DNA of 64,000 nt, taken from Ilumatobacteraceae bacterium (GTDB taxonomy: Bacteria > Actinomycetota > Acidimicrobiia > Acidimicrobiales > Ilumatobacteraceae). The stretch covers positions 44,615-108,614 of the forward strand of contig DAIRSS010000001.1 of NCBI GenBank assembly GCA_036804285.1. The letters run 5' to 3'. The position numbers and the translations under genes are program-made. This document shows positions 1 through 64,000 of this stretch, one piece after another; position 1 is the first letter of the stretch; each line of letters begins with the position of its first letter. The notes under the pieces are model-generated. The model ran no database searches and was not told the origin of the DNA. It was given only the letters and a program-made list of their open reading frames with translations.

Positions 1-1
1 C

Positions 2-670
2 TCACTGCTCACGCACGTGGAGACCGGAGTGATTTGTGCAGAAGAGGGTGCCGCAGCGATTGCGCTCCACGCCCGTACCGCGCAGCAGCACTATGCGCCG
101 AGTGCGCGGTGGGAGGCGATTGCAGAGTTGAAGCAGGCCGTCGGTTCGATCCCCGTCCTCGGCAACGGCGACATCTGGGAAGCAAGTGACGCCGTGCGAA
201 TGGTGAACGAGACCGGTTGTGATGGCGTCGTAATTGGGCGCGGTTGCCTCGGTCGGCCGTGGCTGTTCCGCGATCTCATCGACGCCTTCAGTGGAAAGCC
301 GATCTCGCCGACGCCACTGCTCGGTGACGTCCTCGACCTCATGGTCGAACACGGTGAGATGTTGTGCGCGCACCTCGGTGCGGATCGTGGCATTCGCGAC
401 TTCCGCAAGCACACGAGCTGGTATCTCACCGGTTACCCCGTCGGTGGAGCGATGCGTCGATCGTTCAGTGAGATCTCGTCTTTGGACGAGCTGCGCGGAC
501 TTGCCGCGTCGCTCGACCGCAGCATCGAGATCGTGCCCGGTGGCGAGCGCATCTCTCGTGGACACACGAACGGTCCGATCAAGGTGCAGCTGCCCGAGAA
601 CTATCTCGCGGACCGCGACGACATGACGATCCCCGACGACGGGGACGTGATGGCACTCAGTGGTGGCTGA
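2..670 (+). CDS. dus: tRNA-dihydrouridine synthase, C-terminal ~220 aa (5' end lies outside the window)
   Basis: The frame is open to the window edge. GNGDIWEASDAVRMVNETGCDGVVIGRGCLGRPWLFRDL and the following helical region match the Dus family. Confidence 0.85.
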   Translation, partial: SLLTHVETGVICAEEGAAAIALHARTAQQHYAPSARWEAIAELKQAVGSIPVLGNGDIWEASDAVRMVNETGCDGVVIGRGCLGRPWLFRDLIDAFSGKPISPTPLLGDVLDLMVEHGEMLCAHLGADRGIRDFRKHTSWYLTGYPVGGAMRRSFSEISSLDELRGLAASLDRSIEIVPGGERISRGHTNGPIKVQLPENYLADRDDMTIPDDGDVMALSGG

Positions 671-1304
671 CGCGCCGACGCCGCTCGCGCAAGCCGACAT
701 CGTGCTTGCGTCCAGGTCACCACGGCGAGTCGAGTTGTTGACGCAGTTCCTCGATCATGCATGCGGTGAAGGAGTGGTGTCGTTTTCGATCGAGCCTGCG
801 GATCTGGACGAATCTCCGCTGGAGGGCGAGACGCCAATGGCACACGTGCGCAGGCTCGCGCTCGCCAAGGCGCGCGTCGTCGCGCGACGCCATCCGACGG
901 CAGGTCCTACGCGCGTCGTCATCGGCTCGGACACGACCGTCGACGTCGACGGCGAGATCTTCGGGCAACCGACCGACGCACACGATGCACGGCGCATGCT
1001 GAAGTCATTGTCCGGTCGAACGCACCGCGTGCACACGGCGGTCGCAGTGATTCGAGGGGAGCGTGTCGCTGAAACCCTCGAGACGTCCCTCGTCACGATG
1101 GTGCCGATCTCCGATGAGCTCCTCGAGTGGTACCTGGGGACCGGGGAGTCGATGGGCAAGGCGGGCGCGTATGCGATCCAGGGGGACGGCGGGGTCCTCG
1201 TCGAGCGGGTCGTCGGGAACACCTCGGCGGTCATCGGGCTGCCGGTCGGGGCCCTCGGGGACCTCCTTGCCAATGTGGGCTTCAGTTGGAAAATCGGGGC
1301 CTAG
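660..1304 (+). CDS. maf: Maf-like nucleoside triphosphate pyrophosphatase
   Basis: Family motifs ASRSPRRVELL, GSDTTV and GKAGAYAIQG are present. The GTG start overlaps the dus stop by 11 nt. Confidence 0.85.
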   Translation: MVADAPTPLAQADIVLASRSPRRVELLTQFLDHACGEGVVSFSIEPADLDESPLEGETPMAHVRRLALAKARVVARRHPTAGPTRVVIGSDTTVDVDGEIFGQPTDAHDARRMLKSLSGRTHRVHTAVAVIRGERVAETLETSLVTMVPISDELLEWYLGTGESMGKAGAYAIQGDGGVLVERVVGNTSAVIGLPVGALGDLLANVGFSWKIGA

Positions 1305-1314
1305 AGCCCTATCC

Positions 1315-1341
1315 TTAGCACTCGCACCGTTTGAGTGCTAA
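1315..1341 (+). promoter_or_regulatory. CIRCE element (HrcA operator) upstream of groES
   Basis: Perfect TTAGCACTC-N9-GAGTGCTAA inverted repeat about 60 nt upstream of the groES ATG. Confidence 0.9.
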
Positions 1342-1404
1342 CAGCAAGAAACACGTTCAACAGCGCGGAACCAGCCGTTCCGCCGACACGGAGGACCCCA
1401 CCAT

Positions 1405-1698
1405 ATGAACCTGAAGCCCCTAGACGACCGGATCGTTGTTGAGCCAAGCGAAGCCGAGGAGCGCACGGCATCTGGTCTCGTCATTCCCGACACCGCCAAG
1501 GAAAAGCCGCAGCAGGGCAAGGTGCTCGCCGTCGGCCCAGGCCGTTGGAGCGACGACGAAGGCAAGCACTTCCCGCTCGACATCAAGGTCGGCGACACCG
1601 TTTTGTACAGCAAGTACGGCGGCACCGAAGTCAGCCACTCGGGCAAGGACCTGCTCATCCTCACCAGCCGCGACGTTCTCGCAATCGTCGGCAAGTAA
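1405..1698 (+). CDS. groES: co-chaperonin GroES
   Basis: 97 aa. [46 protein letters not shown] is canonical Cpn10. Confidence 0.97.
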
Positions 1699-3363
<1,665 letters not shown>

Positions 3364-3389
3364 GTCGTTCCACAGCACAGCAGTCGATG

Positions 3390-3413
3390 AGGCCCCGGGG
3401 AAACCCGGGGCCT
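3390..3413 (+). terminator. hairpin terminator after groEL
   Basis: Perfect 10-bp GC-rich stem AGGCCCCGGG / CCCGGGGCCT with a GAAA loop, 27 nt after the groEL stop. There is no U-tract, which is reported for some intrinsic terminators in high-GC actinobacteria. Confidence 0.55.
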
Positions 3414-3457
3414 TGTCATGTCCGCACTCGATACTCGTGGCGTAGTGTGGCGAGAGC

Positions 3458-3817
3458 ATGGGTGCACAAGGTCGCGGCTTTTGGCTGCATCAAATCGTCG
3501 AATACATCATCGGCATCGGCACGTTGTTCCTCGCAGGCCAGTCGAGCGAACCGCTGTGGCCGGCCATCATCGGTGCGGTGATCTTGTTGAACGCGGCGAT
3601 GAGCGACGGTGCGATGAGTGCGTATCGGGTGATTCCGCGCCAGGTGCACAAGATCATCGACTGGTTGGTCATCGTCGGTGCGATTGCCGCGAGCATCCTC
3701 GCCGACCACGACGCGCAAGCTCGGGTGTCGCTCCTCGGCGTGGGTCTCATCCTCGCAGTGATCGCACTCGGCACGAATTACGTCGGCAAGGGAGCGCGCT
3801 CGGCTCGAGGGAAGTGA
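3458..3817 (+). CDS. hypothetical small membrane protein (about 4 TM segments)
   Basis: 119 aa with four hydrophobic stretches and G/C-rich third codon positions. No family recognised. Confidence 0.55.
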   Translation: MGAQGRGFWLHQIVEYIIGIGTLFLAGQSSEPLWPAIIGAVILLNAAMSDGAMSAYRVIPRQVHKIIDWLVIVGAIAASILADHDAQARVSLLGVGLILAVIALGTNYVGKGARSARGK

Positions 3818-3842
3818 GCAACGGCTCATTAGGCTCACGAGC

Positions 3843-4010
3843 ATGAGTTTCACGAAGCCAGCAATGGATCTAGAGAAGATGAAGGCCGCCTGGGACACCT
3901 GGGAGCGCGGCGAGGAACAGCCGGGCAAGACGCTCGCCAACCTGAAGACCGCTGGAATGGACGACCTTCTCGCACAACTCATCGCCTCCGGCTGGAAGCC
4001 ACAGGCCTAA
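3843..4010 (+). CDS. hypothetical small protein (55 aa, below the ORF-track cutoff)
   Basis: Hand translation gives MSFTKPAMDLEKMKAAWDTWERGEEQPGKTLANLKTAGMDDLLAQLIASGWKPQA with host-like codon bias. It fills an otherwise empty 209-nt gap. The Shine-Dalgarno sequence is weak. Confidence 0.35.
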   Translation: MSFTKPAMDLEKMKAAWDTWERGEEQPGKTLANLKTAGMDDLLAQLIASGWKPQA

Positions 4011-4026
4011 GTACTCGTCAGTTCAG

Positions 4027-4704
4027 ATGACGGACCTCGGTCGACGACAGGGGGGCGACCAGGTCATTCCCCGTCCGGCGGCGTTCTGGGTTCGCCCCGA
4101 CAATCCGTGGCGATTGCTCGATGTGTCGCCATTGCGCTCGACACAGACGGTGATCGAGCGGGTGCATCGGTTCACCACGACGCTCGATCAGGTGCCGCCG
4201 CCCCCGAACTCGCGACCATCTGCAGTGCTGGTGCCGATCGTCGAGGGAATCGAGGGTCCCGAGATCGTGCTCACGCGACGCACGAAACATCTCTCCAGCC
4301 ACAAGGGCGAGGTGTCGTTTCCTGGTGGCCGACTCGACGGCGACGAGTCGTTCGTTGACGCGGCCATTCGCGAAGCTCGTGAAGAGATCGGGCTCGACCC
4401 GAACACGGTCGACGTCATCGGCGAGATGAGCGCGATGGCAACGTACGTGAGCCGCAGTTACATCGTTCCCGTCGTCGCACACGTGACGAAGCGTCCCGCA
4501 CTCGACGTGCGCAACGACGAAGTCGACCGCGTCTTCACCGTTCCGCTTGCAGAACTCGTGCGCCAGGACACGTACTCCGAGGAGCACTGGGGACTCCCGC
4601 CGCACCAGTACCGGATCCATTTCTTCCATCTGGACGAAGAGACGGTGTGGGGAGTCACTGGACGAATGTTGCATCAACTGATCAACGTCGCGTTGTCGAA
4701 CTAG
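4027..4704 (+). CDS. NUDIX hydrolase, CoA-pyrophosphatase-like
   Basis: Nudix box GGRLDGDESFVDAAIREAREEIGL is preceded by the SHKGEVSFPGG context typical of the NudL/CoA pyrophosphatase subgroup. Confidence 0.8.
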   Translation: MTDLGRRQGGDQVIPRPAAFWVRPDNPWRLLDVSPLRSTQTVIERVHRFTTTLDQVPPPPNSRPSAVLVPIVEGIEGPEIVLTRRTKHLSSHKGEVSFPGGRLDGDESFVDAAIREAREEIGLDPNTVDVIGEMSAMATYVSRSYIVPVVAHVTKRPALDVRNDEVDRVFTVPLAELVRQDTYSEEHWGLPPHQYRIHFFHLDEETVWGVTGRMLHQLINVALSN

Positions 4705-5129
4705 CCGACTCGTCGGACGACCTCGACGAAGAGCTCTGCCCAGGCGACGCAGCGGATGCGACGCGTGCGCAGTTGTCGCTCACACGAGCGATAGAGGTCC
4801 TTTCGGAACTGGTCGTCGATGCGAGCTCGCAGTGCCTCGTCGAGAACCCCCAGCGCGGTGAAGTTGCGATAGGCAAAGTCGTGTCGCGCACACGGAATGC
4901 GAAAGTCGAAGGTGCGACCCTCACTTCCGACGACTGGGGCAGAACATCCGTCGGTCGTCCAGTCGAGTTCAGGATGCTTTCGTGCGAGCAGGGCTCGCTG
5001 ACGAGTGAAGTTGTTCAGGTCGAGGTCGAAGGCAATCCGTGTGACGAGTGAGTGCTGGTCAGACTCGCTGATCGACGGGGCGGCCAGAACGCTCGCGGCC
5101 GCGACGAGCACTGCGAGGACAGCGCCCAT
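4701..5129 (-). CDS. secreted prokaryotic-type phospholipase A2
   Basis: Signal-like N-terminus MGAVLAVLVAAASVLAAP. DWTTDGCSAP...CARHDFAYRNF...C...C matches the His-Asp dyad and four-Cys pattern recalled from Streptomyces violaceoruber PLA2. Confidence 0.75.
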   Translation of the reverse strand: MGAVLAVLVAAASVLAAPSISESDQHSLVTRIAFDLDLNNFTRQRALLARKHPELDWTTDGCSAPVVGSEGRTFDFRIPCARHDFAYRNFTALGVLDEALRARIDDQFRKDLYRSCERQLRTRRIRCVAWAELFVEVVRRVG

Positions 5130-5194
5130 GTGAATACTCCGATCGCCGTCATCTGTGACGGCGAATGATGTGTGTGCGAGCGGGTCGCGAAGGA

Positions 5195-5665
5195 CTACTT
5201 GTTGCGAATCGCCTTCAAGACATTCGCCATCTCGATGGCACCGATTGCGGCCTCTTCGCCCTTGTTGCCCGAGTCCGGGCCGGAGCGGGCGACGGCCTGC
5301 TCGATGTTTTCAACCGTCAGGACCGAGAATCCGATGGGGATCCCACTGTCCACCTGGATGCGAGCGATCTCGTTCGAGCATGGCCCCGCGACGTATTCGA
5401 AGTGGGCGGTCTCACCGCGAATCACGGCACCGAGGGCGATGAGCGCGTCGTAGCGACCAGTGGTCGCCATGGTGCGGATCGCGATCGGAATCTCGAATGC
5501 TCCCGGCACCCACGCCACGTCCACATTGTGTTCCGCGACGCCACAGGTGGTGAGTCCTCGGCGTGCGCCATCGAGGAGCGCGGTGACGATGAACTCGTTG
5601 AACCTCGAACACACGATGCCGACGCGCAGGCTCGGTCCTGAGTGGCTTCCTTCGAAGGTGGTCAT
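5195..5665 (-). CDS. ribH: 6,7-dimethyl-8-ribityllumazine synthase
   Basis: 156 aa. [22 protein letters not shown] and [14 protein letters not shown] are typical RibH sequence. Confidence 0.95.
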
Positions 5666-6912
5666 TGCTGTGGTCCTTTCGCGGTGATGTCGGATTGATC
5701 AAAGACGTGGCCCATGCGGTCCTGCTTGGTCTTCAGATAAGCGGCGTTCTCTGGCGTCGGCTCGATCGAAAGCGGCACGCGCTCCACGATCGACAGTCCA
5801 TAGCCGGCGATCCCGCCGTACTTCGCCGGATTGTTCGTCATCAGTCGCAGGTCTTTCGCGCCGAGGTCGGCGAGGATCTGTGCGCCGATGCCGTACTCGC
5901 GGCTGTCGACGGGGAGACCGAGCTTGGTGTTGGCATCGACCGTGTCGTAACCCTCGTCCTGCAACGAGTACGCGCGGATCTTGTGCGCAATGCCGATGCC
6001 ACGACCCTCGTGACCGCGCAGGTAGACGACGACGCCCCGACCCTCTGCGTCGATCTGGCGCATCGCCGAGGCGAGTTGTGGTCCACAGTCGCAACGACGG
6101 CTACCGAAGACGTCGCCCGTCAGACATTCGCTGTGCACGCGCGTCAGCACGGGACGACCGTCTGCGACGTTGCCCTTGACGAAGGCGAGGTGTTCGATGC
6201 CGTCGATCGTGCTGCGATAGGCGACGCACGTGAAACCACCCCATTCGGTCGGCACGTTCGCTTCGCCCATGCGCTCGACGAGCCGTTCGTGTGTGCGGCG
6301 ATAGTCGATGAGATCTGCGATCGAGGAGAGGAGCAGGTTGTGTTGCTTGGCGAACACGCGCAGTTCGGGCAGTCGCGCCATCGTTCCATCGTCGTTTTGG
6401 ATCTCGCAGATGATTCCCGCTGGCTCGCATCCGGCCAGTCGCGCAAGGTCGACGGCAGCCTCGGTGTGGCCCGCGCGCTTGAGCACGCCACCTTCGCGGG
6501 CGCGCAGCGGAAAGATGTGTCCGGGGCGGGCGAATGCCGAGTGCGTCACGGTCGGGTCGGCGAGTGCGCGCAACGTGGCGGCACGGTCGGACGCCGAGAT
6601 GCCGGTCGTCGTTCCCTCGAGGAGGTCGACCGACACGGTGAATGCGGTGCGGTGGCTCTCGGTGTTGTGGTCGACCATGAGCGGCAGGCGCAGGTCGTCG
6701 CAGCGTTCACCGGTGAGTGGGGCGACGACGACGCCGGAGGTGTGGCGCACGATGAAGGCGATCTTCTCCGGCGTGGCGTACTGGGCCGCCATGATCAGGT
6801 CGCCCTCGTTCTCGCGGTCCTCGTCGTCGACCATGACCACCATCTCGCCGCGGCCGATCGCCGCAACGACGTCTTCGATCGGTGCCATTTCGCTGTCGCT
6901 TCGTCGTGTCAT
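5662..6912 (-). CDS. ribBA: bifunctional 3,4-dihydroxy-2-butanone-4-phosphate synthase / GTP cyclohydrolase II
   Basis: 416 aa. [16 protein letters not shown] marks the DHBP synthase half and [19 protein letters not shown] marks the GCH II half. There is a 4-nt overlap with ribH. Confidence 0.95.
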
Positions 6913-7907
6913 TGCATCGCCTTTGTTCGTCGGGGGTTGAAGATGATCTCGAGGTCGTCGCCATAGGGCGTGACACTCACGATGTCGCCACGGTGCACGT
7001 CTGCAGCAGTTGCATCGCCAGAGCCAGCGAGCAGCCCGGGGGAGTCGCTGCCACCGGCGACGACTCCAGCAAGGTGCACGATGAACTCATCGACGAGATC
7101 TGCGCGTTCGAAGCTCGTGACGACGCGTGGTCCGCCCTCGACGAGGAGTTGGAGGACGCCTTCGCTGCCGAGATGGTCCAGCAGATCGGTGAGTTCGCCC
7201 GACCACTCGAGGCATGGATGGGCTTTGGCGGTTGCGGGGGCCGAGCCGAGGACGACTCGACGCGGGGAAGGTCCTTCGACCAGGCGTGTCGTCAATTCGG
7301 GATCGTCTGCGCGCACCGTGCCTGCACCGACGAGGATCGCGTCGCTCTCGGCCCGCAATTCGTGCACGCGTGTGCGTGCGGGAACTCCCGTGAGCCAGCG
7401 TTCGCTCGGCGATGGTGAGGTGACGCGACCATCGATCGTCATCGCCATCTTCGCGACGACGTACGGGCGACCGGTTCGACGATGGTGGACGTAGGCCCGA
7501 AGTTGATGCGCAACGTCAGACTCACAAACGCCGACGGTGACGTCAACTCCTGCAGCGCGGAGGCGAGCGATGCCGGTTCCACGAACCTTGTCGTCAGGAT
7601 CTTCGATGCCAACGACGACGCGAGCGATTCGGGCTTCGATGATTGCCTCGGTGCATGGACCGGTGCGGCCCGTGTGATTGCACGGCTCGAGTGTGCAATA
7701 CAGCGTTGCTCCCTGTGCTTTTGCACCAGCGAGACGAAGTGCAGCGACTTCTGCATGTGGTCCACCGGGTTCCGCAGTTGCACCTTCGAAGACTTCTCCG
7801 CTCGCCGTGACGACGAGTGCACCGACCCACGGATTCGGTCGCGAACGCAAACGAGCGTGGCGGGCGACATCGAGTGCCCTGCGCATGTAGTGCTCGTCGT
7901 GTTCCAT
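6909..7907 (-). CDS. ribD: riboflavin biosynthesis deaminase/reductase RibD
   Basis: HAEVAAL and [15 protein letters not shown] zinc deaminase motifs plus a C-terminal reductase domain. I chose the ATG at 7907 ([12 protein letters not shown]) with AGAGGAA upstream. The longer track ORF to 7976 would run into the riboswitch leader. Confidence 0.9.
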
Positions 7908-8018
7908 GGTGTGTTCCTCTGCCGTGCATCGTGCGTGCAGGGGCGAGGGAACGACGAGGGTATGCGCAACGAACACGACGCCCGAGAGGGGTCGCCACTA
8001 CGCGCACAACCAACGCCG

Positions 8019-8138
8019 ACTTGCTCCCATCCGGACTCTGACCGTCGGCCTTGGAATTTCACCAAGTCAGCCCACCGCCGAAGCGATGGGGTCGCGGGCT
8101 TTCACCGCCGGTAGGGGATTTCACCCAACCCTGCAAGT
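8019..8138 (-). promoter_or_regulatory. FMN riboswitch (RFN element) leader of the rib operon
   Basis: The minus-strand RNA reads CUUGCAGGGUUGGGUGAAAUCCCCUACCGGCGGUGAAAGCCCGCGACCCC...GGUGGGCUGACUUGGUGAAAUUCCAAGGCCGACGGUCAGAGUCCGGAUGGGAGCAAG. This matches the RFN conserved cores, and P1 closes as CUUGC/GCAAG. Confidence 0.9.
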
Positions 8139-8202
8139 ACGACTCAATTGCTATGTCGACTACAGGCTACGGGGCGTTCGTCGGACGGACAATGTCGAGC
8201 GG

Positions 8203-9117
8203 TCAGGGCACCTGTGGGGACATGGCGGCTTCGCGCCGTGACTCTGCCCGCGCCAGTACCGCCACACCACCGAGGATGCACACCGTTCCGAGCACCTGAC
8301 GACCGGTCAGCGACTCGTTCAGGAATGCGATGCCCATGCCGATCGTGACGATCACTTCGAAGGTCTGGATGACTGCACTGTTGCTCGCACCGATGCGCTT
8401 CATGCCGGCAAAGAACGCACCCATCGCCATCACGGTGCCGATGACGGCGATCTCGCCCGCAGCCATCCAGGCGATTGCGTTGGCGGGCATCGTGGACTCG
8501 ATGCCTGGTGGGTCGAGCAGCCACATCGTGGCGAAGGAAAACCCAGCACCGGCGAACACGATCCACAGTCCGGTGAGCAGATCCGTGCGCGGCATCACGC
8601 GCGCACCGATGACTTGATAGACGGAATACACGAGCGCACCCGCGAGGATGATCAACACACCCGATGACTGTGCGCTCGAGACGTCACTTGCGGTGAGTGC
8701 AACGCCGCCGATCGTCGCGACGAGACACGGCCAGATCACTCGCGCCGGTCGTTGACCGTAGAACCACCAGCCAAGGAAGACGACGACGATCGGATAGTGG
8801 TAGAAGATCACCATCATCAGACCGGAGTCCATCCGCTCCATTGCACTGAACACGCACACGCCATTGAGGTAGAGGCCGAGCGCGCCGAGGAGGAACAACT
8901 GCGTGCTCGTCTTGCGGTCCGGCCAGTTGCGCAGTCCGACTCGAGCAAAGCGCACGGCGAGCAGGACGACCAGGCTGATCGCATACCGAGCCGTCATCAA
9001 GCCGAAGGGGTCCGCGCCTCGGTCGTAGGCCATGTGCACGAACACGGGAGTGATGCCGTAGAGCGTCGAGCTCGTGAGGGCAAAGATGACGCCGGCGAGC
9101 GCCCGGTTGTTTCGCAC
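8203..9117 (-). CDS. EamA/DMT-superfamily transporter
   Basis: 304 aa with about 10 TM segments and two EamA-like repeats. Confidence 0.8.
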   Translation of the reverse strand: MRNNRALAGVIFALTSSTLYGITPVFVHMAYDRGADPFGLMTARYAISLVVLLAVRFARVGLRNWPDRKTSTQLFLLGALGLYLNGVCVFSAMERMDSGLMMVIFYHYPIVVVFLGWWFYGQRPARVIWPCLVATIGGVALTASDVSSAQSSGVLIILAGALVYSVYQVIGARVMPRTDLLTGLWIVFAGAGFSFATMWLLDPPGIESTMPANAIAWMAAGEIAVIGTVMAMGAFFAGMKRIGASNSAVIQTFEVIVTIGMGIAFLNESLTGRQVLGTVCILGGVAVLARAESRREAAMSPQVP

Positions 9118-9128
9118 GAAGGACGAAA

Positions 9129-9410
9129 CTACTCGTTCGATTTCAACTCGGCATCGATTGCGCGGTCGCGAGCGATGATCGCGCGCGCAATCCGTACACC
9201 GATGACGACGAGTGCGGCGAGCAGGATGCCGAACACCGCGATCTGCATCGCTCCACCGCGGTCACCCGAACTCTGTGGCTCGGTTCCACATCCCGGCTTC
9301 GGGTAGAGGCCGATGCAGGAGGACAAGTCGAGTTCGTCCGTCGGAGGTGGCACGGTTTGGTTCGCGAGCGTCACGAGCATCGTCTCAATCGTCACACCTC
9401 CGGCGAGCAT
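9129..9410 (-). CDS. hypothetical small protein with a C-terminal TM anchor
   Basis: 93 aa with a hydrophobic [18 protein letters not shown] segment near the C-terminus. It lies 11 nt upstream of the EamA gene. The start is uncertain, with an alternative ATG at 9380. Confidence 0.35.
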
Positions 9411-9442
9411 TTACCAATCGTCAACTAGTGTCCTTGTGCACT

Positions 9443-10999
9443 ATGAGTCGCCCTGAACAGCCAACGATCCTCGTCGTTGACTTCGGTGCCCAGTACGCCC
9501 AGTTGATTGCTCGTCGCGTGCGCGAAGCCCAGGTGTATTCAGAGATCGTGCCGCACTCGATTTCTGCCCAACAGGTGCGCGATGCCAAGCCGATCGGCAT
9601 CATCCTGTCGGGTGGACCAGCCAGCGTGCACGTGGAGGGGGCGCCGTTGCTCGACCCCGCGATCTACGACCTCGGTGTTCCCATCCTCGGCATCTGTTAC
9701 GGCGCACAACTCATCGCCCAGCAATTGGGTGGCACGGTGTCCCGTGGTGGTCGAGGCGAGTACGGCAGGACGACGCTCACGAGGACGTCTGGGGTCACCT
9801 CGTCGGTCCTGCCGTCATCGCTTGGTGCCCAAGGCTTCGTGTGGATGAGTCACTTTGATGCGGTCAGTGTTCTCCCGCCCGGATTCGTCGCGACGGCAAG
9901 TACGCCGGACGCGCCGATGGCAGTCATCGAAAACGACGGCCGACGCATCTGGGGTGTCCAGTACCACCCAGAAGTCGTGCACAGTGAGTGCGGTCAGGAT
10001 CTCCTCGAGCGGTTCATTCACGAACTCGTCGGTGCGCCACGTTCGTGGACGATGAGCTCGATCGTCGATGAACAGGTTGCGGCGATTCGCGCACAAGTCG
10101 GTGACCAGCGCGCGATCTGTGGACTCTCGGGTGGTGTGGATTCAGCGGTTGCAGCGGCACTCGTGCACAAGGCGATCGGCAAGCAGTTGACGTGCGTGTA
10201 CGTCGACACCGGCCTCATGCGCAAGAACGAAAGTGCACAGGTGGTCGAGACGTTCAAGCGCAACATGGGGATCGAACTCGTCCACGTGGATGCTGGGAGC
10301 CGCTTCTTCGAGAAGTTGCGCGGAGTGACCGAACCAGAAGCCAAGCGCAAGGCGATTGGGGAGTTGTTCGTGCGCATCTTCGAGGAGCACACGGGTGGCA
10401 TCACGGATGCGAAGTTCCTCGTCCAGGGCACGCTGTATCCCGACGTGATTGAAAGTGGTGGTGTGGACGGCAAGGCGAGCGTGATCAAGAGTCACCACAA
10501 CGTCGGCGGACTTCCTGAAGACATGACACTCGAGTTGTGCGAACCACTCCGCGCGCTGTTCAAGGACGAGGTGCGCAAGCTCGGGAGTGAACTCGGGCTG
10601 CCCGATGAGATCGTGTGGCGCCAACCGTTCCCGGGTCCAGGTCTCGGCGTGCGAATCATCGGCGAGGTGACGCCCGAGCGCGTTGCGCTGTTGCAGGATG
10701 CCGATGCGATCGTGCGCGAAGAGATTCGACTGGCGGGCCTCGAGCGAGAGATCTGGCAGGCCTTTGCCGTCCTCGCCGACATTCGTTCCGTCGGCGTGAT
10801 GGGGGACGAGCGCACCTATGGACATCCGATCATCATTCGGGCCGTCACGAGCGAGGATGCGATGACGGCCGACTGGGCCCGACTTCCGTACGACCTGCTG
10901 GAGCGCATGTCGTCACGAATCATCAACGAAGTCAAGGGTGTCAATCGGGTCGCCTACGACATCACGTCAAAGCCCCCGGGCACTATCGAGTGGGAGTAA
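9443..10999 (+). CDS. guaA: GMP synthase (glutamine-hydrolysing)
   Basis: From [28 protein letters not shown] onward there is a GATase domain, the ATP-PPase motif [10 protein letters not shown] and the C-terminal PPGTIEWE. The Arg-rich extension back to 9212 in the track is not credible. Confidence 0.95.
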
Positions 11000-11016
11000 C
11001 CCAAAGCCCTTGATTT

Positions 11017-11034
11017 ACGGGCTCTGGAGCCCGT
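11017..11034 (+). terminator. weak hairpin after guaA
   Basis: ACGGGCTC..GAGCCCGT short stem 18 nt after the guaA stop, with no U-tract. Confidence 0.25.
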
Positions 11035-11073
11035 CTGACATCAAATCGTCATAATCGGTAGACTCATCCCATC

Positions 11074-12168
11074 ATGTTTCGTCTCGCCGATCGGCGACTT
11101 CGACGACGCGTCCCGACCCTGGTCGCCTCTTTCCTTGCCGTTTCGCTGACGGTGGGGGTCCCGGTGGCGTCCGCGACCCCGTCCCCTGGGACGGGTGGGT
11201 CGAGCGACCAGCAGCGCCGAGTGAACGAGATCATCGAGGAACTCGACCGGATCGGAGAGCAGATCGACGCCTTGGGCGAGACCTATGCGCTCGCGGTCAA
11301 CGACATGGAGGACCTCGACATCGAGATCAAGGCGACCGAGGCTCGCATCGCACAGAAGGAAAAGGAGCTCGCCGCCATGCAGGCCGAGCTCCAGCAGGTG
11401 GCATTGCGGTCGCTGATCCGCGGTGGCGCATCGAGCAGTCTCTCGAGCATCTTGAGTTCGACGAGTTCACTCACCGACAGCGTGCGCAAGAAGTACCTCA
11501 CGTCGTCGGCGTTGAACACGGGTGCAGGCAATACCGACGCGCTGCAGGGACTCATTGACGACTTGTTGAAGGAACGTGCCACGCTCGAAAAGCAGCGCAA
11601 GAAGGCACAGGATCTGGCCAAGTATGCAGCAGGTCGACTGAGCGCGGCTGAGGCGCTCGCAGCTGACTATGAATCACGTCAAGCAGCAGCGGAGCGTGAA
11701 CTTGGTTCGTTGTTGCGCAGTGAGCGTCAGCGCCGCGAGCAGGCCGCACTCGAACTCGCCCAGCGCGAGGCCGAGTCGTTCAAGTCGAAGAAGTACACGA
11801 ACATCATCGCTCCGTCATCACAGGCAGGTGCAGCGATCAAGGCCGCGCTGTCGCAGCTCGGCGTGCGCTATCGCTTCGGCGCAAAGTCGCCGGGCAGTGC
11901 ATTCGACTGTTCGGGTCTCACGTCATGGGCGTGGGGAGTTGCGGGCGTCGGCATTCCGCGCACGTCACGTACGCAGTACGCGGGGTTGACACGAATTCCC
12001 ACGGCGGCGATTCAGCCGGGCGACCTCGTCTTTTCGGGCTATCCGATCCACCACGTGGGGATGTACATCGGTGGTGGGCAGATGGTTCATGCACCGCGTA
12101 CCGGTGATGTCGTGAAGGTCAGCGCGATCTCCTGGTCGCGTGTCGTTGGCGTCGCTCGTCCTCGCTGA
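11074..12168 (+). CDS. NlpC/P60 (C40) peptidoglycan endopeptidase with an N-terminal coiled coil (RipA-like)
   Basis: A signal/TM segment is followed by a long heptad-like region. The C-terminal FDCSGLTSWAW...HHVGMYIGGGQMVHAP carries the catalytic Cys and His. Confidence 0.85.
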   Translation: MFRLADRRLRRRVPTLVASFLAVSLTVGVPVASATPSPGTGGSSDQQRRVNEIIEELDRIGEQIDALGETYALAVNDMEDLDIEIKATEARIAQKEKELAAMQAELQQVALRSLIRGGASSSLSSILSSTSSLTDSVRKKYLTSSALNTGAGNTDALQGLIDDLLKERATLEKQRKKAQDLAKYAAGRLSAAEALAADYESRQAAAERELGSLLRSERQRREQAALELAQREAESFKSKKYTNIIAPSSQAGAAIKAALSQLGVRYRFGAKSPGSAFDCSGLTSWAWGVAGVGIPRTSRTQYAGLTRIPTAAIQPGDLVFSGYPIHHVGMYIGGGQMVHAPRTGDVVKVSAISWSRVVGVARPR

Positions 12169-12206
12169 CCGAAAAGCGCGACGTCTTCTTTCGCTACTGT
12201 GAGGTC

Positions 12207-12947
12207 ATGACGACTTCACTCGACGGTTGGACGACGGGCTCGTTCACGGCAAACGGCATTACACACACCACCTACACAAAAGGTTCAGGTCCTGGTGTGA
12301 TCGTCGTGCACGAGATCCCGGGCATCACGCCCAAGGTGCTCGAGTTCGCCGAACGTGTCGTCGCACGCGGTTTCAGCGTGGTGATGCCACTCCTCGTCGG
12401 CGACGTTGGTCGGCCACCGAGCGGTTCCTACATGGGATCGTCGATGGCCAAGATCTGTGTCTCGCGCGAGTTCTCGACGCTGGCAATGGGGAAGTCCTCG
12501 CCCGTCGTTGGCTGGTTGCGTGCATTGGCCAAGGACGTACACGGGCGCGTCGGCGGCAAGGGCATCGGTGCGGTCGGCATGTGTTTCTCCGGTGGTTTTG
12601 CACTCGGGATGATGGTCGACGACGTGATGGTTGCACCGGTCCTTTCGCAGCCGTCGTTGCCGTTTGCGATGGGCAAGGCCCGCGCGGGCGACCTCGGTCT
12701 CACCGCAGAGGAAGTGGTCCGCGTCCGCGAGCGTGCCGAGGCGGGCTGTCAGGTGCTGGGCCTGCGGTACACGGGAGACAAGTTGGTCGGCACACGATTC
12801 GACTCGTTGCGCAGGTTGCTCGGGGATGCGTTCATTGCGGTCGAGTTCCCGTCGCAGGCCAAGAGTGACCACTCGGTGCTCACCGAGCAACCGCAGCAGG
12901 TCGGCATCGACAAGGTGCTCGACTTCTTCGACGCGAAGCTGAAGTAG
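12207..12947 (+). CDS. dienelactone hydrolase family protein
   Basis: GVIVVHEIPG, the nucleophile motif GMCFSGG and a C-terminal DHSV histidine. Confidence 0.8.
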   Translation: MTTSLDGWTTGSFTANGITHTTYTKGSGPGVIVVHEIPGITPKVLEFAERVVARGFSVVMPLLVGDVGRPPSGSYMGSSMAKICVSREFSTLAMGKSSPVVGWLRALAKDVHGRVGGKGIGAVGMCFSGGFALGMMVDDVMVAPVLSQPSLPFAMGKARAGDLGLTAEEVVRVRERAEAGCQVLGLRYTGDKLVGTRFDSLRRLLGDAFIAVEFPSQAKSDHSVLTEQPQQVGIDKVLDFFDAKLK

Positions 12948-13697
12948 TCAGTCGACCGCGACGACGAAACGCGGGTCACGAAACGACTTCAACGCACGAT
13001 TGACGTCGGCACCCTTCGCACAGGTTTGCAGGAGGTGTCGAGCGAGGCGTCCCTTTGCCGCCTTCGCATCGTGCCCACCTGCGGCACCTGAGCGTTCGTT
13101 CAGCGACACACGCCTCCAGGTCGGTGACGCACACAACGACTTGTCGAGTGCCGCACGGTGCTCCTGTGGGAGCAAATCGACGACGATGAGCGAGCCGGCG
13201 AATTCCTCGAGCGTGGAGGACACGTGCGCCATCCACCACTTGGAGAGGGTCCCGAACGGGGCGAGTCGGGCGCCCATCTTCAATCGATAGTCGGGGACGG
13301 GATCTGCCGCGCGCACGAGACCGAGAAGTCCCGAGACGACCACGATGTTGTTCAGCGCACGCGTGCGTTGAGGTGCGGACAACGTGGCGATGTCGAGGTG
13401 GTCCCACACCACGCCGGTGTAGCGCTGCCACGCGGGAAGTGTTGGCGCGCCAACGAGTGCGCGGTTGGCTGCCGTCGCCCGCACGAGAAGGTCGCCCTTG
13501 ACGCCGAGCAGGGTCGAATCGCCGCCCTTGATGCGGGCGAGACGTTGTGCGATGTCGGTGCGTTGATCGCCGAGCTGTCGACCGAACGTTCCGCTCGATG
13601 GTTTCCATGCACTCTTCGTCGCCCCACCCTCGGCCTTGCCTTCCGACGGCGGTAGGAGGACGAGATAGGTCGACTTGGGGGACGATGACGACGGCAC
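12948..13697 (-). CDS. yaaA: YaaA/UPF0246 (DUF328) peroxide-stress family protein
   Basis: LVLLPPSEGK signature near the N-terminus plus RYTGVVWDHL. Only the last ~249 codons of the 612-aa track ORF look like protein. A GTG start at 13697 gives MPSSSSPKSTYLVLLPPSEGK. Confidence 0.8.
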   Translation of the reverse strand: MPSSSSPKSTYLVLLPPSEGKAEGGATKSAWKPSSGTFGRQLGDQRTDIAQRLARIKGGDSTLLGVKGDLLVRATAANRALVGAPTLPAWQRYTGVVWDHLDIATLSAPQRTRALNNIVVVSGLLGLVRAADPVPDYRLKMGARLAPFGTLSKWWMAHVSSTLEEFAGSLIVVDLLPQEHRAALDKSLCASPTWRRVSLNERSGAAGGHDAKAAKGRLARHLLQTCAKGADVNRALKSFRDPRFVVAVD

Positions 13698-13736
13698 GAC
13701 CCGAAAGTCTGCCTCACCGATGAGTACCCTGAATGC

Positions 13737-14954
13737 ATGGCTCGCGTGAAACCCGTTCAAGATTGGGCAACCGACTTCGACCACGCCGATCCCGCCTACA
13801 ACGAAAACGCTCACCAGATTTGGGACGACCTGCGCGCAACGTGTCCCGTCGCCCACACCAACCGCTATGGCGGAGCGTGGCTGCCGGTGCGACACGACGA
13901 CGTCGCTGCCGTTGCCCGTGACACCGACAGTTTCTCTTCCGAGGGCGCGGTGCTCGCCAACCGACCACCGCTCGAAGAGCGCGTCTCGCTCGCCCCAATC
14001 GGCGCGGCACCGCCAATCACTTCCGATCCGCCGTTCCACGCAGATGCACGACGTCTCTTGTTGCCCGCATTCAGCCCGCAGGTCATCGCCGAATGGGAAC
14101 CCGAGGTGCGCAGGTTGTGCAACGAGTTGTTGGATCGGATGGGCGACACAGATGTCGTCGATGCGGCCGTGCAGTACGCCCAGCACATCCCGGTGTACGT
14201 CATCGCGCGCATGCTCGGACTTCCGGTCGAGGACAGCGACTACTTCCGCGAGACGGTGCACCTCGTCCTCGAAGAGATCGGCGCGGAGTTCGGTGAGCGC
14301 CAGGGTGGCTTCGAGAAATTGGATGCGTATCTCCTCGCACACGTCGAGGATCACATCGAGAATCCGCGCGATGACCTGATCGGATTCCTGCTCAACGCCA
14401 AGATCTACGACCGTCCACTGGAGAAGCAACACATCGTCGGCACGATCGTGTTGTTGCTCGTTGCTGGCATCGACACGACGTGGAGCTCGATCGGATCGTC
14501 CATCTGGCACCTCGCGCAGCACGCAGACGATCTCGCGCGCCTCGTCAACGAACCAGAACTGATGCCGACGGCAATCGAAGAACTCCTGCGCGCATACGCG
14601 CCGGTGACGATGGCACGCATGATCGCCCAGGATGCAGAGATTGGCGGCTGCCCGGTGAAGGCGGGGGAGAACGTACTCCTGGCATTCCCTGCGGCGAACC
14701 GCGACCCGGACGTGTTTCCTGATGCCGACAAGGTGATCATCGATCGTGAACACAATCGCCACCTCGCCTTCGGTCTCGGCATCCACCGCTGCCTCGGTTC
14801 CAACCTCGCGCGGCTCGAATTGCGCGTCGCGGTCGAGGAATTCATCCGGCGATTCCCGAAGTTCGAGCTCGCCGACAAGTCGGCAGTGACGTGGAGCCTC
14901 GGTCAGGTTCGCGGTCCGCGCCAGCTTCCTGTGCGCGTGTTGCAGCGTTCGTGA
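13737..14954 (+). CDS. cytochrome P450
   Basis: Heme-Cys loop FGLGIHRCLGSNLA, ExxR (EELLR) and an I-helix-like AGIDTT. Confidence 0.9.
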   Translation: MARVKPVQDWATDFDHADPAYNENAHQIWDDLRATCPVAHTNRYGGAWLPVRHDDVAAVARDTDSFSSEGAVLANRPPLEERVSLAPIGAAPPITSDPPFHADARRLLLPAFSPQVIAEWEPEVRRLCNELLDRMGDTDVVDAAVQYAQHIPVYVIARMLGLPVEDSDYFRETVHLVLEEIGAEFGERQGGFEKLDAYLLAHVEDHIENPRDDLIGFLLNAKIYDRPLEKQHIVGTIVLLLVAGIDTTWSSIGSSIWHLAQHADDLARLVNEPELMPTAIEELLRAYAPVTMARMIAQDAEIGGCPVKAGENVLLAFPAANRDPDVFPDADKVIIDREHNRHLAFGLGIHRCLGSNLARLELRVAVEEFIRRFPKFELADKSAVTWSLGQVRGPRQLPVRVLQRS

Positions 14955-14975
14955 CCCGGTGCTGAACCCGCGCCG

Positions 14976-17150
14976 ATGACTATCGATCTCTCGCTACTCA
15001 ATCCAGATCAACGCGATGCCGTGTTGCATCCGAGTGGCCCTCTGCTCGTCGTTGCAGGTGCAGGATCGGGCAAGACCCGGGTTCTCACCCAGCGCATCGC
15101 CCATCTCATCGATACGGGTGTGCATCCGATGCACATCCTTGCGATCACCTTCACCAACAAGGCCGCGGGCGAGATGCGGGAACGCGTGGCGGCACTCGTC
15201 GGGCCCGTCGCCCACAAGATGTGGGTCTCGACGTTCCACTCCGCGTGTGTGCGCATCCTGCGCGCGCAGGCCGAACACATCGGTTACCCGAAGACGTTTT
15301 CGATCTACGACCAATCCGACTCGCAGCGGCTGGTCGGCTACGTCATCCGCGACAAGGGACTGGATCCGAAGAAGTTCCCTGCCCGCGGCGTGCAAGCCCG
15401 CATCAGCTTGTGGAAGAACGAGTTGATCATTCCCCACGACGCGGCGTCGCATGCATCCAACTTCATCGACGAAAAGTACGTCGAGGTGTATCGCGAGTAT
15501 CAGCACCGCTTGGAGAAGGCCGGTGCGATGGACTTCGACGATCTCCTGACCAACACCGTCCGACTGTTCCGTCAACACCCAGACGTCTTGCGCACCTATC
15601 AGGAGCGCTTCCAACACATCTTGATCGACGAGTATCAGGACACGAACATGGCCCAGAACGCGATCGTGTTGATGCTCGGCGCCGCTCACCACAACGTGTG
15701 CGTCGTTGGTGACACCGACCAGTCGGTGTATCGCTTCCGTGGCGCGGACTTCCGCAACATCCTCGAATTCGAAAATGCATTTCCCGAAGTGACGACGGTC
15801 GTGCTCGCGCAGAACTACCGCAGCACCCAAGTCATCCTCGACGCAGCGAACGCGGTCATCACCCACAACGAGGCGCGTAAGCCCAAGGAGTTGTGGACCG
15901 ACCGCGGCACCGGCGAAAAGATCGTGCGGTATTTCGCCGATGACGAATTCGACGAGGCCAACTGGGTGGTGGCGCGCCTGCGTGACCTGCACGACAAGGA
16001 GCACCGCAAGTGGAGCGAGCTCGCCGTGTTCTATCGCACGAACGCCCAGAGCCGTGTCCTCGAGGAGTCGTTCATCTATGCAGGTCTGCCGTACAAGGTC
16101 GTGGGCGGAACGAAGTTTTACGACCGCCGCGAGGTGAAGGACGCCCTCGCGTACCTCCACGTCGCGGCCAATCCGCTGGATGAGATCAACTTGAAGCGTG
16201 TGGTCAACACACCCAAGCGTGGAATCGGGGACTCCTCGCTTGCCAAGATCGACGCCTATGCGGCTTCCGCGGGTATCTCCTTTGCGCTTGCGTTGCGTGA
16301 CCCTGCAGCAGCTGGTGTGGGCGGCGCGGCGGCCAAGGGGATCGTTGCATTCAACGCACTCATCGACGAGTGCGGAGCACTGATCGACCAGGGTCCGGGA
16401 GTCGTCTTGCGCCACGCGATGGAGCGCAGTGGTTATCTCGCCGAGCTTGCCGCCGAGGGCACGGTCGAGTCCGCTGGTCGTGAGGAAAACATCCAGGAAC
16501 TCATCGGTGTGGCGAGTGAGTTCACCGTGGTGGATGAGTTCCTCGAGCAGGTGTCACTGGTCGCCGACACCGACGAGTTGTCCGAGGACAATCACGTCAC
16601 GTTGATGACCCTCCACTCGGCGAAGGGCCTCGAGTTCCCGGTCGTGTTCATCGTCGGCGTCGAAGAAGGAGTCTTCCCACACTCGAGGGCGTTGAACGAT
16701 CCCGTCGAGTTGGAAGAAGAGCGCCGACTTGCCTACGTCGGTATCACGCGTGCGGAAGAACAACTCGTCCTCACGCATTCCTGGAGCCGCACGTTGTGGG
16801 GCAACACGCAGTACAACCCACCATCACGATTCTTGAGCGAGATCCCTGACGAACTCGTGCACAAGGAAGGCAGCGTCGACACCGGCGAGGACTCTCGTCG
16901 CTATCGCGCGACCACCACGCCGTCGCGCGCGAACCTGCCACGACTCGATCGACGAATCACGACCAGTGCGGTGCAGCAGCCGGTCAACCACGGATTCCGC
17001 GTGGGGAGCGATGTCGTGCATCCGACGTTCGGCGAAGGCGTGATCATCGACATTCGTGGCGAAGGCGAGAAGGCGGAGGCGACGATTCGCTTCTCACTCG
17101 TCGGGACGAAGCACCTTTCACTCGCCTGGGCACCGCTGAAGGCGGTTTAG
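14976..17150 (+). CDS. pcrA: ATP-dependent DNA helicase PcrA/UvrD
   Basis: AGAGSGKT Walker A, DEYQDT, the SF1 motifs and TLHSAKGLEF...VGITRA. Confidence 0.92.
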   Translation: MTIDLSLLNPDQRDAVLHPSGPLLVVAGAGSGKTRVLTQRIAHLIDTGVHPMHILAITFTNKAAGEMRERVAALVGPVAHKMWVSTFHSACVRILRAQAEHIGYPKTFSIYDQSDSQRLVGYVIRDKGLDPKKFPARGVQARISLWKNELIIPHDAASHASNFIDEKYVEVYREYQHRLEKAGAMDFDDLLTNTVRLFRQHPDVLRTYQERFQHILIDEYQDTNMAQNAIVLMLGAAHHNVCVVGDTDQSVYRFRGADFRNILEFENAFPEVTTVVLAQNYRSTQVILDAANAVITHNEARKPKELWTDRGTGEKIVRYFADDEFDEANWVVARLRDLHDKEHRKWSELAVFYRTNAQSRVLEESFIYAGLPYKVVGGTKFYDRREVKDALAYLHVAANPLDEINLKRVVNTPKRGIGDSSLAKIDAYAASAGISFALALRDPAAAGVGGAAAKGIVAFNALIDECGALIDQGPGVVLRHAMERSGYLAELAAEGTVESAGREENIQELIGVASEFTVVDEFLEQVSLVADTDELSEDNHVTLMTLHSAKGLEFPVVFIVGVEEGVFPHSRALNDPVELEEERRLAYVGITRAEEQLVLTHSWSRTLWGNTQYNPPSRFLSEIPDELVHKEGSVDTGEDSRRYRATTTPSRANLPRLDRRITTSAVQQPVNHGFRVGSDVVHPTFGEGVIIDIRGEGEKAEATIRFSLVGTKHLSLAWAPLKAV

Positions 17151-17626
17151 TTTCCGCGCAGGTCGATCAGGAGCGTCGTCTTGTTCTCGACGATCGGGCG
17201 CACGTCGAGGGGCGCCATCAATTCCTCGACGGCGAGCGTGCGGCCTTCGCAGTCGGTGAAGGTGTGCGTGCGGGCGATCTGTGTGACGAGACAGGATTCG
17301 TCACGATCGGCCGGGTAGGCGTAGTAGACCTGCCAGCCCTTTGCGGGGTCCTCGCCGTTGTGTTCGATCACGATCGACCGCTTGCCCGTCGCGTCCCTCA
17401 GGTCCGGATACAGGATCGGTCCATCGGTCTTCACCGCTTCGGCGATGTCCTCCACGTTGCCGACGACGAAGGTGCGGTCACCGGGCTGGACGCTGACTTC
17501 GGCACGGTCGGTGGCGAGGTCGGCCATCAGCCATGTCACTCCGAAGAGTGCGGCAAAGAACAGGATTCCGCCGAGGATCGGCGCCACGGCACGGGCGACC
17601 GGTGAGCGCAATTCGGGGCGAAACAT
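17147..17626 (-). CDS. hypothetical membrane-anchored protein
   Basis: 159 aa with one N-terminal TM (ILGGILFFAALFGVTWLM) and a soluble domain of no recognised family. Confidence 0.5.
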   Translation of the reverse strand: MFRPELRSPVARAVAPILGGILFFAALFGVTWLMADLATDRAEVSVQPGDRTFVVGNVEDIAEAVKTDGPILYPDLRDATGKRSIVIEHNGEDPAKGWQVYYAYPADRDESCLVTQIARTHTFTDCEGRTLAVEELMAPLDVRPIVENKTTLLIDLRGN

Positions 17627-17713
17627 AGGACAAGTGTGGCTGATGAGTGGGCGACTGGCACGGTCGTGGCGGGTTGGTATGGGTCACGGTCGAGGGCGTA
17701 GGGTTTATGTCTC

Positions 17714-18118
17714 GTGAAGCGTCCGTATCGCGTTGTCGTGGCCAAGCCGGGTCTGGATGGACACGACCGCGGGGCAAAGACCATCACTCGGGCGCTGCGT
17801 GACCACGGTTTCGAGGTCATCTACACCGGCCTCCACCAAACCCCCGAGCAGATCGCCGAGACCGCACTGCAGGAGGACGTCGACGCCGTCGGGCTCTCAC
17901 TGTTGTCGGGCGCACACCTCACCCTCTTTCCACGGGTGATGGAAGAGTTGCGAACCCGCAAGCTCGGTGACGTCCTCGTGTTCGGCGGTGGCGTGATCCC
18001 CGATGCGGATGCGCGCGAACTGCGCAATCAGGGCGTCTCGGAGATCTTCGGTCCCGGATCCTCGCTCAAGGACATCGCCACCTGGCTCGAGCAAGCGCTC
18101 GATGCTCGCGAAGCATAG
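17714..18118 (+). CDS. stand-alone cobalamin (B12)-binding domain protein, methylmalonyl-CoA-mutase C-terminal type
   Basis: VVVAKPGLDGHDRGAKTITRALRDHGFEVIYTG carries the DxHxxG motif. The remaining sequence (SLLSGAH...) and length also fit the MCM/ICM small-subunit B12 domain. The start is GTG. Confidence 0.85.
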   Translation: MKRPYRVVVAKPGLDGHDRGAKTITRALRDHGFEVIYTGLHQTPEQIAETALQEDVDAVGLSLLSGAHLTLFPRVMEELRTRKLGDVLVFGGGVIPDADARELRNQGVSEIFGPGSSLKDIATWLEQALDAREA

Positions 18119-18129
18119 AAAGCAGAGAC

Positions 18130-19275
18130 ATGGACCTCTTCGAATATCAAGGCAAGCAATACTTCGCGAAGTTCGGCATCCCGGTGTCCGCAGGTGGTGT
18201 CGCGCACACCGTCGACGAAGCGGTCGCAGAGGCGGAGAAGGCGAAGTATCCGGTCGTCGTCAAGGCGCAGGTGCAGGTCGGCGGTCGCGGTAAGGCCGGT
18301 GGCATCAAGCTCGCGACCAACGCGGACGAAGTGCGACTGCACGCGGGCAACATCCTCGGGATGGACATCAAGGGTCATGTCGTCAAGCGCGTGTGGGTGG
18401 AACACGCCTCTGACATCGCCGAGGAGTACTACGCGTCGTTCACGCTCGATCGCGCAGCCAAGCAGCACCTGCTGATGCTGTCGGCGCAGGGTGGTGTCGA
18501 GATCGAGGAGGTGGCGGCCAAGGATCCGACCGCCATCGTCAAGTTGCACATCAATCCGATCGATGGTCTGAGCGCTGCTCGCGCACGTCAGGCTGCAGTC
18601 GAGGCGAAGATCCCCGAGCGCGCACTCGATGGCGTCGCCGACATCCTCGTCAAGCTCTACGACTGCTTCACGAAGGGTGACTGCGATCTCGCGGAAATCA
18701 ATCCGCTGATCCTGAAGCCGACCGGTGAGGTGCACGCACTGGACGCCAAGGTGAGCCTCGACAACAATGCAGCCTTCCGTCACCCCGAGTGGGCCGAGTA
18801 TGCGGCCACCGAGGAACTCGACGCTCGTGAACAGCTGGCCCGCGAGAAGGATCTGCAATACATCGGTCTCGACGGCACCGTCGGCATCATCGCCAACGGC
18901 GCGGGACTCGCGATGAGCACGCTGGATGTCGTCAACCAAGTCGGTGGGAAGGCGGCGAACTTCCTCGACATCGGTGGCGGTGCGAATGCGGAGCTGATGA
19001 CCGCGGCACTCGAAGTGATCAACTCGGACAACAAGGTGCGCAGCATCTTCATCAACATCTTCGGTGGCATCACCCGCGGTGAAGAGGTCGCCAAGGGAAT
19101 CGTCGAGGCCGTCAAGCGCGTGCAGTTGCGCGCGCCGATCGTGATCCGCCTCGATGGCACGAACGCCGAGGAGGGCCGTGAGATCCTCGCCAAGGCGGGT
19201 ATCCCAGATTCTCAACTCACCAGTCGACCGACCATGTTGGAAGCGGCCCGCACGGCCGTGGAACTGGCCAAGTAG
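18130..19275 (+). CDS. sucC: succinyl-CoA synthetase beta subunit
   Basis: 381 aa. MDLFEYQGKQYFAKFGIPV and the ATP-grasp and ligase-CoA domains are present. Confidence 0.97.
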   Translation: MDLFEYQGKQYFAKFGIPVSAGGVAHTVDEAVAEAEKAKYPVVVKAQVQVGGRGKAGGIKLATNADEVRLHAGNILGMDIKGHVVKRVWVEHASDIAEEYYASFTLDRAAKQHLLMLSAQGGVEIEEVAAKDPTAIVKLHINPIDGLSAARARQAAVEAKIPERALDGVADILVKLYDCFTKGDCDLAEINPLILKPTGEVHALDAKVSLDNNAAFRHPEWAEYAATEELDAREQLAREKDLQYIGLDGTVGIIANGAGLAMSTLDVVNQVGGKAANFLDIGGGANAELMTAALEVINSDNKVRSIFINIFGGITRGEEVAKGIVEAVKRVQLRAPIVIRLDGTNAEEGREILAKAGIPDSQLTSRPTMLEAARTAVELAK

Positions 19276-19283
19276 GGGGCGCC

Positions 19284-20183
19284 ATGGCAATCTTCGTCAA
19301 CGAGAACACGAAAGTCATCGTCCAGGGTCTGACCGGCGGTCAGGGTCGATTCCACGGATTGCGCAACCGCGCGTACGGCACCAAGGTCGTCGGCGGCGTG
19401 ACGCCAGGGAAGGCGGGCCAGGACGTCGAGGGCATTCCCGTATTCGACACCGTCGAGGATGCCGTTCGCGCAACGGGTGCGACCGCCTCGTTCATCGCCG
19501 TTCCACCGAAGGCGGCACCGGCAGCGATCCTCGAAGCAGCACGTGCGGGCATCGAATTCATCGTCTGCATCACCGAGGGCATTCCTGCTCAGGACGAAGC
19601 TCGCGTGTATTCGACGCTGCAGCGCGACTATCCAGCGACGCGCCTGCTCGGACCGAATTGTCCGGGCATCATCTCGCCGGGGAAGTGCAACATCGGCATC
19701 ACCGCAGGTGAGATCGCCGAGCTACCGAGCGCGAAGGGTCCGAACGTCGGCATCGTGTCGCGTTCGGGCACGTTGACGTATCAGGCGTTGTATGAACTCA
19801 AGCAGCAGGGCATCGGCGTGAGCACGTGCGTCGGAATCGGTGGAGACCCGGTGCCAGGAACGTCGTTCGTCGACTGCCTCGCACAGTTCCAAGCGGATCC
19901 CGAGACGCACGCGATCATCATGATCGGTGAGATCGGCGGCTCGGCGGAGGAAGAGGCGGCGGAATTCATCAGCAATCACGTCACGAAGCCGATGAGCGCC
20001 TACATCGCTGGAGTCACCGCACCCGCAGGCAAGAAGATGGGTCACGCGGGAGCGATCGTGTCGGGAGGCAAGGGAACCGCGCAAGGGAAGATGGATGCGT
20101 TGCGTGCCGCAGGGGTGCAGATCGGTCTCAATCCGACCGAAGCTGGATCGCTGATGGCCGACATCGTGAAGAAACTTCGCTAG
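19284..20183 (+). CDS. sucD: succinyl-CoA synthetase alpha subunit
   Basis: 299 aa. VIVQGLTGGQG, SRSGTLTYQ and the GHAGAI phosphohistidine loop. Confidence 0.97.
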   Translation: MAIFVNENTKVIVQGLTGGQGRFHGLRNRAYGTKVVGGVTPGKAGQDVEGIPVFDTVEDAVRATGATASFIAVPPKAAPAAILEAARAGIEFIVCITEGIPAQDEARVYSTLQRDYPATRLLGPNCPGIISPGKCNIGITAGEIAELPSAKGPNVGIVSRSGTLTYQALYELKQQGIGVSTCVGIGGDPVPGTSFVDCLAQFQADPETHAIIMIGEIGGSAEEEAAEFISNHVTKPMSAYIAGVTAPAGKKMGHAGAIVSGGKGTAQGKMDALRAAGVQIGLNPTEAGSLMADIVKKLR

Positions 20184-20241
20184 CAACGCGCTCGCTCGCC
20201 GCCCTCGGCAAGTGGTGCATCACTACGCTTGATGTGCCCTC

Positions 20242-22152
20242 ATGAATCGCCAGAATTCGCTGTCTTACATGCCCGGCTTGGACGGGTTGCGCGCACTGGC
20301 CGTCGTCGCCGTCATCGTCTATCACGCCAACAAGTCCTGGCTGACGGGTGGATTCCTGGGCGTCGAGGTGTTCTTCGTGATCAGCGGCTATCTGATCACG
20401 CTGCTTCTGATCACCGAGTCTGAGCAGAACGACAGGATCTCGTTCAAACAGTTCTGGTTGCGCCGGGCTCGCCGGCTCTTGCCCGCACTGTGGGCGCTGT
20501 TGCTCGGCGTGTGCACGTACGCATCGCTGTTCATGCGCGACGAGCTCGGCAAGTTGCGCGGGGACGTCATCGCGGCGTTCGTGTATGGATTCAACTGGTT
20601 CAAGATCTGGTCGAAGTCGAGTTACTTCGACTCTGCTCAAGTCGATCCGCTACGACATCTGTGGTCGCTCGCGGTGGAGGAGCAGTTCTATCTCGTCTGG
20701 CCGCTGTTGATCGCAGCCGTCCTGCGCATCTTCGGCAAGCGGCTCGTCACACTCGGTGGAATCTTCTTCGTCACCGCGGTCGGCGTCGCGTGGTACGTCG
20801 CGGCGACGTACGCACCGGGCTTCCCCGAACCCACTGCACTCGGGTCGCCGGACCACTACGTGTCGATCTTCGGCCAGCCTGCACTCAAGCTCGACTTCCT
20901 CTTTCTCGGCACGCTCGGCCGTTCCGGTGGGCTCTTCCTCGGAGCCGCGCTCGCGTTCTGGTACCGACCATCGATGTTCAGCCAGCAATACCCCTCGAGT
21001 GATCGCCATGCCGTCAGCGCCATTGGCGCCGTTGGTCTGGTCGCACTCGGCGCGATGATGTGGCGGTTCCAAGACGTCTATTCGACGACGGTGGACCTCG
21101 CCGATGGGACGACCGAGGTCGTTCGTCGCGGATACGACCCGCTCTTCCAGGGTGGTTTCCTCCTCGTCGGTCTCGCGAGCATTGCGGTGATCACCGCCGC
21201 GGTCCATCCGCATTCGCCGATCGGCACCAAACTGCTCGGCAATCCGATCTTCACCTATCTCGGCCGTCGCTCCTACGGGCTGTATCTCTACCACTGGCCG
21301 GTGTTCCGCTTCGCTCGCGGTGCTGATCCGAACCCGATGTCGATCGTCGAATTCATTCTTCTCGCACTCGTGATTCTGGCGATCACCGAAGCTTCCTACA
21401 GATTCATCGAGATGCCGATTCGCACCGGTGAGTTCTCGCAGTGGTGGTTCACGATGCGTCATCCACGCAACGAGGCGAATCGCAAGCAACGCCAGAACGT
21501 CATCGCGATCGCCGTCGTCGTATCGGTGCTCCCACTCTTCGGTCTCGTGAGTGTCGCGATTGGTTCGGGGCAGGGTGAAGTCGCCGAGAGTCTGAAGGCG
21601 AACGAGCAATCGGTGCAGAATCTCGTGTCACCGACCACGGTTGCTGCAAGTCCCGGTGACTCCACGGCCACGACGACGCTCGATGGACAGATCATTCCGA
21701 TCCTCGCCATCGGTGACTCGGTGATGCTCGGTGCCGCGAACGTGCTCACCGAGCGGGGGATCACCGTCGACGCGTTGAAGAGCAGACCGTTCCGACAGGC
21801 GCTCGAGATCGCCAACTACGTCAAGTCCATCAACCGACTCGGAGACTTCGTCATCATCCACCTGGGCACGAACAACTACGTGGATGAAAAGACGCTGGAT
21901 GAGATCATGGTGCCGCTCACCGACGTGGATCGGGTGGTGATGCTCACCACGCACGTGCCCAAGAAGCCGTGGCAAGACCCGAACAATGAGCTCATCAGGG
22001 CGATGCCGAACCGCTACGGCAACGTCACCGTGTTGGACTGGTACACGATCGCGCAGCAACACCCGGAATACCTCTACAGCGACAAAATTCACCTGAATCC
22101 GGAGGGTCAGGCGGTCTACGCCGATCTCATCATGCAGGCCATCGGCAAGTAG
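20242..22152 (+). CDS. acyltransferase-3 family membrane protein with a C-terminal SGNH domain (OafA-like)
   Basis: [17 protein letters not shown] start, about 10 TM segments, then a soluble tail with IGDSVMLG and HLGTNN SGNH-like blocks. Confidence 0.85.
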
Positions 22153-22162
22153 CGTCGTGCCC

Positions 22163-23149
22163 ATGACCTCACCAGTACGTGTTGCAGTGACCGGAGCGGC
22201 CGGCCAAATCGGCTACAGCCTGCTTTTCCGCATCGCCTTCGGTGCGATGCTCGGACCCGAGACCAAAGTGATCCTCCAATTGCTCGAAATCACGCCCGCG
22301 ATGGGTGCGTTGTCGGGAGTGAAGATGGAGCTCGACGACTGCGCATTCGCTCCGCTCGTGGACGTGATCACGACGGACGATCCGAACGTCGCCTTCGGTG
22401 ACGCCGACATCGCACTTCTCGTCGGAGCAATGCCGCGCAAGGATGGCATGGAGCGCAGCGACTTGCTGAGCGCAAATGGTGGGATCTTCAAGCCCCAGGG
22501 GCAGGCCATCAGCAGGAACGCCAAGAAGGACGTGAAGGTGCTCGTCGTCGGCAATCCCGCCAACACCAATGCGCTGATCGCCATGCACAACGCGTCGGAT
22601 ATCGCCCCGCGCCAGTTCACTGCGATGACCCGCCTCGACCACAACCGCGCCATTTCCCAGATCGCCGCACGAGTCCAACGCCCGGTGACGTCGGTGAAGA
22701 AGATGACCATCTGGGGCAACCACTCCACGACGCAGTATCCCGATCTCTTCCATTGCGAAGTCGACGGGAAGAATGCCGCGCAACTCGTGAACGACCAGAA
22801 GTGGATCGATGAGACCTACATTCCGACCGTTGCCAAGCGCGGTGCCGCGGTGATCAAGGCGCGCGGCTCGTCGTCCGCAGCGTCTGCAGCCAATGCCGCG
22901 ATCGATCACGTTCGCTCGTGGGTGAAGGGCACTCCGGAAGGGGACTGGGTGTCGATGGCGGTTCCGTCAGACGGCAGCTACGGCGTCCCCGAGGGCCTCA
23001 TCTCGTCGTTCCCGTGCGTGTGCTCCAACGGCGAGTACTCGATCGTGCAGGGTCTCGACATCGATGCGTACAGCCGTTCGAAGATCGATGCCTCCGTCGC
23101 AGAACTGATGGAAGAGCGCGACGCCGTCAAGCAACTCGGCCTGATCTAA
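22163..23149 (+). CDS. mdh: malate dehydrogenase
   Basis: [28 protein letters not shown] and IWGNHS. I chose the ATG at 22163 over the GTG at 22157. Confidence 0.95.
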
Positions 23150-23805
23150 CCGTCGTTTCGTCGCTCGTTGGCGGTTCTCGCTCGCGAGATCGCCGTCGCA
23201 TCGTTGCACGCAGTCGGTGTCTTCTTCACGAGTGCGTTCTTTTCTTTCTTCGGGGAGAGTTGTTCGCCGCTGCGCCACGCATCCAAGTACTTCCACGGCC
23301 AGATCTCACCTTGCAATAAGCGCTCCTCGGCATTCGGGCAGATGCGCGACATGCCGATGTGCGTGTGGCAGAGCGTTCGTCGTGCATTGCCTGACGAGCC
23401 CATGACGCCGATCCACTGACCAGCCTCGACACGCTGTCCGAAGCGAACTTTCACGCGCCCGAGATGGGAGAAGTAGTAGCGCACGGTGTCATCGCCAATG
23501 AGCGTGATCGTGAGACCGCCTCTCGTGCCAGGTGCGTCCACGGACTCGATCCACTTGTCCTTGCGTCGAACCTGGCCGATCGTTCCCGACGTCGGAGCGT
23601 GCACCTTTGCGTAGCAACCGAAGACGTCGGTTGCCGGATAGTCGAGATGGTCACGGGCATACCGAACCGGGACACGAGAGAAGGGAAAGACGTATCGAGG
23701 TGTCGAGGGGTCCGTGACGGGTTGTTCGCCCTCGGCGTGGACGGTGTGCGGGAACAGACCAACGAAGGAGATCACGAGCGCGGCGATGCGAACCCGTGCC
23801 CCCAT
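23146..23805 (-). CDS. M23 family metallopeptidase, secreted
   Basis: Signal peptide [32 protein letters not shown] (HxxxD) and CHTHIG (HxH). The start is trimmed to the ATG at 23805. Confidence 0.8.
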
Positions 23806-23812
23806 GTCGAAC

Positions 23813-24718
23813 CTACGAGGACCGACGTTTCTTGTTGACTGCACCTGCCGCAAGCACCATGGCGATGCCGATGATCACGATCGCGAGTCCCTGGATTACT
23901 TGGTCGTCGATGATGCGTGAGACGAGGATCGACGTGGTGAGGGTGACGGCAATCGCCCCACCGGCGATGACTTCGAGCTGGAGCAATCTCGTGCTCATCG
24001 CGAAGAGCACAACTGCAATGATGAGTGCGCCGATCGATGTGCTGACGTTGTCCTGCATGACGCCAAAGGTGAATGTGCCGAGCACGTAACTGACGGTGCC
24101 GACCACTCTCGCGCTGAGGGCAAAGCCGATCCGGGAGACCCCTGCTGCGATCAGTACCGCACCACTCACGATGAAGAGGAGGGCGGCGATGAGCGAATCT
24201 TCCAGATTGAGCGTGCCGATGAGTGATGCAACGAACACCTGCGTGGCGATGACGAAGATGAGCGTTCCAGCGAACTGTGATCGTCGTGAAGAGAGCACTC
24301 CAAGTACGACGCAAGCTCCCGTCGCAACGGTGGTTGCGTGATCGCCCGCGAGTCCTGCCACGTTCAGGAAGATTCCAATCGCACCAGTGATGAGACCGAC
24401 TGCGACGACCGCGAGTGCTTCTGCGAGTCGTGAGCGCCAATGGTGTGGTCGATGCACGAGTCGTGCACCAAGTCCGATCACGGCGCCAGCGATCAGCATC
24501 CCGACGGCAATGCCGAGTTGGCTCGTGTCCTGCACGAGAGCGATCGTCAGCCATGTCACGCCGATGGCTGCGATCAGTCCGCCCAGGTATGCGAAGAGTT
24601 CGTTCGCTTCGATCGACCAGCGAGGTGCCTCACGAAGTACGGATGCTTGCTGTGCAGTCAACGTTCCGCTGCGCTCGAGTTCGGCGATCTCCTCGCGAAC
24701 CGTGCGGCGCTTGCCCAT
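23813..24718 (-). CDS. hypothetical polytopic membrane protein
   Basis: 301 aa with a short cytoplasmic N-terminal helix and then 8 or more TM segments. No confident family. Confidence 0.55.
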   Translation of the reverse strand: MGKRRTVREEIAELERSGTLTAQQASVLREAPRWSIEANELFAYLGGLIAAIGVTWLTIALVQDTSQLGIAVGMLIAGAVIGLGARLVHRPHHWRSRLAEALAVVAVGLITGAIGIFLNVAGLAGDHATTVATGACVVLGVLSSRRSQFAGTLIFVIATQVFVASLIGTLNLEDSLIAALLFIVSGAVLIAAGVSRIGFALSARVVGTVSYVLGTFTFGVMQDNVSTSIGALIIAVVLFAMSTRLLQLEVIAGGAIAVTLTTSILVSRIIDDQVIQGLAIVIIGIAMVLAAGAVNKKRRSS

Positions 24719-24754
24719 GCGGCAATACTACGGGTGTTACGGTGATTGCTCGGG

Positions 24755-25681
24755 ATGCGCACGTTCTTCATCGACACCGACACCGCAAGCGACGACGCGG
24801 TAGCGCTCGTCATCGCCCTTCGACATCCAGAGGTCTCCGTCGTGGGCATCGGAATCGTGGCGGGCAACGTGCCACTCGAGATGGGTGTCCAAAACGCGCT
24901 GTACACGCGCGACCTATGTGGGTCGTCCGTGCCGGTGTATGTTGGCGCCGCAGCGCCGTTGTCTCGGCCACTCGGAACGGCGCAGAACGTTCACGGCAAC
25001 GACGGCATGGGGGACATCGGGCTCGTGCTCACGGGTCGAACGCCTGATCCAGGGTCTGCCATCGATGCGCTCATCGATGCAGCGCACACCAACTCGGGCG
25101 AACTGGAACTCGTGACGCTTGGTCCGCTCACGAACATTGCACTTGCCGTCCAGAAGGATCCAACCATCGTTCGCCACATCAAGCGATGCGTGGTGATGGG
25201 TGCGGTCTCCGACCACATCGGCAACGTGACTCCAGTGGCCGAGTTCAACATGTGGGTCGACCCAGAGGCAGTCGATGTCGTCTTGCGCAGTGGGATGAAG
25301 CTCGAATTCGTCGGTTGGGACATCTCCCGCTTCGACGCATGCATCCTGCCCGAAGAGTCTGCGCGAATCCGCGCGCTCGGCACACCGCTTGCAGAATTCT
25401 CCATCGACATTCAGCGTGCGGTGGCGGAGTTCTGTGCGACCGAGACCAAGCTGGCGGGTTTTGATCTGCCCGATCCGATTGCGATGGCCTATGCGATCGA
25501 CTCCACGATTGCCATCTCGACGCGCGAGATGTATCTCGAAGCGGTGACCGCAGATGGTCCTGCGCGGGGAATGGTCGTGATGGACACTCTCGGTGTGACC
25601 CACCGTGAACCGAACGCCCTGGTGGTGACCAAGGGTGATCATGGTCGGTTCATGGCGATGTTGGCCGAAGCGGTGTCGTGA
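24755..25681 (+). CDS. nucleoside hydrolase (inosine/uridine-preferring type)
   Basis: N-terminal FFIDTDTASDDAVAL aspartate cluster plus GPLTNIA. I chose the ATG at 24755. Confidence 0.85.
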   Translation: MRTFFIDTDTASDDAVALVIALRHPEVSVVGIGIVAGNVPLEMGVQNALYTRDLCGSSVPVYVGAAAPLSRPLGTAQNVHGNDGMGDIGLVLTGRTPDPGSAIDALIDAAHTNSGELELVTLGPLTNIALAVQKDPTIVRHIKRCVVMGAVSDHIGNVTPVAEFNMWVDPEAVDVVLRSGMKLEFVGWDISRFDACILPEESARIRALGTPLAEFSIDIQRAVAEFCATETKLAGFDLPDPIAMAYAIDSTIAISTREMYLEAVTADGPARGMVVMDTLGVTHREPNALVVTKGDHGRFMAMLAEAVS

Positions 25682-26652
25682 GCGAATCCATCCTCTCTGG
25701 GGGATTCGTCGAACTGGCCGTCACGACCCGTAGCGGTCGCGACGAATCGATTCACCACGGTGCGGTCGTCGCGCTGAATCAGGATGGATCGATTGCCTTT
25801 GCTGCGGGAGACCCGAGTCTTCCCATCTTTCCTCGGTCATCGACCAAGCCGATCCAAGCGACTGCGATGGTCGCAAGCGGACTCACATTGCCGCCACGTC
25901 TCCTCGCGCTCGTGTGCGCGAGTCACGACGGGAGGGCAGAGCACCTCGCAGGTGCGCGCGAAATCCTTGCATCGGCGAATCTCACCGAAGCTGCACTCGC
26001 GAACACTGCCGACTATCCACTCGACGACGATGCAGCACACGCTGCCATCGCCTCGGGATTGGCGAAGTCGCCGTTGCAGATGAATTGTTCGGGAAAACAC
26101 TCCGGAATGCTCGCCACGTGCGTACACAACGGTTGGGCACATGACGCGAGCTATCTCCACGTCGACCATCCACTTCAGCGTCGAATCACCGAGATGGTGC
26201 CGGAGATGACGGGCGAGGAGGCTGCACACATCGCAGTCGATGGTTGCGGTGCACCAGCGCATGCGATTTCGTTGACGGGACTCGCGAGAGCGTTTCGTGT
26301 TGCCGCCACCGCACCCGAGGGTTCGCCAGCCCGGATCGTCGGGGATGCGATGCGGGCGAATCCGAAGATGGTGGGTGGACCTACTCGCGATGTCACTTTG
26401 CTGATGGAGGGTGTAGGGGGTCTCGTCGCCAAGGACGGGGCAGAGGGTGTGTTCGCCGTCGGACTCGCAGATGGACGAGCAGTTGCCCTGAAGGTCGCCG
26501 ACGGTGCGAACCGTGCCCGTCCGCCACTGATGAAGTGGGCGCTCGAGCGCCTTGGAGTGGACGTCTCAGGGGTCAACCCTGCGGCGTTTTCCTCACCCGT
26601 GTTTGGTCACGGTCAACGAGTTGGTGACGTGCGGGTCATCGCCCGCACGTAG
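25678..26652 (+). CDS. asparaginase family II (Rhizobium-etli-type) protein
   Basis: RSSTKPIQA, CSGKHSGML and DGCGAP blocks as recalled for the Asparaginase_II family. The GTG start overlaps the previous stop by 4 nt. Confidence 0.7.
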   Translation: MSESILSGGFVELAVTTRSGRDESIHHGAVVALNQDGSIAFAAGDPSLPIFPRSSTKPIQATAMVASGLTLPPRLLALVCASHDGRAEHLAGAREILASANLTEAALANTADYPLDDDAAHAAIASGLAKSPLQMNCSGKHSGMLATCVHNGWAHDASYLHVDHPLQRRITEMVPEMTGEEAAHIAVDGCGAPAHAISLTGLARAFRVAATAPEGSPARIVGDAMRANPKMVGGPTRDVTLLMEGVGGLVAKDGAEGVFAVGLADGRAVALKVADGANRARPPLMKWALERLGVDVSGVNPAAFSSPVFGHGQRVGDVRVIART

Positions 26653-26655
26653 TCG

Positions 26656-28008
26656 TCACTTTCCTTCGTAGTACGAGTCTGCGACCGTCAACGCCTCGTC
26701 GAGGATGGCGATGCCTTCGCGGATCTCGTCAGCGTTCACGGTGCACGGAGGTGCGACGTGGGTGCGGTTGAAGTGCGTGAATGGCCACAGACCGTTCTTC
26801 TTGCAGGCTGCTGCGAAGTCGAGCATCGGCTTGTTGTCGGCGCCTGCGGCGTTGAACGGAACGAGCGGCTTGCGCGTGGCGCGGTCGCGCACGAGCTCCA
26901 CGGCCCAGAACACGCCGAGACCGCGGACGTCGCCGACGGATGGGTGCTTTTCCTTCAGCTTGGCGAGTTCCGGCTTGATGACCGTTTCGCCGATCGTGCG
27001 GGCGTTCTCGATGATCTTTTCTTCCTTGAAGATGTTGATCGAGGCGACGGCTGCGGCGCATGCGAGTGGGTGGCCGCTATAGGTGAGTCCACCGGGATAC
27101 ACGCGGTCCTTGAAGGAGTCCGCGATCTTCTGGCTGATGACGACACCACCGAGCGGGACGTAACCCGAGTTGACGCCCTTGGCGAAGCAGATGAGGTCTG
27201 GAGTGACGTTCCACTTGTTGACGGCGAACCATTCACCGCAACGGCCGAAGCCGGCCATGACCTCGTCGCACATCATGACGATGCCGTAGCGGTCGCAGAT
27301 CTCGCGCACGCCCTTCAGGTAGCCGTCCGGCGGAACGAGGATGCCGTTCGTGCCAACGACGGTCTCCATGCCGATCATTGCGACGGTGTGTGGGCCTTCG
27401 ACCATCAACACGTCTTCGAGGTGCTGCAGTGCGCGCTCGCACTCTTCCTTCTCGCTCGTCGAATGGAACGCACTGCGGTATGCGTACGGTCCCCAGAACT
27501 TGACGGCACCCGATGCGCCGGTCTCGTTCGGCCAGCGGCGTGGGTCACCGGTGAGAGCGATCGCGCCTGCGGTGGAGCCGTGGTACGAGCGATACATCGT
27601 GAGGATCTTGTGACGGCCGGTGTGCAGGCGCGACATGCGCACTGCATTCTCTGCTGCCTCGGCGCCACCGTTGGTGAAGAACACCATGTTCAGATCGCCA
27701 GGGGCGAGTTCGGTGATGAGTCGCGCAGCCTCGCTGCGTGCGTCGTTGGCGAATGCCGGTGCGACGGTGCAGAGCTTGGCAGCCTGTTCCTGGATCGCGG
27801 CGATCAACTTCGGGTGCTGGTGTCCGATGTTCAGGTTGACGAGCTGACTGGAGAAGTCGAGATACTTCTTGCCGGTCGAGTCCCAGAAGTAGGAACCCTC
27901 ACCACCGGTGATCTCGACGGGATTGAGCGTTCCTTGGGCCGACCACGAGTGAAACACGTGGGCGCGGTCGTCGAGGTATGCCTTGGTCTGGGTTGCTTCG
28001 ATCGTCAT
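26656..28008 (-). CDS. class III (omega) aminotransferase
   Basis: 450 aa. DEVMAGFGRCG and FAKGVNSGYVPLGG (PLP lysine) resemble the beta-alanine/taurine-pyruvate aminotransferase type. Confidence 0.9.
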   Translation of the reverse strand: MTIEATQTKAYLDDRAHVFHSWSAQGTLNPVEITGGEGSYFWDSTGKKYLDFSSQLVNLNIGHQHPKLIAAIQEQAAKLCTVAPAFANDARSEAARLITELAPGDLNMVFFTNGGAEAAENAVRMSRLHTGRHKILTMYRSYHGSTAGAIALTGDPRRWPNETGASGAVKFWGPYAYRSAFHSTSEKEECERALQHLEDVLMVEGPHTVAMIGMETVVGTNGILVPPDGYLKGVREICDRYGIVMMCDEVMAGFGRCGEWFAVNKWNVTPDLICFAKGVNSGYVPLGGVVISQKIADSFKDRVYPGGLTYSGHPLACAAAVASINIFKEEKIIENARTIGETVIKPELAKLKEKHPSVGDVRGLGVFWAVELVRDRATRKPLVPFNAAGADNKPMLDFAAACKKNGLWPFTHFNRTHVAPPCTVNADEIREGIAILDEALTVADSYYEGK

Positions 28009-28050
28009 TCGACCATGTTACTGAGGCTTCCCGTAGTGGGAGCGCCCGAT

Positions 28051-28521
28051 CTACAACGTTGAGCGCACCCGCTCGTGCAGTTGTGGCCACGCGCCGGCGA
28101 GCCCTGCGTGGAGTTCGAAGGTCTCCACGCTGCTGAGCGCCACCCACTGGAGGTCATCGGACTCGGCGTTCGCCTCGAAGGCGCCGATCTCGCCCTGAGC
28201 GTGGGCGATCACGGTGTCGTAACGCCACGGACCGTGATCGTCGCTGAACACGTCGCGCACGAGGAACTTCGACGGGTCGATTCCAGCTTCTTCCTGTGCT
28301 TCGCGCTTGGCCGCGGCGATCGAGTCTTCGTGCGAATCGAGCGCGCCACCCGGCAGTGCCCACGTGCCGCCGCCATGAGTCCATGCAGCGCGCAACTGGA
28401 GGAGTACGTGTGGCTCGTTCATGTCGAGACGAATCAACAGCAGTCCTGCTGCGCCGTGGAGACCCCAGTGACGATGTCCGCAGGTGCAGTAGACCCAACC
28501 ATCGCCGTCACGAAACGCCAC
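28051..28521 (-). CDS. NUDIX hydrolase
   Basis: Nudix box LPGGALDSHEDSIAAAKREAQEEAGI. Confidence 0.8.
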   Translation of the reverse strand: MAFRDGDGWVYCTCGHRHWGLHGAAGLLLIRLDMNEPHVLLQLRAAWTHGGGTWALPGGALDSHEDSIAAAKREAQEEAGIDPSKFLVRDVFSDDHGPWRYDTVIAHAQGEIGAFEANAESDDLQWVALSSVETFELHAGLAGAWPQLHERVRSTL

Positions 28522-28523
28522 GA

Positions 28524-29009
28524 CTAGAGCGTAGTTTCACTGGCCAACTTGGCCGCTCGCCGTGCCTCGGCACGCGCGGTCGCCTGCGCCTTGGTGATCT
28601 CGGCGTGATGCGCACGACAGAGCACCTCGAGACCACCGTTGCCGCTCGCATCGGGCAAGAGGTGATGATGGCAACCGGGACCGTAACCATCCCCGTTGCG
28701 GGGAGTGATGTGGTTGACCTCGCAGTCGCGCCGTGCAGCCGTGCATCCGGGGCGGATGCAGCGGTACTTCGCGCGACGTTTTGCCGTCGAGCGGGCGAAT
28801 CGCCAGATGTGCTCGCGCTGCCAGGCCCGACCACATTTGTCCGAACACCACGTGCGACGACGGGGAGAGTCGATCGACGTATCGCACCACTGACAACGAC
28901 CGAGTTCTCCCGTCCACTTCGACAGGGTGCAGGTGATGCGCTCGGCGACGAGCGGTGGAAGGGCCACAGTGTGAACGGAGCGTTTCGTGTTTGCGCGTTT
29001 CGTCGCCAT
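28524..29009 (-). CDS. HNH-type endonuclease-like protein with an N-terminal Cys4 ribbon
   Basis: CQWC...CSDKC, then CEVNHITPRNG...CHHH...LEVLCRAHHAEIT. I chose the ATG at 29009 (MATKRANTKR). Confidence 0.6.
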   Translation of the reverse strand: MATKRANTKRSVHTVALPPLVAERITCTLSKWTGELGRCQWCDTSIDSPRRRTWCSDKCGRAWQREHIWRFARSTAKRRAKYRCIRPGCTAARRDCEVNHITPRNGDGYGPGCHHHLLPDASGNGGLEVLCRAHHAEITKAQATARAEARRAAKLASETTL

Positions 29010-29167
29010 TTCTGCGTCAAAGAATAATCTGCGCGTAACACAGACAAGACGCCCCTGAAACATCGCTTCGTTAATTTCGGGGTGCGTTTGGGCGCAATGG
29101 GGCCTCCGGACTCGTCGTATCGATCAGTTCAGCGACAGCCAGCGATGGTGTCGCACAAGGAGGAAAC

Positions 29168-30544
29168 ATGTCAGTATTCGCAGACACGGCGGATGCCGTG
29201 ACGATTCTCGGGCAACAAATCAGCTTGCTCTGGATCGTCATCGGTGCCGCGCTCGTGGTGTTCATGCAGGCGGGGTTCGCCCTCGTCGAGACCGGGTTCT
29301 GCCGCGCCAAGCACGCGGCCCACGTGGTGGCGACGAACTTCGCAATCTTCGGTCTCGGCTTCGTCGGGTTCTACTTCGTCGGATTCGCGCTCGCCTTCGG
29401 CGGGTTCTCGTACTCGGCGTTCGGGATGGACACGCCGGTCGGAGACGCCTTGATCGGCAGCGGTGATTGGGTGTTCGCGTGGAAGGGCGGCTGGGCACTC
29501 GCGGGTGACGCGATGACGCCGGCCGTGCTCGGATTCTTCCTCTACATGGTCGCGTTCATGGACACCGTCGCGACGATCCCGACCGGTTCGATGGCCGAGC
29601 GTTGGAGATGGGGGAGCTTCGTCGGCTGGGGCTTCTTCTGTGGCGCGATCTACTACCCAGTGATGGCTGCGTGGACGTGGGGTGGCGGCTGGCTCGCAAA
29701 GACCTGGAGCACGATGTCACTCGGCGCGGGTTACGTCGACTTCGCGGGATCGGGAGTCGTGCACATGGTTGGTGGCGTGGCCGCGCTCACCGGTGCACTC
29801 GCGATCGGTCCGCGCCTCGGCAAGTTCAACGCAGATGGTTCGCCGAACACGATTGCCGGACACCACATTCCAATGGCGATGCTCGGCACGTTCATCTTGT
29901 TGTTCGGATGGTTCGGCTTCAACGCAGCGAGCACGTTCGCCGCAACCGACGTGCAGTTTGCAACGGCTGCGACGAATACGGCAATCGCCGGAGCGTTCGG
30001 TGCAGTCGCGGCGATGACGTACATCACGCGCAAGACCGGCAAGCCGGATCCGGGCATGATGGCCAACGGCATGTTGGCGGGCCTCGTGGCGGTGACGGCG
30101 CCCTGTGCGTTCATCTCGCCGTGGGCGGCTGCAGTCATCGGAGTCGTTGCTGCGATCATCGTGATCGAATCGGTCTACTTCTTCGAGCGCCGCGGCATCG
30201 ACGATCCCGTCGGGGCGATTTCCGTGCACGGCGTCGGTGGTCTGCTCGGCGTGCTGTCCGTCGGAATCTTTGCCAACGGTTCATACGGTGCGGGCTGGAA
30301 CGGCTCGAGCGTCGAGGGCGTGAAGGGATTGTTGTACGGCGATGCGAGTCAGCTCGGTGCACAGGCACTCGGCGCGGTGACGATCCTCGTCGTCAACGGC
30401 GCGCTGTCAGGAGCGTTCTTTGCGATCCAGAAGAAGGTCCTGAAGAAAGGCCTTCGCTCATCGGAGCAAGACGAACTCGACGGACTCGACATCGCCGAGA
30501 TGGGCGTGCTCGCGTACCCCGAGTTCCAGGGTTCACACCGCTAG
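29168..30544 (+). CDS. amt: ammonium transporter
   Basis: 458 aa with 11-12 TM segments. DFAGSGVVHMVGG and GVHGVGG are Amt signature blocks. AAGGAGGA lies 4 nt upstream of the ATG. Confidence 0.95.
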   Translation: MSVFADTADAVTILGQQISLLWIVIGAALVVFMQAGFALVETGFCRAKHAAHVVATNFAIFGLGFVGFYFVGFALAFGGFSYSAFGMDTPVGDALIGSGDWVFAWKGGWALAGDAMTPAVLGFFLYMVAFMDTVATIPTGSMAERWRWGSFVGWGFFCGAIYYPVMAAWTWGGGWLAKTWSTMSLGAGYVDFAGSGVVHMVGGVAALTGALAIGPRLGKFNADGSPNTIAGHHIPMAMLGTFILLFGWFGFNAASTFAATDVQFATAATNTAIAGAFGAVAAMTYITRKTGKPDPGMMANGMLAGLVAVTAPCAFISPWAAAVIGVVAAIIVIESVYFFERRGIDDPVGAISVHGVGGLLGVLSVGIFANGSYGAGWNGSSVEGVKGLLYGDASQLGAQALGAVTILVVNGALSGAFFAIQKKVLKKGLRSSEQDELDGLDIAEMGVLAYPEFQGSHR

Positions 30545-30553
30545 ATCAAGGAT

Positions 30554-31378
30554 TCAGAGTGACGTGGTGGTGAGGTCGTCTCCAAGGACGATCTCACCAC
30601 TGAAATGGCGCGCCGCGATGGCGCGCCATTCGTCTTCCTGTCCCGGCTGAATCGATGGCACGTAGTGCGTGAGGATCAACTTCGACACGCCTGCTCGCTG
30701 CGCCGTCTGCGCCGCCTGTTCGACGGTGGAGTGGTAGTCGAGGATGTCGAGGAAGCGCTTGTTCGGGATGAGCTTCACGAGGTCGTCGCGTAGCACCGTC
30801 TGCACGTACGCGGTCGCGCCGCGACAGAGGTCGTCCAACGTCGCACACGGAATGCCGTCTCCGCCGAGCACCACGCTCACCGAGTCGTCCTCGAGGCGAT
30901 ATGCAACGGTCGGCTCGACGGGGCGGTGGTGTGTTTCGGCGACCTTCACCTGGACGGGACCGATCGAGAACTGATCACCAGGAGCAACCTCGATCACCTC
31001 GACTTGTGGCTTCCACGTGAGGGTGTCTTGATGATGTGCGAGTCGGTAACTGATGTCGGGCGCGAGTGCGGCGAGTGTCGCCTGCACCACTTCGTTGGTG
31101 CGCGGAGGGCCATAGATCGTGAGCGTCGTCGGCTGTTGGCTCATCACCCAGTGCGTCGTGATCACGTCGTTCAGATCGGTGAGATGATCGCTGTGGAGGT
31201 GCGTGATCAGCACCGCATTCAACATCACGGGCAGGGTGCCTGCACCGGCGAGTCGCATGACGACTGCGCGACCGGCATCGACGAGGATCTGGTGACCGCT
31301 CGTGCGCACGAGCGTCGCTGGTCCGCCGCGCCGCGGGTCGGGGAGCGGACTTCCGGTACCGAGCAGGGTGATGTCCAT
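30554..31378 (-). CDS. MBL-fold metallo-hydrolase (RNase Z/ElaC-like)
   Basis: ITHLHSDHLTDL (HxHxDH) and the N-terminal LGTGSPLPDP. Confidence 0.8.
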   Translation of the reverse strand: MDITLLGTGSPLPDPRRGGPATLVRTSGHQILVDAGRAVVMRLAGAGTLPVMLNAVLITHLHSDHLTDLNDVITTHWVMSQQPTTLTIYGPPRTNEVVQATLAALAPDISYRLAHHQDTLTWKPQVEVIEVAPGDQFSIGPVQVKVAETHHRPVEPTVAYRLEDDSVSVVLGGDGIPCATLDDLCRGATAYVQTVLRDDLVKLIPNKRFLDILDYHSTVEQAAQTAQRAGVSKLILTHYVPSIQPGQEDEWRAIAARHFSGEIVLGDDLTTTSL

Positions 31379-31381
31379 GGG

Positions 31382-32299
31382 TCAGCTCCTTGGTGTTGCG
31401 GCGATGAAGTCGGCGATGATCGTGGCGACTTCGACACCCTTGTCTTCCTGGATGAAGTGCCCACCGCCTTCGACCTTCGTGTGAGGTTGTCCGGATGCTC
31501 CAGGGATGAGGCGCGTGAAGATGGCATCGCCACCCTTGGTCACGGGATCACGATCACCGAAACAACAGAGGACCGGACGCTCGAACTTGCGCAGCACGTC
31601 CCACGCGTTCAGGTTGTCGCGGTGTGCGGGGTCGGAGGTCGACGTCGGGACGAGTGACGGGAAGATGCGCGCACCGGCCTTGTAGGAGTCGTCGGGGAAC
31701 GGTGCGTCGTACGCCGCGATGACGTCGTCGGGGAGAGTGGTTGCCGATCCACCGTTGACGATCGTGCCGATCGGGAACTGCGGGGATTCTTGGGAGAACT
31801 TCTGCCACGCCATGAATGCCTCCGAGAGCGGCTGCTCGCCGGTCGGGAGACCGGTGTTGCTGAGCACGAGGCGAGCGAATCGCTCCGGTGCGCTCGCCAC
31901 GAGGCGGAGTCCGACGAGACCGCCCCAGTCCTGTCCGAAGAACGTGGCATGGCGAATCGAGAGGTGGTCGAAGAGCAACTCGGCCATCCAACTGACGTGA
32001 CGCGCGTAGGTGTAGTCACTCTTCTCGGTCGGCTTGTCACTCTTCCCGAACCCGACGAGGTCCGGGGCGATCACTCGATGGCCGGCCGCGACGAGCACCG
32101 GGATCATCTTGCGGTAGAGATAACTCCACGAGGGTTCGCCGTGCATGAGGAGCACGGGGTCTGCATCCCGTGGGCCTTCGTCGATGTAGTGCACACGTAG
32201 CGGTCCAGTGATGGACTCGCCGACGACGTGATAGTTGGGTGCAAAGGGGAAGTCGGTCAAGCCTTCGAACCGTTCCTCTGGCGTGCGGAGTGCTTTCAT
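31382..32299 (-). CDS. haloalkane dehalogenase, DhlA-like (HLD-I)
   Basis: From MKALRTPEERF onward: HGEPSWSYLYRKMIPVLVAAGHRVIAPDLVGFGKSDKP, nucleophile GQDWGG and C-terminal GGHFIQED. This resembles the Xanthobacter DhlA sequence as I recall it. The upstream part of the 436-aa track ORF is Arg-rich noise overlapping the TetR gene. Confidence 0.9.
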   Translation of the reverse strand: MKALRTPEERFEGLTDFPFAPNYHVVGESITGPLRVHYIDEGPRDADPVLLMHGEPSWSYLYRKMIPVLVAAGHRVIAPDLVGFGKSDKPTEKSDYTYARHVSWMAELLFDHLSIRHATFFGQDWGGLVGLRLVASAPERFARLVLSNTGLPTGEQPLSEAFMAWQKFSQESPQFPIGTIVNGGSATTLPDDVIAAYDAPFPDDSYKAGARIFPSLVPTSTSDPAHRDNLNAWDVLRKFERPVLCCFGDRDPVTKGGDAIFTRLIPGASGQPHTKVEGGGHFIQEDKGVEVATIIADFIAATPRS

Positions 32300-32898
32300 G
32301 ACAACACCTTTCGTATTCCTGTGGTGAGCGTGGTGGTGATCGATGCGATCGTCATGTCGTAATCGCTGCGCATGATCGAAAACGATTCGAAGTTGCAGAG
32401 CGAGTCGATGATCGTGGCGGCGTGAGACCGTTCCGCTGAGGGAAGTGCAGCAATCTCGTCTGCGAAGTGATCGGCAATCTGGCGACGCAGGAGGACGCGT
32501 GCACGGCGCAATTCCTTGGCGATCACGGCGTTGCGATGCGCGAACACCCGTGAGGCGCGTCCGATGCTGCCGATCGAGGTGAACAGTCGGACCCGCTGCT
32601 CGACGAAGTGTGCGATCTTGTCCTCGGTCGAGCCTTTGCTGAACGAGTCGATCGTGGCGTGCTTCCTCTCGCGTTCGAATTGCACTGCACACACCGTGCG
32701 ATACAGGTCGTCCAGGTCGTCGAAGTAGCGGAAGATCGATCGCTCCGACAATTTCGCGCGCTCGGCGATCGCAGCGGCCGAGACTTCGATGTGGCCTTCG
32801 CGGAGCAATGCAAGCAACGCATCCACGATCTCTGCCCGGTTGCGCTCGCGGCGCAGCACGCGGCCGTCGGTTGAGGCGTCGACTGCGGAGAGACTCAT
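32296..32898 (-). CDS. TetR family transcriptional regulator
   Basis: N-terminal HTH: RNRAEIVDALLALLREGHIEVSAAAIAERAKLSERSIFRYF. There is a 4-nt overlap with the dehalogenase start. Confidence 0.85.
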   Translation of the reverse strand: MSLSAVDASTDGRVLRRERNRAEIVDALLALLREGHIEVSAAAIAERAKLSERSIFRYFDDLDDLYRTVCAVQFERERKHATIDSFSKGSTEDKIAHFVEQRVRLFTSIGSIGRASRVFAHRNAVIAKELRRARVLLRRQIADHFADEIAALPSAERSHAATIIDSLCNFESFSIMRSDYDMTIASITTTLTTGIRKVLS

Positions 32899-33608
32899 TG
32901 GGTGATCGAATCGAGCGTCGCGTGCAAGGTCATCGCGTAACTCTCACCCGCATTCAGACCGGGGATCGCCGACACGGTTGCGTCCGCGGCTTCATCGCTG
33001 TCGACGAGGACGAACTGCACCGTGTCCCACTTGCGACCATCACCGATGATCGTGCCCTCGGCGGTCAGCCCCGTCGAACCGGGCATGGTCGAAAACGCAG
33101 CTGATCGATCGTCGGTCTGACGAACGACCATCACGACGCGGCGAGTCTTCACCTCGGTGGGTCGGGGACGATCGTCGAGAGCGGGGTCGAGTGGGCGACA
33201 GCACACGATCGTGGTGCGCTGCATGCCGGCCGCCTTGTGTTCGTGTTTGTCGGCGAAGTCCTTACGTTCTTGCATCTCGATGAACGACTTGCGGGTCGCG
33301 TATCGCACGATGGCGATGCGGTCCCAGTCCTCGTCTCCGACGTGGTTCTTCACGACGTCTGCGACGAAGACGATGCTCGCGCCGATCTTGTTCAAGATCG
33401 ATGCGGGGTTGTAACGATCATCTGCTTCGCGACCGCTGATCTGGGGTGCGTTGTCCGAGTCGTATTGGGCGACTTCGTGATACTTCATGAGGTTGACCAT
33501 GTAGATCGGTCCGTCCTCTTCGGGGGGCCGAGTCGCGAGGTGGATCGCGTAGTCGTAGTCGATGCGACCGTACTTGTGCTTGAGCTTGGACTTTTCGCCG
33601 TCGGCCAT
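32895..33608 (-). CDS. hypothetical protein, possibly a DUF1330-like / dimeric alpha-beta-barrel fold
   Basis: PIYMVNLMKYHE and WDRIAIVRYATRKSFIEMQ resemble DUF1330-type repeats. The family call is weak. I chose the ATG at 33608 over the TTG at 33632. Confidence 0.45.
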   Translation of the reverse strand: MADGEKSKLKHKYGRIDYDYAIHLATRPPEEDGPIYMVNLMKYHEVAQYDSDNAPQISGREADDRYNPASILNKIGASIVFVADVVKNHVGDEDWDRIAIVRYATRKSFIEMQERKDFADKHEHKAAGMQRTTIVCCRPLDPALDDRPRPTEVKTRRVVMVVRQTDDRSAAFSTMPGSTGLTAEGTIIGDGRKWDTVQFVLVDSDEAADATVSAIPGLNAGESYAMTLHATLDSITQ

Positions 33609-33636
33609 GACATCCCCCAATGCGTGAACCAATGTT

Positions 33637-33665
33637 TTGACAGAGTGTATGACAATACCTAGAGT
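33637..33665 (+). promoter_or_regulatory. candidate sigma-70-type promoter for the sulfatase gene
   Basis: TTGACA, 17 nt, TAGAGT, ending 20 nt upstream of the ATG at 33686. Confidence 0.35.
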
Positions 33666-33685
33666 CTGTGCAAGGGGGCAGGGGT

Positions 33686-35944
33686 ATGAGTCAGTACGAA
33701 CCGTCGTTTTCGGGCGTCATCGCCGATACGTATCAAGAGTCGACGCCGGCATGGCCGCCGCTACCGGAAGGTCTGAACGGGGCGAACGTCATCACGATCG
33801 TGTTCGACGACATGGGGTTCGCACACCCGAGTTGCTTCGGCAGTGGAATCCCGACGCCGAACATCGACCGACTTGCCGGTTCCGGACTTCGTTACACGGG
33901 TTTCCACACCACGGCGTTGTGTTCACCATCGCGCGCGTCGTTGCTCACCGGACGCAACCACCACTCGGTCGGCATGCGCGGTGTGTCGAACTGGAACACC
34001 GGATTTCCGAACATGCGTGGTGGCATCACGCCGGCCGCGGCGACGATGGCAGAGGTATTGCGTGAGCGCGGATACGCGACGCTGTGTGCTGGCAAGTGGC
34101 ACCTCGCTCCGATGGAGGAGTGCACGGCTGCTGGTCCGCACACCAACTGGCCGCTGCAGAAGGGCTTCGATCGTTTCTACGGCTTCTTGAACGGTGAGAC
34201 CGACCAGTTCTATCCAGAGCTCACGCGCGACAACCAACACATCCTTCCGCCACGGTCACCCGAAGAGGGTTATCACCTGACCGAGGACCTCATCGATCAA
34301 TCGACGACGTGGATACGCGACTTGCGTTCCGTGCGACCCGATCGACCGTTCTTCTTGTATCTCGCCTTCGGTGCGCAGCACGCCCCGCACCACGCTCCCG
34401 ATTCCTATCTCGCCAAGTGGCGTGGCGCATTCGACGAGGGCTGGGACGTCCATCGCGAACGAGTCTTTGCGCGACAGAAAGAGATGGGCATCATCCCGAA
34501 CGACACCACGCTTGCGATGCGCAACCCGGGTGTGCGACCGTGGGACGAGCTCACCGCGAACGAAAAACTCTTCGCCTGCAGATTGCAGGAAGCCTTTGCC
34601 GCGATGCTCGACCACACCGATGCACAGATCGGTCGACTGCTCGCATTCCTCGACGAGATGCAGATCCGCGACAACACGATGATCGTGTTGCTCTCCGACA
34701 ACGGCGCGAGTCGCGAGGGCGGACCGCAGGGCGTGATGGACGAGTGGAGCTTCTTCAACGCCGAGTGGGAGGACGTCGACGAGATCGTCGCCAACCGACT
34801 CGACGACATCGGCACGAAGAACGCGCACTCCAACTATCCGTGGGGCTGGTCGCAGGTGGGGAACACGCCGTGTCGTTGGTACAAGTCGCAGACCTACGGC
34901 GGTGGCATCCGAGACTCACTCGTGATCTCGTGGCCGAAGGGAATCGCTGACCCTGGCTCAATCCGACCGCAGTTCTGCCACATCTCCGACATCGCCCCCA
35001 CCGTCTACGACGCACTTGGCGTCACGCCGCCGGGAGTCGTGAACGGGCACGAACAGATGCCGATGCATGGCGAGAGCCTCGCGTACACCTTCGGTGGACC
35101 GACATCGAAGCGTCGATCGTCTCCGCAGTACTTCGAGATGATGGGGCATCGTGCGATCTGGTCCGAGGGTTGGAAGGCCGTCACGTTCCACGACCAGGGA
35201 ACGCCGTATGACGCCGACACGTGGGCGTTGTTCAATCTCGACGACGACTTCTCCGAGATGCACGACCTGTCGAGTCGCGAGCCGGAACGGCTGGCGGCGA
35301 TGGTCGAGCTGTGGTGGGACCAGGCGCGTCGCTACGGCGTCCTTCCACTCGACGATCGTGGAATCGAGATCTTCGGATCGAAGTCGCGTCCGGGTTCACC
35401 GCACTACGGCTCGACCTATACCTATTACCCACCGGTGGCGCACATCCCATCCGATGCCTGTCCGATGCTGAGTGGTCGCGCGTGGACGATCACCGCCGAC
35501 GTCGACGTTCCGACGGGAACTCTCGAGGGTGTGATCTATGCGCGCGGTGGACACAACATCGGACACTCGATGTTCGTGCGCAACGGTGAGTTCCACTTCT
35601 ATTACAACGCGCTCGGCAAACACCAGCGGGTCGCTGCTCCGATTTCGCTCAGCCCAGGTCGTCACCAACTCGGCGCGCGGTTCGATCGCGAGGGCAACAC
35701 TGGAACCCTGACGCTCGTCGTCGACGGCAAGGACCTCGCCAACGTGCACATTCCCAAGATCATGCGGATCCTCGGCTCGATGGGCATGGACCTTGGTTCC
35801 GATCGTCTGTCGCCCGTCTGCCCCGATTACGTCGCACCGTTCCCGTTCACCGGAACGCTCGACAAGGTCGTCTTCGAAATTCGCAGCAAGCCGACCCGCA
35901 CCGACGAGCTCGCACAGATGCGTGCAGAGGCGGCGCGGGAGTGA
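33686..35944 (+). CDS. arylsulfatase (Cys-type formylglycine sulfatase)
   Basis: ITIVFDDMGF and CSPSRASLLTGRNHH (CxPxR motif), plus LSDNGAS. The length is similar to actinobacterial AtsA-type enzymes. Confidence 0.9.
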   Translation: MSQYEPSFSGVIADTYQESTPAWPPLPEGLNGANVITIVFDDMGFAHPSCFGSGIPTPNIDRLAGSGLRYTGFHTTALCSPSRASLLTGRNHHSVGMRGVSNWNTGFPNMRGGITPAAATMAEVLRERGYATLCAGKWHLAPMEECTAAGPHTNWPLQKGFDRFYGFLNGETDQFYPELTRDNQHILPPRSPEEGYHLTEDLIDQSTTWIRDLRSVRPDRPFFLYLAFGAQHAPHHAPDSYLAKWRGAFDEGWDVHRERVFARQKEMGIIPNDTTLAMRNPGVRPWDELTANEKLFACRLQEAFAAMLDHTDAQIGRLLAFLDEMQIRDNTMIVLLSDNGASREGGPQGVMDEWSFFNAEWEDVDEIVANRLDDIGTKNAHSNYPWGWSQVGNTPCRWYKSQTYGGGIRDSLVISWPKGIADPGSIRPQFCHISDIAPTVYDALGVTPPGVVNGHEQMPMHGESLAYTFGGPTSKRRSSPQYFEMMGHRAIWSEGWKAVTFHDQGTPYDADTWALFNLDDDFSEMHDLSSREPERLAAMVELWWDQARRYGVLPLDDRGIEIFGSKSRPGSPHYGSTYTYYPPVAHIPSDACPMLSGRAWTITADVDVPTGTLEGVIYARGGHNIGHSMFVRNGEFHFYYNALGKHQRVAAPISLSPGRHQLGARFDREGNTGTLTLVVDGKDLANVHIPKIMRILGSMGMDLGSDRLSPVCPDYVAPFPFTGTLDKVVFEIRSKPTRTDELAQMRAEAARE

Positions 35945-35995
35945 GGAACACGAACGAGCGTGACAGACTGACCGTCACGTTGATGGGGGACACAC

Positions 35996-36562
35996 ATGAG
36001 TGAGCTGATCGTCGATTCCTTGCGTCGCAGGATGCGGGCCGTGTTCTCGCTCTATGAGGACGCAACGCAGACGATGTCCCTCGAGCACGTCAATCACTTC
36101 GAGCGTGAAGGCGTCCTCCCGATCGCCTTCAGCCTGTTCCACATCGTCAACATGATCGATTCGTCGTTCATGTTGATCACGGGCGAGATGCCGACGTGGA
36201 ACGACGAATGGAAGGAACGTGTGCAGATGTCGATTCCCGACCACGGCAAGCACAAGACCGTGGGCGAGATGATCGACCAGCGCATCGGCGACTACGAGGC
36301 GTTCAAGGAGTACATGACGATCGTGTTCTCACGCGTGGAGAACTGGCTCGCCTCGATCGATCACCAAGACCTGGAACGCGTCGTGATCGCGCGACCATTC
36401 CCGCCGCAGATCGCGAGCACGTTCAGCGCCCGCGTCGCGGGAGACGAGGGGATCAAGGTGTTGGATGCAGTCGAGTGCTGGATCTACCAGCACGCACTGC
36501 GGCACATGGGTGAGATCGAGCACGCGCGAGGCCTCGTCGGCCTGCACGGCATGACGTCCTAG
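35996..36562 (+). CDS. DinB-like four-helix-bundle protein
   Basis: 188 aa with His-containing helices (FHIVNMID, YQHALRHMGEIEH) suggestive of DinB_2. The family call is moderate. Confidence 0.55.
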   Translation: MSELIVDSLRRRMRAVFSLYEDATQTMSLEHVNHFEREGVLPIAFSLFHIVNMIDSSFMLITGEMPTWNDEWKERVQMSIPDHGKHKTVGEMIDQRIGDYEAFKEYMTIVFSRVENWLASIDHQDLERVVIARPFPPQIASTFSARVAGDEGIKVLDAVECWIYQHALRHMGEIEHARGLVGLHGMTS

Positions 36563-38289
36563 CGACGCGGTCCGCGAATGAGCTTGCCGGGGAGTTCCCC
36601 GGTGAAGGCATCGTCGGCGACGGTCTGCACTCCGGAGACGAACGTCGCCACGTAGCCGTGTGCGGTTTGCACCAGTCGGCGTCCTGACGCGGGCAGGTCG
36701 TAGGCCATCTGTGGCATGTCGAACCCGAGCGAGTCGAAGTCGATCACGTTGATGTCGGCCTTCATTCCCGGGGCGATGAGACCGCGGTCGCGCAAGCCGT
36801 GGAGCTCGGCAGTGTTGCGGGTCTGGCGGTGCACGACGTGTTCGAGGCTGAGCTTCGGTCCACGCACGCGATCGCGTGCCCAGTGGGTGAGCATGAAGGT
36901 CGGCATGCCACCATCGCAGATCGCTCCACAGTGGGCGCCGGCGTCGCTGAGCCCGTTGCGGGTCTGCGGGTGTTGCATCAACTCGTACGTCATCGAGAGA
37001 TCGCCGTACATGTAGTTGAAGAACGGCGAGTAGATCATCCCCTTGCCACCGTTCGACAACATGTGGTCCACGATCAACTGCATCGCGGGGACGTTGCGCG
37101 ACTGGGAGAGTGCGAGCACGCTCTCTGACGGATCCGGCTCGTAGTCGATGTTTGCGCTCGTGACGAGGTACATGCGCTTGAGCGCCTTGGTGACGAGACC
37201 CTCGTAGAACTTGTCGGTCGGCACTTCGTCGACGAAGCGCTGGCGCCGCACGGGATCGGAGAGCGCAGTGACACGTTCTGCGAACGGAAGGTGCGCGACC
37301 TCGTGATACGCGGGATGTGCGAGCAGGGGATGGACGCTTCCCTCGAGGCACATGATGATGCCGATCGAGCGCCCGGCGATCTGGGCGACGATGTTCTCGC
37401 CTGCCTTGTGCGCCTGGTCGAGCAGTGCAAACGTCTTGCGCCACACTTCGCTGCCATCGTCGAGTTGGTTGAGGTTCACGCTCACGGTTGCACCCGAGCG
37501 ACGGGCGAGTTCCTGCATCCAGGGCCACTCCTCGACGGGCACTCGAGTGTGCTCGGGGCTGAACTGGAAGATGCCGTGACCGACTCGACGCATCGCATCG
37601 GCGATGCCGTAGAGCTCATCGGGTTCAGCGTGTGTGCCAGGGACGAGTTCGCCGCTCTTGCTGCGATGGAGCGACGTGCGCGAGGTCGAGAACCCGAGCG
37701 CTCCGGCGCGCAGTGCCTCTTCCGTGAGTTTGCTCATCGTGACGATGTCGTCGGGCGTCGCAACTTCGTTTGATGCACCGCGGTCGCCCATCACGAAGGC
37801 GCGGAGCGCACCGTGGGCGATCTGCGTCCCGAAGTCGATGACGTGTGATCGTCGCTCGAGTGCATCCAGATACTCGGGGAACGACGTCCACTCCCAGGTG
37901 ATGCCCTCGACCATCGCCGAGCCGGGGATGTCCTCGACACCCTCCATCAACTCGATCAGCCATTCGTGGCGGTCGGGAAGTGCGGGTGCGAAGCCGACGC
38001 CGCAGTTGCCCATCACGACCGTGGTGACGCCGTGCCAACTGCTCGGCGTGAGCCACGGATCCCACGTGGCCTGGGCGTCATAGTGCGTGTGCACGTCGAC
38101 CCAACCCGGAGTGACGAGGCGTCCCTCGGCGTCGATGACACGTGATGCGTGCGCAGTCGAGACCGAGCCTGGTTCGCCGACGTGGGTGATCGTGTCGCCC
38201 TCGAAGGCGATGTCGGCTGAGCGCGCAGGTGCGCCGGAGCCATCGACGAGCGAGGCGTTGGTGATGACGGTCGTTCGTGCATCAGCCAT
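36559..38289 (-). CDS. N-acyl-D-amino-acid deacylase (D-aminoacylase) family amidohydrolase
   Basis: TPGWVDVHTHYD metal-binding start and GVTTVVMGNCG. 576 aa. Confidence 0.85.
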   Translation of the reverse strand: MADARTTVITNASLVDGSGAPARSADIAFEGDTITHVGEPGSVSTAHASRVIDAEGRLVTPGWVDVHTHYDAQATWDPWLTPSSWHGVTTVVMGNCGVGFAPALPDRHEWLIELMEGVEDIPGSAMVEGITWEWTSFPEYLDALERRSHVIDFGTQIAHGALRAFVMGDRGASNEVATPDDIVTMSKLTEEALRAGALGFSTSRTSLHRSKSGELVPGTHAEPDELYGIADAMRRVGHGIFQFSPEHTRVPVEEWPWMQELARRSGATVSVNLNQLDDGSEVWRKTFALLDQAHKAGENIVAQIAGRSIGIIMCLEGSVHPLLAHPAYHEVAHLPFAERVTALSDPVRRQRFVDEVPTDKFYEGLVTKALKRMYLVTSANIDYEPDPSESVLALSQSRNVPAMQLIVDHMLSNGGKGMIYSPFFNYMYGDLSMTYELMQHPQTRNGLSDAGAHCGAICDGGMPTFMLTHWARDRVRGPKLSLEHVVHRQTRNTAELHGLRDRGLIAPGMKADINVIDFDSLGFDMPQMAYDLPASGRRLVQTAHGYVATFVSGVQTVADDAFTGELPGKLIRGPRR

Positions 38290-38319
38290 GCAAGAAATCT
38301 ACCCCTCGGTGCGAAGTGC

Positions 38320-39171
38320 TCAGACGAAGCGGTGGCGCATGGTGCCGACGCCTTCGAGCGTCGTTTCCACCACGTCGCCGGACTTCAGGTACACCGGCGG
38401 CTTGAACCCGTGTCCGACGCCAGCGGGAGATCCGGTGTAGATGATGTCGCCGGGATACAACTCACAAATCGACGAGAGGTACGACACGATCTGGTCGATC
38501 GAAAAGATCATGTCGGTGATCACGGTGTCCTGACGCTGCTCGCCGTTCACCGTGCAACCGATTCGCAGCGCGTTGCGCTCTTCGACGCCAGCCATGTCGG
38601 CGACCCACGGACCGATCGGTGAGAATCCGGTGCGACTCTTGCCCATGCTGAACTGCGGAGGAGTTCCCGCGTATTGCAGTTTGCGATCGGAGACGTCCTG
38701 GCCGGCGCACAGACCCGCGACGTGATCCCATGCAGCCGACTGACTGATGTCGCGTCCACCCGAGCCGATGACGATGACGACTTCGGATTCGTAGTCGACG
38801 GTGTCGCCGACGATCTGGATCTCTGCGAACGGTGCATTCAGTGAGCTCTGGAACTTCGCGAAGATGAGTGGCTGCGAGGGGATCGGACTGCCCATCTCCT
38901 CGGCGTGACGCTTGTAGTTGAGTCCGACTGCGAACATCTGGCGCGGTCGCGGCACCGGGCAATCGAGTCGCTCGAGGGGAATGCTCGTGGTTGCAACAGA
39001 CGTCTTCGACGCGAGAGCGCGAAGATCATCCCAGCGGGCGAAGCACGCCATCGGATCGGACGGCAACGAGTCGTTGCTCGCGCGCGCGACGTCGATCACG
39101 TCACAGTGCGTGGCCGTGGCGCCGACGACGATGTGGGCGCGCGAATCTACCGAGGCGAGACGAAGCTGCAT
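38320..39171 (-). CDS. fumarylacetoacetate hydrolase (FAH) family protein
   Basis: FAVGLNYKRHAEEMG, DYESEVVIVIG and the GTPAGVG-like GSPAGVGHG. Confidence 0.85.
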   Translation of the reverse strand: MQLRLASVDSRAHIVVGATATHCDVIDVARASNDSLPSDPMACFARWDDLRALASKTSVATTSIPLERLDCPVPRPRQMFAVGLNYKRHAEEMGSPIPSQPLIFAKFQSSLNAPFAEIQIVGDTVDYESEVVIVIGSGGRDISQSAAWDHVAGLCAGQDVSDRKLQYAGTPPQFSMGKSRTGFSPIGPWVADMAGVEERNALRIGCTVNGEQRQDTVITDMIFSIDQIVSYLSSICELYPGDIIYTGSPAGVGHGFKPPVYLKSGDVVETTLEGVGTMRHRFV

Positions 39172-39182
39172 CGTGTCGGGTC

Positions 39183-39785
39183 CTACAGGCGACCGCGAGC
39201 CGCGCGGCGTTGTGCCTCCGCGGCCTGACGTGCGAGGCGATCCTTTTCCTTGCGCTCCGCGCGCAGGCGACGCTTCTCTGCTTGGGCGGCTTCGTCCTTC
39301 GTCGCGGCAGTCGCAGCAACGGCGGCCTTCGCGGTCGAGGCGGGGATGGCGAAGCGTTCGTCACTTGCGACGAGCTTGCGGAATCCGCCGAGCGACACGC
39401 TGTATTGGACGGCCATCAAACGCACGGCATCGAGGGTGAACTCCTCGGCGAGAGGGGTGATGATCATCTGCAGATCTTCGAGGCTCGGGTCATCGGAGCG
39501 GTCGCCGAGCATCTCGATCGCCTTCTCGGTTGCACCTTCGGCGAGCAGGATGCCGACGTCGAGGTGAGCCTTGCGTGATGCCAGTCCGGCGCGAACCTTG
39601 GAGGCCAGCGTTGCCGCATCGTCGAAGGAGCCGGCCGGGAGCGCGAGCACCTTGGCGAGTGGGTCACGCAACTTCTCGCTGACGGCCATCGTCAGGGTGG
39701 CGAGCGACTGGTCGCTCAGCGAGTCGAGCACGGCGGCATAGCGACGTTCAATAAGAATGGTGTCTCGGGAGGTGCTGACGGCCAT
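39183..39785 (-). CDS. hypothetical protein with an Ala/Lys/Arg-rich C-terminal tail
   Basis: 200 aa. A globular N-terminal part is followed by KDEAAQAEKRRLRAERKEKDRLARQAAEAQRRAARGRL. No family recognised. Confidence 0.5.
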   Translation of the reverse strand: MAVSTSRDTILIERRYAAVLDSLSDQSLATLTMAVSEKLRDPLAKVLALPAGSFDDAATLASKVRAGLASRKAHLDVGILLAEGATEKAIEMLGDRSDDPSLEDLQMIITPLAEEFTLDAVRLMAVQYSVSLGGFRKLVASDERFAIPASTAKAAVAATAATKDEAAQAEKRRLRAERKEKDRLARQAAEAQRRAARGRL

Positions 39786-39866
39786 GGTGATCCTTCGTGT
39801 GGCGACGCCTGATTGCGCGGAGGCAATGCTAACGGGCGAGTTCGCTCAGGGCGCAGTGGAATCGCG

Positions 39867-40376
39867 ATGAAGTCGGCGACCCCGGCCATGGTTGCCCTCG
39901 ATGCGGCATCCATTCGTTACGTCGCACACGCCTTCGACCACGACGTCGCCATCTCGAGCGACGTGGGTTACGGCAAGGCCGCCGCGGCCGCGCTCGGCGT
40001 CTCAGAGGAGCGGGTGTTCAAGACGTTGCTCGCGCGAGCAGATCGCGACTTCGTCGTGGCGATCGTGCCGGTCAATACGACCGTGTCGCTGAAGGCGCTG
40101 GCGAGCGCGCTCGGGGTGAAGCGTTGTGAGATGGCGCGACCCGAAGATGCACAGCGTGTGACGGGATACGTCGTCGGTGGTATCAGCCCGTTCGGCCAGA
40201 AGAAGTTGCTCGCCACCGTGATCGATGAATCGTGCATTGCCTTCGACACGATCTACGTCTCGGGAGGTCGGCGAGGACTCGACCTCGAAGTGGCACCGAA
40301 TGATCTCGTCACGGTGTTGCGAGCGCGCAGTGCTGCGATCGCACAATCCGAGAATCGATCAGTCAAGGAGGGGTAA
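39867..40376 (+). CDS. ybaK: Cys-tRNA(Pro)/Cys-tRNA(Cys) deacylase YbaK
   Basis: From MKSATPAMVALDAA onward: FKTLL, VTGYVVGGISPFGQKK and IYVSGGRRGL, the YbaK/EbsC blocks. Confidence 0.85.
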   Translation: MKSATPAMVALDAASIRYVAHAFDHDVAISSDVGYGKAAAAALGVSEERVFKTLLARADRDFVVAIVPVNTTVSLKALASALGVKRCEMARPEDAQRVTGYVVGGISPFGQKKLLATVIDESCIAFDTIYVSGGRRGLDLEVAPNDLVTVLRARSAAIAQSENRSVKEG

Positions 40377-40385
40377 GGTCGCAGT

Positions 40386-41144
40386 ATGACGACAACCATT
40401 TCGAGTGAGCGACTGTCCAACCTGCGCAAGTGGAACATCGGTCTCACCGTGTTGCACATTGCCCAGGCCATTGCGATCGCGCTCATGGCGGGCAGTTTTG
40501 CCATCACCATCACCTCGACGTTCCCCGAAGGTCCTCCGGGAACGCGCATCGACACACCTGGTTCGCTCTTCGATCTCCCGATCGGTCCTGCGGTCGCGGT
40601 GTTCCTCGCGCTCGCCGCACTCGACCACCTCATCACTGCGACGGTGATGCGGGGTACCTACGAGCGCGATCTCGCTCGCGGCATCAATCGATTCCGTTGG
40701 GTCGAGTATTCGATCAGCGCGACGCTGATGTTGATCCTCATCTCGTCCTACTCGGGCATCACCGACGTCGCTGCACTGCTGTGCTTGATCGGTGCGAACG
40801 TCGGCATGATCCTCTTCGGTTGGCTGCAGGAGACCATGAACCCGCCGGACCGCACGACGACAACCATGAAGCCGTTCTGGTTCGGCACGCTCGCGGGAGC
40901 GTTGCCGTGGGTGGCGATCTGGGTCAACGTGATCGGCGCCGAGACGGTTCCGGGTTTCGTGTTCGGCATCGTGGTCGCCGAGCAGATCTTCTTCTTCAGT
41001 TTCGGTCTGAACCAGTGGTTGCAGTACCGCAAGGTGGGCAAGTGGGCCGACTATCTCTACGGAGAGAAGGTGTACCTCGTGCTGAGCTTGGCGGCGAAGT
41101 CGTTCCTCGCGTGGCAGATCTACGGCGGATCACTGGCCAACTAG
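40386..41144 (+). CDS. heliorhodopsin (retinal-binding 7-TM protein, inverted topology)
   Basis: 252 aa with 7 TM segments. In order: His24, GPPGT loop, His81, FRWVEYS (Glu107), ILFGWLQE, FWFG..PW, VPGFVFG, LQY..GKW..YL.GE and SLAAKSFLAWQI with Lys238 (AAG at 41097-41099). This pattern matches the recalled prototype 48C12. Confidence 0.9.
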   Translation: MTTTISSERLSNLRKWNIGLTVLHIAQAIAIALMAGSFAITITSTFPEGPPGTRIDTPGSLFDLPIGPAVAVFLALAALDHLITATVMRGTYERDLARGINRFRWVEYSISATLMLILISSYSGITDVAALLCLIGANVGMILFGWLQETMNPPDRTTTTMKPFWFGTLAGALPWVAIWVNVIGAETVPGFVFGIVVAEQIFFFSFGLNQWLQYRKVGKWADYLYGEKVYLVLSLAAKSFLAWQIYGGSLAN

Positions 41145-41149
41145 GCGAT

Positions 41150-41998
41150 TCAACGCGTCACGTTCTTGACGAGACCCTGGATCTCGCGCACGACCATGCG
41201 GTGATTCGCATCCAGGGTGACGGTACCCAGTGATCCACGGGCACCGAGGCTCGACACCCACGTCACCTCCCACTCGATCGACACCGTCGCGTCGAACACG
41301 CCGTCGTCCTGCGTGGAGGACGAATGGAGATACGTATACATACACGGCGAGGGGAGCGTGTCGCCGAACGCCTCGACCCAGGGAATGCCCGGCCCACGAC
41401 ACGTCACTTCGCCCGTTCCGAGCGCACCATCGCCCGGATCGAAGATCAGTTCCTTGGGTGTGGCCGTCGTCGTCACGCTCACCGGACCCGCGGGCGTCGG
41501 CACCCACGCCGTCGCGCTGATCGGGATCCACATCAAGGGGTTGACCCAGATCCAGGTGCCGAGCTTGACGATGCCGCGATGTGCAGGTGGCGCGAAGTTG
41601 CCCCACGGAGCGGGGATGTTCTCATAGACGACCGACGATGCCTGTTGGGCGAGCGTGGACGTCGAGACCTCGGGAATCCAGTGATACGTGGTCGCAGGGT
41701 CGCGATCGAGGCACGTGTAGTCGTACAAGCGATACGTGGTGGTGCCGACGACTTTGGTGACGTCATCTGCGTCGCTGTGCGTGTCGCGCGGGAGCGCCAC
41801 CGACCACTCACACTCATCGTTCGATCCATCCGACCCGGGAGGTGAGCCCCAACGAATTCCCGCCATCACGCGCGCACCATCGACGCCCGCCGACACATCG
41901 ATCGATGACGAGTTCTGCGCATCCGATGCGCGAACGGGCGAAGGGACGACGAGCCCCGTCGCGATGATGATCACACTCAGTCCACGTCGAATCCGCAC
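41150..41998 (-). CDS. hypothetical secreted protein (Trp- and Cys-containing)
   Basis: A GTG at 41998 is preceded by GGAGGAGG at 4-nt spacing. Signal peptide (M)RIRRGLSVIIIATGLVVPSPVRASD. The upstream part of the 345-aa track ORF is Arg-rich and overlaps the preceding gene. Confidence 0.55.
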   Translation of the reverse strand: MRIRRGLSVIIIATGLVVPSPVRASDAQNSSSIDVSAGVDGARVMAGIRWGSPPGSDGSNDECEWSVALPRDTHSDADDVTKVVGTTTYRLYDYTCLDRDPATTYHWIPEVSTSTLAQQASSVVYENIPAPWGNFAPPAHRGIVKLGTWIWVNPLMWIPISATAWVPTPAGPVSVTTTATPKELIFDPGDGALGTGEVTCRGPGIPWVEAFGDTLPSPCMYTYLHSSSTQDDGVFDATVSIEWEVTWVSSLGARGSLGTVTLDANHRMVVREIQGLVKNVTR

Positions 41999-42606
41999 AG
42001 GTCCTCCTCCATGTTCATCTCCGTGCCACGTGCCGACACCCACTTCCAACGGCCCGACTCGAGAGCGATCTCCCAGCGTGTGCGTGCGGAGACCACCGCG
42101 TCGTCGACGATGATCGGACTCGTCGTGAACTCGGCGGCGTCGTTCGAGTGACCAAGATCGAACAACACCACCGAGTCCAATGAGCATGTGTGCACGACGG
42201 CACGCCCGACGTCCGTCAGGTCGACGGATTCGATGCGATAGCGGAACTCGCCGACTCCGGGGAGGGTGCGAAATCCGGCCTGGCTGCGTTCAGCCATCAA
42301 GTTGGTGAGGAAACTGCGGTATTCGCTGCCGCTTGCCGTGATCTGGGCGACGGCACACCGATCAGGACGTTCACCGCAGCGTGTTCGTTCGGCGATCGCT
42401 CTCGCAAAATCCCGCGTGATCGCTTCGCGCGAGTTTGCATCGCCGACTTCATCGGGTGTCGTCGTCGATGGAGGAGACGGCTCGTCGAGCACGCTGATTG
42501 GGTCGATCTCGGCTGACACCGGCCGCCACGTGTTCGCCTCTGGATCGCGCGCACAACCGAGGAGTCCGACGAGGACGATGAGGAGTAGTGGTGATGATCG
42601 GGACAA
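41977..42606 (-). CDS. hypothetical lipoprotein (possibly an NTF2-like fold)
   Basis: Lipobox MSRSSPLLLIVLVGLLGCA. The C-terminal half alternates beta-like segments ending in WEIALESGRWKWV. Confidence 0.55.
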   Translation of the reverse strand: MSRSSPLLLIVLVGLLGCARDPEANTWRPVSAEIDPISVLDEPSPPSTTTPDEVGDANSREAITRDFARAIAERTRCGERPDRCAVAQITASGSEYRSFLTNLMAERSQAGFRTLPGVGEFRYRIESVDLTDVGRAVVHTCSLDSVVLFDLGHSNDAAEFTTSPIIVDDAVVSARTRWEIALESGRWKWVSARGTEMNMEEDLCGFDVD

Positions 42607-42717
42607 CTCTGCCTCCGCCGATAGCAGTGAAGTGACGATGGGGATGTGTGTGCAGAGTGTGGCACGAGGTACTGATTCCGTGCCCGGTCGAGGTGCAAGT
42701 TACGGACGGTAGAGTTG

Positions 42718-44841
42718 ATGAACCCCAAAATGAGCCATCCGCACCCCGACCACGAGGCCGAACAGGCCCACATCGACCGAGCGTACGACTGCCTCGAACG
42801 CTCCAAGACCGACGCCTGGCGCATCCGCGACCTGAATGAGGCGAGCACCGGCGGCACCTTCCAGGCCCGCTACGAGCGCAACGCCTTCGACGAGCAGCTG
42901 CTCGCTCGCCTCACCCAGCTGGACCTCGGGGATGCCGCCCTCGTCTTCGGGCGGATCGACCGGACCGCAGAGGGGGACTCGGGGCTCGAGAGTTTCCACA
43001 TCGGTCGTCTCGCGGTCGCGGACCTCGATCGAGAGCCGGTCGTCGTCGACTGGCGCGCGCCAGTGGCCGAGCCGTTCTATCGAGCGACGGGTCGCGAGCC
43101 GATGGGACTCGTTCGTCGTCGGCACTTCGCCGTCGAGGGCCGCACGTTGCTCGGGATCGAAGACGAATTGTTCGGCGAAGGACACCTCGGTGTCGGTCAC
43201 GATGAAGGTCTGACGAGCGTCGTCGGTCGCGAGGGCATCCGCGGCTACAGCACGCTGCTCACCGCACTCAGTCGTGGGCGCACCGGTCAACTCGGTGACA
43301 TCGTCGCGACGATCCAGTCGGAACAGGACGAGATCATTCGCGCGCCGCATGCGGGCGTGCTCGTCGTGCAGGGTGGCCCCGGAACCGGCAAGACGGTCGT
43401 CGCGCTGCACCGCGCCGCGTATCTGTTGTACACGCATCGTTTCCCACTCGAAGACCAAGGCGTGCTCGTGATCGGACCGAACCGTGTGTTCCTCCGCTAC
43501 ATCGAGCGCGTGTTGCCGTCGCTCGGTGAAGCAGGAGTCGAGCAAAAGGTTCTCGCCGATCTCGTTCCCGGTCACCGCATCGGCCTGCGTGAGTCGAACG
43601 AGACCCGTCGTGTGAAGGGTGACGTGCGCATGTCGCGTGTCGTCGCGAATGCGATCCGCGATCGCGAGCGTCCGTTGCGCGAAGACCTCGTCATTCCCTA
43701 TGGCGCGAGCAACCTGCGTCTCCGCGCCAAGGAGAGTGCTCGCATCGTCAAGGAGGCGCGTCGTCGCTATCGGCGACACAACGCCGCGTGTCGCTTCGTC
43801 GAGACCGAAGTGGTTGCTGCGATGGCTGCAACGGGCCGCAATCCCGACGTGGACCTCGAGGCGCTGCGTGAGGGCTTGCGAGACATCGTCGAGTTCCGCG
43901 CGGCGATCACGCGCATGTGGCCGATCCTCACACCCGCGGAGTTGTTGCACGATCTCTTCGGCTCATCCGCGCTCCTGCGGCTCGCGTGTGAAGACGTGCT
44001 CACCACCGACGAGCGCGACGCGTTGCATCGACCACGCAGTTCATCGCTCGGAGAAGTCGTGTGGTCGGAGAGCGACGTCGCGCTCCTGGATGAGGCGCTC
44101 GCCGGACTCGGCCCGCGGCCGCGCAAGAGCGGTCGGATCAACGAGGCCGACGAAGTTCGCTCGTATGGCCACATCGTGATCGACGAGGTGCAGGACTTGA
44201 CGCCGATGCAGTTGCGTATGGTGTCGCGTCGTTCGCTCAACGGATCGATGACGGTGGTCGGTGATCTCGCCCAGGCGACGGGGCCGTTCGCGCCGGACGA
44301 CTGGAGCGACGTCCTTCGCCATCTGCCGGACAAGCGCCAGCCGCAGGTGGTGGGTCTGAGTGTGGGCTATCGCATCCCGTCACAGATCATGGAACTCGCC
44401 GACAAGGTGATGAAGGAGGCAGCGCCGTCGTTGCGCGCGCCGACGTCTGTTCGCGACGGTGAACATCCGCCGCACATCATTCGTTCGACGTCGTTGCTCG
44501 ACGACGTTGCCACTGCAGCTGCACAGATGGTCGCCGACGTCGCCACCGGCAACGTCGCCGTCGTGTGCCCGGATCAGATGGCCGATGCGGTCTCGGCCTC
44601 GCTGACGAAAGCCGGTCTCTCGCATGGACGAGCAGGCGCGACCGCGCTCGATACCTCGCTCACCGTCGTTCCCGTGAGCGTCGTCAAGGGTCTCGAGCTC
44701 GACGGTGTCATCGTCGTCGAACCGGCAGAGATCGTGGCTGCCAATCAGCACGGTCTGCGACTGCTGTACGTGGCGCTCACGCGTTCGACGCAGCGGCTGA
44801 CGGTCGTGCACGCGGCCGATCTGCCGGCATCTATGCGCTGA
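42718..44841 (+). CDS. helD: HelD-type (helicase IV-like) RNA-polymerase-associated SF1 ATPase
   Basis: N-terminal coiled-coil region, GRIDR..FHIGR, VVQGGPGTGKTVVALHRAAYLLY, IDEVQDLTP and C-terminal VALTRSTQRL. Confidence 0.85.
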   Translation: MNPKMSHPHPDHEAEQAHIDRAYDCLERSKTDAWRIRDLNEASTGGTFQARYERNAFDEQLLARLTQLDLGDAALVFGRIDRTAEGDSGLESFHIGRLAVADLDREPVVVDWRAPVAEPFYRATGREPMGLVRRRHFAVEGRTLLGIEDELFGEGHLGVGHDEGLTSVVGREGIRGYSTLLTALSRGRTGQLGDIVATIQSEQDEIIRAPHAGVLVVQGGPGTGKTVVALHRAAYLLYTHRFPLEDQGVLVIGPNRVFLRYIERVLPSLGEAGVEQKVLADLVPGHRIGLRESNETRRVKGDVRMSRVVANAIRDRERPLREDLVIPYGASNLRLRAKESARIVKEARRRYRRHNAACRFVETEVVAAMAATGRNPDVDLEALREGLRDIVEFRAAITRMWPILTPAELLHDLFGSSALLRLACEDVLTTDERDALHRPRSSSLGEVVWSESDVALLDEALAGLGPRPRKSGRINEADEVRSYGHIVIDEVQDLTPMQLRMVSRRSLNGSMTVVGDLAQATGPFAPDDWSDVLRHLPDKRQPQVVGLSVGYRIPSQIMELADKVMKEAAPSLRAPTSVRDGEHPPHIIRSTSLLDDVATAAAQMVADVATGNVAVVCPDQMADAVSASLTKAGLSHGRAGATALDTSLTVVPVSVVKGLELDGVIVVEPAEIVAANQHGLRLLYVALTRSTQRLTVVHAADLPASMR

Positions 44842-45240
44842 CTAGGAAGTCGAGTCGACGAGCAGCTGCATGAACCGCGCGGCCTTGTCGGCCTCTGCGG
44901 GTCTGTTGCGCACCACGCTCGTGCGCGCGAGTTCGACGATGCGGAGGAGGTCCGCGACGAACTGTTCACCTTCGCTTGCAGCCTGCGGTTCGAGTGCGAG
45001 CCACACGGCCTCGATGTCGGCGAGGACCGACTTCGCTTTCGGTTTGTCCTGAGCGAACGTGGCATCGGACAGTGCGTCGAGATGGGACTGGAGGTTCGCC
45101 AACAGTTCCGTCGTCGACCCGCTCGGAATCGTCGTCGTCGACGGTGTAACGGTGGTCGTCGGGGAAGTGTTGACGATCGTGGTTGCGCAACTCGTCAGCG
45201 CGACGAAGCACGCGAGGATGGAAACGATGCGACGCATCAC
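44842..45240 (-). CDS. hypothetical lipoprotein
   Basis: Lipobox MMRRIVSILACFVALTSCA, then a Thr-rich linker and a helical domain. There is a 4-nt overlap with the ideR-like gene upstream. Confidence 0.5.
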   Translation of the reverse strand: MMRRIVSILACFVALTSCATTIVNTSPTTTVTPSTTTIPSGSTTELLANLQSHLDALSDATFAQDKPKAKSVLADIEAVWLALEPQAASEGEQFVADLLRIVELARTSVVRNRPAEADKAARFMQLLVDSTS

Positions 45241-45899
45241 GCCTGGATCATGATGCGGGCGGTGGCGAAACCATCGAGCGTGATGTCGCGATCCGCAACG
45301 CGCACGGTGCGCGAGCCGTCCATCTCGCCGGCAACGACGGTGCCAACGGCACCCGGATAGAACTTCGAGGACTCGAGGAGATCCAACATGCCGGGTGCGA
45401 CCTCGAGCTCTTCGGGGATGCGCGACACGGTGAAGCTGTCGCCGACGTGCACGGTCTCGAGCGGTGCGACGCGTTCGTCACGATGCTGTGAGCCCGGGAT
45501 CGGGTTGCCATGTGGGCAGGTCGTCGGGCTGCCGAGAAGCGTGTTCAGGGCACGCTCGACGTCCGCGCTGATCACGTGCTCCCACTTGCAGGCCTCATGG
45601 TGGGCCTGTGACCAGGACAGCTTCAGGACGTCGGTGAGGAAGCGCTCGGCGATGCGGTGGCGGCGAACGACCCGTTCGGCAAGTTGGTCACCCTTGTGGG
45701 TGAGGGTGATCTTCTGCCCGCGGATGCTCACGAGGCCCTCGGACTCCATGCGCTTGATCATCTCCGAGACCGACGGTCGGGAGACCCCGAGGCGTTCGAC
45801 GAGACGGGCCTGGATGATCTCCACGTTGTCCTCGCGCAGCTCGAAGATGCACTCGCAATATTCTTCGAACGCCGGGTGATGTTCGCCGGGCGTGGCCAT
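45237..45899 (-). CDS. ideR: DtxR/IdeR family metal-dependent repressor with a C-terminal SH3-like (FeoA) domain
   Basis: RLGVSRPSVSEMIKRMESEGLV HTH, RRHRIAERFL and HEEACKWEHV-like metal ligands. Confidence 0.9.
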   Translation of the reverse strand: MATPGEHHPAFEEYCECIFELREDNVEIIQARLVERLGVSRPSVSEMIKRMESEGLVSIRGQKITLTHKGDQLAERVVRRHRIAERFLTDVLKLSWSQAHHEACKWEHVISADVERALNTLLGSPTTCPHGNPIPGSQHRDERVAPLETVHVGDSFTVSRIPEELEVAPGMLDLLESSKFYPGAVGTVVAGEMDGSRTVRVADRDITLDGFATARIMIQA

Positions 45900-45933
45900 G
45901 CACTGAAGGATACCTATTGACTACCCTTCGGCC

Positions 45934-48900
45934 ATGGCCGACCACCAGGTTCTGGAGGGATTCTCCAAGAGCGTGAGCGCGTGGTTCGCGTCGTCGTTTC
46001 CGCAACCGACGACACCACAGATCGAGGGTTGGCCACACATCCGCAACGGCGAACACACGTTGATCTGTGCGCCGACGGGAAGCGGCAAGACGTTGACCGC
46101 ATTCCTCTCGTGCATCGACCACCTCGTCAGCGATCCATTGCCGCCGAACATCCAGCGAACGCGCGTGTTGTACATCTCGCCACTGCGTGCGCTCGCCTTC
46201 GACGTGGAAAAGAACCTGCGCGCGCCGATCGTCGGCATCCAGCACGCAGCCGAGCGGCTGGGGGAGATGTTCGTCGAACCCACCGTCGGCATCCGCACCG
46301 GCGACACCTCGAGCAAGGAACGCAAGCAGCTCGTTCGCAATCCGCCCGACATCTTGATCACGACGCCGGAGTCGCTCTTCTTGATGCTCACGTCCGCTGC
46401 CCGCGAGACACTCGCCAACGTCGACACGGTGATCATCGACGAGATCCATGCGCTCGCACCGACCAAGCGCGGCGCGCACCTGATGGTCTCGCTCGAACGA
46501 CTCGAGGAGATCACCACCAAGCCGTTCCAACGCATCGGGCTGTCGGCGACGCAGCGACCGCTCGAGGAGGTGGCACGTTTCCTCGGAGGATCGCGCGACG
46601 GGATGGCGCGCAAGGTACAGATCGTCAACGCGGGTGTGCGCAAGGAACTCGACGTGCAGGTCGTCGTTGCGGTCGAGGACATGGGCGACCTCGGCAAGCC
46701 GACGACGGAGTTGCGCAGTGGACCTGCGACGGCTGCGCTCACCGAGCGGCGTTCGAGCATCTGGCCGAGCGTCTATCCCAAGATCTTGGATCTCGTCCTC
46801 GAACACAAGAGCACCATCATCTTCTGCAACGCGCGTCGCCAAGCAGAGCGACTGGCCGCCAACATCAACGAGCTCGCCGTGGAACGAGGCGTGGGTGGAA
46901 GTGGTGTGCACGAGTTGGTCAAGGCACACCATGGATCGCTCGCTCGCGAACAACGCGTGATCATCGAGGACCAACTGAAGCGCGGGGAACTGCGCGCACT
47001 CGTCGCCACGAGCAGCTTGGAGCTCGGCATCGACATGGGCGCGGTCGACCTCGTGATCCAGGTCGAGTCACCTGGTGCGGTGAGTCGCGGAATGCAGCGC
47101 GTCGGTCGTGCAGGACACCAGGTCGGCCAGCCGAGCATCGGCAAGATGTTCCCCAAGCATCGCCACGACCTGCTCGAGGCGGCGATCGTGTCCAAGCGCA
47201 TGATGACGGGGGAGATCGAATCGACTCGATTCCTGCGCAACCCGCTCGACGTGCTCGCCCAGCAGATCGTCGCCCACGTGGCGATGAACCCGCAGATCAC
47301 TCGCGGTGCACTCGCCACGCTCCTCCGTCGTTGTGCGAACTTCGCCGACCTCTCCGATGACGTGCTCACCAACGTGCTCGACCTGTTGAGCGGTCGCTAC
47401 CCGAGTCAAGAGTTTGCCGAACTGAAGCCGCGCCTCGTGTGGGACCGCATCGAGGACACGCTGCGTGCACGCGAAGGTGCGCAACGACTTGCGGTGACGA
47501 ACGGCGGAACGATCCCCGATCGTGGACTGTTCGGCGTGTTCTTGCCCGATGGCACACGCGTCGGCGAACTCGATGAAGAGATGGTGTACGAGACGCGACC
47601 CGGCGAGACGTTCATCCTCGGTGCAAGCACGTGGAGGATCGAGGACATCACCTTCGATCGCGTCACGGTGAGTCCCGCGCCGGGTCAACAGGGCAAGATG
47701 CCGTTCTGGCACGGAGATGGCCCCGGCAGGCCGCTCGAACTCGGCCGTGCGTTCGGCGAATTCATTCGCACCATCCGCGAACGGGACGGTGCGAATGCCT
47801 ATGACGAACTCGTCGGTCGTCATGGCCTCGATGATCTCGCCGCGCGCAACGTCGTGCAGTACCTCGCCGAACAGGCGGAAGCCACGGGTTCGGTACCGAA
47901 TGACCGCACGATCGTCGTCGAGCGATTCCGCGACGATCTCGGCGACTGGCGCGTGTGCATCCACAGTCCCTTCGGCACACCGGTCCATGCACCGTGGGCG
48001 ATGGCGATCCAGCATCGACTGAGCACTCGCTTCGAGGTGCCCGTCGACACGATGTGGAGCGACGACGGGATCGTCATTCGCTTGCCGGAGGCAATGGAGG
48101 AGTTGTCCGTCGACGACATCGCACTCGATCCGACCGAGGTGCACGACGTCGTCGTCGCAACCCTGCCGCAAACGTCGCTCTTTGCCGCACGATTCCGCGA
48201 ATGTGCTGCTCGTGCGCTCCTGCTCCCACGGCGCAGGCCGGGTCAGCGCACTCCACTGTGGCAACAGCGCCAGCGAGCGGCAGATCTGCTCGCCGTCGCC
48301 GCCAAGTATCCGACGTTTCCGATCTTGCTCGAGACCAGTCGCGAGTGCATCCAGGACGTCTTCGACGTGCCTGCGCTCGCCGAGGTGCTCACCCAACTGC
48401 ACAGTCGCGCGATCGCACTCGTCACCGTGGACACACCAAAGCCGTCGCCATTCGCCCAGAGCTTGTTGTTCAACTGGATCGCCACGTACATGTACGAAGG
48501 CGATGCGCCACTTGCCGAACGGCGCGCAGCCGCGCTGTCGCTCGACCGCGACCTGTTGAACGACCTGCTCGGCACGCAGGAATTGCGCGAACTGCTCGAC
48601 CCGCAGGTGTTGATCGACGTCGAATGTGAACTGCAGTGTCTCGTCGAGTCGCGCCAGGCGAAGAGCTCGGATGAAGTGCACGACCTCCTCCGTCGACTCG
48701 GTGATCTCACGCTCGAAGAGATCGAGTTGCGCAGCATCGGTGACGCACAAGCGATGGTCGATGGTCTCGTGGCTGACATGCGCGCGATTGCCGTGCAGAT
48801 CGGTGGGGAGGAGCGCCTCATCGCAGCCGAGGACGCGGCTCGCTATCGCGATGCGCTCGGCTGTGCGCTTCCACTCGGCTTGCCGAGTGCATTCACGGAT

Positions 48901-50460
48901 CCCGTCGATCATCCACTCGACGACCTCGTTGGTCGATACGCCCGCACCCACGGCCCGTTCGTCGTGCGCCAACTCGTCGAGCGCTACCAGATCGGACTCG
49001 AACGTGCGACGGGCGTTCTCGATCGACTTGCAGCTTCGGGACGCATCGTCGACGGCGAGTTCCGCCCTCGCGGTATCGAACGCGAATGGTGCGACGCAGA
49101 GGTGTTGCGTCAGTTGCGACGCCGCTCACTCGCACTGCTGCGCAAGGAAATTGAACCCGTCGAGCAGCGCGCGTATGCGCGGTTCCTCGCCTCGTGGCAG
49201 GGCATCCCGCCGACCCAGCGCGGCCAACATGCACTCGTCGAGGCGATCTCGGTGATGCAGGGATGTGCGCTCGTCGCCTCGAGCCTCGAGACCGACGTGT
49301 TGCGCGCACGCGTGCGCGGTTATCAGTCCGTCGACTTGGATGCGCTGTGCACGAGCGGAGAAGTGGTGTGGGTTGGCTCGGGTGCGATCGGCTCCACCGA
49401 CGGACGTATCCGTCTCTATTTCGCCGATCAGTTGCCATTGCTGCGCGCCTCGGTCGAAGAACTCGAGCGACCGACGGGCGAGATCCATGACGCGATTCGC
49501 CGGATGCTCGCCGAACGTGGCGCACGATTCTTCACCCAGTTGCGCGAGGCCGCGCCACAGGCGAATGACACCGAATTGTTGACTGCGTTGTGGGATCTCG
49601 TGTGGGCGGGGGAAGTGACGAACGATTCGCTCGCGCCCCTTCGTGCATTGCTGTCTTCCAAACCCTCGCAGCGAAACGAATCGCGTAGCGGTCCGACATA
49701 TACGCGGATGGGTCGACGCTCAGGCGCCCGCCTGATGCGTTCGCGTGCCGGGACCGTGTCGCGCGTCGGACCACCAGCGGGTGCTGGTCGATGGAGTCTC
49801 GTGGCGGATCTCGCAGCTGACGTCTCGCCGACGGAGTCGTTGCACGCCACCGTCATGCAACTGCTCGAGCGCTACGGCGTGTTGACGCGAGAAGCCGTGC
49901 TCGGTGAGTCGACGCGCGGTGGGTTCGCCGGCGTGTACGGAGTGCTCAAGATGCTCGAGGAGCGTGGCACCGTTCGTCGTGGATATTTCGTCGAGGGACT
50001 CGGCGCGGCGCAGTTCGCACTACCCGGTGCCGTCGATCGCCTGCGCGCGGAACGCGAGACGGTGGACGTCGAGCTGCACCCCGATCGCGTGCCTGAACCG
50101 ATCGTGTTGTCTGCCACCGATCCCGCCCAGCCGTATGGCTCGACGATGGATTGGCCGACGACGACGGGTCGACCTTCGCGCAGCGCCGGTGCGCTCGTCG
50201 TGATCGAAGCGGGTGATCCACTCGTGTGGTTCGACGTTCGCAGTCACCATCTGGTGGTGTTCGATGCTGCCCTCGAGCGCTTGGGTTGGATCGAAGCACT
50301 CGAGAGTGCGACGAAAGACGGTCGCATGTCGCGACTCGAAGTGCGCAAGGTCAACGGCTCGTCGATCAATGACGAAGACGTCGTCGTCGATGCGGTTCGC
50401 GCTGCGCTCGTGCAGGCTGGCTTCACTCCTGGTTATCGAGGATTCGTCAAGCTCGACTGA
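45934..50460 (+). CDS. lhr: Lhr-type large ATP-dependent helicase
   Basis: 1508 aa. CAPTGSGKT, DEIH, SLELGID, an SF2 core and the long Lhr C-terminal extension. Confidence 0.93.
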   Translation: MADHQVLEGFSKSVSAWFASSFPQPTTPQIEGWPHIRNGEHTLICAPTGSGKTLTAFLSCIDHLVSDPLPPNIQRTRVLYISPLRALAFDVEKNLRAPIVGIQHAAERLGEMFVEPTVGIRTGDTSSKERKQLVRNPPDILITTPESLFLMLTSAARETLANVDTVIIDEIHALAPTKRGAHLMVSLERLEEITTKPFQRIGLSATQRPLEEVARFLGGSRDGMARKVQIVNAGVRKELDVQVVVAVEDMGDLGKPTTELRSGPATAALTERRSSIWPSVYPKILDLVLEHKSTIIFCNARRQAERLAANINELAVERGVGGSGVHELVKAHHGSLAREQRVIIEDQLKRGELRALVATSSLELGIDMGAVDLVIQVESPGAVSRGMQRVGRAGHQVGQPSIGKMFPKHRHDLLEAAIVSKRMMTGEIESTRFLRNPLDVLAQQIVAHVAMNPQITRGALATLLRRCANFADLSDDVLTNVLDLLSGRYPSQEFAELKPRLVWDRIEDTLRAREGAQRLAVTNGGTIPDRGLFGVFLPDGTRVGELDEEMVYETRPGETFILGASTWRIEDITFDRVTVSPAPGQQGKMPFWHGDGPGRPLELGRAFGEFIRTIRERDGANAYDELVGRHGLDDLAARNVVQYLAEQAEATGSVPNDRTIVVERFRDDLGDWRVCIHSPFGTPVHAPWAMAIQHRLSTRFEVPVDTMWSDDGIVIRLPEAMEELSVDDIALDPTEVHDVVVATLPQTSLFAARFRECAARALLLPRRRPGQRTPLWQQRQRAADLLAVAAKYPTFPILLETSRECIQDVFDVPALAEVLTQLHSRAIALVTVDTPKPSPFAQSLLFNWIATYMYEGDAPLAERRAAALSLDRDLLNDLLGTQELRELLDPQVLIDVECELQCLVESRQAKSSDEVHDLLRRLGDLTLEEIELRSIGDAQAMVDGLVADMRAIAVQIGGEERLIAAEDAARYRDALGCALPLGLPSAFTDPVDHPLDDLVGRYARTHGPFVVRQLVERYQIGLERATGVLDRLAASGRIVDGEFRPRGIEREWCDAEVLRQLRRRSLALLRKEIEPVEQRAYARFLASWQGIPPTQRGQHALVEAISVMQGCALVASSLETDVLRARVRGYQSVDLDALCTSGEVVWVGSGAIGSTDGRIRLYFADQLPLLRASVEELERPTGEIHDAIRRMLAERGARFFTQLREAAPQANDTELLTALWDLVWAGEVTNDSLAPLRALLSSKPSQRNESRSGPTYTRMGRRSGARLMRSRAGTVSRVGPPAGAGRWSLVADLAADVSPTESLHATVMQLLERYGVLTREAVLGESTRGGFAGVYGVLKMLEERGTVRRGYFVEGLGAAQFALPGAVDRLRAERETVDVELHPDRVPEPIVLSATDPAQPYGSTMDWPTTTGRPSRSAGALVVIEAGDPLVWFDVRSHHLVVFDAALERLGWIEALESATKDGRMSRLEVRKVNGSSINDEDVVVDAVRAALVQAGFTPGYRGFVKLD

Positions 50461-50466
50461 AGTGCG

Positions 50467-50736
50467 TCACACGCCGCGTTCGCGGTCGTCCCGCTCGGCA
50501 GCCTTGATCGCGTATCCGAGGACGATCGCCGGTGCGAGCAGGATCGATCCAACGATGAGTCCTCCGGTTGCGAGCCTGCCGATCATCGGCGTGAAGTCGG
50601 CAACGAGGCCGTACGTCACTGCTGCGATCGAGACCCCGAACGCCCCATAGCCGGCACGGTTTGCACGTGCGGTCCAGCGGGCGATGACGGCGCGCCGGAG
50701 ACGAACCGGATCGGACTGAGATGGGGTGGAGGTCAT
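50467..50736 (-). CDS. hypothetical small membrane protein (2 TM)
   Basis: From the ATG at 50736 there are 89 aa with two hydrophobic segments. The longer 152-aa track ORF would overlap the crotonase gene. Confidence 0.4.
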   Translation of the reverse strand: MTSTPSQSDPVRLRRAVIARWTARANRAGYGAFGVSIAAVTYGLVADFTPMIGRLATGGLIVGSILLAPAIVLGYAIKAAERDDRERGV

Positions 50737-50749
50737 AGCCTGAAATCCC

Positions 50750-51505
50750 ATGGTAGAGGGCACGTCCAGCGAATCTCCGTTGAGCGTCGAGGTGCGCTCG
50801 AACGTGATGATCCTCACGATGACGAGGCCCTCTCGCCGCAACGCGGTGAACCTCGAGATGCTGCACGCCTTCGCCGATGCATTCGACCAGGCACGCGCGA
50901 AGTCGATTCGGGTGATTCTGCTCACCGGTGTCGATCCTTCGTTCAGTGCGGGTGCCGACCTCGCCGGCGTGAAGGAGGACGACTTTCAAGACGCATTGCA
51001 TGGCGTGTTGAAGTCGTTCGTCGACCCGAAAGTCGTCACGGTCGCGTACGTCAACGGTCATGCACTCGGCGCGGGTGCCCAGTTGATGGCCGCTTGCGAC
51101 GTGCGAATGGCTGCGCCGACCGCAGTCGTCGGGATTCCCGCCGCCAAGCTCGGACTCGTCGTCAACCACTGGACGATCGAGCGACTCGTGCGCGAGTTCT
51201 CGTGGCCGGTTGCGCGCAACATGTTGCTGACGGCTGCAACCTATGACGCCGAAGCGTTGCATGCGATCGGATCGATCCAACGCTTGGGCACGCTCGAAGA
51301 GGCAATTGCGTGGGCAACAGAGATCGCAGAACTCGCCCCGCTGACACAGTTCGGACACAAGCTCGCACTCGAGTCGACTGCTGGTGAACCGGACGTGGAT
51401 GATCTCGTCGTGATTGCGAGAAAGCGCGCGATCGAGAGCAACGACGTGACCGAAGGTAGGGCCGCGTTTGCCGAGAAGCGAAAGCCGAAGTTCACCGGGT
51501 CATGA
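50750..51505 (+). CDS. enoyl-CoA hydratase/isomerase (crotonase) family protein
   Basis: TMTRPSRRNAVN, FSAGADL and GHALGAGAQL oxyanion-hole blocks. Confidence 0.85.
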   Translation: MVEGTSSESPLSVEVRSNVMILTMTRPSRRNAVNLEMLHAFADAFDQARAKSIRVILLTGVDPSFSAGADLAGVKEDDFQDALHGVLKSFVDPKVVTVAYVNGHALGAGAQLMAACDVRMAAPTAVVGIPAAKLGLVVNHWTIERLVREFSWPVARNMLLTAATYDAEALHAIGSIQRLGTLEEAIAWATEIAELAPLTQFGHKLALESTAGEPDVDDLVVIARKRAIESNDVTEGRAAFAEKRKPKFTGS

Positions 51506-52140
51506 GCGTCGTCGAGTTCTCCGACGTCGTCGTCACCTACGACGGCTACCCGGCACTCGCCGGCGTGTCTGCCCGTATCGAGACCGGTCAGATAGTCCTC
51601 GTGCGCGGAGAAAATGGTGCGGGTAAGTCAACGCTGTTGCGCACGATTGCCGGTCTCTTGCCCGTCGAGCGAGGGACTGCAACCGTGCTCGGAATCGACG
51701 TGGCTCACCATCGTGAGGCGGTGCGCGCACGAATCGGCATGCTCTCTCATCGAAATGGTCTGTTCATGGATCTCACCGCGCGCGACAACGTCGAGTTTTG
51801 GGCGCGTTGCGTCGGCGCGACGGATTCGGACGTCGACGACGCACTGGGTCGTATGCGCATCGGACGGGAGCTTTCCTCGACACTCGTGACGAAGTTGTCG
51901 GCGGGGCAGCGACGCAGGGTCGCCCTTGCCTCACTCGTCGTCCGTCGCGCAGAGCTGTGGTTGTTGGACGAGCCACACTCGGGACTCGACGAGCAATCCC
52001 GTGCGGATCTCGATGCGGTGCTGCTCGAGGCATCGCGAGCGGGGGCGACCATCGTGGTCGCGTCACACGACACCGATCGAGTCACCAAGTTTGCGAACTC
52101 GACGATCATGTTGGCTTCGGGACGGACGGTTGCGTCGTGA
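51502..52140 (+). CDS. ccmA: heme exporter ATP-binding protein CcmA
   Basis: GENGAGKSTLLR, LSAGQRRRVALA and LLDEP. The ATGA overlaps the crotonase stop. Confidence 0.85.
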   Translation: MSVVEFSDVVVTYDGYPALAGVSARIETGQIVLVRGENGAGKSTLLRTIAGLLPVERGTATVLGIDVAHHREAVRARIGMLSHRNGLFMDLTARDNVEFWARCVGATDSDVDDALGRMRIGRELSSTLVTKLSAGQRRRVALASLVVRRAELWLLDEPHSGLDEQSRADLDAVLLEASRAGATIVVASHDTDRVTKFANSTIMLASGRTVAS

Positions 52141-52829
52141 GCGGGATCGGAACGTCGCACGTCGCGCGGATGATCGCGCGCAAGGACCTCACGATCGAGT
52201 GGCGTGGGCGAGTCCTCCTGAACCAAGTCGTACCCTTCGCTGCACTCGTGATGGTGATGTTCGCTTTCGCCCTCGACGGAGATGACGTCTTGCAGCGCGC
52301 GGCGAGCGGGCTGTCGTGGATGGCAACCGTGCTGTCGATGTTCGTCGTGATTTCGCGATCGTTCCTCGTCGATACCGAGGACGGAGCGATGGATGCGATG
52401 AAGGTGGCGGGTCTCGACATGCGTGGTGTGTACGTCGGCAAGAGCGTCGCGTTGTTCGCACAGCTCCTCGTACTCAACGTCGTCTTGATCGCGTTGTCGC
52501 TCCTGCTGTACCACGTGTCGTTGTCGGTGGAGTCGGCGATCCTTCTTGCATGCGTCGTCGTCAGTGCGACGGCGGGACTTGCCTTCGTCGGGGTGTTGTA
52601 CGGCGCACTGGCATCGGCATCGAAGGGTCGCGAAACGCTGTTGCCGCTCCTCGTCTTGCCGGTCGTGGCCCCCGTCGTGATCGGCGCCGCCCGGGCGACC
52701 GAGTCGGCGTACGGCACGGTCGGGGCACGGGTGAGTGAGGGCTGGCCGTGGGTTGGCCTCCTTGCCGTGTTCGCGGTGGCGTTTGCCATAGCGGGTCTGT
52801 TGTCCTTTCCGTCCCTGATTGAGGAATGA
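52137..52829 (+). CDS. ccmB: heme exporter permease CcmB
   Basis: The GTG at 52137 (GTGA overlap with ccmA) gives about 230 aa with 6 TM segments, starting ARKDLTIEWR, which is CcmB-like. Confidence 0.8.
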   Translation: MSGIGTSHVARMIARKDLTIEWRGRVLLNQVVPFAALVMVMFAFALDGDDVLQRAASGLSWMATVLSMFVVISRSFLVDTEDGAMDAMKVAGLDMRGVYVGKSVALFAQLLVLNVVLIALSLLLYHVSLSVESAILLACVVVSATAGLAFVGVLYGALASASKGRETLLPLLVLPVVAPVVIGAARATESAYGTVGARVSEGWPWVGLLAVFAVAFAIAGLLSFPSLIEE

Positions 52830-52838
52830 TTGGGAGCC

Positions 52839-53588
52839 ATGTCTCTTTCCCCCACGACCGCGGCAGCCAAGGGTGTCGGCACGCCGACCACGAGGCTCGT
52901 CGGAGCGATCGCACTCGTGGCGATGGCCTGGGTGGTCTTCGGTGGATTGATCGCCACGCCACCTGAAGTGACGCAGGGCGAGTCCGTTCGAATCATGTAC
53001 GTGCACGTGCCCTCCGCGTGGGTGGCCTATCTCGCATTCATCACGACCGCCGTTGCTTCGGCTTCGTATCTCCTCTCCAAGCGCCGTTCGCTCGGTTTCG
53101 ATCGTGTCGCCGGTGCCTCGGCCGAAGTCGGCGTCGTGTTCATGGGGATCACGCTCGTGAGCGGGAGCCTGTGGGGTCGACTCACGTGGGGAACGTTCTG
53201 GCAATGGGATCCACGGCTCACCACGACCTCGTTTTTGTTCGTGACGTATCTCGGGTATCTCGCGGTGCGCGGTCTCGGTGGCACGCAGCACCAGCGCGCC
53301 AAGCGCAGTGCGATCCTCGCTCTGCTCGCCGTGCTCGAGATTCCTCTCGTGCACTTCAGCGTGGTCTTGTGGCGATCGCTGCACCAGCGTGCGAGCGTGC
53401 TCAGCACCGATGGCGACGTGAAGATGGATGGTCTCATGTTGTTCACCCTGCTCGTCGGGGTCGTTGCATTCACTGCAACGTTCGCGTGGCTCGTCATGCA
53501 CCGTCAGCGCGTGTTCGCGATGCGCGACGTCGTCGAGTCGCGCCGGCTCGACGTGGCGATCTCGCAACGCACGGGATCGGGGAGTTGA
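52839..53588 (+). CDS. ccmC: heme exporter / heme lyase component CcmC
   Basis: WGTFWQWDPRLT tryptophan-rich (WWD) motif and flanking conserved His residues. A TTG at 52830 is an alternative start. Confidence 0.9.
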   Translation: MSLSPTTAAAKGVGTPTTRLVGAIALVAMAWVVFGGLIATPPEVTQGESVRIMYVHVPSAWVAYLAFITTAVASASYLLSKRRSLGFDRVAGASAEVGVVFMGITLVSGSLWGRLTWGTFWQWDPRLTTTSFLFVTYLGYLAVRGLGGTQHQRAKRSAILALLAVLEIPLVHFSVVLWRSLHQRASVLSTDGDVKMDGLMLFTLLVGVVAFTATFAWLVMHRQRVFAMRDVVESRRLDVAISQRTGSGS

Positions 53589-53590
53589 CG

Positions 53591-53725
53591 ATGGAAGACA
53601 TCGGTTTCATCGCCACCTCGTACGTGATCACCTTCGCCGCGCTGCTCGGACTCGTCGTCTCGACGTGGAAAGCGGGCAAGAAGTTGTCGCAACAGGTTGC
53701 CGATGAGGACAAGCCATGGACCTGA
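53591..53725 (+). CDS. ccmD: heme exporter protein CcmD (44 aa)
   Basis: Hand translation gives MEDIGFIATSYVITFAALLGLVVSTWKAGKKLSQQVADEDKPWT, a single TM with a basic tail. Position between ccmC and ccmE fits. In the track it is hidden inside a longer out-of-context ORF. Confidence 0.55.
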   Translation: MEDIGFIATSYVITFAALLGLVVSTWKAGKKLSQQVADEDKPWT

Positions 53726-54201
53726 CCCCACGAACCTCGGCGGACAATGCACCGCTCGCGCCGAGGAAGCGCAAGTCGACCTGGACGGCAATCGCCGTGC
53801 TCGCCGTGATCGTCGTCGCTGGTGGCGTGATCGTCTCGCAGTTCCTCACGAGTGCGATCGACTACTACTGCAATGCCGATGAGGTCGGTGTGCGCGAAGG
53901 GTGTGAAGCCGATCGTCGCATTCGCATCCAGGGCACGGTGGACGAGGGATCACTGCAGTCTGCGGCAGGTTCGACGTCGTTCAGCCTCAGCTTCAACGAC
54001 GCAACGATCAACGTGGTCTACGAGGGTGATCCCGGCGGCATCTTCCAAGAGTGCATTCCCGTCGTCGCACACGGTCGCTTGGTCGGCGAGACGTTCCAGG
54101 CGAACCGCATCGAAGTTCGCCACTCGAACGAGTACATGGCAGACAACGCCGACCGAGTAAACGAAGCGGAGGCTCAGGCGTGTTCGCAGCAGACGGGCTG
54201 A
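53716..54201 (+). CDS. ccmE: cytochrome c-type biogenesis heme chaperone CcmE
   Basis: N-terminal TM anchor, an OB-fold-like body and a C-terminal RHSNEY (HxxxY heme-binding motif). Confidence 0.85.
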   Translation: MDLTPRTSADNAPLAPRKRKSTWTAIAVLAVIVVAGGVIVSQFLTSAIDYYCNADEVGVREGCEADRRIRIQGTVDEGSLQSAAGSTSFSLSFNDATINVVYEGDPGGIFQECIPVVAHGRLVGETFQANRIEVRHSNEYMADNADRVNEAEAQACSQQTG

Positions 54202-56117
54202 GCGGCCCGATCGGTCGCGGATTCCTCCTCGTCGGCGTCGTCGCATCGCTGTTCGGAGCGCTCGCCTCGATCTCCGCCGCACGAACCGGCGACAAGAACG
54301 TCTCGAAGCTGATTCCGCGCTTTGCGGTGCTGCTCGTCGTCGCGGCAACCGGTGCATTCGCGGCGATGGAGTACGCGATGATCACCCGCGATTTCTCCCT
54401 TGCCTACGTGCAGAAGGTGGGGAGTTGGTCGACGCCTGCGCTCTACAACTTCGCCGCGGTGTGGAGCGCCCTCGAGGGATCGATCTTGATGTGGGTCGTC
54501 ATCCTCGCCGGCTACACAGGAGCCGTTGCGTACTGGGTTCGCAAACACCGTGAGGATGCGCTCTCGCAAGTCGCCCTCGCGGTGATGTTCATCGTCTCGT
54601 TGTTCTTCTTCGTGCTCTCCTTCGGACCGGCGAACCCCTTCGTCGAGGGGCCGCCTGGTGTGCTCGACGGGCCAGGGCCGAATCCGTTGTTGCAGAACCA
54701 CATCCTCGTGATGTTCCATCCACCGCTTCTGTATCTCGGCTACGTCGGCATGACGGTGCCGTTCGCATTCGCGATCGCAGCGCTCGTGACCGGTCGTCTC
54801 GGTGAGGGGTGGTTGCTTGCCACGCGACGCTGGACGTTGTTCGCGTTTGGTTTCCTCACCTTCGGCATCATCCTGGGAAGTTGGTGGAGCTACGAGGTGC
54901 TCGGGTGGAGCGGTGTGTGGGCATGGGACCCGGTGGAAAACGCATCTCTCCTGCCGTGGATCACCGCGACCGCCTACATCCACTCGGTACTCGTGCAGGA
55001 GCGCAGGGGAATGTTGCGCGTCTGGAACCTGTCGCTCCTCGTCTCGACGTTCAGCTTGACCATCCTCGGCACGTTCCTCACTCGCTCCGGCGTGTTGAAC
55101 AGCGTGCACGCGTTCTCGGAGAGCTCGATCGGACCGTGGCTCCTCACGTTCTTTGCGATCATCGTCATCGTGTCGATCGCCCTCATCGGGTGGCGCGGCG
55201 ACATGCTGCACGCACCTGGTGCGATCGAGTCCCCGCTGTCGCGCGAAGGTGCATTCCTCGCCAACAACCTGCTGTTCAGCCTCTTCGCCTTCGTCGTGTT
55301 GCTCGGAACGGTGTTCCCGCTCGTCGTCGAGGCGCTGCAGAACCGCACGCTCGTCGTCGGTGAACCGTTCTTCGATCGGCTGACGATTCCGATCGGACTT
55401 GCGATGCTCACGATCATGGCGATCGCGCCCGTGTTGCCGTGGCGCCGCACGTCGGCCGAGACGTTGTCGAAGCGTCTGCTGTGGCCGGCGTGGATCGGTG
55501 TCGGGTCACTCGTCGTGGCGGTGTTGCTCGGTGCGACGGGAATCTGGCCACTTGCAACCTTTGCCCTCGGTGGTTTTGCGGCGGGATCTGCGTTGCGTCA
55601 TCTCGCGCTGTCGGTGCGCCGACACAACGTGCTCGGTCTCGTCGGTCGTGCCAACGGCGGAATGATCGTGCACCTCGGTGTCATCCTGATCGCCGTCTCG
55701 CTTGCGGCGTCCAACAGCTACACGCACAGCCAGGAGTTGTCGCTCGAAGTCGGCAAGACCGCGACGTTCTCGGGCCACACGTTCGAGTTGATCGACGTCG
55801 TCGAAGTGCAGACCGATCGTGCGACGAGCGTGAAGGCACTCGTGTCGGTCGACGGGGGCAAGCCGTATGCACCGGCGATCACGAAGTTCACGAAGGTCGG
55901 CATGAACGTCGGAACCCCGAGCGTGCGCACGGGACTTGCCCGCGACGTGTATCTCACGCTCGAACCACCGGTTCGTCAGGACTCCGGCAAGGCCACCATC
56001 AAGGTGTTCATCAAGCCGATGATCCTGTGGTTGTGGATCGCTGGTGGAGTGATGGCCCTCGGCACCGTGCTCGCCCTCGTTCCGTCGAAGCGCCGACGTG
56101 AGGATGACGAGTCGTGA
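54180..56117 (+). CDS. ccmF: cytochrome c heme lyase subunit CcmF
   Basis: WSGVWAWDPVENASLLPW WWD motif and a polytopic protein of about 645 aa. The GTG at 54180 has GGAGG 7 nt upstream. The track ORF start at 54051 lies inside ccmE. Confidence 0.9.
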   Translation: MFAADGLSGPIGRGFLLVGVVASLFGALASISAARTGDKNVSKLIPRFAVLLVVAATGAFAAMEYAMITRDFSLAYVQKVGSWSTPALYNFAAVWSALEGSILMWVVILAGYTGAVAYWVRKHREDALSQVALAVMFIVSLFFFVLSFGPANPFVEGPPGVLDGPGPNPLLQNHILVMFHPPLLYLGYVGMTVPFAFAIAALVTGRLGEGWLLATRRWTLFAFGFLTFGIILGSWWSYEVLGWSGVWAWDPVENASLLPWITATAYIHSVLVQERRGMLRVWNLSLLVSTFSLTILGTFLTRSGVLNSVHAFSESSIGPWLLTFFAIIVIVSIALIGWRGDMLHAPGAIESPLSREGAFLANNLLFSLFAFVVLLGTVFPLVVEALQNRTLVVGEPFFDRLTIPIGLAMLTIMAIAPVLPWRRTSAETLSKRLLWPAWIGVGSLVVAVLLGATGIWPLATFALGGFAAGSALRHLALSVRRHNVLGLVGRANGGMIVHLGVILIAVSLAASNSYTHSQELSLEVGKTATFSGHTFELIDVVEVQTDRATSVKALVSVDGGKPYAPAITKFTKVGMNVGTPSVRTGLARDVYLTLEPPVRQDSGKATIKVFIKPMILWLWIAGGVMALGTVLALVPSKRRREDDES

Positions 56118-56662
56118 GCGAATCCCGCAAGATCGCACCGCGTGTCGCAATCGTTGCGGCGGTCCTCGCCGTTGCGTTCATCGTGGTGCTCATCGTGGCC
56201 AGTCCCGATTCCCAGACCGATGCGGAGTCGCCGTTGCTCGGCAACCCCGCACCAGCGATCGTCACGACGACGATCGAGGATCAGACCTTCGACCTCGCAC
56301 GCCGCAAGGGCAGTTGGGTCGTCTTGAACTTCTTCAACTCGACGTGCGTGCCGTGCAGGGCGGAACATCCGGAATTGCTCGCCTTCGCCGACGCACAGGC
56401 ATCGAGCGATCAACCCGTCGAGTTGTACACGGTGATCAACGACGACTCCGACGGTGCGGTCAAGGCGTACTTCGACGAACACGGTGGTTCATGGCCGAAG
56501 TTGCGAGACGACAATGGCTCGATCGCGGTCGCCTTCGGTGTTGCGCGCGTACCCGAGACGTGGATCATCGACCCGAACGGTTTCGTTCGCCTGCGCATCG
56601 CCGGCAAGTTGACCGAAGGCCTGCTCGATGAACAGCTCGCACTCCTGCAGGGTCAGTCGTGA
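56114..56662 (+). CDS. ccmG: thiol:disulfide oxidoreductase CcmG/DsbE (TlpA family)
   Basis: TM anchor and a thioredoxin fold with NFFNSTCVPCRAEHP (CxxC). Confidence 0.85.
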   Translation: MSESRKIAPRVAIVAAVLAVAFIVVLIVASPDSQTDAESPLLGNPAPAIVTTTIEDQTFDLARRKGSWVVLNFFNSTCVPCRAEHPELLAFADAQASSDQPVELYTVINDDSDGAVKAYFDEHGGSWPKLRDDNGSIAVAFGVARVPETWIIDPNGFVRLRIAGKLTEGLLDEQLALLQGQS

Positions 56663-57615
56663 CGGCGTCCGTGCGCAGGGTCCTGTGGGCCGCAGCAGCG
56701 GTGATCGCAGTGGCATTCCTCGTCGTCGGCTCGACGCGCACCGCAGAGCCGCGCACGCAACAGGACCGCATCGATGCGATCTCCAAGCGGCTTGCATGTC
56801 CGACCTGTCAGGGGGAGAGCATCTACGTTTCCCGCGCACCAGCAGCGGAGTCGGTGCGAGCAGAAATCGCGCGTCAGGTCGCCAGCGCACAGCGCACCGA
56901 TGACGAGATCATCGCCTACATCGAGGACAGGTTCGGGAGTTCGGTGTTGCTCGTGCCTCGTTCGGATGGCCTCGACGCACTGATCTGGGTGCTTCCGGTG
57001 ACCATCGGAATCCTCGGCATCGGTGGACTCTGGTTGCTCTTCGTGCGCTGGAAGCGGCAGCAGTCGACGGAAGTGACCTCGCAGCCCAAGGCATCGCGTC
57101 GGCGAAGTGTGATCGTCGTCGGCGTGGTCGTCGTCGCCGTCGGTGCAGGTTGGTTCGTCGCCAATTCGGCCGGTCAGCGACTCCCCGGACAGAGCGTGTC
57201 GGGCGGCATCGAGGACTCGACCGCATCGTTGCTCTCGCAGGCGCGACAGCTGAACTTCTCCGATCCCGAACAGTCGATCGAGTTGTACTCACAGGTGCTC
57301 GAGATCAATCCCGACAACGTCGAGGCGCTGACCTATCGCTCGTGGCTCGTCGCCCTCGTCGCGCGCGAGGCAACCGACGACGTGAAGCTGATTGCCGTTG
57401 CAACCTCGCTCGAGGGTCTGCAACGCGCGATCGAGATCGATCCGCAGTATGCGGATGCGCACTGCTTCATGGGGATCGTCAAGTTCCGCTTCGCAGGTGA
57501 TGCGCAAGGTGCGCGCGAGGCACTCGACGTGTGCGAGGCGAACAATCCACCGGCTGAAGTTGCCGGGTTCGTCGATTCGATCAGGGCAGAGGTCGACGCC
57601 GCACTAGGCGAGTGA
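56659..57615 (+). CDS. ccmH: CcmH with a C-terminal TPR (CcmI-like) extension
   Basis: LACPTCQGESIYVS (CcmH CxxC motif), a TM segment and then TPR-like repeats (YSQVLEINPDNVEALTYRSW...). Confidence 0.8.
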   Translation: MTASVRRVLWAAAAVIAVAFLVVGSTRTAEPRTQQDRIDAISKRLACPTCQGESIYVSRAPAAESVRAEIARQVASAQRTDDEIIAYIEDRFGSSVLLVPRSDGLDALIWVLPVTIGILGIGGLWLLFVRWKRQQSTEVTSQPKASRRRSVIVVGVVVVAVGAGWFVANSAGQRLPGQSVSGGIEDSTASLLSQARQLNFSDPEQSIELYSQVLEINPDNVEALTYRSWLVALVAREATDDVKLIAVATSLEGLQRAIEIDPQYADAHCFMGIVKFRFAGDAQGAREALDVCEANNPPAEVAGFVDSIRAEVDAALGE

Positions 57616-58068
57616 CGGGGGCGGCCACACTTCGGCGCTGGTGAAGGTCTCGCCGTCCTTGTGCAGCACCCAGACGGACGCTTTGCGCGTGTCGCGCATG
57701 CCGTCGATCGACATTCCACGGCGCACGAGTGCATCGAGGATGGCCGGGATCACGTCGCCGTGGCTGCACAACACGGTGCGATCTGCGACACCGAGCACGT
57801 AGTCGAGGGCGATCTCGTAGGGGAGTTCCTCGTACAGCTTGGGTTCGCTCGCGACGACGAGTCCACATCGCTCCGCGAGCGGCTCGAGGGTCTCGCGGCA
57901 ACGAACCGCAGGGGATGACACGAGTGCGACCGGGTTGTACTCGCTCAGTCGGTCGGCGAGTGCGAGTGCCTGGCGTCGGCCGACGTCGTCGAGTGGTCGA
58001 AGTACGTCTTCTCGGTCCCACTGGCTGCGCTTGCCCGCCTTTGCGTGGCGCACGAGAAAGATCGACAT
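57604..58068 (-). CDS. histidine phosphatase family protein (SixA-like)
   Basis: MSIFLVRHAKAG (RHG-type motif), 154 aa, with a second His in LCSHGDV. Confidence 0.75.
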   Translation of the reverse strand: MSIFLVRHAKAGKRSQWDREDVLRPLDDVGRRQALALADRLSEYNPVALVSSPAVRCRETLEPLAERCGLVVASEPKLYEELPYEIALDYVLGVADRTVLCSHGDVIPAILDALVRRGMSIDGMRDTRKASVWVLHKDGETFTSAEVWPPPSLA

Positions 58069-58107
58069 CGGTCATGAATCTAACGGTGTGGTCGGCCAAA
58101 CTGGTGA

Positions 58108-58722
58108 GTGATGGGATTCTTCGATCGCAATCGCGAGAACGTCACGAAGTTGGGTTACGACGATTCACGTCTCCCACCCGGGCAATATCTCACGGAACGC
58201 TTTCCGGTGCTGCACGTCGGCGATGTGCCGACGTATGCGCCAGGCGAGTGGGACTTGAAGATTTACGGTTTGGTTCACCAACCGTTCACGTTGAGCTTCG
58301 AAGAACTCACCGCGCTTCCTGCGGTCACACTCACGACCGACATCCATTGCGTGACCAAGTGGTCGAAGTTCGACACGGTGTGGAAGGGCGTGCGCGTGCG
58401 TGACCTGCTCGAGCGCGCAGGCGTGAAGGACGGCGCAGGCTTCGTGATGGGGCACGCGGAGTACGGCTACACGGCGAATCTGCCACTTGCCGACGCCATG
58501 CGCGACGAATCACTCGTCGTCTACGAATACGACGGCCAGCCGATCGAGCCGATCCACGGTGGCCCCGTGCGCTTGCTCGTGCCGAACCTGTATTTCTGGA
58601 AGTCACCGAAGTGGTTGCGTGGTATCGAACTGCGCGAGACCGATGCTCCCGGATTCTGGGAGCAGAACGGCTATCACATGTACGGCGATCCGTTCCGCGA
58701 ACAGCGGTTCTGGGGAGACTGA
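58108..58722 (+). CDS. sulfite-oxidase-like molybdopterin-binding oxidoreductase domain protein
   Basis: HCVTKWSKFD, GGPVRLLVPNLYFWKSPKWL and a length of about 200 aa, typical of the small cytoplasmic SUOX-fold family. Confidence 0.8.
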   Translation: MMGFFDRNRENVTKLGYDDSRLPPGQYLTERFPVLHVGDVPTYAPGEWDLKIYGLVHQPFTLSFEELTALPAVTLTTDIHCVTKWSKFDTVWKGVRVRDLLERAGVKDGAGFVMGHAEYGYTANLPLADAMRDESLVVYEYDGQPIEPIHGGPVRLLVPNLYFWKSPKWLRGIELRETDAPGFWEQNGYHMYGDPFREQRFWGD

Positions 58723-58727
58723 GCGAC

Positions 58728-59450
58728 TCAGACTTCGGTGGCGCAGAAGGTGTCACCCTTCGGCAGCGACGCAGACAACGACGGACTCGTGTCGCCGTAG
58801 ATTGCGCCCAACATTCCCTTGACCATGCCGCGGTCGACTGCGCAGATCACCGGATGCTCGATCGCCACTTCACCGAACGGGCAATGGTTGTTGACGATGC
58901 GCAACTGATTGCTGCGCTGGTCGGTGTGGGCTGCGAATCCGTGCGCGGTGAGTGCGTCGGCGACGGCCTGCAACGCGGAGCGAAGCGAGCGATGACCGGC
59001 GTTCAGATCGTCGCCCTGGAGACCCGCGGCCATCGCCTTGCCGTACTGCTGGCCGACTTCTTCGGCCATCCGTGCGGCTTGGTCGGGGGGAAGTGCGGCG
59101 AGCGTCTTGCCGAGGAGTGTGAGCACGAGATCGTCGCTACGCACGGGGAACTCGAGTTGAGCGTCAGCGACTGCTTTGTAGTGCTTCGAGGGTCGACCGG
59201 CGCCCTTTGCACCGACCTTCTCCACGCTGATCTCGAGATATCCGCCAGCGGCGAGCTTGTCGAGGTGGTGGCGCGCCACGTTCGGATGTACGTCGAACTT
59301 CTCGGCGACCTGGGCCGCGGTGACACCAGTCTCACGCTCGCGGGCAAAGAGGTAGACCGCACGACGGGTGGGATCCCCGAAGGCAGACGTGATGGCAGAG
59401 ACCGTGGCGGTGAAAGAACCCGACGTGAGGTTGGCGGTCTTGCTCGGCAC
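58728..59450 (-). CDS. ArsR/SufR-like HTH transcriptional regulator with a C-terminal Cys motif
   Basis: DPTRRAVYLF...VTAAQVAEKFDVHPNVARHHLDKLAAGGYL winged HTH. The C-terminal NNHCPFGEVAIEHPVIC (C-X12-C) resembles the actinobacterial SufR HCP...C block. The start is GTG. Confidence 0.6.
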   Translation of the reverse strand: MPSKTANLTSGSFTATVSAITSAFGDPTRRAVYLFARERETGVTAAQVAEKFDVHPNVARHHLDKLAAGGYLEISVEKVGAKGAGRPSKHYKAVADAQLEFPVRSDDLVLTLLGKTLAALPPDQAARMAEEVGQQYGKAMAAGLQGDDLNAGHRSLRSALQAVADALTAHGFAAHTDQRSNQLRIVNNHCPFGEVAIEHPVICAVDRGMVKGMLGAIYGDTSPSLSASLPKGDTFCATEV

Positions 59451-59463
59451 ATCGGTATTCTAC

Positions 59464-59475
59464 CTATGGCCATAG
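59464..59475. promoter_or_regulatory. 12-bp perfect palindrome in the divergent regulator/mrp intergenic region (candidate operator)
   Basis: CTATGGCCATAG is its own reverse complement. It sits inside the 46-nt spacer between the two divergent starts. Confidence 0.3.
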
Positions 59476-59496
59476 TGGAAATTATTGGAGCCCTCA

Positions 59497-60645
59497 ATGT
59501 CTACCCCCAGCACCGACACCATCATTGACGCGCTGCGTCCCGTCGAGGACCCCGAGCTCCATCGCTCGATCGTGGACCTCGGAATGGTGCGCGACGTCAT
59601 CGTCGACAAGTCGGGCACGGTCGGTCTCACCGTCGTGCTCACCGTCGCGGGTTGTCCGTTGCGCAACGAGATCACGAATCGTGTGAACGGCGCACTGCGT
59701 GCACTGCCTGGCGTGTCGGACGTGAACTTGAACTTCGGTGTGATGAACGACGCCGAGCGCGCCAAGGTGCGCGAGATGTTGCACGGCAATCCTGCAGCGA
59801 CTGCGGGCTCCGGTCAGGCACACGGTCATGCCGAAGGGCGCGAGATTCCGTTCGCCAAGCCCGGTTCGAAGACTCGCGCAATCCTCGTGTCGTCGGGCAA
59901 GGGTGGTGTCGGCAAGAGCAGCGTGACGACGAACCTCGCCGTCGCACTCGCGAACGCCGGTTACAAGGTCGGCATCGTGGACGCCGACATCTACGGCTAC
60001 TCGATCCCGCGCATGCTCGGCACCGATCGCGATCCAGTGGTCATCGACAACATGCTGCTGCCGCCGGAGGCGTGGGGAGTGCGTTGCATCTCGATCGGTT
60101 ACTTCGTTCCCGAGGGTCAGGCCGTCGTGTGGCGCGGACCGATGTTGCACAAGGCGCTCGAGCAGTTCCTCACCGACGTGTACTGGGACGAACCCGACTT
60201 CCTGCTCGTCGACATGCCGCCGGGAACCGGCGACATCGCGCTCAGCTTGAGTCAGTATCTCCCGCGTGCAGAAGTGCTCGTCGTGACCACACCGCAAGAA
60301 GCTGCGCAGAAGGTTGCGCGACTGTCGGCGGCGATGGCGGCGAAGGTCAACCTGCCGGTGCGCGGCATCATCGAGAACATGTCGTGGTTCACGGGTGACG
60401 ACGGCAAGCGGTATGAATTGTTCGGCTCGGGCGGCGGTCAGATGCTCGCCGATGAACTGAACGTTCCCTTGCTCGCCCAGATCCCGCTCATGACTGCGCT
60501 GCGCGAGGGTGGCGACGACGGTCGTCCGATCGCCGCGGTGGCACCAGAGAGTGAGATCGGTCGTGCGTTCGCGCAATTGGCACACAAGATCGCCGTGGAG
60601 ATGAAGCCGAAGAAGGTATTCAGCGCGGCACTCAAGGTCAATTAG
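59497..60645 (+). CDS. mrp: Fe-S cluster carrier ATPase Mrp/ApbC with an N-terminal DUF59 domain
   Basis: DPELHRSIVDLGMV (DUF59), SGKGGVGKSSVT P-loop, and CISIGYF in the region where the cluster-ligand Cys residues are expected. Confidence 0.9.
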   Translation: MSTPSTDTIIDALRPVEDPELHRSIVDLGMVRDVIVDKSGTVGLTVVLTVAGCPLRNEITNRVNGALRALPGVSDVNLNFGVMNDAERAKVREMLHGNPAATAGSGQAHGHAEGREIPFAKPGSKTRAILVSSGKGGVGKSSVTTNLAVALANAGYKVGIVDADIYGYSIPRMLGTDRDPVVIDNMLLPPEAWGVRCISIGYFVPEGQAVVWRGPMLHKALEQFLTDVYWDEPDFLLVDMPPGTGDIALSLSQYLPRAEVLVVTTPQEAAQKVARLSAAMAAKVNLPVRGIIENMSWFTGDDGKRYELFGSGGGQMLADELNVPLLAQIPLMTALREGGDDGRPIAAVAPESEIGRAFAQLAHKIAVEMKPKKVFSAALKVN

Positions 60646-60676
60646 CCTCACGGTCACCTACGCAAAGGACGTCGAC

Positions 60677-60910
60677 ATGGAAATCCGCATCGGAATCACG
60701 CAAGTTGCCCGCGAGTTGATGGTCGAGGTCTCGAGTGACGCCCTGGTCGCCAAAGCCCGTGAGGCGATCACCGCCGCACTGAACGGCAAGAGCGAGATGC
60801 TGTCGATCACCGACGACAAGGGTCGCGAAGTCGTGGTGCCGAGCGCCAAGGTCGCCTACGTCGAGTTCGGCGCGCCAGAAGGCGCACGCAAGTTGGGCTT
60901 CGGAAGCTGA
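60677..60910 (+). CDS. DUF3107 family protein
   Basis: 77 aa. MEIRIGITQVARELMVEV...KVAYVEFG fits the small conserved actinobacterial DUF3107 pattern as recalled. Confidence 0.7.
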   Translation: MEIRIGITQVARELMVEVSSDALVAKAREAITAALNGKSEMLSITDDKGREVVVPSAKVAYVEFGAPEGARKLGFGS

Positions 60911-61848
60911 CCTCACCGCGGCTCATCGACCGCCGCCTCCTGTTCGTCACGGGCAAGGGCGGGGTGGGCAAGTCGAGCATCGCTGGTGCGCTCGCACGCG
61001 TCGCGGCGAACCAGGGCAAGCGAACGCTGGTGGTCGAGATGGACGCCAAGGGCGCCCTCGCCCAAACGCTGAACCAATCCGAACTTTCCTTCACACCGCG
61101 CGAGGTCGCCCCGAACCTGTTCGCGATGGCGATGAACACCGAGGACGCACTGCGCGAGTACTTGAAGCTGTTCGTGCGCATTCCGTTCATCACGAGCATC
61201 GGACCGCTCGCCAAGATGTTCGACTTCGTGGCCCAAGCTGCGCCGGGCGTGAAAGAAATCCTCGCGGTCGGGAAGTTGTGCTGGGAGGTGCGCGAGCGTC
61301 ACTACGACGTCGTCATCGTGGACGCCGAGGCGACCGGGCACATCGTGGCCCAGGTCGACGCACCAGCCTCACTTGCGCGACTCGTGCAGGTCGGCATCAT
61401 CCGTGATCAGACGCGCTGGATGCAGGAGATCCTCCACGATGCACGCACGACCGGTGTGGTGGTCGTGACGACCCCCGAGGAGATGCCCGTCGTCGAGACG
61501 ATGTCGCTCATCGACACGTTGACCTCGACGACGAACGTGCCCGTTGCTGGGGTGGTCGCCAACCGCGTCTACGACGACGTGACGACACCGGACGACCGGC
61601 GACTCCTGCGCGACGTGCTGTCGTCACTCGCAACCCTCGACACCCAACTCGCTCGTGACGTGCGAGCGATCGGTGCCGTGGCGACGCTGTCGGCCGAGCG
61701 CCGGGAGCGAGCAGAGGAACATCTCTCGACGTTGTCCGCGTACCTGACCGCGAGGAAGGTTCCCCTCACCGTGGTTTCCGACCTGCGTGTGGCAAGTACG
61801 AAGATCAACGAGGCGCTTGCCGAAGCACTCGCAGAGGAACTGTCGTGA
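60907..61848 (+). CDS. ArsA/Get3-like ATPase (first of a pair); start uncertain and possibly non-canonical
   Basis: P-loop LLFVTGKGGVGKSS. The track ORF starts at a GTG inside the P-loop (60964). The frame is open from 60763 but contains no ATG, GTG or TTG before 60964. A CTG at 60907 overlaps the DUF3107 stop (CTGA). Confidence 0.7.
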   Translation: MTSPRLIDRRLLFVTGKGGVGKSSIAGALARVAANQGKRTLVVEMDAKGALAQTLNQSELSFTPREVAPNLFAMAMNTEDALREYLKLFVRIPFITSIGPLAKMFDFVAQAAPGVKEILAVGKLCWEVRERHYDVVIVDAEATGHIVAQVDAPASLARLVQVGIIRDQTRWMQEILHDARTTGVVVVTTPEEMPVVETMSLIDTLTSTTNVPVAGVVANRVYDDVTTPDDRRLLRDVLSSLATLDTQLARDVRAIGAVATLSAERRERAEEHLSTLSAYLTARKVPLTVVSDLRVASTKINEALAEALAEELS

Positions 61849-62999
61849 ACGGCGCCGAAGCACTCGTCGGTGATTCGTCGCTCGTCGTCGTGTGCGGCAG
61901 TGGTGGGGTGGGCAAGACCACGATGGCCGCTGCCCTCGGTACGGCGCTCGCGACAACGCGGGATTCGCGGGTCTTGGTGCTCACCGTCGATCCCGCCCGC
62001 AGGCTCGCAGACGCGCTCGGACTGAGCGGCATCGGCAACGAACCGGTCCGCGTCGATCTGGCGGCACACGCAGGAAGAGGATCGCTACACGTGGCGATGA
62101 TCGACACGAAGGTGAGCTGGGATGCGCTCATCGATCGGCACGCGCCAACGCCGGACATTCGCGATCGCGTGCTCGCCAACCCGCTCTATCGCAACCTCAC
62201 CGAGCGTTTCGTGCACTCACACGACTACATCGCCATGGAACGTCTGTACGCCGAGTATTCGTCGGGGAACTACGACGTGATCGTCGTCGACACGCCACCG
62301 TCGCGCAATGCGCTCGACGTCCTCGACGCACCACGACGCATGCGGGAGTTCTTCGGCTCACGTCTGCTCAAGTTGCTCACGACGGCGACCTCGACGGGCG
62401 TGCTCTCGCTTGCGTCGAGACCGTTCTTCCAGATCGCCGATCGCATCCTCGGCCAGCGCTTCCTCGGTGACATCGCCGAATTCTTCACGTTGCTGCGTTC
62501 CATGGAGGCGGGTTTCGTGGCGCGAGCAACCGACGTGGAGCGCACGTTGCAGGACGAGCGCACCTCCTTCGTCGTCGTCACCACGCTCGAGACCGCACCG
62601 TTGTATGAAGCGCAGTACTTGCTCGCGGAGTTGACGAAGCGCAAGTTCGGACTTCGCGGGGTCGTCGCCAATCGGGTGATCGACCACGGTCTGGTCTTGT
62701 CCGCCCGCGACGCAGCCGATCGGCTCGGTGTGGTGACGCAGGACTCGGCGGTCGTCGGAGAACTCCTCGGCGTGCTTCCCGGGGCGACCGCGGTCGACGT
62801 GCGTCGCGTGGTGGCCGGTGCGCTCGATCGTGTGACCGCGATCGATTCGGTCGCAAGCACCCAGGAACGCAGGCTCGAGCAGTTGCGAGCAGCACTCACA
62901 CCGCTCGGGGCGAACGTGTGGATCTCGGGTCTCAGGGGCTCAGACATCACCGACGTCGCATCCCTCGTCGACCTCGGTCGAAGCGTCACGCGCACGTAG
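61845..62999 (+). CDS. ArsA/Get3-like ATPase (second of a pair)
   Basis: VVCGSGGVGKTT P-loop and VVDTPPS. There is a GTGA overlap with the previous gene. Confidence 0.8.
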   Translation: MNGAEALVGDSSLVVVCGSGGVGKTTMAAALGTALATTRDSRVLVLTVDPARRLADALGLSGIGNEPVRVDLAAHAGRGSLHVAMIDTKVSWDALIDRHAPTPDIRDRVLANPLYRNLTERFVHSHDYIAMERLYAEYSSGNYDVIVVDTPPSRNALDVLDAPRRMREFFGSRLLKLLTTATSTGVLSLASRPFFQIADRILGQRFLGDIAEFFTLLRSMEAGFVARATDVERTLQDERTSFVVVTTLETAPLYEAQYLLAELTKRKFGLRGVVANRVIDHGLVLSARDAADRLGVVTQDSAVVGELLGVLPGATAVDVRRVVAGALDRVTAIDSVASTQERRLEQLRAALTPLGANVWISGLRGSDITDVASLVDLGRSVTRT

Positions 63000-63018
63000 G
63001 GCAGACTGGGGGAACCGT

Positions 63019-64000
63019 ATGCCGACCCTCGTCGAACTCGCCAACGAACACACGAACCTCGACGACGAGGCGATCGACCATCTCTCGACCCTCGTGTCCG
63101 AGTGGGGGATGCTCGCGGACTTCTCCTTTGCCGACATGCTCCTGTACCTGCAGGATCAGTCGGGGAGATGGATGACGTCTGCTCAGGTTCGCGCGGCCAC
63201 CGGTCAGACGCTGTACCAAGCCGACTACGTCAATTCGTGGGCGAGTGAGAGCGAGTGCATCGTGCTCGATCGCTGCCTCGCCGAGGGCGAGATCGTCACG
63301 GGAGAGATCTTCGTGCAAGCGATCGGCGGACCGGCGAACATGCTCGCCATTCCCGTGCGCTTCAACGGCACGATCATCGCCATCCTCACGCGCGAGTGGG
63401 TGACGGACAACGCTCGTCGCCCTGGCCAGCTCGAGAGCACGTATGCCGACATCTTCGCGCGGCTCTCCGAGATGGTTGCCGCTGGTCTCTATCCGTTCGC
63501 CAGTGGTGTCGCGGATGCGGGCGTCGCCCCACGCGTGGGTGACGGTGTCGTCGTCCTCGACGCACATACTCGAGTTCGTTACGCATCACCGAACGCGGTG
63601 TCGGCGCTCCACCGTGTGGGCGTGAGCACGAACGCGGTCGGCCAGACGCTCGCCGAACTCGGCGTTGCAGAGAGCGTTGCGCGCCATTCCTTCGAGCGCT
63701 GCGAACCCGTGATCGAGGAAGTCGAGCAGACCACCGAAGTGACGCTCCTCATCCGTTCCATTCCGCTCCTCAAGCACGCGGGGAAGTCGGTGGAGGTGAC
63801 GGGCGGGGTCTTGTTGCTTCGCGACGTCTCCGAACTTCGTCGGCGAGATCGATTGCTCCTCACCAAGGACGCCACGATCCGCGAGATCCACCACCGCGTG
63901 AAGAACAACCTGCAGACGATCTCGAGCTTGCTGCGCCTACAGGCCCGCCGACTCACCTCGGATGAGGCCAAGGAAGCAGTCAGTGAGTCCGTGCGCCGCA
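63019..64000 (+). CDS. pdtaS: PdtaS-type GAF-PAS sensor histidine kinase (3' end lies outside the window)
   Basis: It is absent from the ORF track because no stop is reached. Hand translation from the ATG at 63019 is open to the window end. It includes LSTLVSEWGMLADFSFADMLLY, GDGVVVLD..RVRYASPNAVSALHR and LLTKDATIREIHHRVKNNLQTISSLLRLQARR (HisKA_2 H-box). Confidence 0.8.
   Translation, partial: MPTLVELANEHTNLDDEAIDHLSTLVSEWGMLADFSFADMLLYLQDQSGRWMTSAQVRAATGQTLYQADYVNSWASESECIVLDRCLAEGEIVTGEIFVQAIGGPANMLAIPVRFNGTIIAILTREWVTDNARRPGQLESTYADIFARLSEMVAAGLYPFASGVADAGVAPRVGDGVVVLDAHTRVRYASPNAVSALHRVGVSTNAVGQTLAELGVAESVARHSFERCEPVIEEVEQTTEVTLLIRSIPLLKHAGKSVEVTGGVLLLRDVSELRRRDRLLLTKDATIREIHHRVKNNLQTISSLLRLQARRLTSDEAKEAVSESVRR

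Follow-up and report, generated by a model that had tools for sequence, protein, structure and literature searches.

A typical heliorhodopsin gene in a freshwater Ilumatobacteraceae-like bacterium and its gene neighbourhood

Judged by its sequence, the protein encoded at 40386-41144 of the window (the whole stretch of 64,000 nucleotides analysed here) is a genuine and entirely typical heliorhodopsin and, by family, a predicted inverted, retinal-binding light sensor. Its gene is a single-gene presence/absence element lying between a ybaK-type gene and a convergent gene, and it has no conserved local partner. The reading that we hold to be very probable is that of a standard, chromosomally encoded bacterial heliorhodopsin of a freshwater, Ilumatobacteraceae-like host, acting as a slow-cycling sensor that modulates a partner encoded elsewhere. 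Heliorhodopsins were first described as a family in 2018.

Family, key residues and predicted fold

The open reading frame translates into 252 aa plus a stop codon and matches two curated family models over their full length: Pfam PF18761 (profile 1-242 of 242, 321.5 bits, E 3.9e-96; cutoff 26.7 bits) and the NCBIfam HeR equivalog NF038020 (profile 1-244 of 244, 266.6 bits; cutoff 100 bits). Given the Pfam E-value, the family match is far beyond chance. Pfam Bac_rhodopsin has no match to the protein at E <= 1. The original prediction of a heliorhodopsin-type protein of 252 aa at this place is thus confirmed by the translation and by the profile search that it proposed. The coding sequence and its two most telling codons are:

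40386-41144, plus strand: heliorhodopsin coding sequence (translation, Pfam PF18761, NCBIfam HeR equivalog, 48C12 alignment, Foldseek, dN/dS)
40704-40706, plus strand: GAG codon of Glu107, at the position of the Schiff-base counterion (also Glu107 in the 48C12 alignment)
41097-41099, plus strand: AAG codon of Lys238, at the position of the lysine that forms the Schiff base with retinal (Lys241 in the 48C12 alignment)

The main point of reference is 48C12, the prototype heliorhodopsin, from a Lake Kinneret actinobacterial fosmid (PDB 6SU3, 6SU4, 6UH3, 9LJJ). The two proteins are 46% identical (E 1.6e-65 over residues 9-250, essentially full length), belong to the same length class (about 253 aa in 48C12) and are alike in their actinobacterial, freshwater origin. 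They share the GPPGT loop and the FRWVEYS, MILFGWLQE, PFWFG, VPGFV and VLSLxAKSxLAWQI motifs. There are differences: the helix 5-6 loop is five residues shorter here (GAET instead of APGSTSDVA), the helix 4-5 loop is two residues longer, one residue is deleted after helix 2, and the N-terminal tail diverges. The host class also differs, the nearest relatives here being Acidimicrobiia/Ilumatobacteraceae, and 48C12 has been characterised experimentally, whereas the present protein is known from sequence. TaHeR, from a Thermoplasmatales archaeon (PDB 6IS6, 7U55, 7CLJ), has the same family and fold (E 1.5e-52; TM 0.71 and 38-39% identity with the predicted model) but is an archaeal protein and a more remote relative than 48C12. 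Both alignments had been proposed with the prediction and bear it out, the key residues coinciding with those of 48C12.

Every motif quoted in the original prediction is found where it was placed: SERLSNLRKW (residues 7-16), LHIAQ (23-27), GPPGT (49-53), ALDHLI (78-83), NRFRWVEYS (101-109), ILFGWLQE (142-149), PFWFG (163-167), VPGFVFGI (188-195) and YLVLSLAAKSFLAWQI (residues 230-245 of the heliorhodopsin protein). Residues 24 and 81 are His and residue 234 is Ser in the translation, and pairwise alignment equates His24, His81, Glu107, Ser234 and Lys238 with His23, His80, Glu107, Ser237 and Lys241 of 48C12, in agreement with the earlier assignments. Instead of a non-lysine in helix 7, named beforehand as the case against the prediction, the alignment gives Lys238 on Lys241. 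Both the helix 7 lysine and the helix 3 Glu counterion with its His pair and Ser, which mark the family, are therefore present; all five residues and their surrounding motifs are invariant across alignments of 11 and 26 sequences.

Seven hydrophobic segments had been predicted. In a Kyte-Doolittle scan over 19 residues, six helices stand out as clear peaks and TM5 (162-184, rich in Trp, Gly and Pro) falls under the threshold used, while the AlphaFold model and the 48C12 alignment give all seven. The N-terminus together with loops 2-3, 4-5 and 6-7 carries 13 Lys/Arg residues versus one on the opposite face, a bias that strongly favours a cytoplasmic N-terminus and hence the predicted inverted topology. 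The AlphaFold model has seven helices, the first two joined by a beta-hairpin (strands 40-44 and 59-64); its confidence is moderate (pLDDT 72.4, pTM 0.59) and drops below a pLDDT of 50 at the hairpin loop's tip (50-55). A Foldseek search against the PDB, in line with the superposition that had been suggested, gives heliorhodopsins alone in its first 10 places (TM 0.70-0.73, E 7e-15 to 1e-12; 48C12 at TM 0.72). Type-1 rhodopsins come next, with E-values (>= 0.08) that are higher by 11 orders of magnitude or more. At this model confidence (pLDDT 72.4), the predicted structure thus superposes better on heliorhodopsin than on type-1 structures and has the A-B hairpin.

Type-1 rhodopsins (bacteriorhodopsin, proteorhodopsin, actinorhodopsin, xanthorhodopsin) share the seven-helix retinal-protein architecture and the helix 7 lysine, and the likeness goes no further than the general fold (Foldseek TM 0.42-0.55, 10-15% identity). 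Neither the Bac_rhodopsin profile nor the type-1 helix 3 motifs fit the protein: a scan of the translation finds no RYxDW, WxxYPxxW or NDQ, and neither DTD nor DTE, the sole DTx string being DTP at 56-58, in a loop outside TM3. This agrees with the hallmarks having been called absent. The predicted topology is likewise opposite to that of type-1 rhodopsins.

The original prediction ranked the gene as the most unusual one in the window, and this did not hold, as such genes are very common in freshwater actinobacteria and public databases already contain 100% identical copies of this one. Among 6,509 homologues scored, several are 100% identical to the protein, and some relatives already bear the label 'heliorhodopsin HeR [Ilumatobacteraceae bacterium]'. 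At the level of sequence, this heliorhodopsin is already known, and curated models identify it without manual intervention. The closest genomic loci come from Ilumatobacteraceae/Acidimicrobiia MAGs (phylum Actinomycetota), with heliorhodopsins 94-95% identical and full synteny. Only monoderms are reported to carry heliorhodopsins (PMC8612252), and the host, placed in Actinomycetota from the heliorhodopsin identity and synteny of its closest relatives, is a monoderm.

Gene neighbourhood and its conservation

By annotation of the window's open reading frames, the gene was rightly described as lying among housekeeping genes. The features around it are:

39183-39785, minus strand: hyp200, no Pfam/NCBIfam match and no significant PDB match
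39786-39866, no strand: divergent intergenic region between hyp200 (minus) and ybaK (plus), presumed promoter region of ybaK and heliorhodopsin
39867-40376, plus strand: ybaK-type Cys-tRNA(Pro) deacylase, 169 aa (Pfam tRNA_edit, E 5.6e-27; TIGR00011)
40365-40373, plus strand: putative Shine-Dalgarno-like AAGGAGGGG in the 3' end of ybaK (sequence reading)
41150-42001, minus strand: convergent unannotated gene, ~283 aa from GTG 42001, conserved in syntenic relatives
41977-42606: hyp209, no Pfam/NCBIfam match
44842-45240: hyp132, no Pfam/NCBIfam match

The upstream gene scores 170.8 bits against NCBIfam TIGR00011 (YbaK_EbsC equivalog; cutoff 153.25). Its longest reading frame opens at TTG 39813, while ATG 39867 agrees with the N-termini of orthologues. 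As ybaK has the orientation of heliorhodopsin and a gap of 9 bp separates its stop codon from the heliorhodopsin ATG, the two genes are probably co-transcribed. The Shine-Dalgarno-like element lies 12-20 nt upstream of that ATG; the exact AAGGAGGGG string is not conserved in two of the compared loci (L001 and L002); in these it is the TAAGGTCG stop/junction that is conserved. The intergenic region upstream of ybaK presumably carries the promoter for the pair. Its first ~35 nt extend a stretch in which the window, L001 and L002 agree at almost every base, in contrast to the coding regions of these three, which differ at most synonymous sites. A scan of 39000-43000 found no sigma-70 consensus promoter and no intrinsic terminator.

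The stop codon of the convergent gene lies 5 bp from that of heliorhodopsin. Its longest reading frame extends to 42187, and its N-terminus is signal-peptide-like. It has no Pfam, NCBIfam or PDB match, is 74-98% conserved in syntenic relatives (called there as 282-285 aa), and does not depend on heliorhodopsin, because it is present also where the latter is absent. The open reading frames scanned in the 64 kb window include no retinal or carotenoid synthesis genes, type-1 rhodopsin, photolyase, glutamine synthetase or multidrug ABC transporter. The nearest ABC ATPase (51502-52140) is part of a Ccm cytochrome c maturation cluster. No two-component system adjoins heliorhodopsin, the window's only histidine kinase (PdtaS-like, from 63019) being 22 kb away.

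The family was said to have no agreed physiological role, which is partly outdated: for individual heliorhodopsins, regulation of glutamine synthetase (AbHeR; PMC9529153), of photolyase (TfHeR; PMC9769723) and of the OmrDE ABC transporter (OcHeR; PMC11109279) has been reported, as has proton transport by the viral V2HeR3 (PMC9448325). The three regulators belong to the same family and, as here, follow a co-directional upstream gene after a very short gap. Their operons differ in that the upstream gene here is ybaK, which is outside the ten recurrent neighbour-gene groups tabulated for heliorhodopsins (PMC11109279); none of these ten groups flanks the present gene on either side. Also unlike those pairings, the one with ybaK is lineage-specific and separable.

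The neighbourhood was compared by clustering four open reading frames on each side of heliorhodopsin in 80 loci and the window; genes were called crudely, by a filter on GC3, and 13 loci in which the heliorhodopsin frame went uncalled were dropped. In the roughly 68 loci compared, every neighbour family is confined to 6 loci or fewer. The block of ybaK and heliorhodopsin is kept, with the reading frame intact, in nine syntenic loci whose heliorhodopsins are at least 90% identical; ybaK is found near heliorhodopsin in none of the 78 other genome loci. Three contigs of one related lineage (L090-92) carry the same gene block, ybaK included, without heliorhodopsin. Because the ybaK pairing is limited to a lineage and this block can do without heliorhodopsin, the latter is a presence/absence gene with no conserved partner.

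These data bear on whether heliorhodopsin and YbaK could form a functional pair, in which light-activated cytoplasmic loops would bind YbaK and tune Cys-tRNA(Pro) proofreading. Such a pair would follow the precedent of glutamine synthetase, photolyase and the ABC transporter, all of them partners encoded by the adjacent operon gene, and it is in keeping with the 9 bp gap on one strand with no terminator found, with the junction retained in all nine syntenic loci, and with purifying selection on both genes (dN/dS 0.11-0.17 for ybaK against orthologues). No paper in the literature searched mentions heliorhodopsin and YbaK together. Nevertheless, ybaK adjoins heliorhodopsin in one narrow lineage only, and L090-92 have ybaK at exactly the same place with no heliorhodopsin beside it; its position is therefore ancestral synteny, and heliorhodopsin is an adjacent indel. 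The idea was downgraded once this block was found, and we consider such a pair very unlikely.

In a sister clade, an AlaX-like (tRNA_SAD) trans-editing gene, non-homologous to ybaK, lies upstream of heliorhodopsin and in one locus (L006) overlaps its start by about 26 nt. This second context could be taken to support the YbaK pair and, more broadly, a functional tie between freshwater Acidimicrobiia heliorhodopsins and aminoacyl-tRNA trans-editing. Photo-oxidative stress can impair tRNA-synthetase editing, and, if such a tie were true, heliorhodopsin would couple light, hence photo-oxidative stress, to translational proofreading. Against this, the two contexts amount, given phylogenetic clustering, to two independent events among dozens, in a category noticed post hoc, and a rough estimate allowing for the many possible categories is not significant. 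A tRNA-editing group also appears in neither of two published flanking-gene surveys. We consider the general tie highly improbable.

A gene that comes and goes inside one syntenic block might also be a recently transferred or decaying accessory with no current host function, for example in a host that makes no retinal. The missing retinal pathway genes would fit, although 64 kb is too short for judging retinal supply. The heliorhodopsin gene is, however, under strong purifying selection (dN/dS 0.05-0.10 at dS 0.5-0.7 against four orthologues), its composition is host-like (GC 0.62, GC3 0.83), it is intact in 9 of 9 syntenic loci, and its key residues are all invariant. Decay or foreign origin was rejected on dN/dS and GC3, and it would be most surprising if the gene had no function in its host.

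Proposed function

Homology to 48C12 and TaHeR suggests how the protein would work as a standard sensor. It would insert with a cytoplasmic N-terminus, and Lys238 would hold all-trans retinal through a protonated Schiff base, Glu107 serving as the counterion. Green light would isomerise the retinal, and the Schiff-base proton would move to the Glu107/His24/His81 region with no net ion transport. A long-lived intermediate may then alter the Arg/Lys-rich cytoplasmic loops at residues 86-104 and 213-229, which would modulate a partner protein in the way found experimentally for the heliorhodopsins that act on glutamine synthetase, photolyase and the ABC transporter. In AbHeR, the positively charged third cytoplasmic loop (K216, K217, K220) is critical; its counterparts here are R215, K216, K219 and K228. 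Transcription would most likely proceed by read-through from the promoter upstream of ybaK. The partner is probably encoded elsewhere rather than next door, because heliorhodopsin is a single-gene presence/absence element, although, with so tight a ybaK junction, it could be local after all.

The protein might instead act directly, as a light-driven or light-gated proton transporter like V2HeR3, as an enzyme or anion binder through its cytoplasmic cavity, or as a light harvester with exogenous xanthophylls for a second antenna. Beside the viral precedent, such action fits a self-sufficient protein with no conserved neighbour, and the majority of heliorhodopsins have been hypothesised to possess a fenestration with a carotenoid site (antenna; bioRxiv 10.1101/2025.11.27.691015). 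The antenna proposal is based on docking and bioinformatics, energy transfer not having been demonstrated, and 48C12, the closest characterised relative, with which all pocket residues are common, is reported to have a slow photocycle and no pumping activity, as are bacterial heliorhodopsins generally (PMC11109279). Direct action is thus very unlikely, and a slow-cycling sensor remains the preferred reading.

The original prediction expected each new genomic context of a heliorhodopsin to be informative. Here the context is only weakly so, as it is not conserved and offers no new functional clue. This clade, the freshwater Actinomycetota, is among the most heavily sampled for heliorhodopsins, and the gene has little importance beyond its correct annotation. 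What the locus does illustrate is a lone heliorhodopsin that comes and goes in one conserved block while ybaK and the downstream neighbour stay, which lends support to published descriptions of heliorhodopsin contexts as promiscuous and cautions against taking the adjacent gene as the partner.

Identity, fold and selection

The plus-strand ORF (40386-41144) encodes a protein of 252 residues, closed by a stop codon, and its original identification as a heliorhodopsin is fully supported by profile, alignment and fold evidence. The protein matches the Pfam family Heliorhodopsin (PF18761) over its full length (321.5 bits, cutoff 26.7; E 3.9e-96; profile positions 1-242 of 242) and scores above the threshold of the NCBIfam equivalog 'heliorhodopsin HeR' (266.6 bits, cutoff 100), with no Pfam match to Bac_rhodopsin at E <= 1. 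The best sequence match among solved structures is the prototype 48C12 (E 1.6e-65, residues 9-250 on 8-253; 46% identity), followed by TaHeR from a Thermoplasmatales archaeon (1.5e-52) and the eukaryotic Cv06 (9VFC; 5.8e-38). Glu107, Lys238, Ser234, His24 and His81 correspond to Glu107, Lys241, Ser237, His23 and His80 of 48C12, the TM7 position thus being held by a lysine, and all five are invariant among 11 and 26 relatives in two alignments. The motifs and coordinates first read from the DNA are all correct in the translated ORF, which contains His24, His81 and Ser234 together with the following:

40704-40706, plus strand: GAG codon of Glu107, counterion position
41097-41099, plus strand: AAG codon of Lys238, retinal-lysine position
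residues 49-53: GPPGT
residues 101-109: NRFRWVEYS
residues 142-149: ILFGWLQE
residues 163-167: PFWFG
residues 188-195: VPGFVFGI
residues 230-245: YLVLSLAAKSFLAWQI

The type-1 rhodopsin signatures RYxDW, WxxYPxxW, NDQ and helix-3 DTx are missing from the ORF in a motif scan, as had been claimed. Seven hydrophobic segments were also proposed; a Kyte-Doolittle scan gives six strong peaks, and the fifth helix (162-184), rich in Trp, Gly and Pro, has a weaker signal yet is helical in an AlphaFold2 model built from 26 sequences (moderate confidence; pLDDT 72.4, pTM 0.59). This model has seven long helices, and the long loop joining helices 1 and 2 forms a beta-hairpin (40-44 and 59-64). Its first ten Foldseek matches in the PDB are heliorhodopsin chains (TM 0.70-0.73, E 7e-15 to 1e-12), type-1 rhodopsins following only after a gap (E >= 0.08, TM <= 0.55). 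The N-terminus together with loops 2-3, 4-5 and 6-7 holds thirteen Lys/Arg residues versus one on the opposite face, a bias expected of the predicted inverted, N-in topology.

Comparison with four syntenic orthologues gives a dN/dS of 0.05-0.10 (dS 0.5-0.7), and the gene is therefore under strong purifying selection. This contradicts the notion of a functionless accessory gene, which is extremely unlikely. The high significance first attached to it as the most unusual gene of the window is not supported, as this kind of gene is known and the protein sequence is already deposited. Of 8,000 candidates examined in a protein search, 6,509 scored as homologues; several of these match at 100% identity, those at 97-98% are 'MAG: Actinobacteria bacterium' records, and relatives at ~80% already carry the label 'heliorhodopsin HeR [Ilumatobacteraceae bacterium]'. 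Contigs from one genome per species yielded 581 stretches with relatives, the best 80 (62-95% identity) coming mostly from MAGs of Ilumatobacteraceae, Acidimicrobiaceae and other Acidimicrobiia, with other Actinomycetota besides. Within a clade this heavily sampled, the protein is nothing out of the ordinary. The placement of Ilumatobacteraceae (Acidimicrobiales, Acidimicrobiia, Actinomycetota) agrees with the report that heliorhodopsins are confined to monoderms (PMC8612252).

Gene neighbourhood in the window

The window is ordinary chromosome (61-65% GC), and the description of the gene as lying among housekeeping genes holds across the 64 kb. Genes present are those for Dus, Maf, GroES/GroEL, riboflavin synthesis, GuaA, P450, PcrA/UvrD, succinyl-CoA ligase, malate dehydrogenase and Amt; a sulfatase, a DinB-family protein, an amidohydrolase and an FAA-family hydrolase, then ybaK and the heliorhodopsin; a HelD/HelR-like RNA-polymerase recycling ATPase, a DtxR/IdeR-type repressor, Lhr helicase and enoyl-CoA hydratase; and a Ccm cytochrome c maturation cluster with ApbC/Mrp-like and ArsA-like ATPases. 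The scanned ORFs include no carotenoid/retinal, photolyase, glutamine synthetase or type-1 rhodopsin gene. Individual features are:

8015-8142, minus: FMN riboswitch (Rfam RF00050, 109.6 bits), upstream of minus-strand riboflavin genes
39183-39785, minus: small conserved gene (hyp200)
39867-40376, plus: ybaK, YbaK-type Cys-tRNA(Pro) deacylase (Pfam tRNA_edit; TIGR00011, 170.8 bits, cutoff 153.25)
41150-42001, minus: small conserved gene, convergent with the heliorhodopsin
41977-42606, minus: small conserved gene
42715-44841, plus: 'UvrD-like' gene resembling the RNA-polymerase recycling motors HelD/HelR
44842-45240, minus: small conserved gene (hyp132)
63019-63999, plus: PdtaS-type GAF/HisKA_2 histidine kinase, running past the window end

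The HelD/HelR matches of the 42715-44841 gene (NCBIfam, 367-425 bits) fall below the curated cutoffs of 750-1100 and span only its N-terminal two thirds. The kinase gene is 22 kb from the heliorhodopsin, so a link between them is unlikely. Plus-strand ORFs called from GC3 at 6882-7418 and 7482-8114 have no Pfam match and are probably wrong, the true genes likely being the minus-strand rib genes.

Because only 9 bp separate the ybaK TAA stop from the heliorhodopsin ATG, AAGGAGG lies within the ybaK 3' end and a scan of 39000-43000 found no terminator-like site, the two genes are likely co-transcribed. The convergent gene, whose stop lies 5 bp beyond that of the heliorhodopsin, has no function assigned by homology; with GTG 42001 as its start, its N-terminus would resemble a signal peptide. 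None of the four small genes has a Pfam or NCBIfam match, and PDB searches of 39183-39785 and 41150-42187 gave nothing significant; dN/dS of hyp200 is 0.05-0.12. A stretch of ~70 nt (39790-39840 region) that takes in the start of hyp200 and the adjoining ~35 nt of the intergenic space before ybaK is nearly identical base for base in the window and its relatives L001 and L002, unlike their coding regions, where most synonymous positions differ. This stretch, a possible operator or promoter, includes a short inverted repeat (ATTGC-N6-GCAAT).

Context in related genomes

Among the 80 genome loci, ybaK stands beside the heliorhodopsin only in L001 and L002 (heliorhodopsins 94-95% identical). Two further contigs (L081 and L082, 90%) retain the entire block: sulfatase, DinB, amidohydrolase, FAA hydrolase, hyp200, tRNA_edit, heliorhodopsin, convergent gene, HelD-like, hyp132, DtxR and Lhr. 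An 80%-identical heliorhodopsin occupies a wholly different site, downstream of Rieske oxygenase genes. When four ORFs on each side were clustered over all loci, no neighbour family was shared by more than six of ~68. Recurrent contexts are small and lineage-specific: a NAD-binding/DUF2867 protein (near the gene in five loci; in four it immediately precedes the heliorhodopsin in the same orientation, and in L012 it is the second gene upstream); HemQ, AlaX-like, membrane protein, heliorhodopsin, LysE; SelO, heliorhodopsin, amidase; and amt-glnK adjoining the heliorhodopsin (L014 and L022).

The P-II (GlnB/GlnK-like) and ammonium transporter genes of this last context (L014 7391-8954, L022 3887-5467, both minus) were identified from N-terminal sequences alone. 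L083 has a GlnD-like gene 5 kb downstream, and these neighbours recall the connection with nitrogen metabolism that has been published for heliorhodopsins. The window's own Amt gene (29168-30544) is ~10 kb off, with no P-II gene adjoining.

Just upstream of the heliorhodopsin, two neighbouring clades carry trans-editing genes for aminoacyl-tRNAs that differ and are not homologous: ybaK in the window lineage and an AlaX-like gene (tRNA_SAD plus a tRNA-synt_2c fragment, same strand) in a sister clade (L003, L004, L006, L014, L022, L083-85) with heliorhodopsins at 74-83% identity.

AlaX-like genes upstream of heliorhodopsins (all plus strand)
L003: 2925-3647
L004: 2147-2869
L006: ~2650-3351
L014: 5232-5954
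L022: 2717-3424
L083: 3494-4234

A HemQ/chlorite-dismutase-family gene precedes the AlaX-like gene, and in L006 AlaX ends ~26 nt into the likely heliorhodopsin ORF (probable GTG start). The association is not regarded as significant since every such context counts as one evolutionary event and the category was picked post hoc; a functional tie to tRNA trans-editing has only a slim chance of being real. No paper in the literature searched connects heliorhodopsin with YbaK, neither published flanking-gene survey has a tRNA trans-editing group, and the four papers naming both heliorhodopsin and aminoacyl-tRNA appear to concern giant viruses or Luna-1 ecology.

The most telling test of context is a search that starts from ybaK. 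In four metagenomic loci (L086-89; YbaK 80-99% identical) the block is complete, heliorhodopsin included. Three others (L090 4001-5328, L091 698-2025, L092 2355-3682), near-identical and counted as one lineage (YbaK 63% identical, GC lower at 0.50), have the same block without it, in the order DinB, amidohydrolase, FAA hydrolase, hyp200, ybaK, convergent gene, HelD-like. There the ybaK stop directly abuts that of the convergent gene, with no heliorhodopsin remnant even at E <= 10. What varies is therefore the presence of one gene, the heliorhodopsin, inserted between two neighbours that hold their position without it; neither depends on it. That ybaK, for all its proximity, is the true partner is highly improbable.

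Proposed mechanism and partner

By homology, Lys238 would bind all-trans retinal with Glu107 as counterion, green light would isomerise the retinal, and the Schiff-base proton would shuttle within the Glu107/His24/His81 region without net transport, a long-lived signalling state being held. Experiments on bacterial heliorhodopsins support an output in which positively charged cytoplasmic loops bind a partner directly and modulate it, the partner being glutamine synthetase (PMC9529153), photolyase (PMC9769723) or the OmrDE ABC transporter (PMC11109279). The window's equivalent of the charged loop bears R215, K216, K219 and K228. The adopted model is a sensor-regulator, very probable for identity and photochemistry taken together; direct transport, enzymatic or carotenoid-antenna activity, for which there are sources (PMC9448325; bioRxiv 10.1101/2025.11.27.691015), is improbable here. 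Since the heliorhodopsin can be separated from the genes around it, the partner of such a sensor-regulator is most likely encoded elsewhere in the genome. The original prediction held each new genomic context to be informative; this one adds only a cautionary example against inferring heliorhodopsin partners from adjacency.
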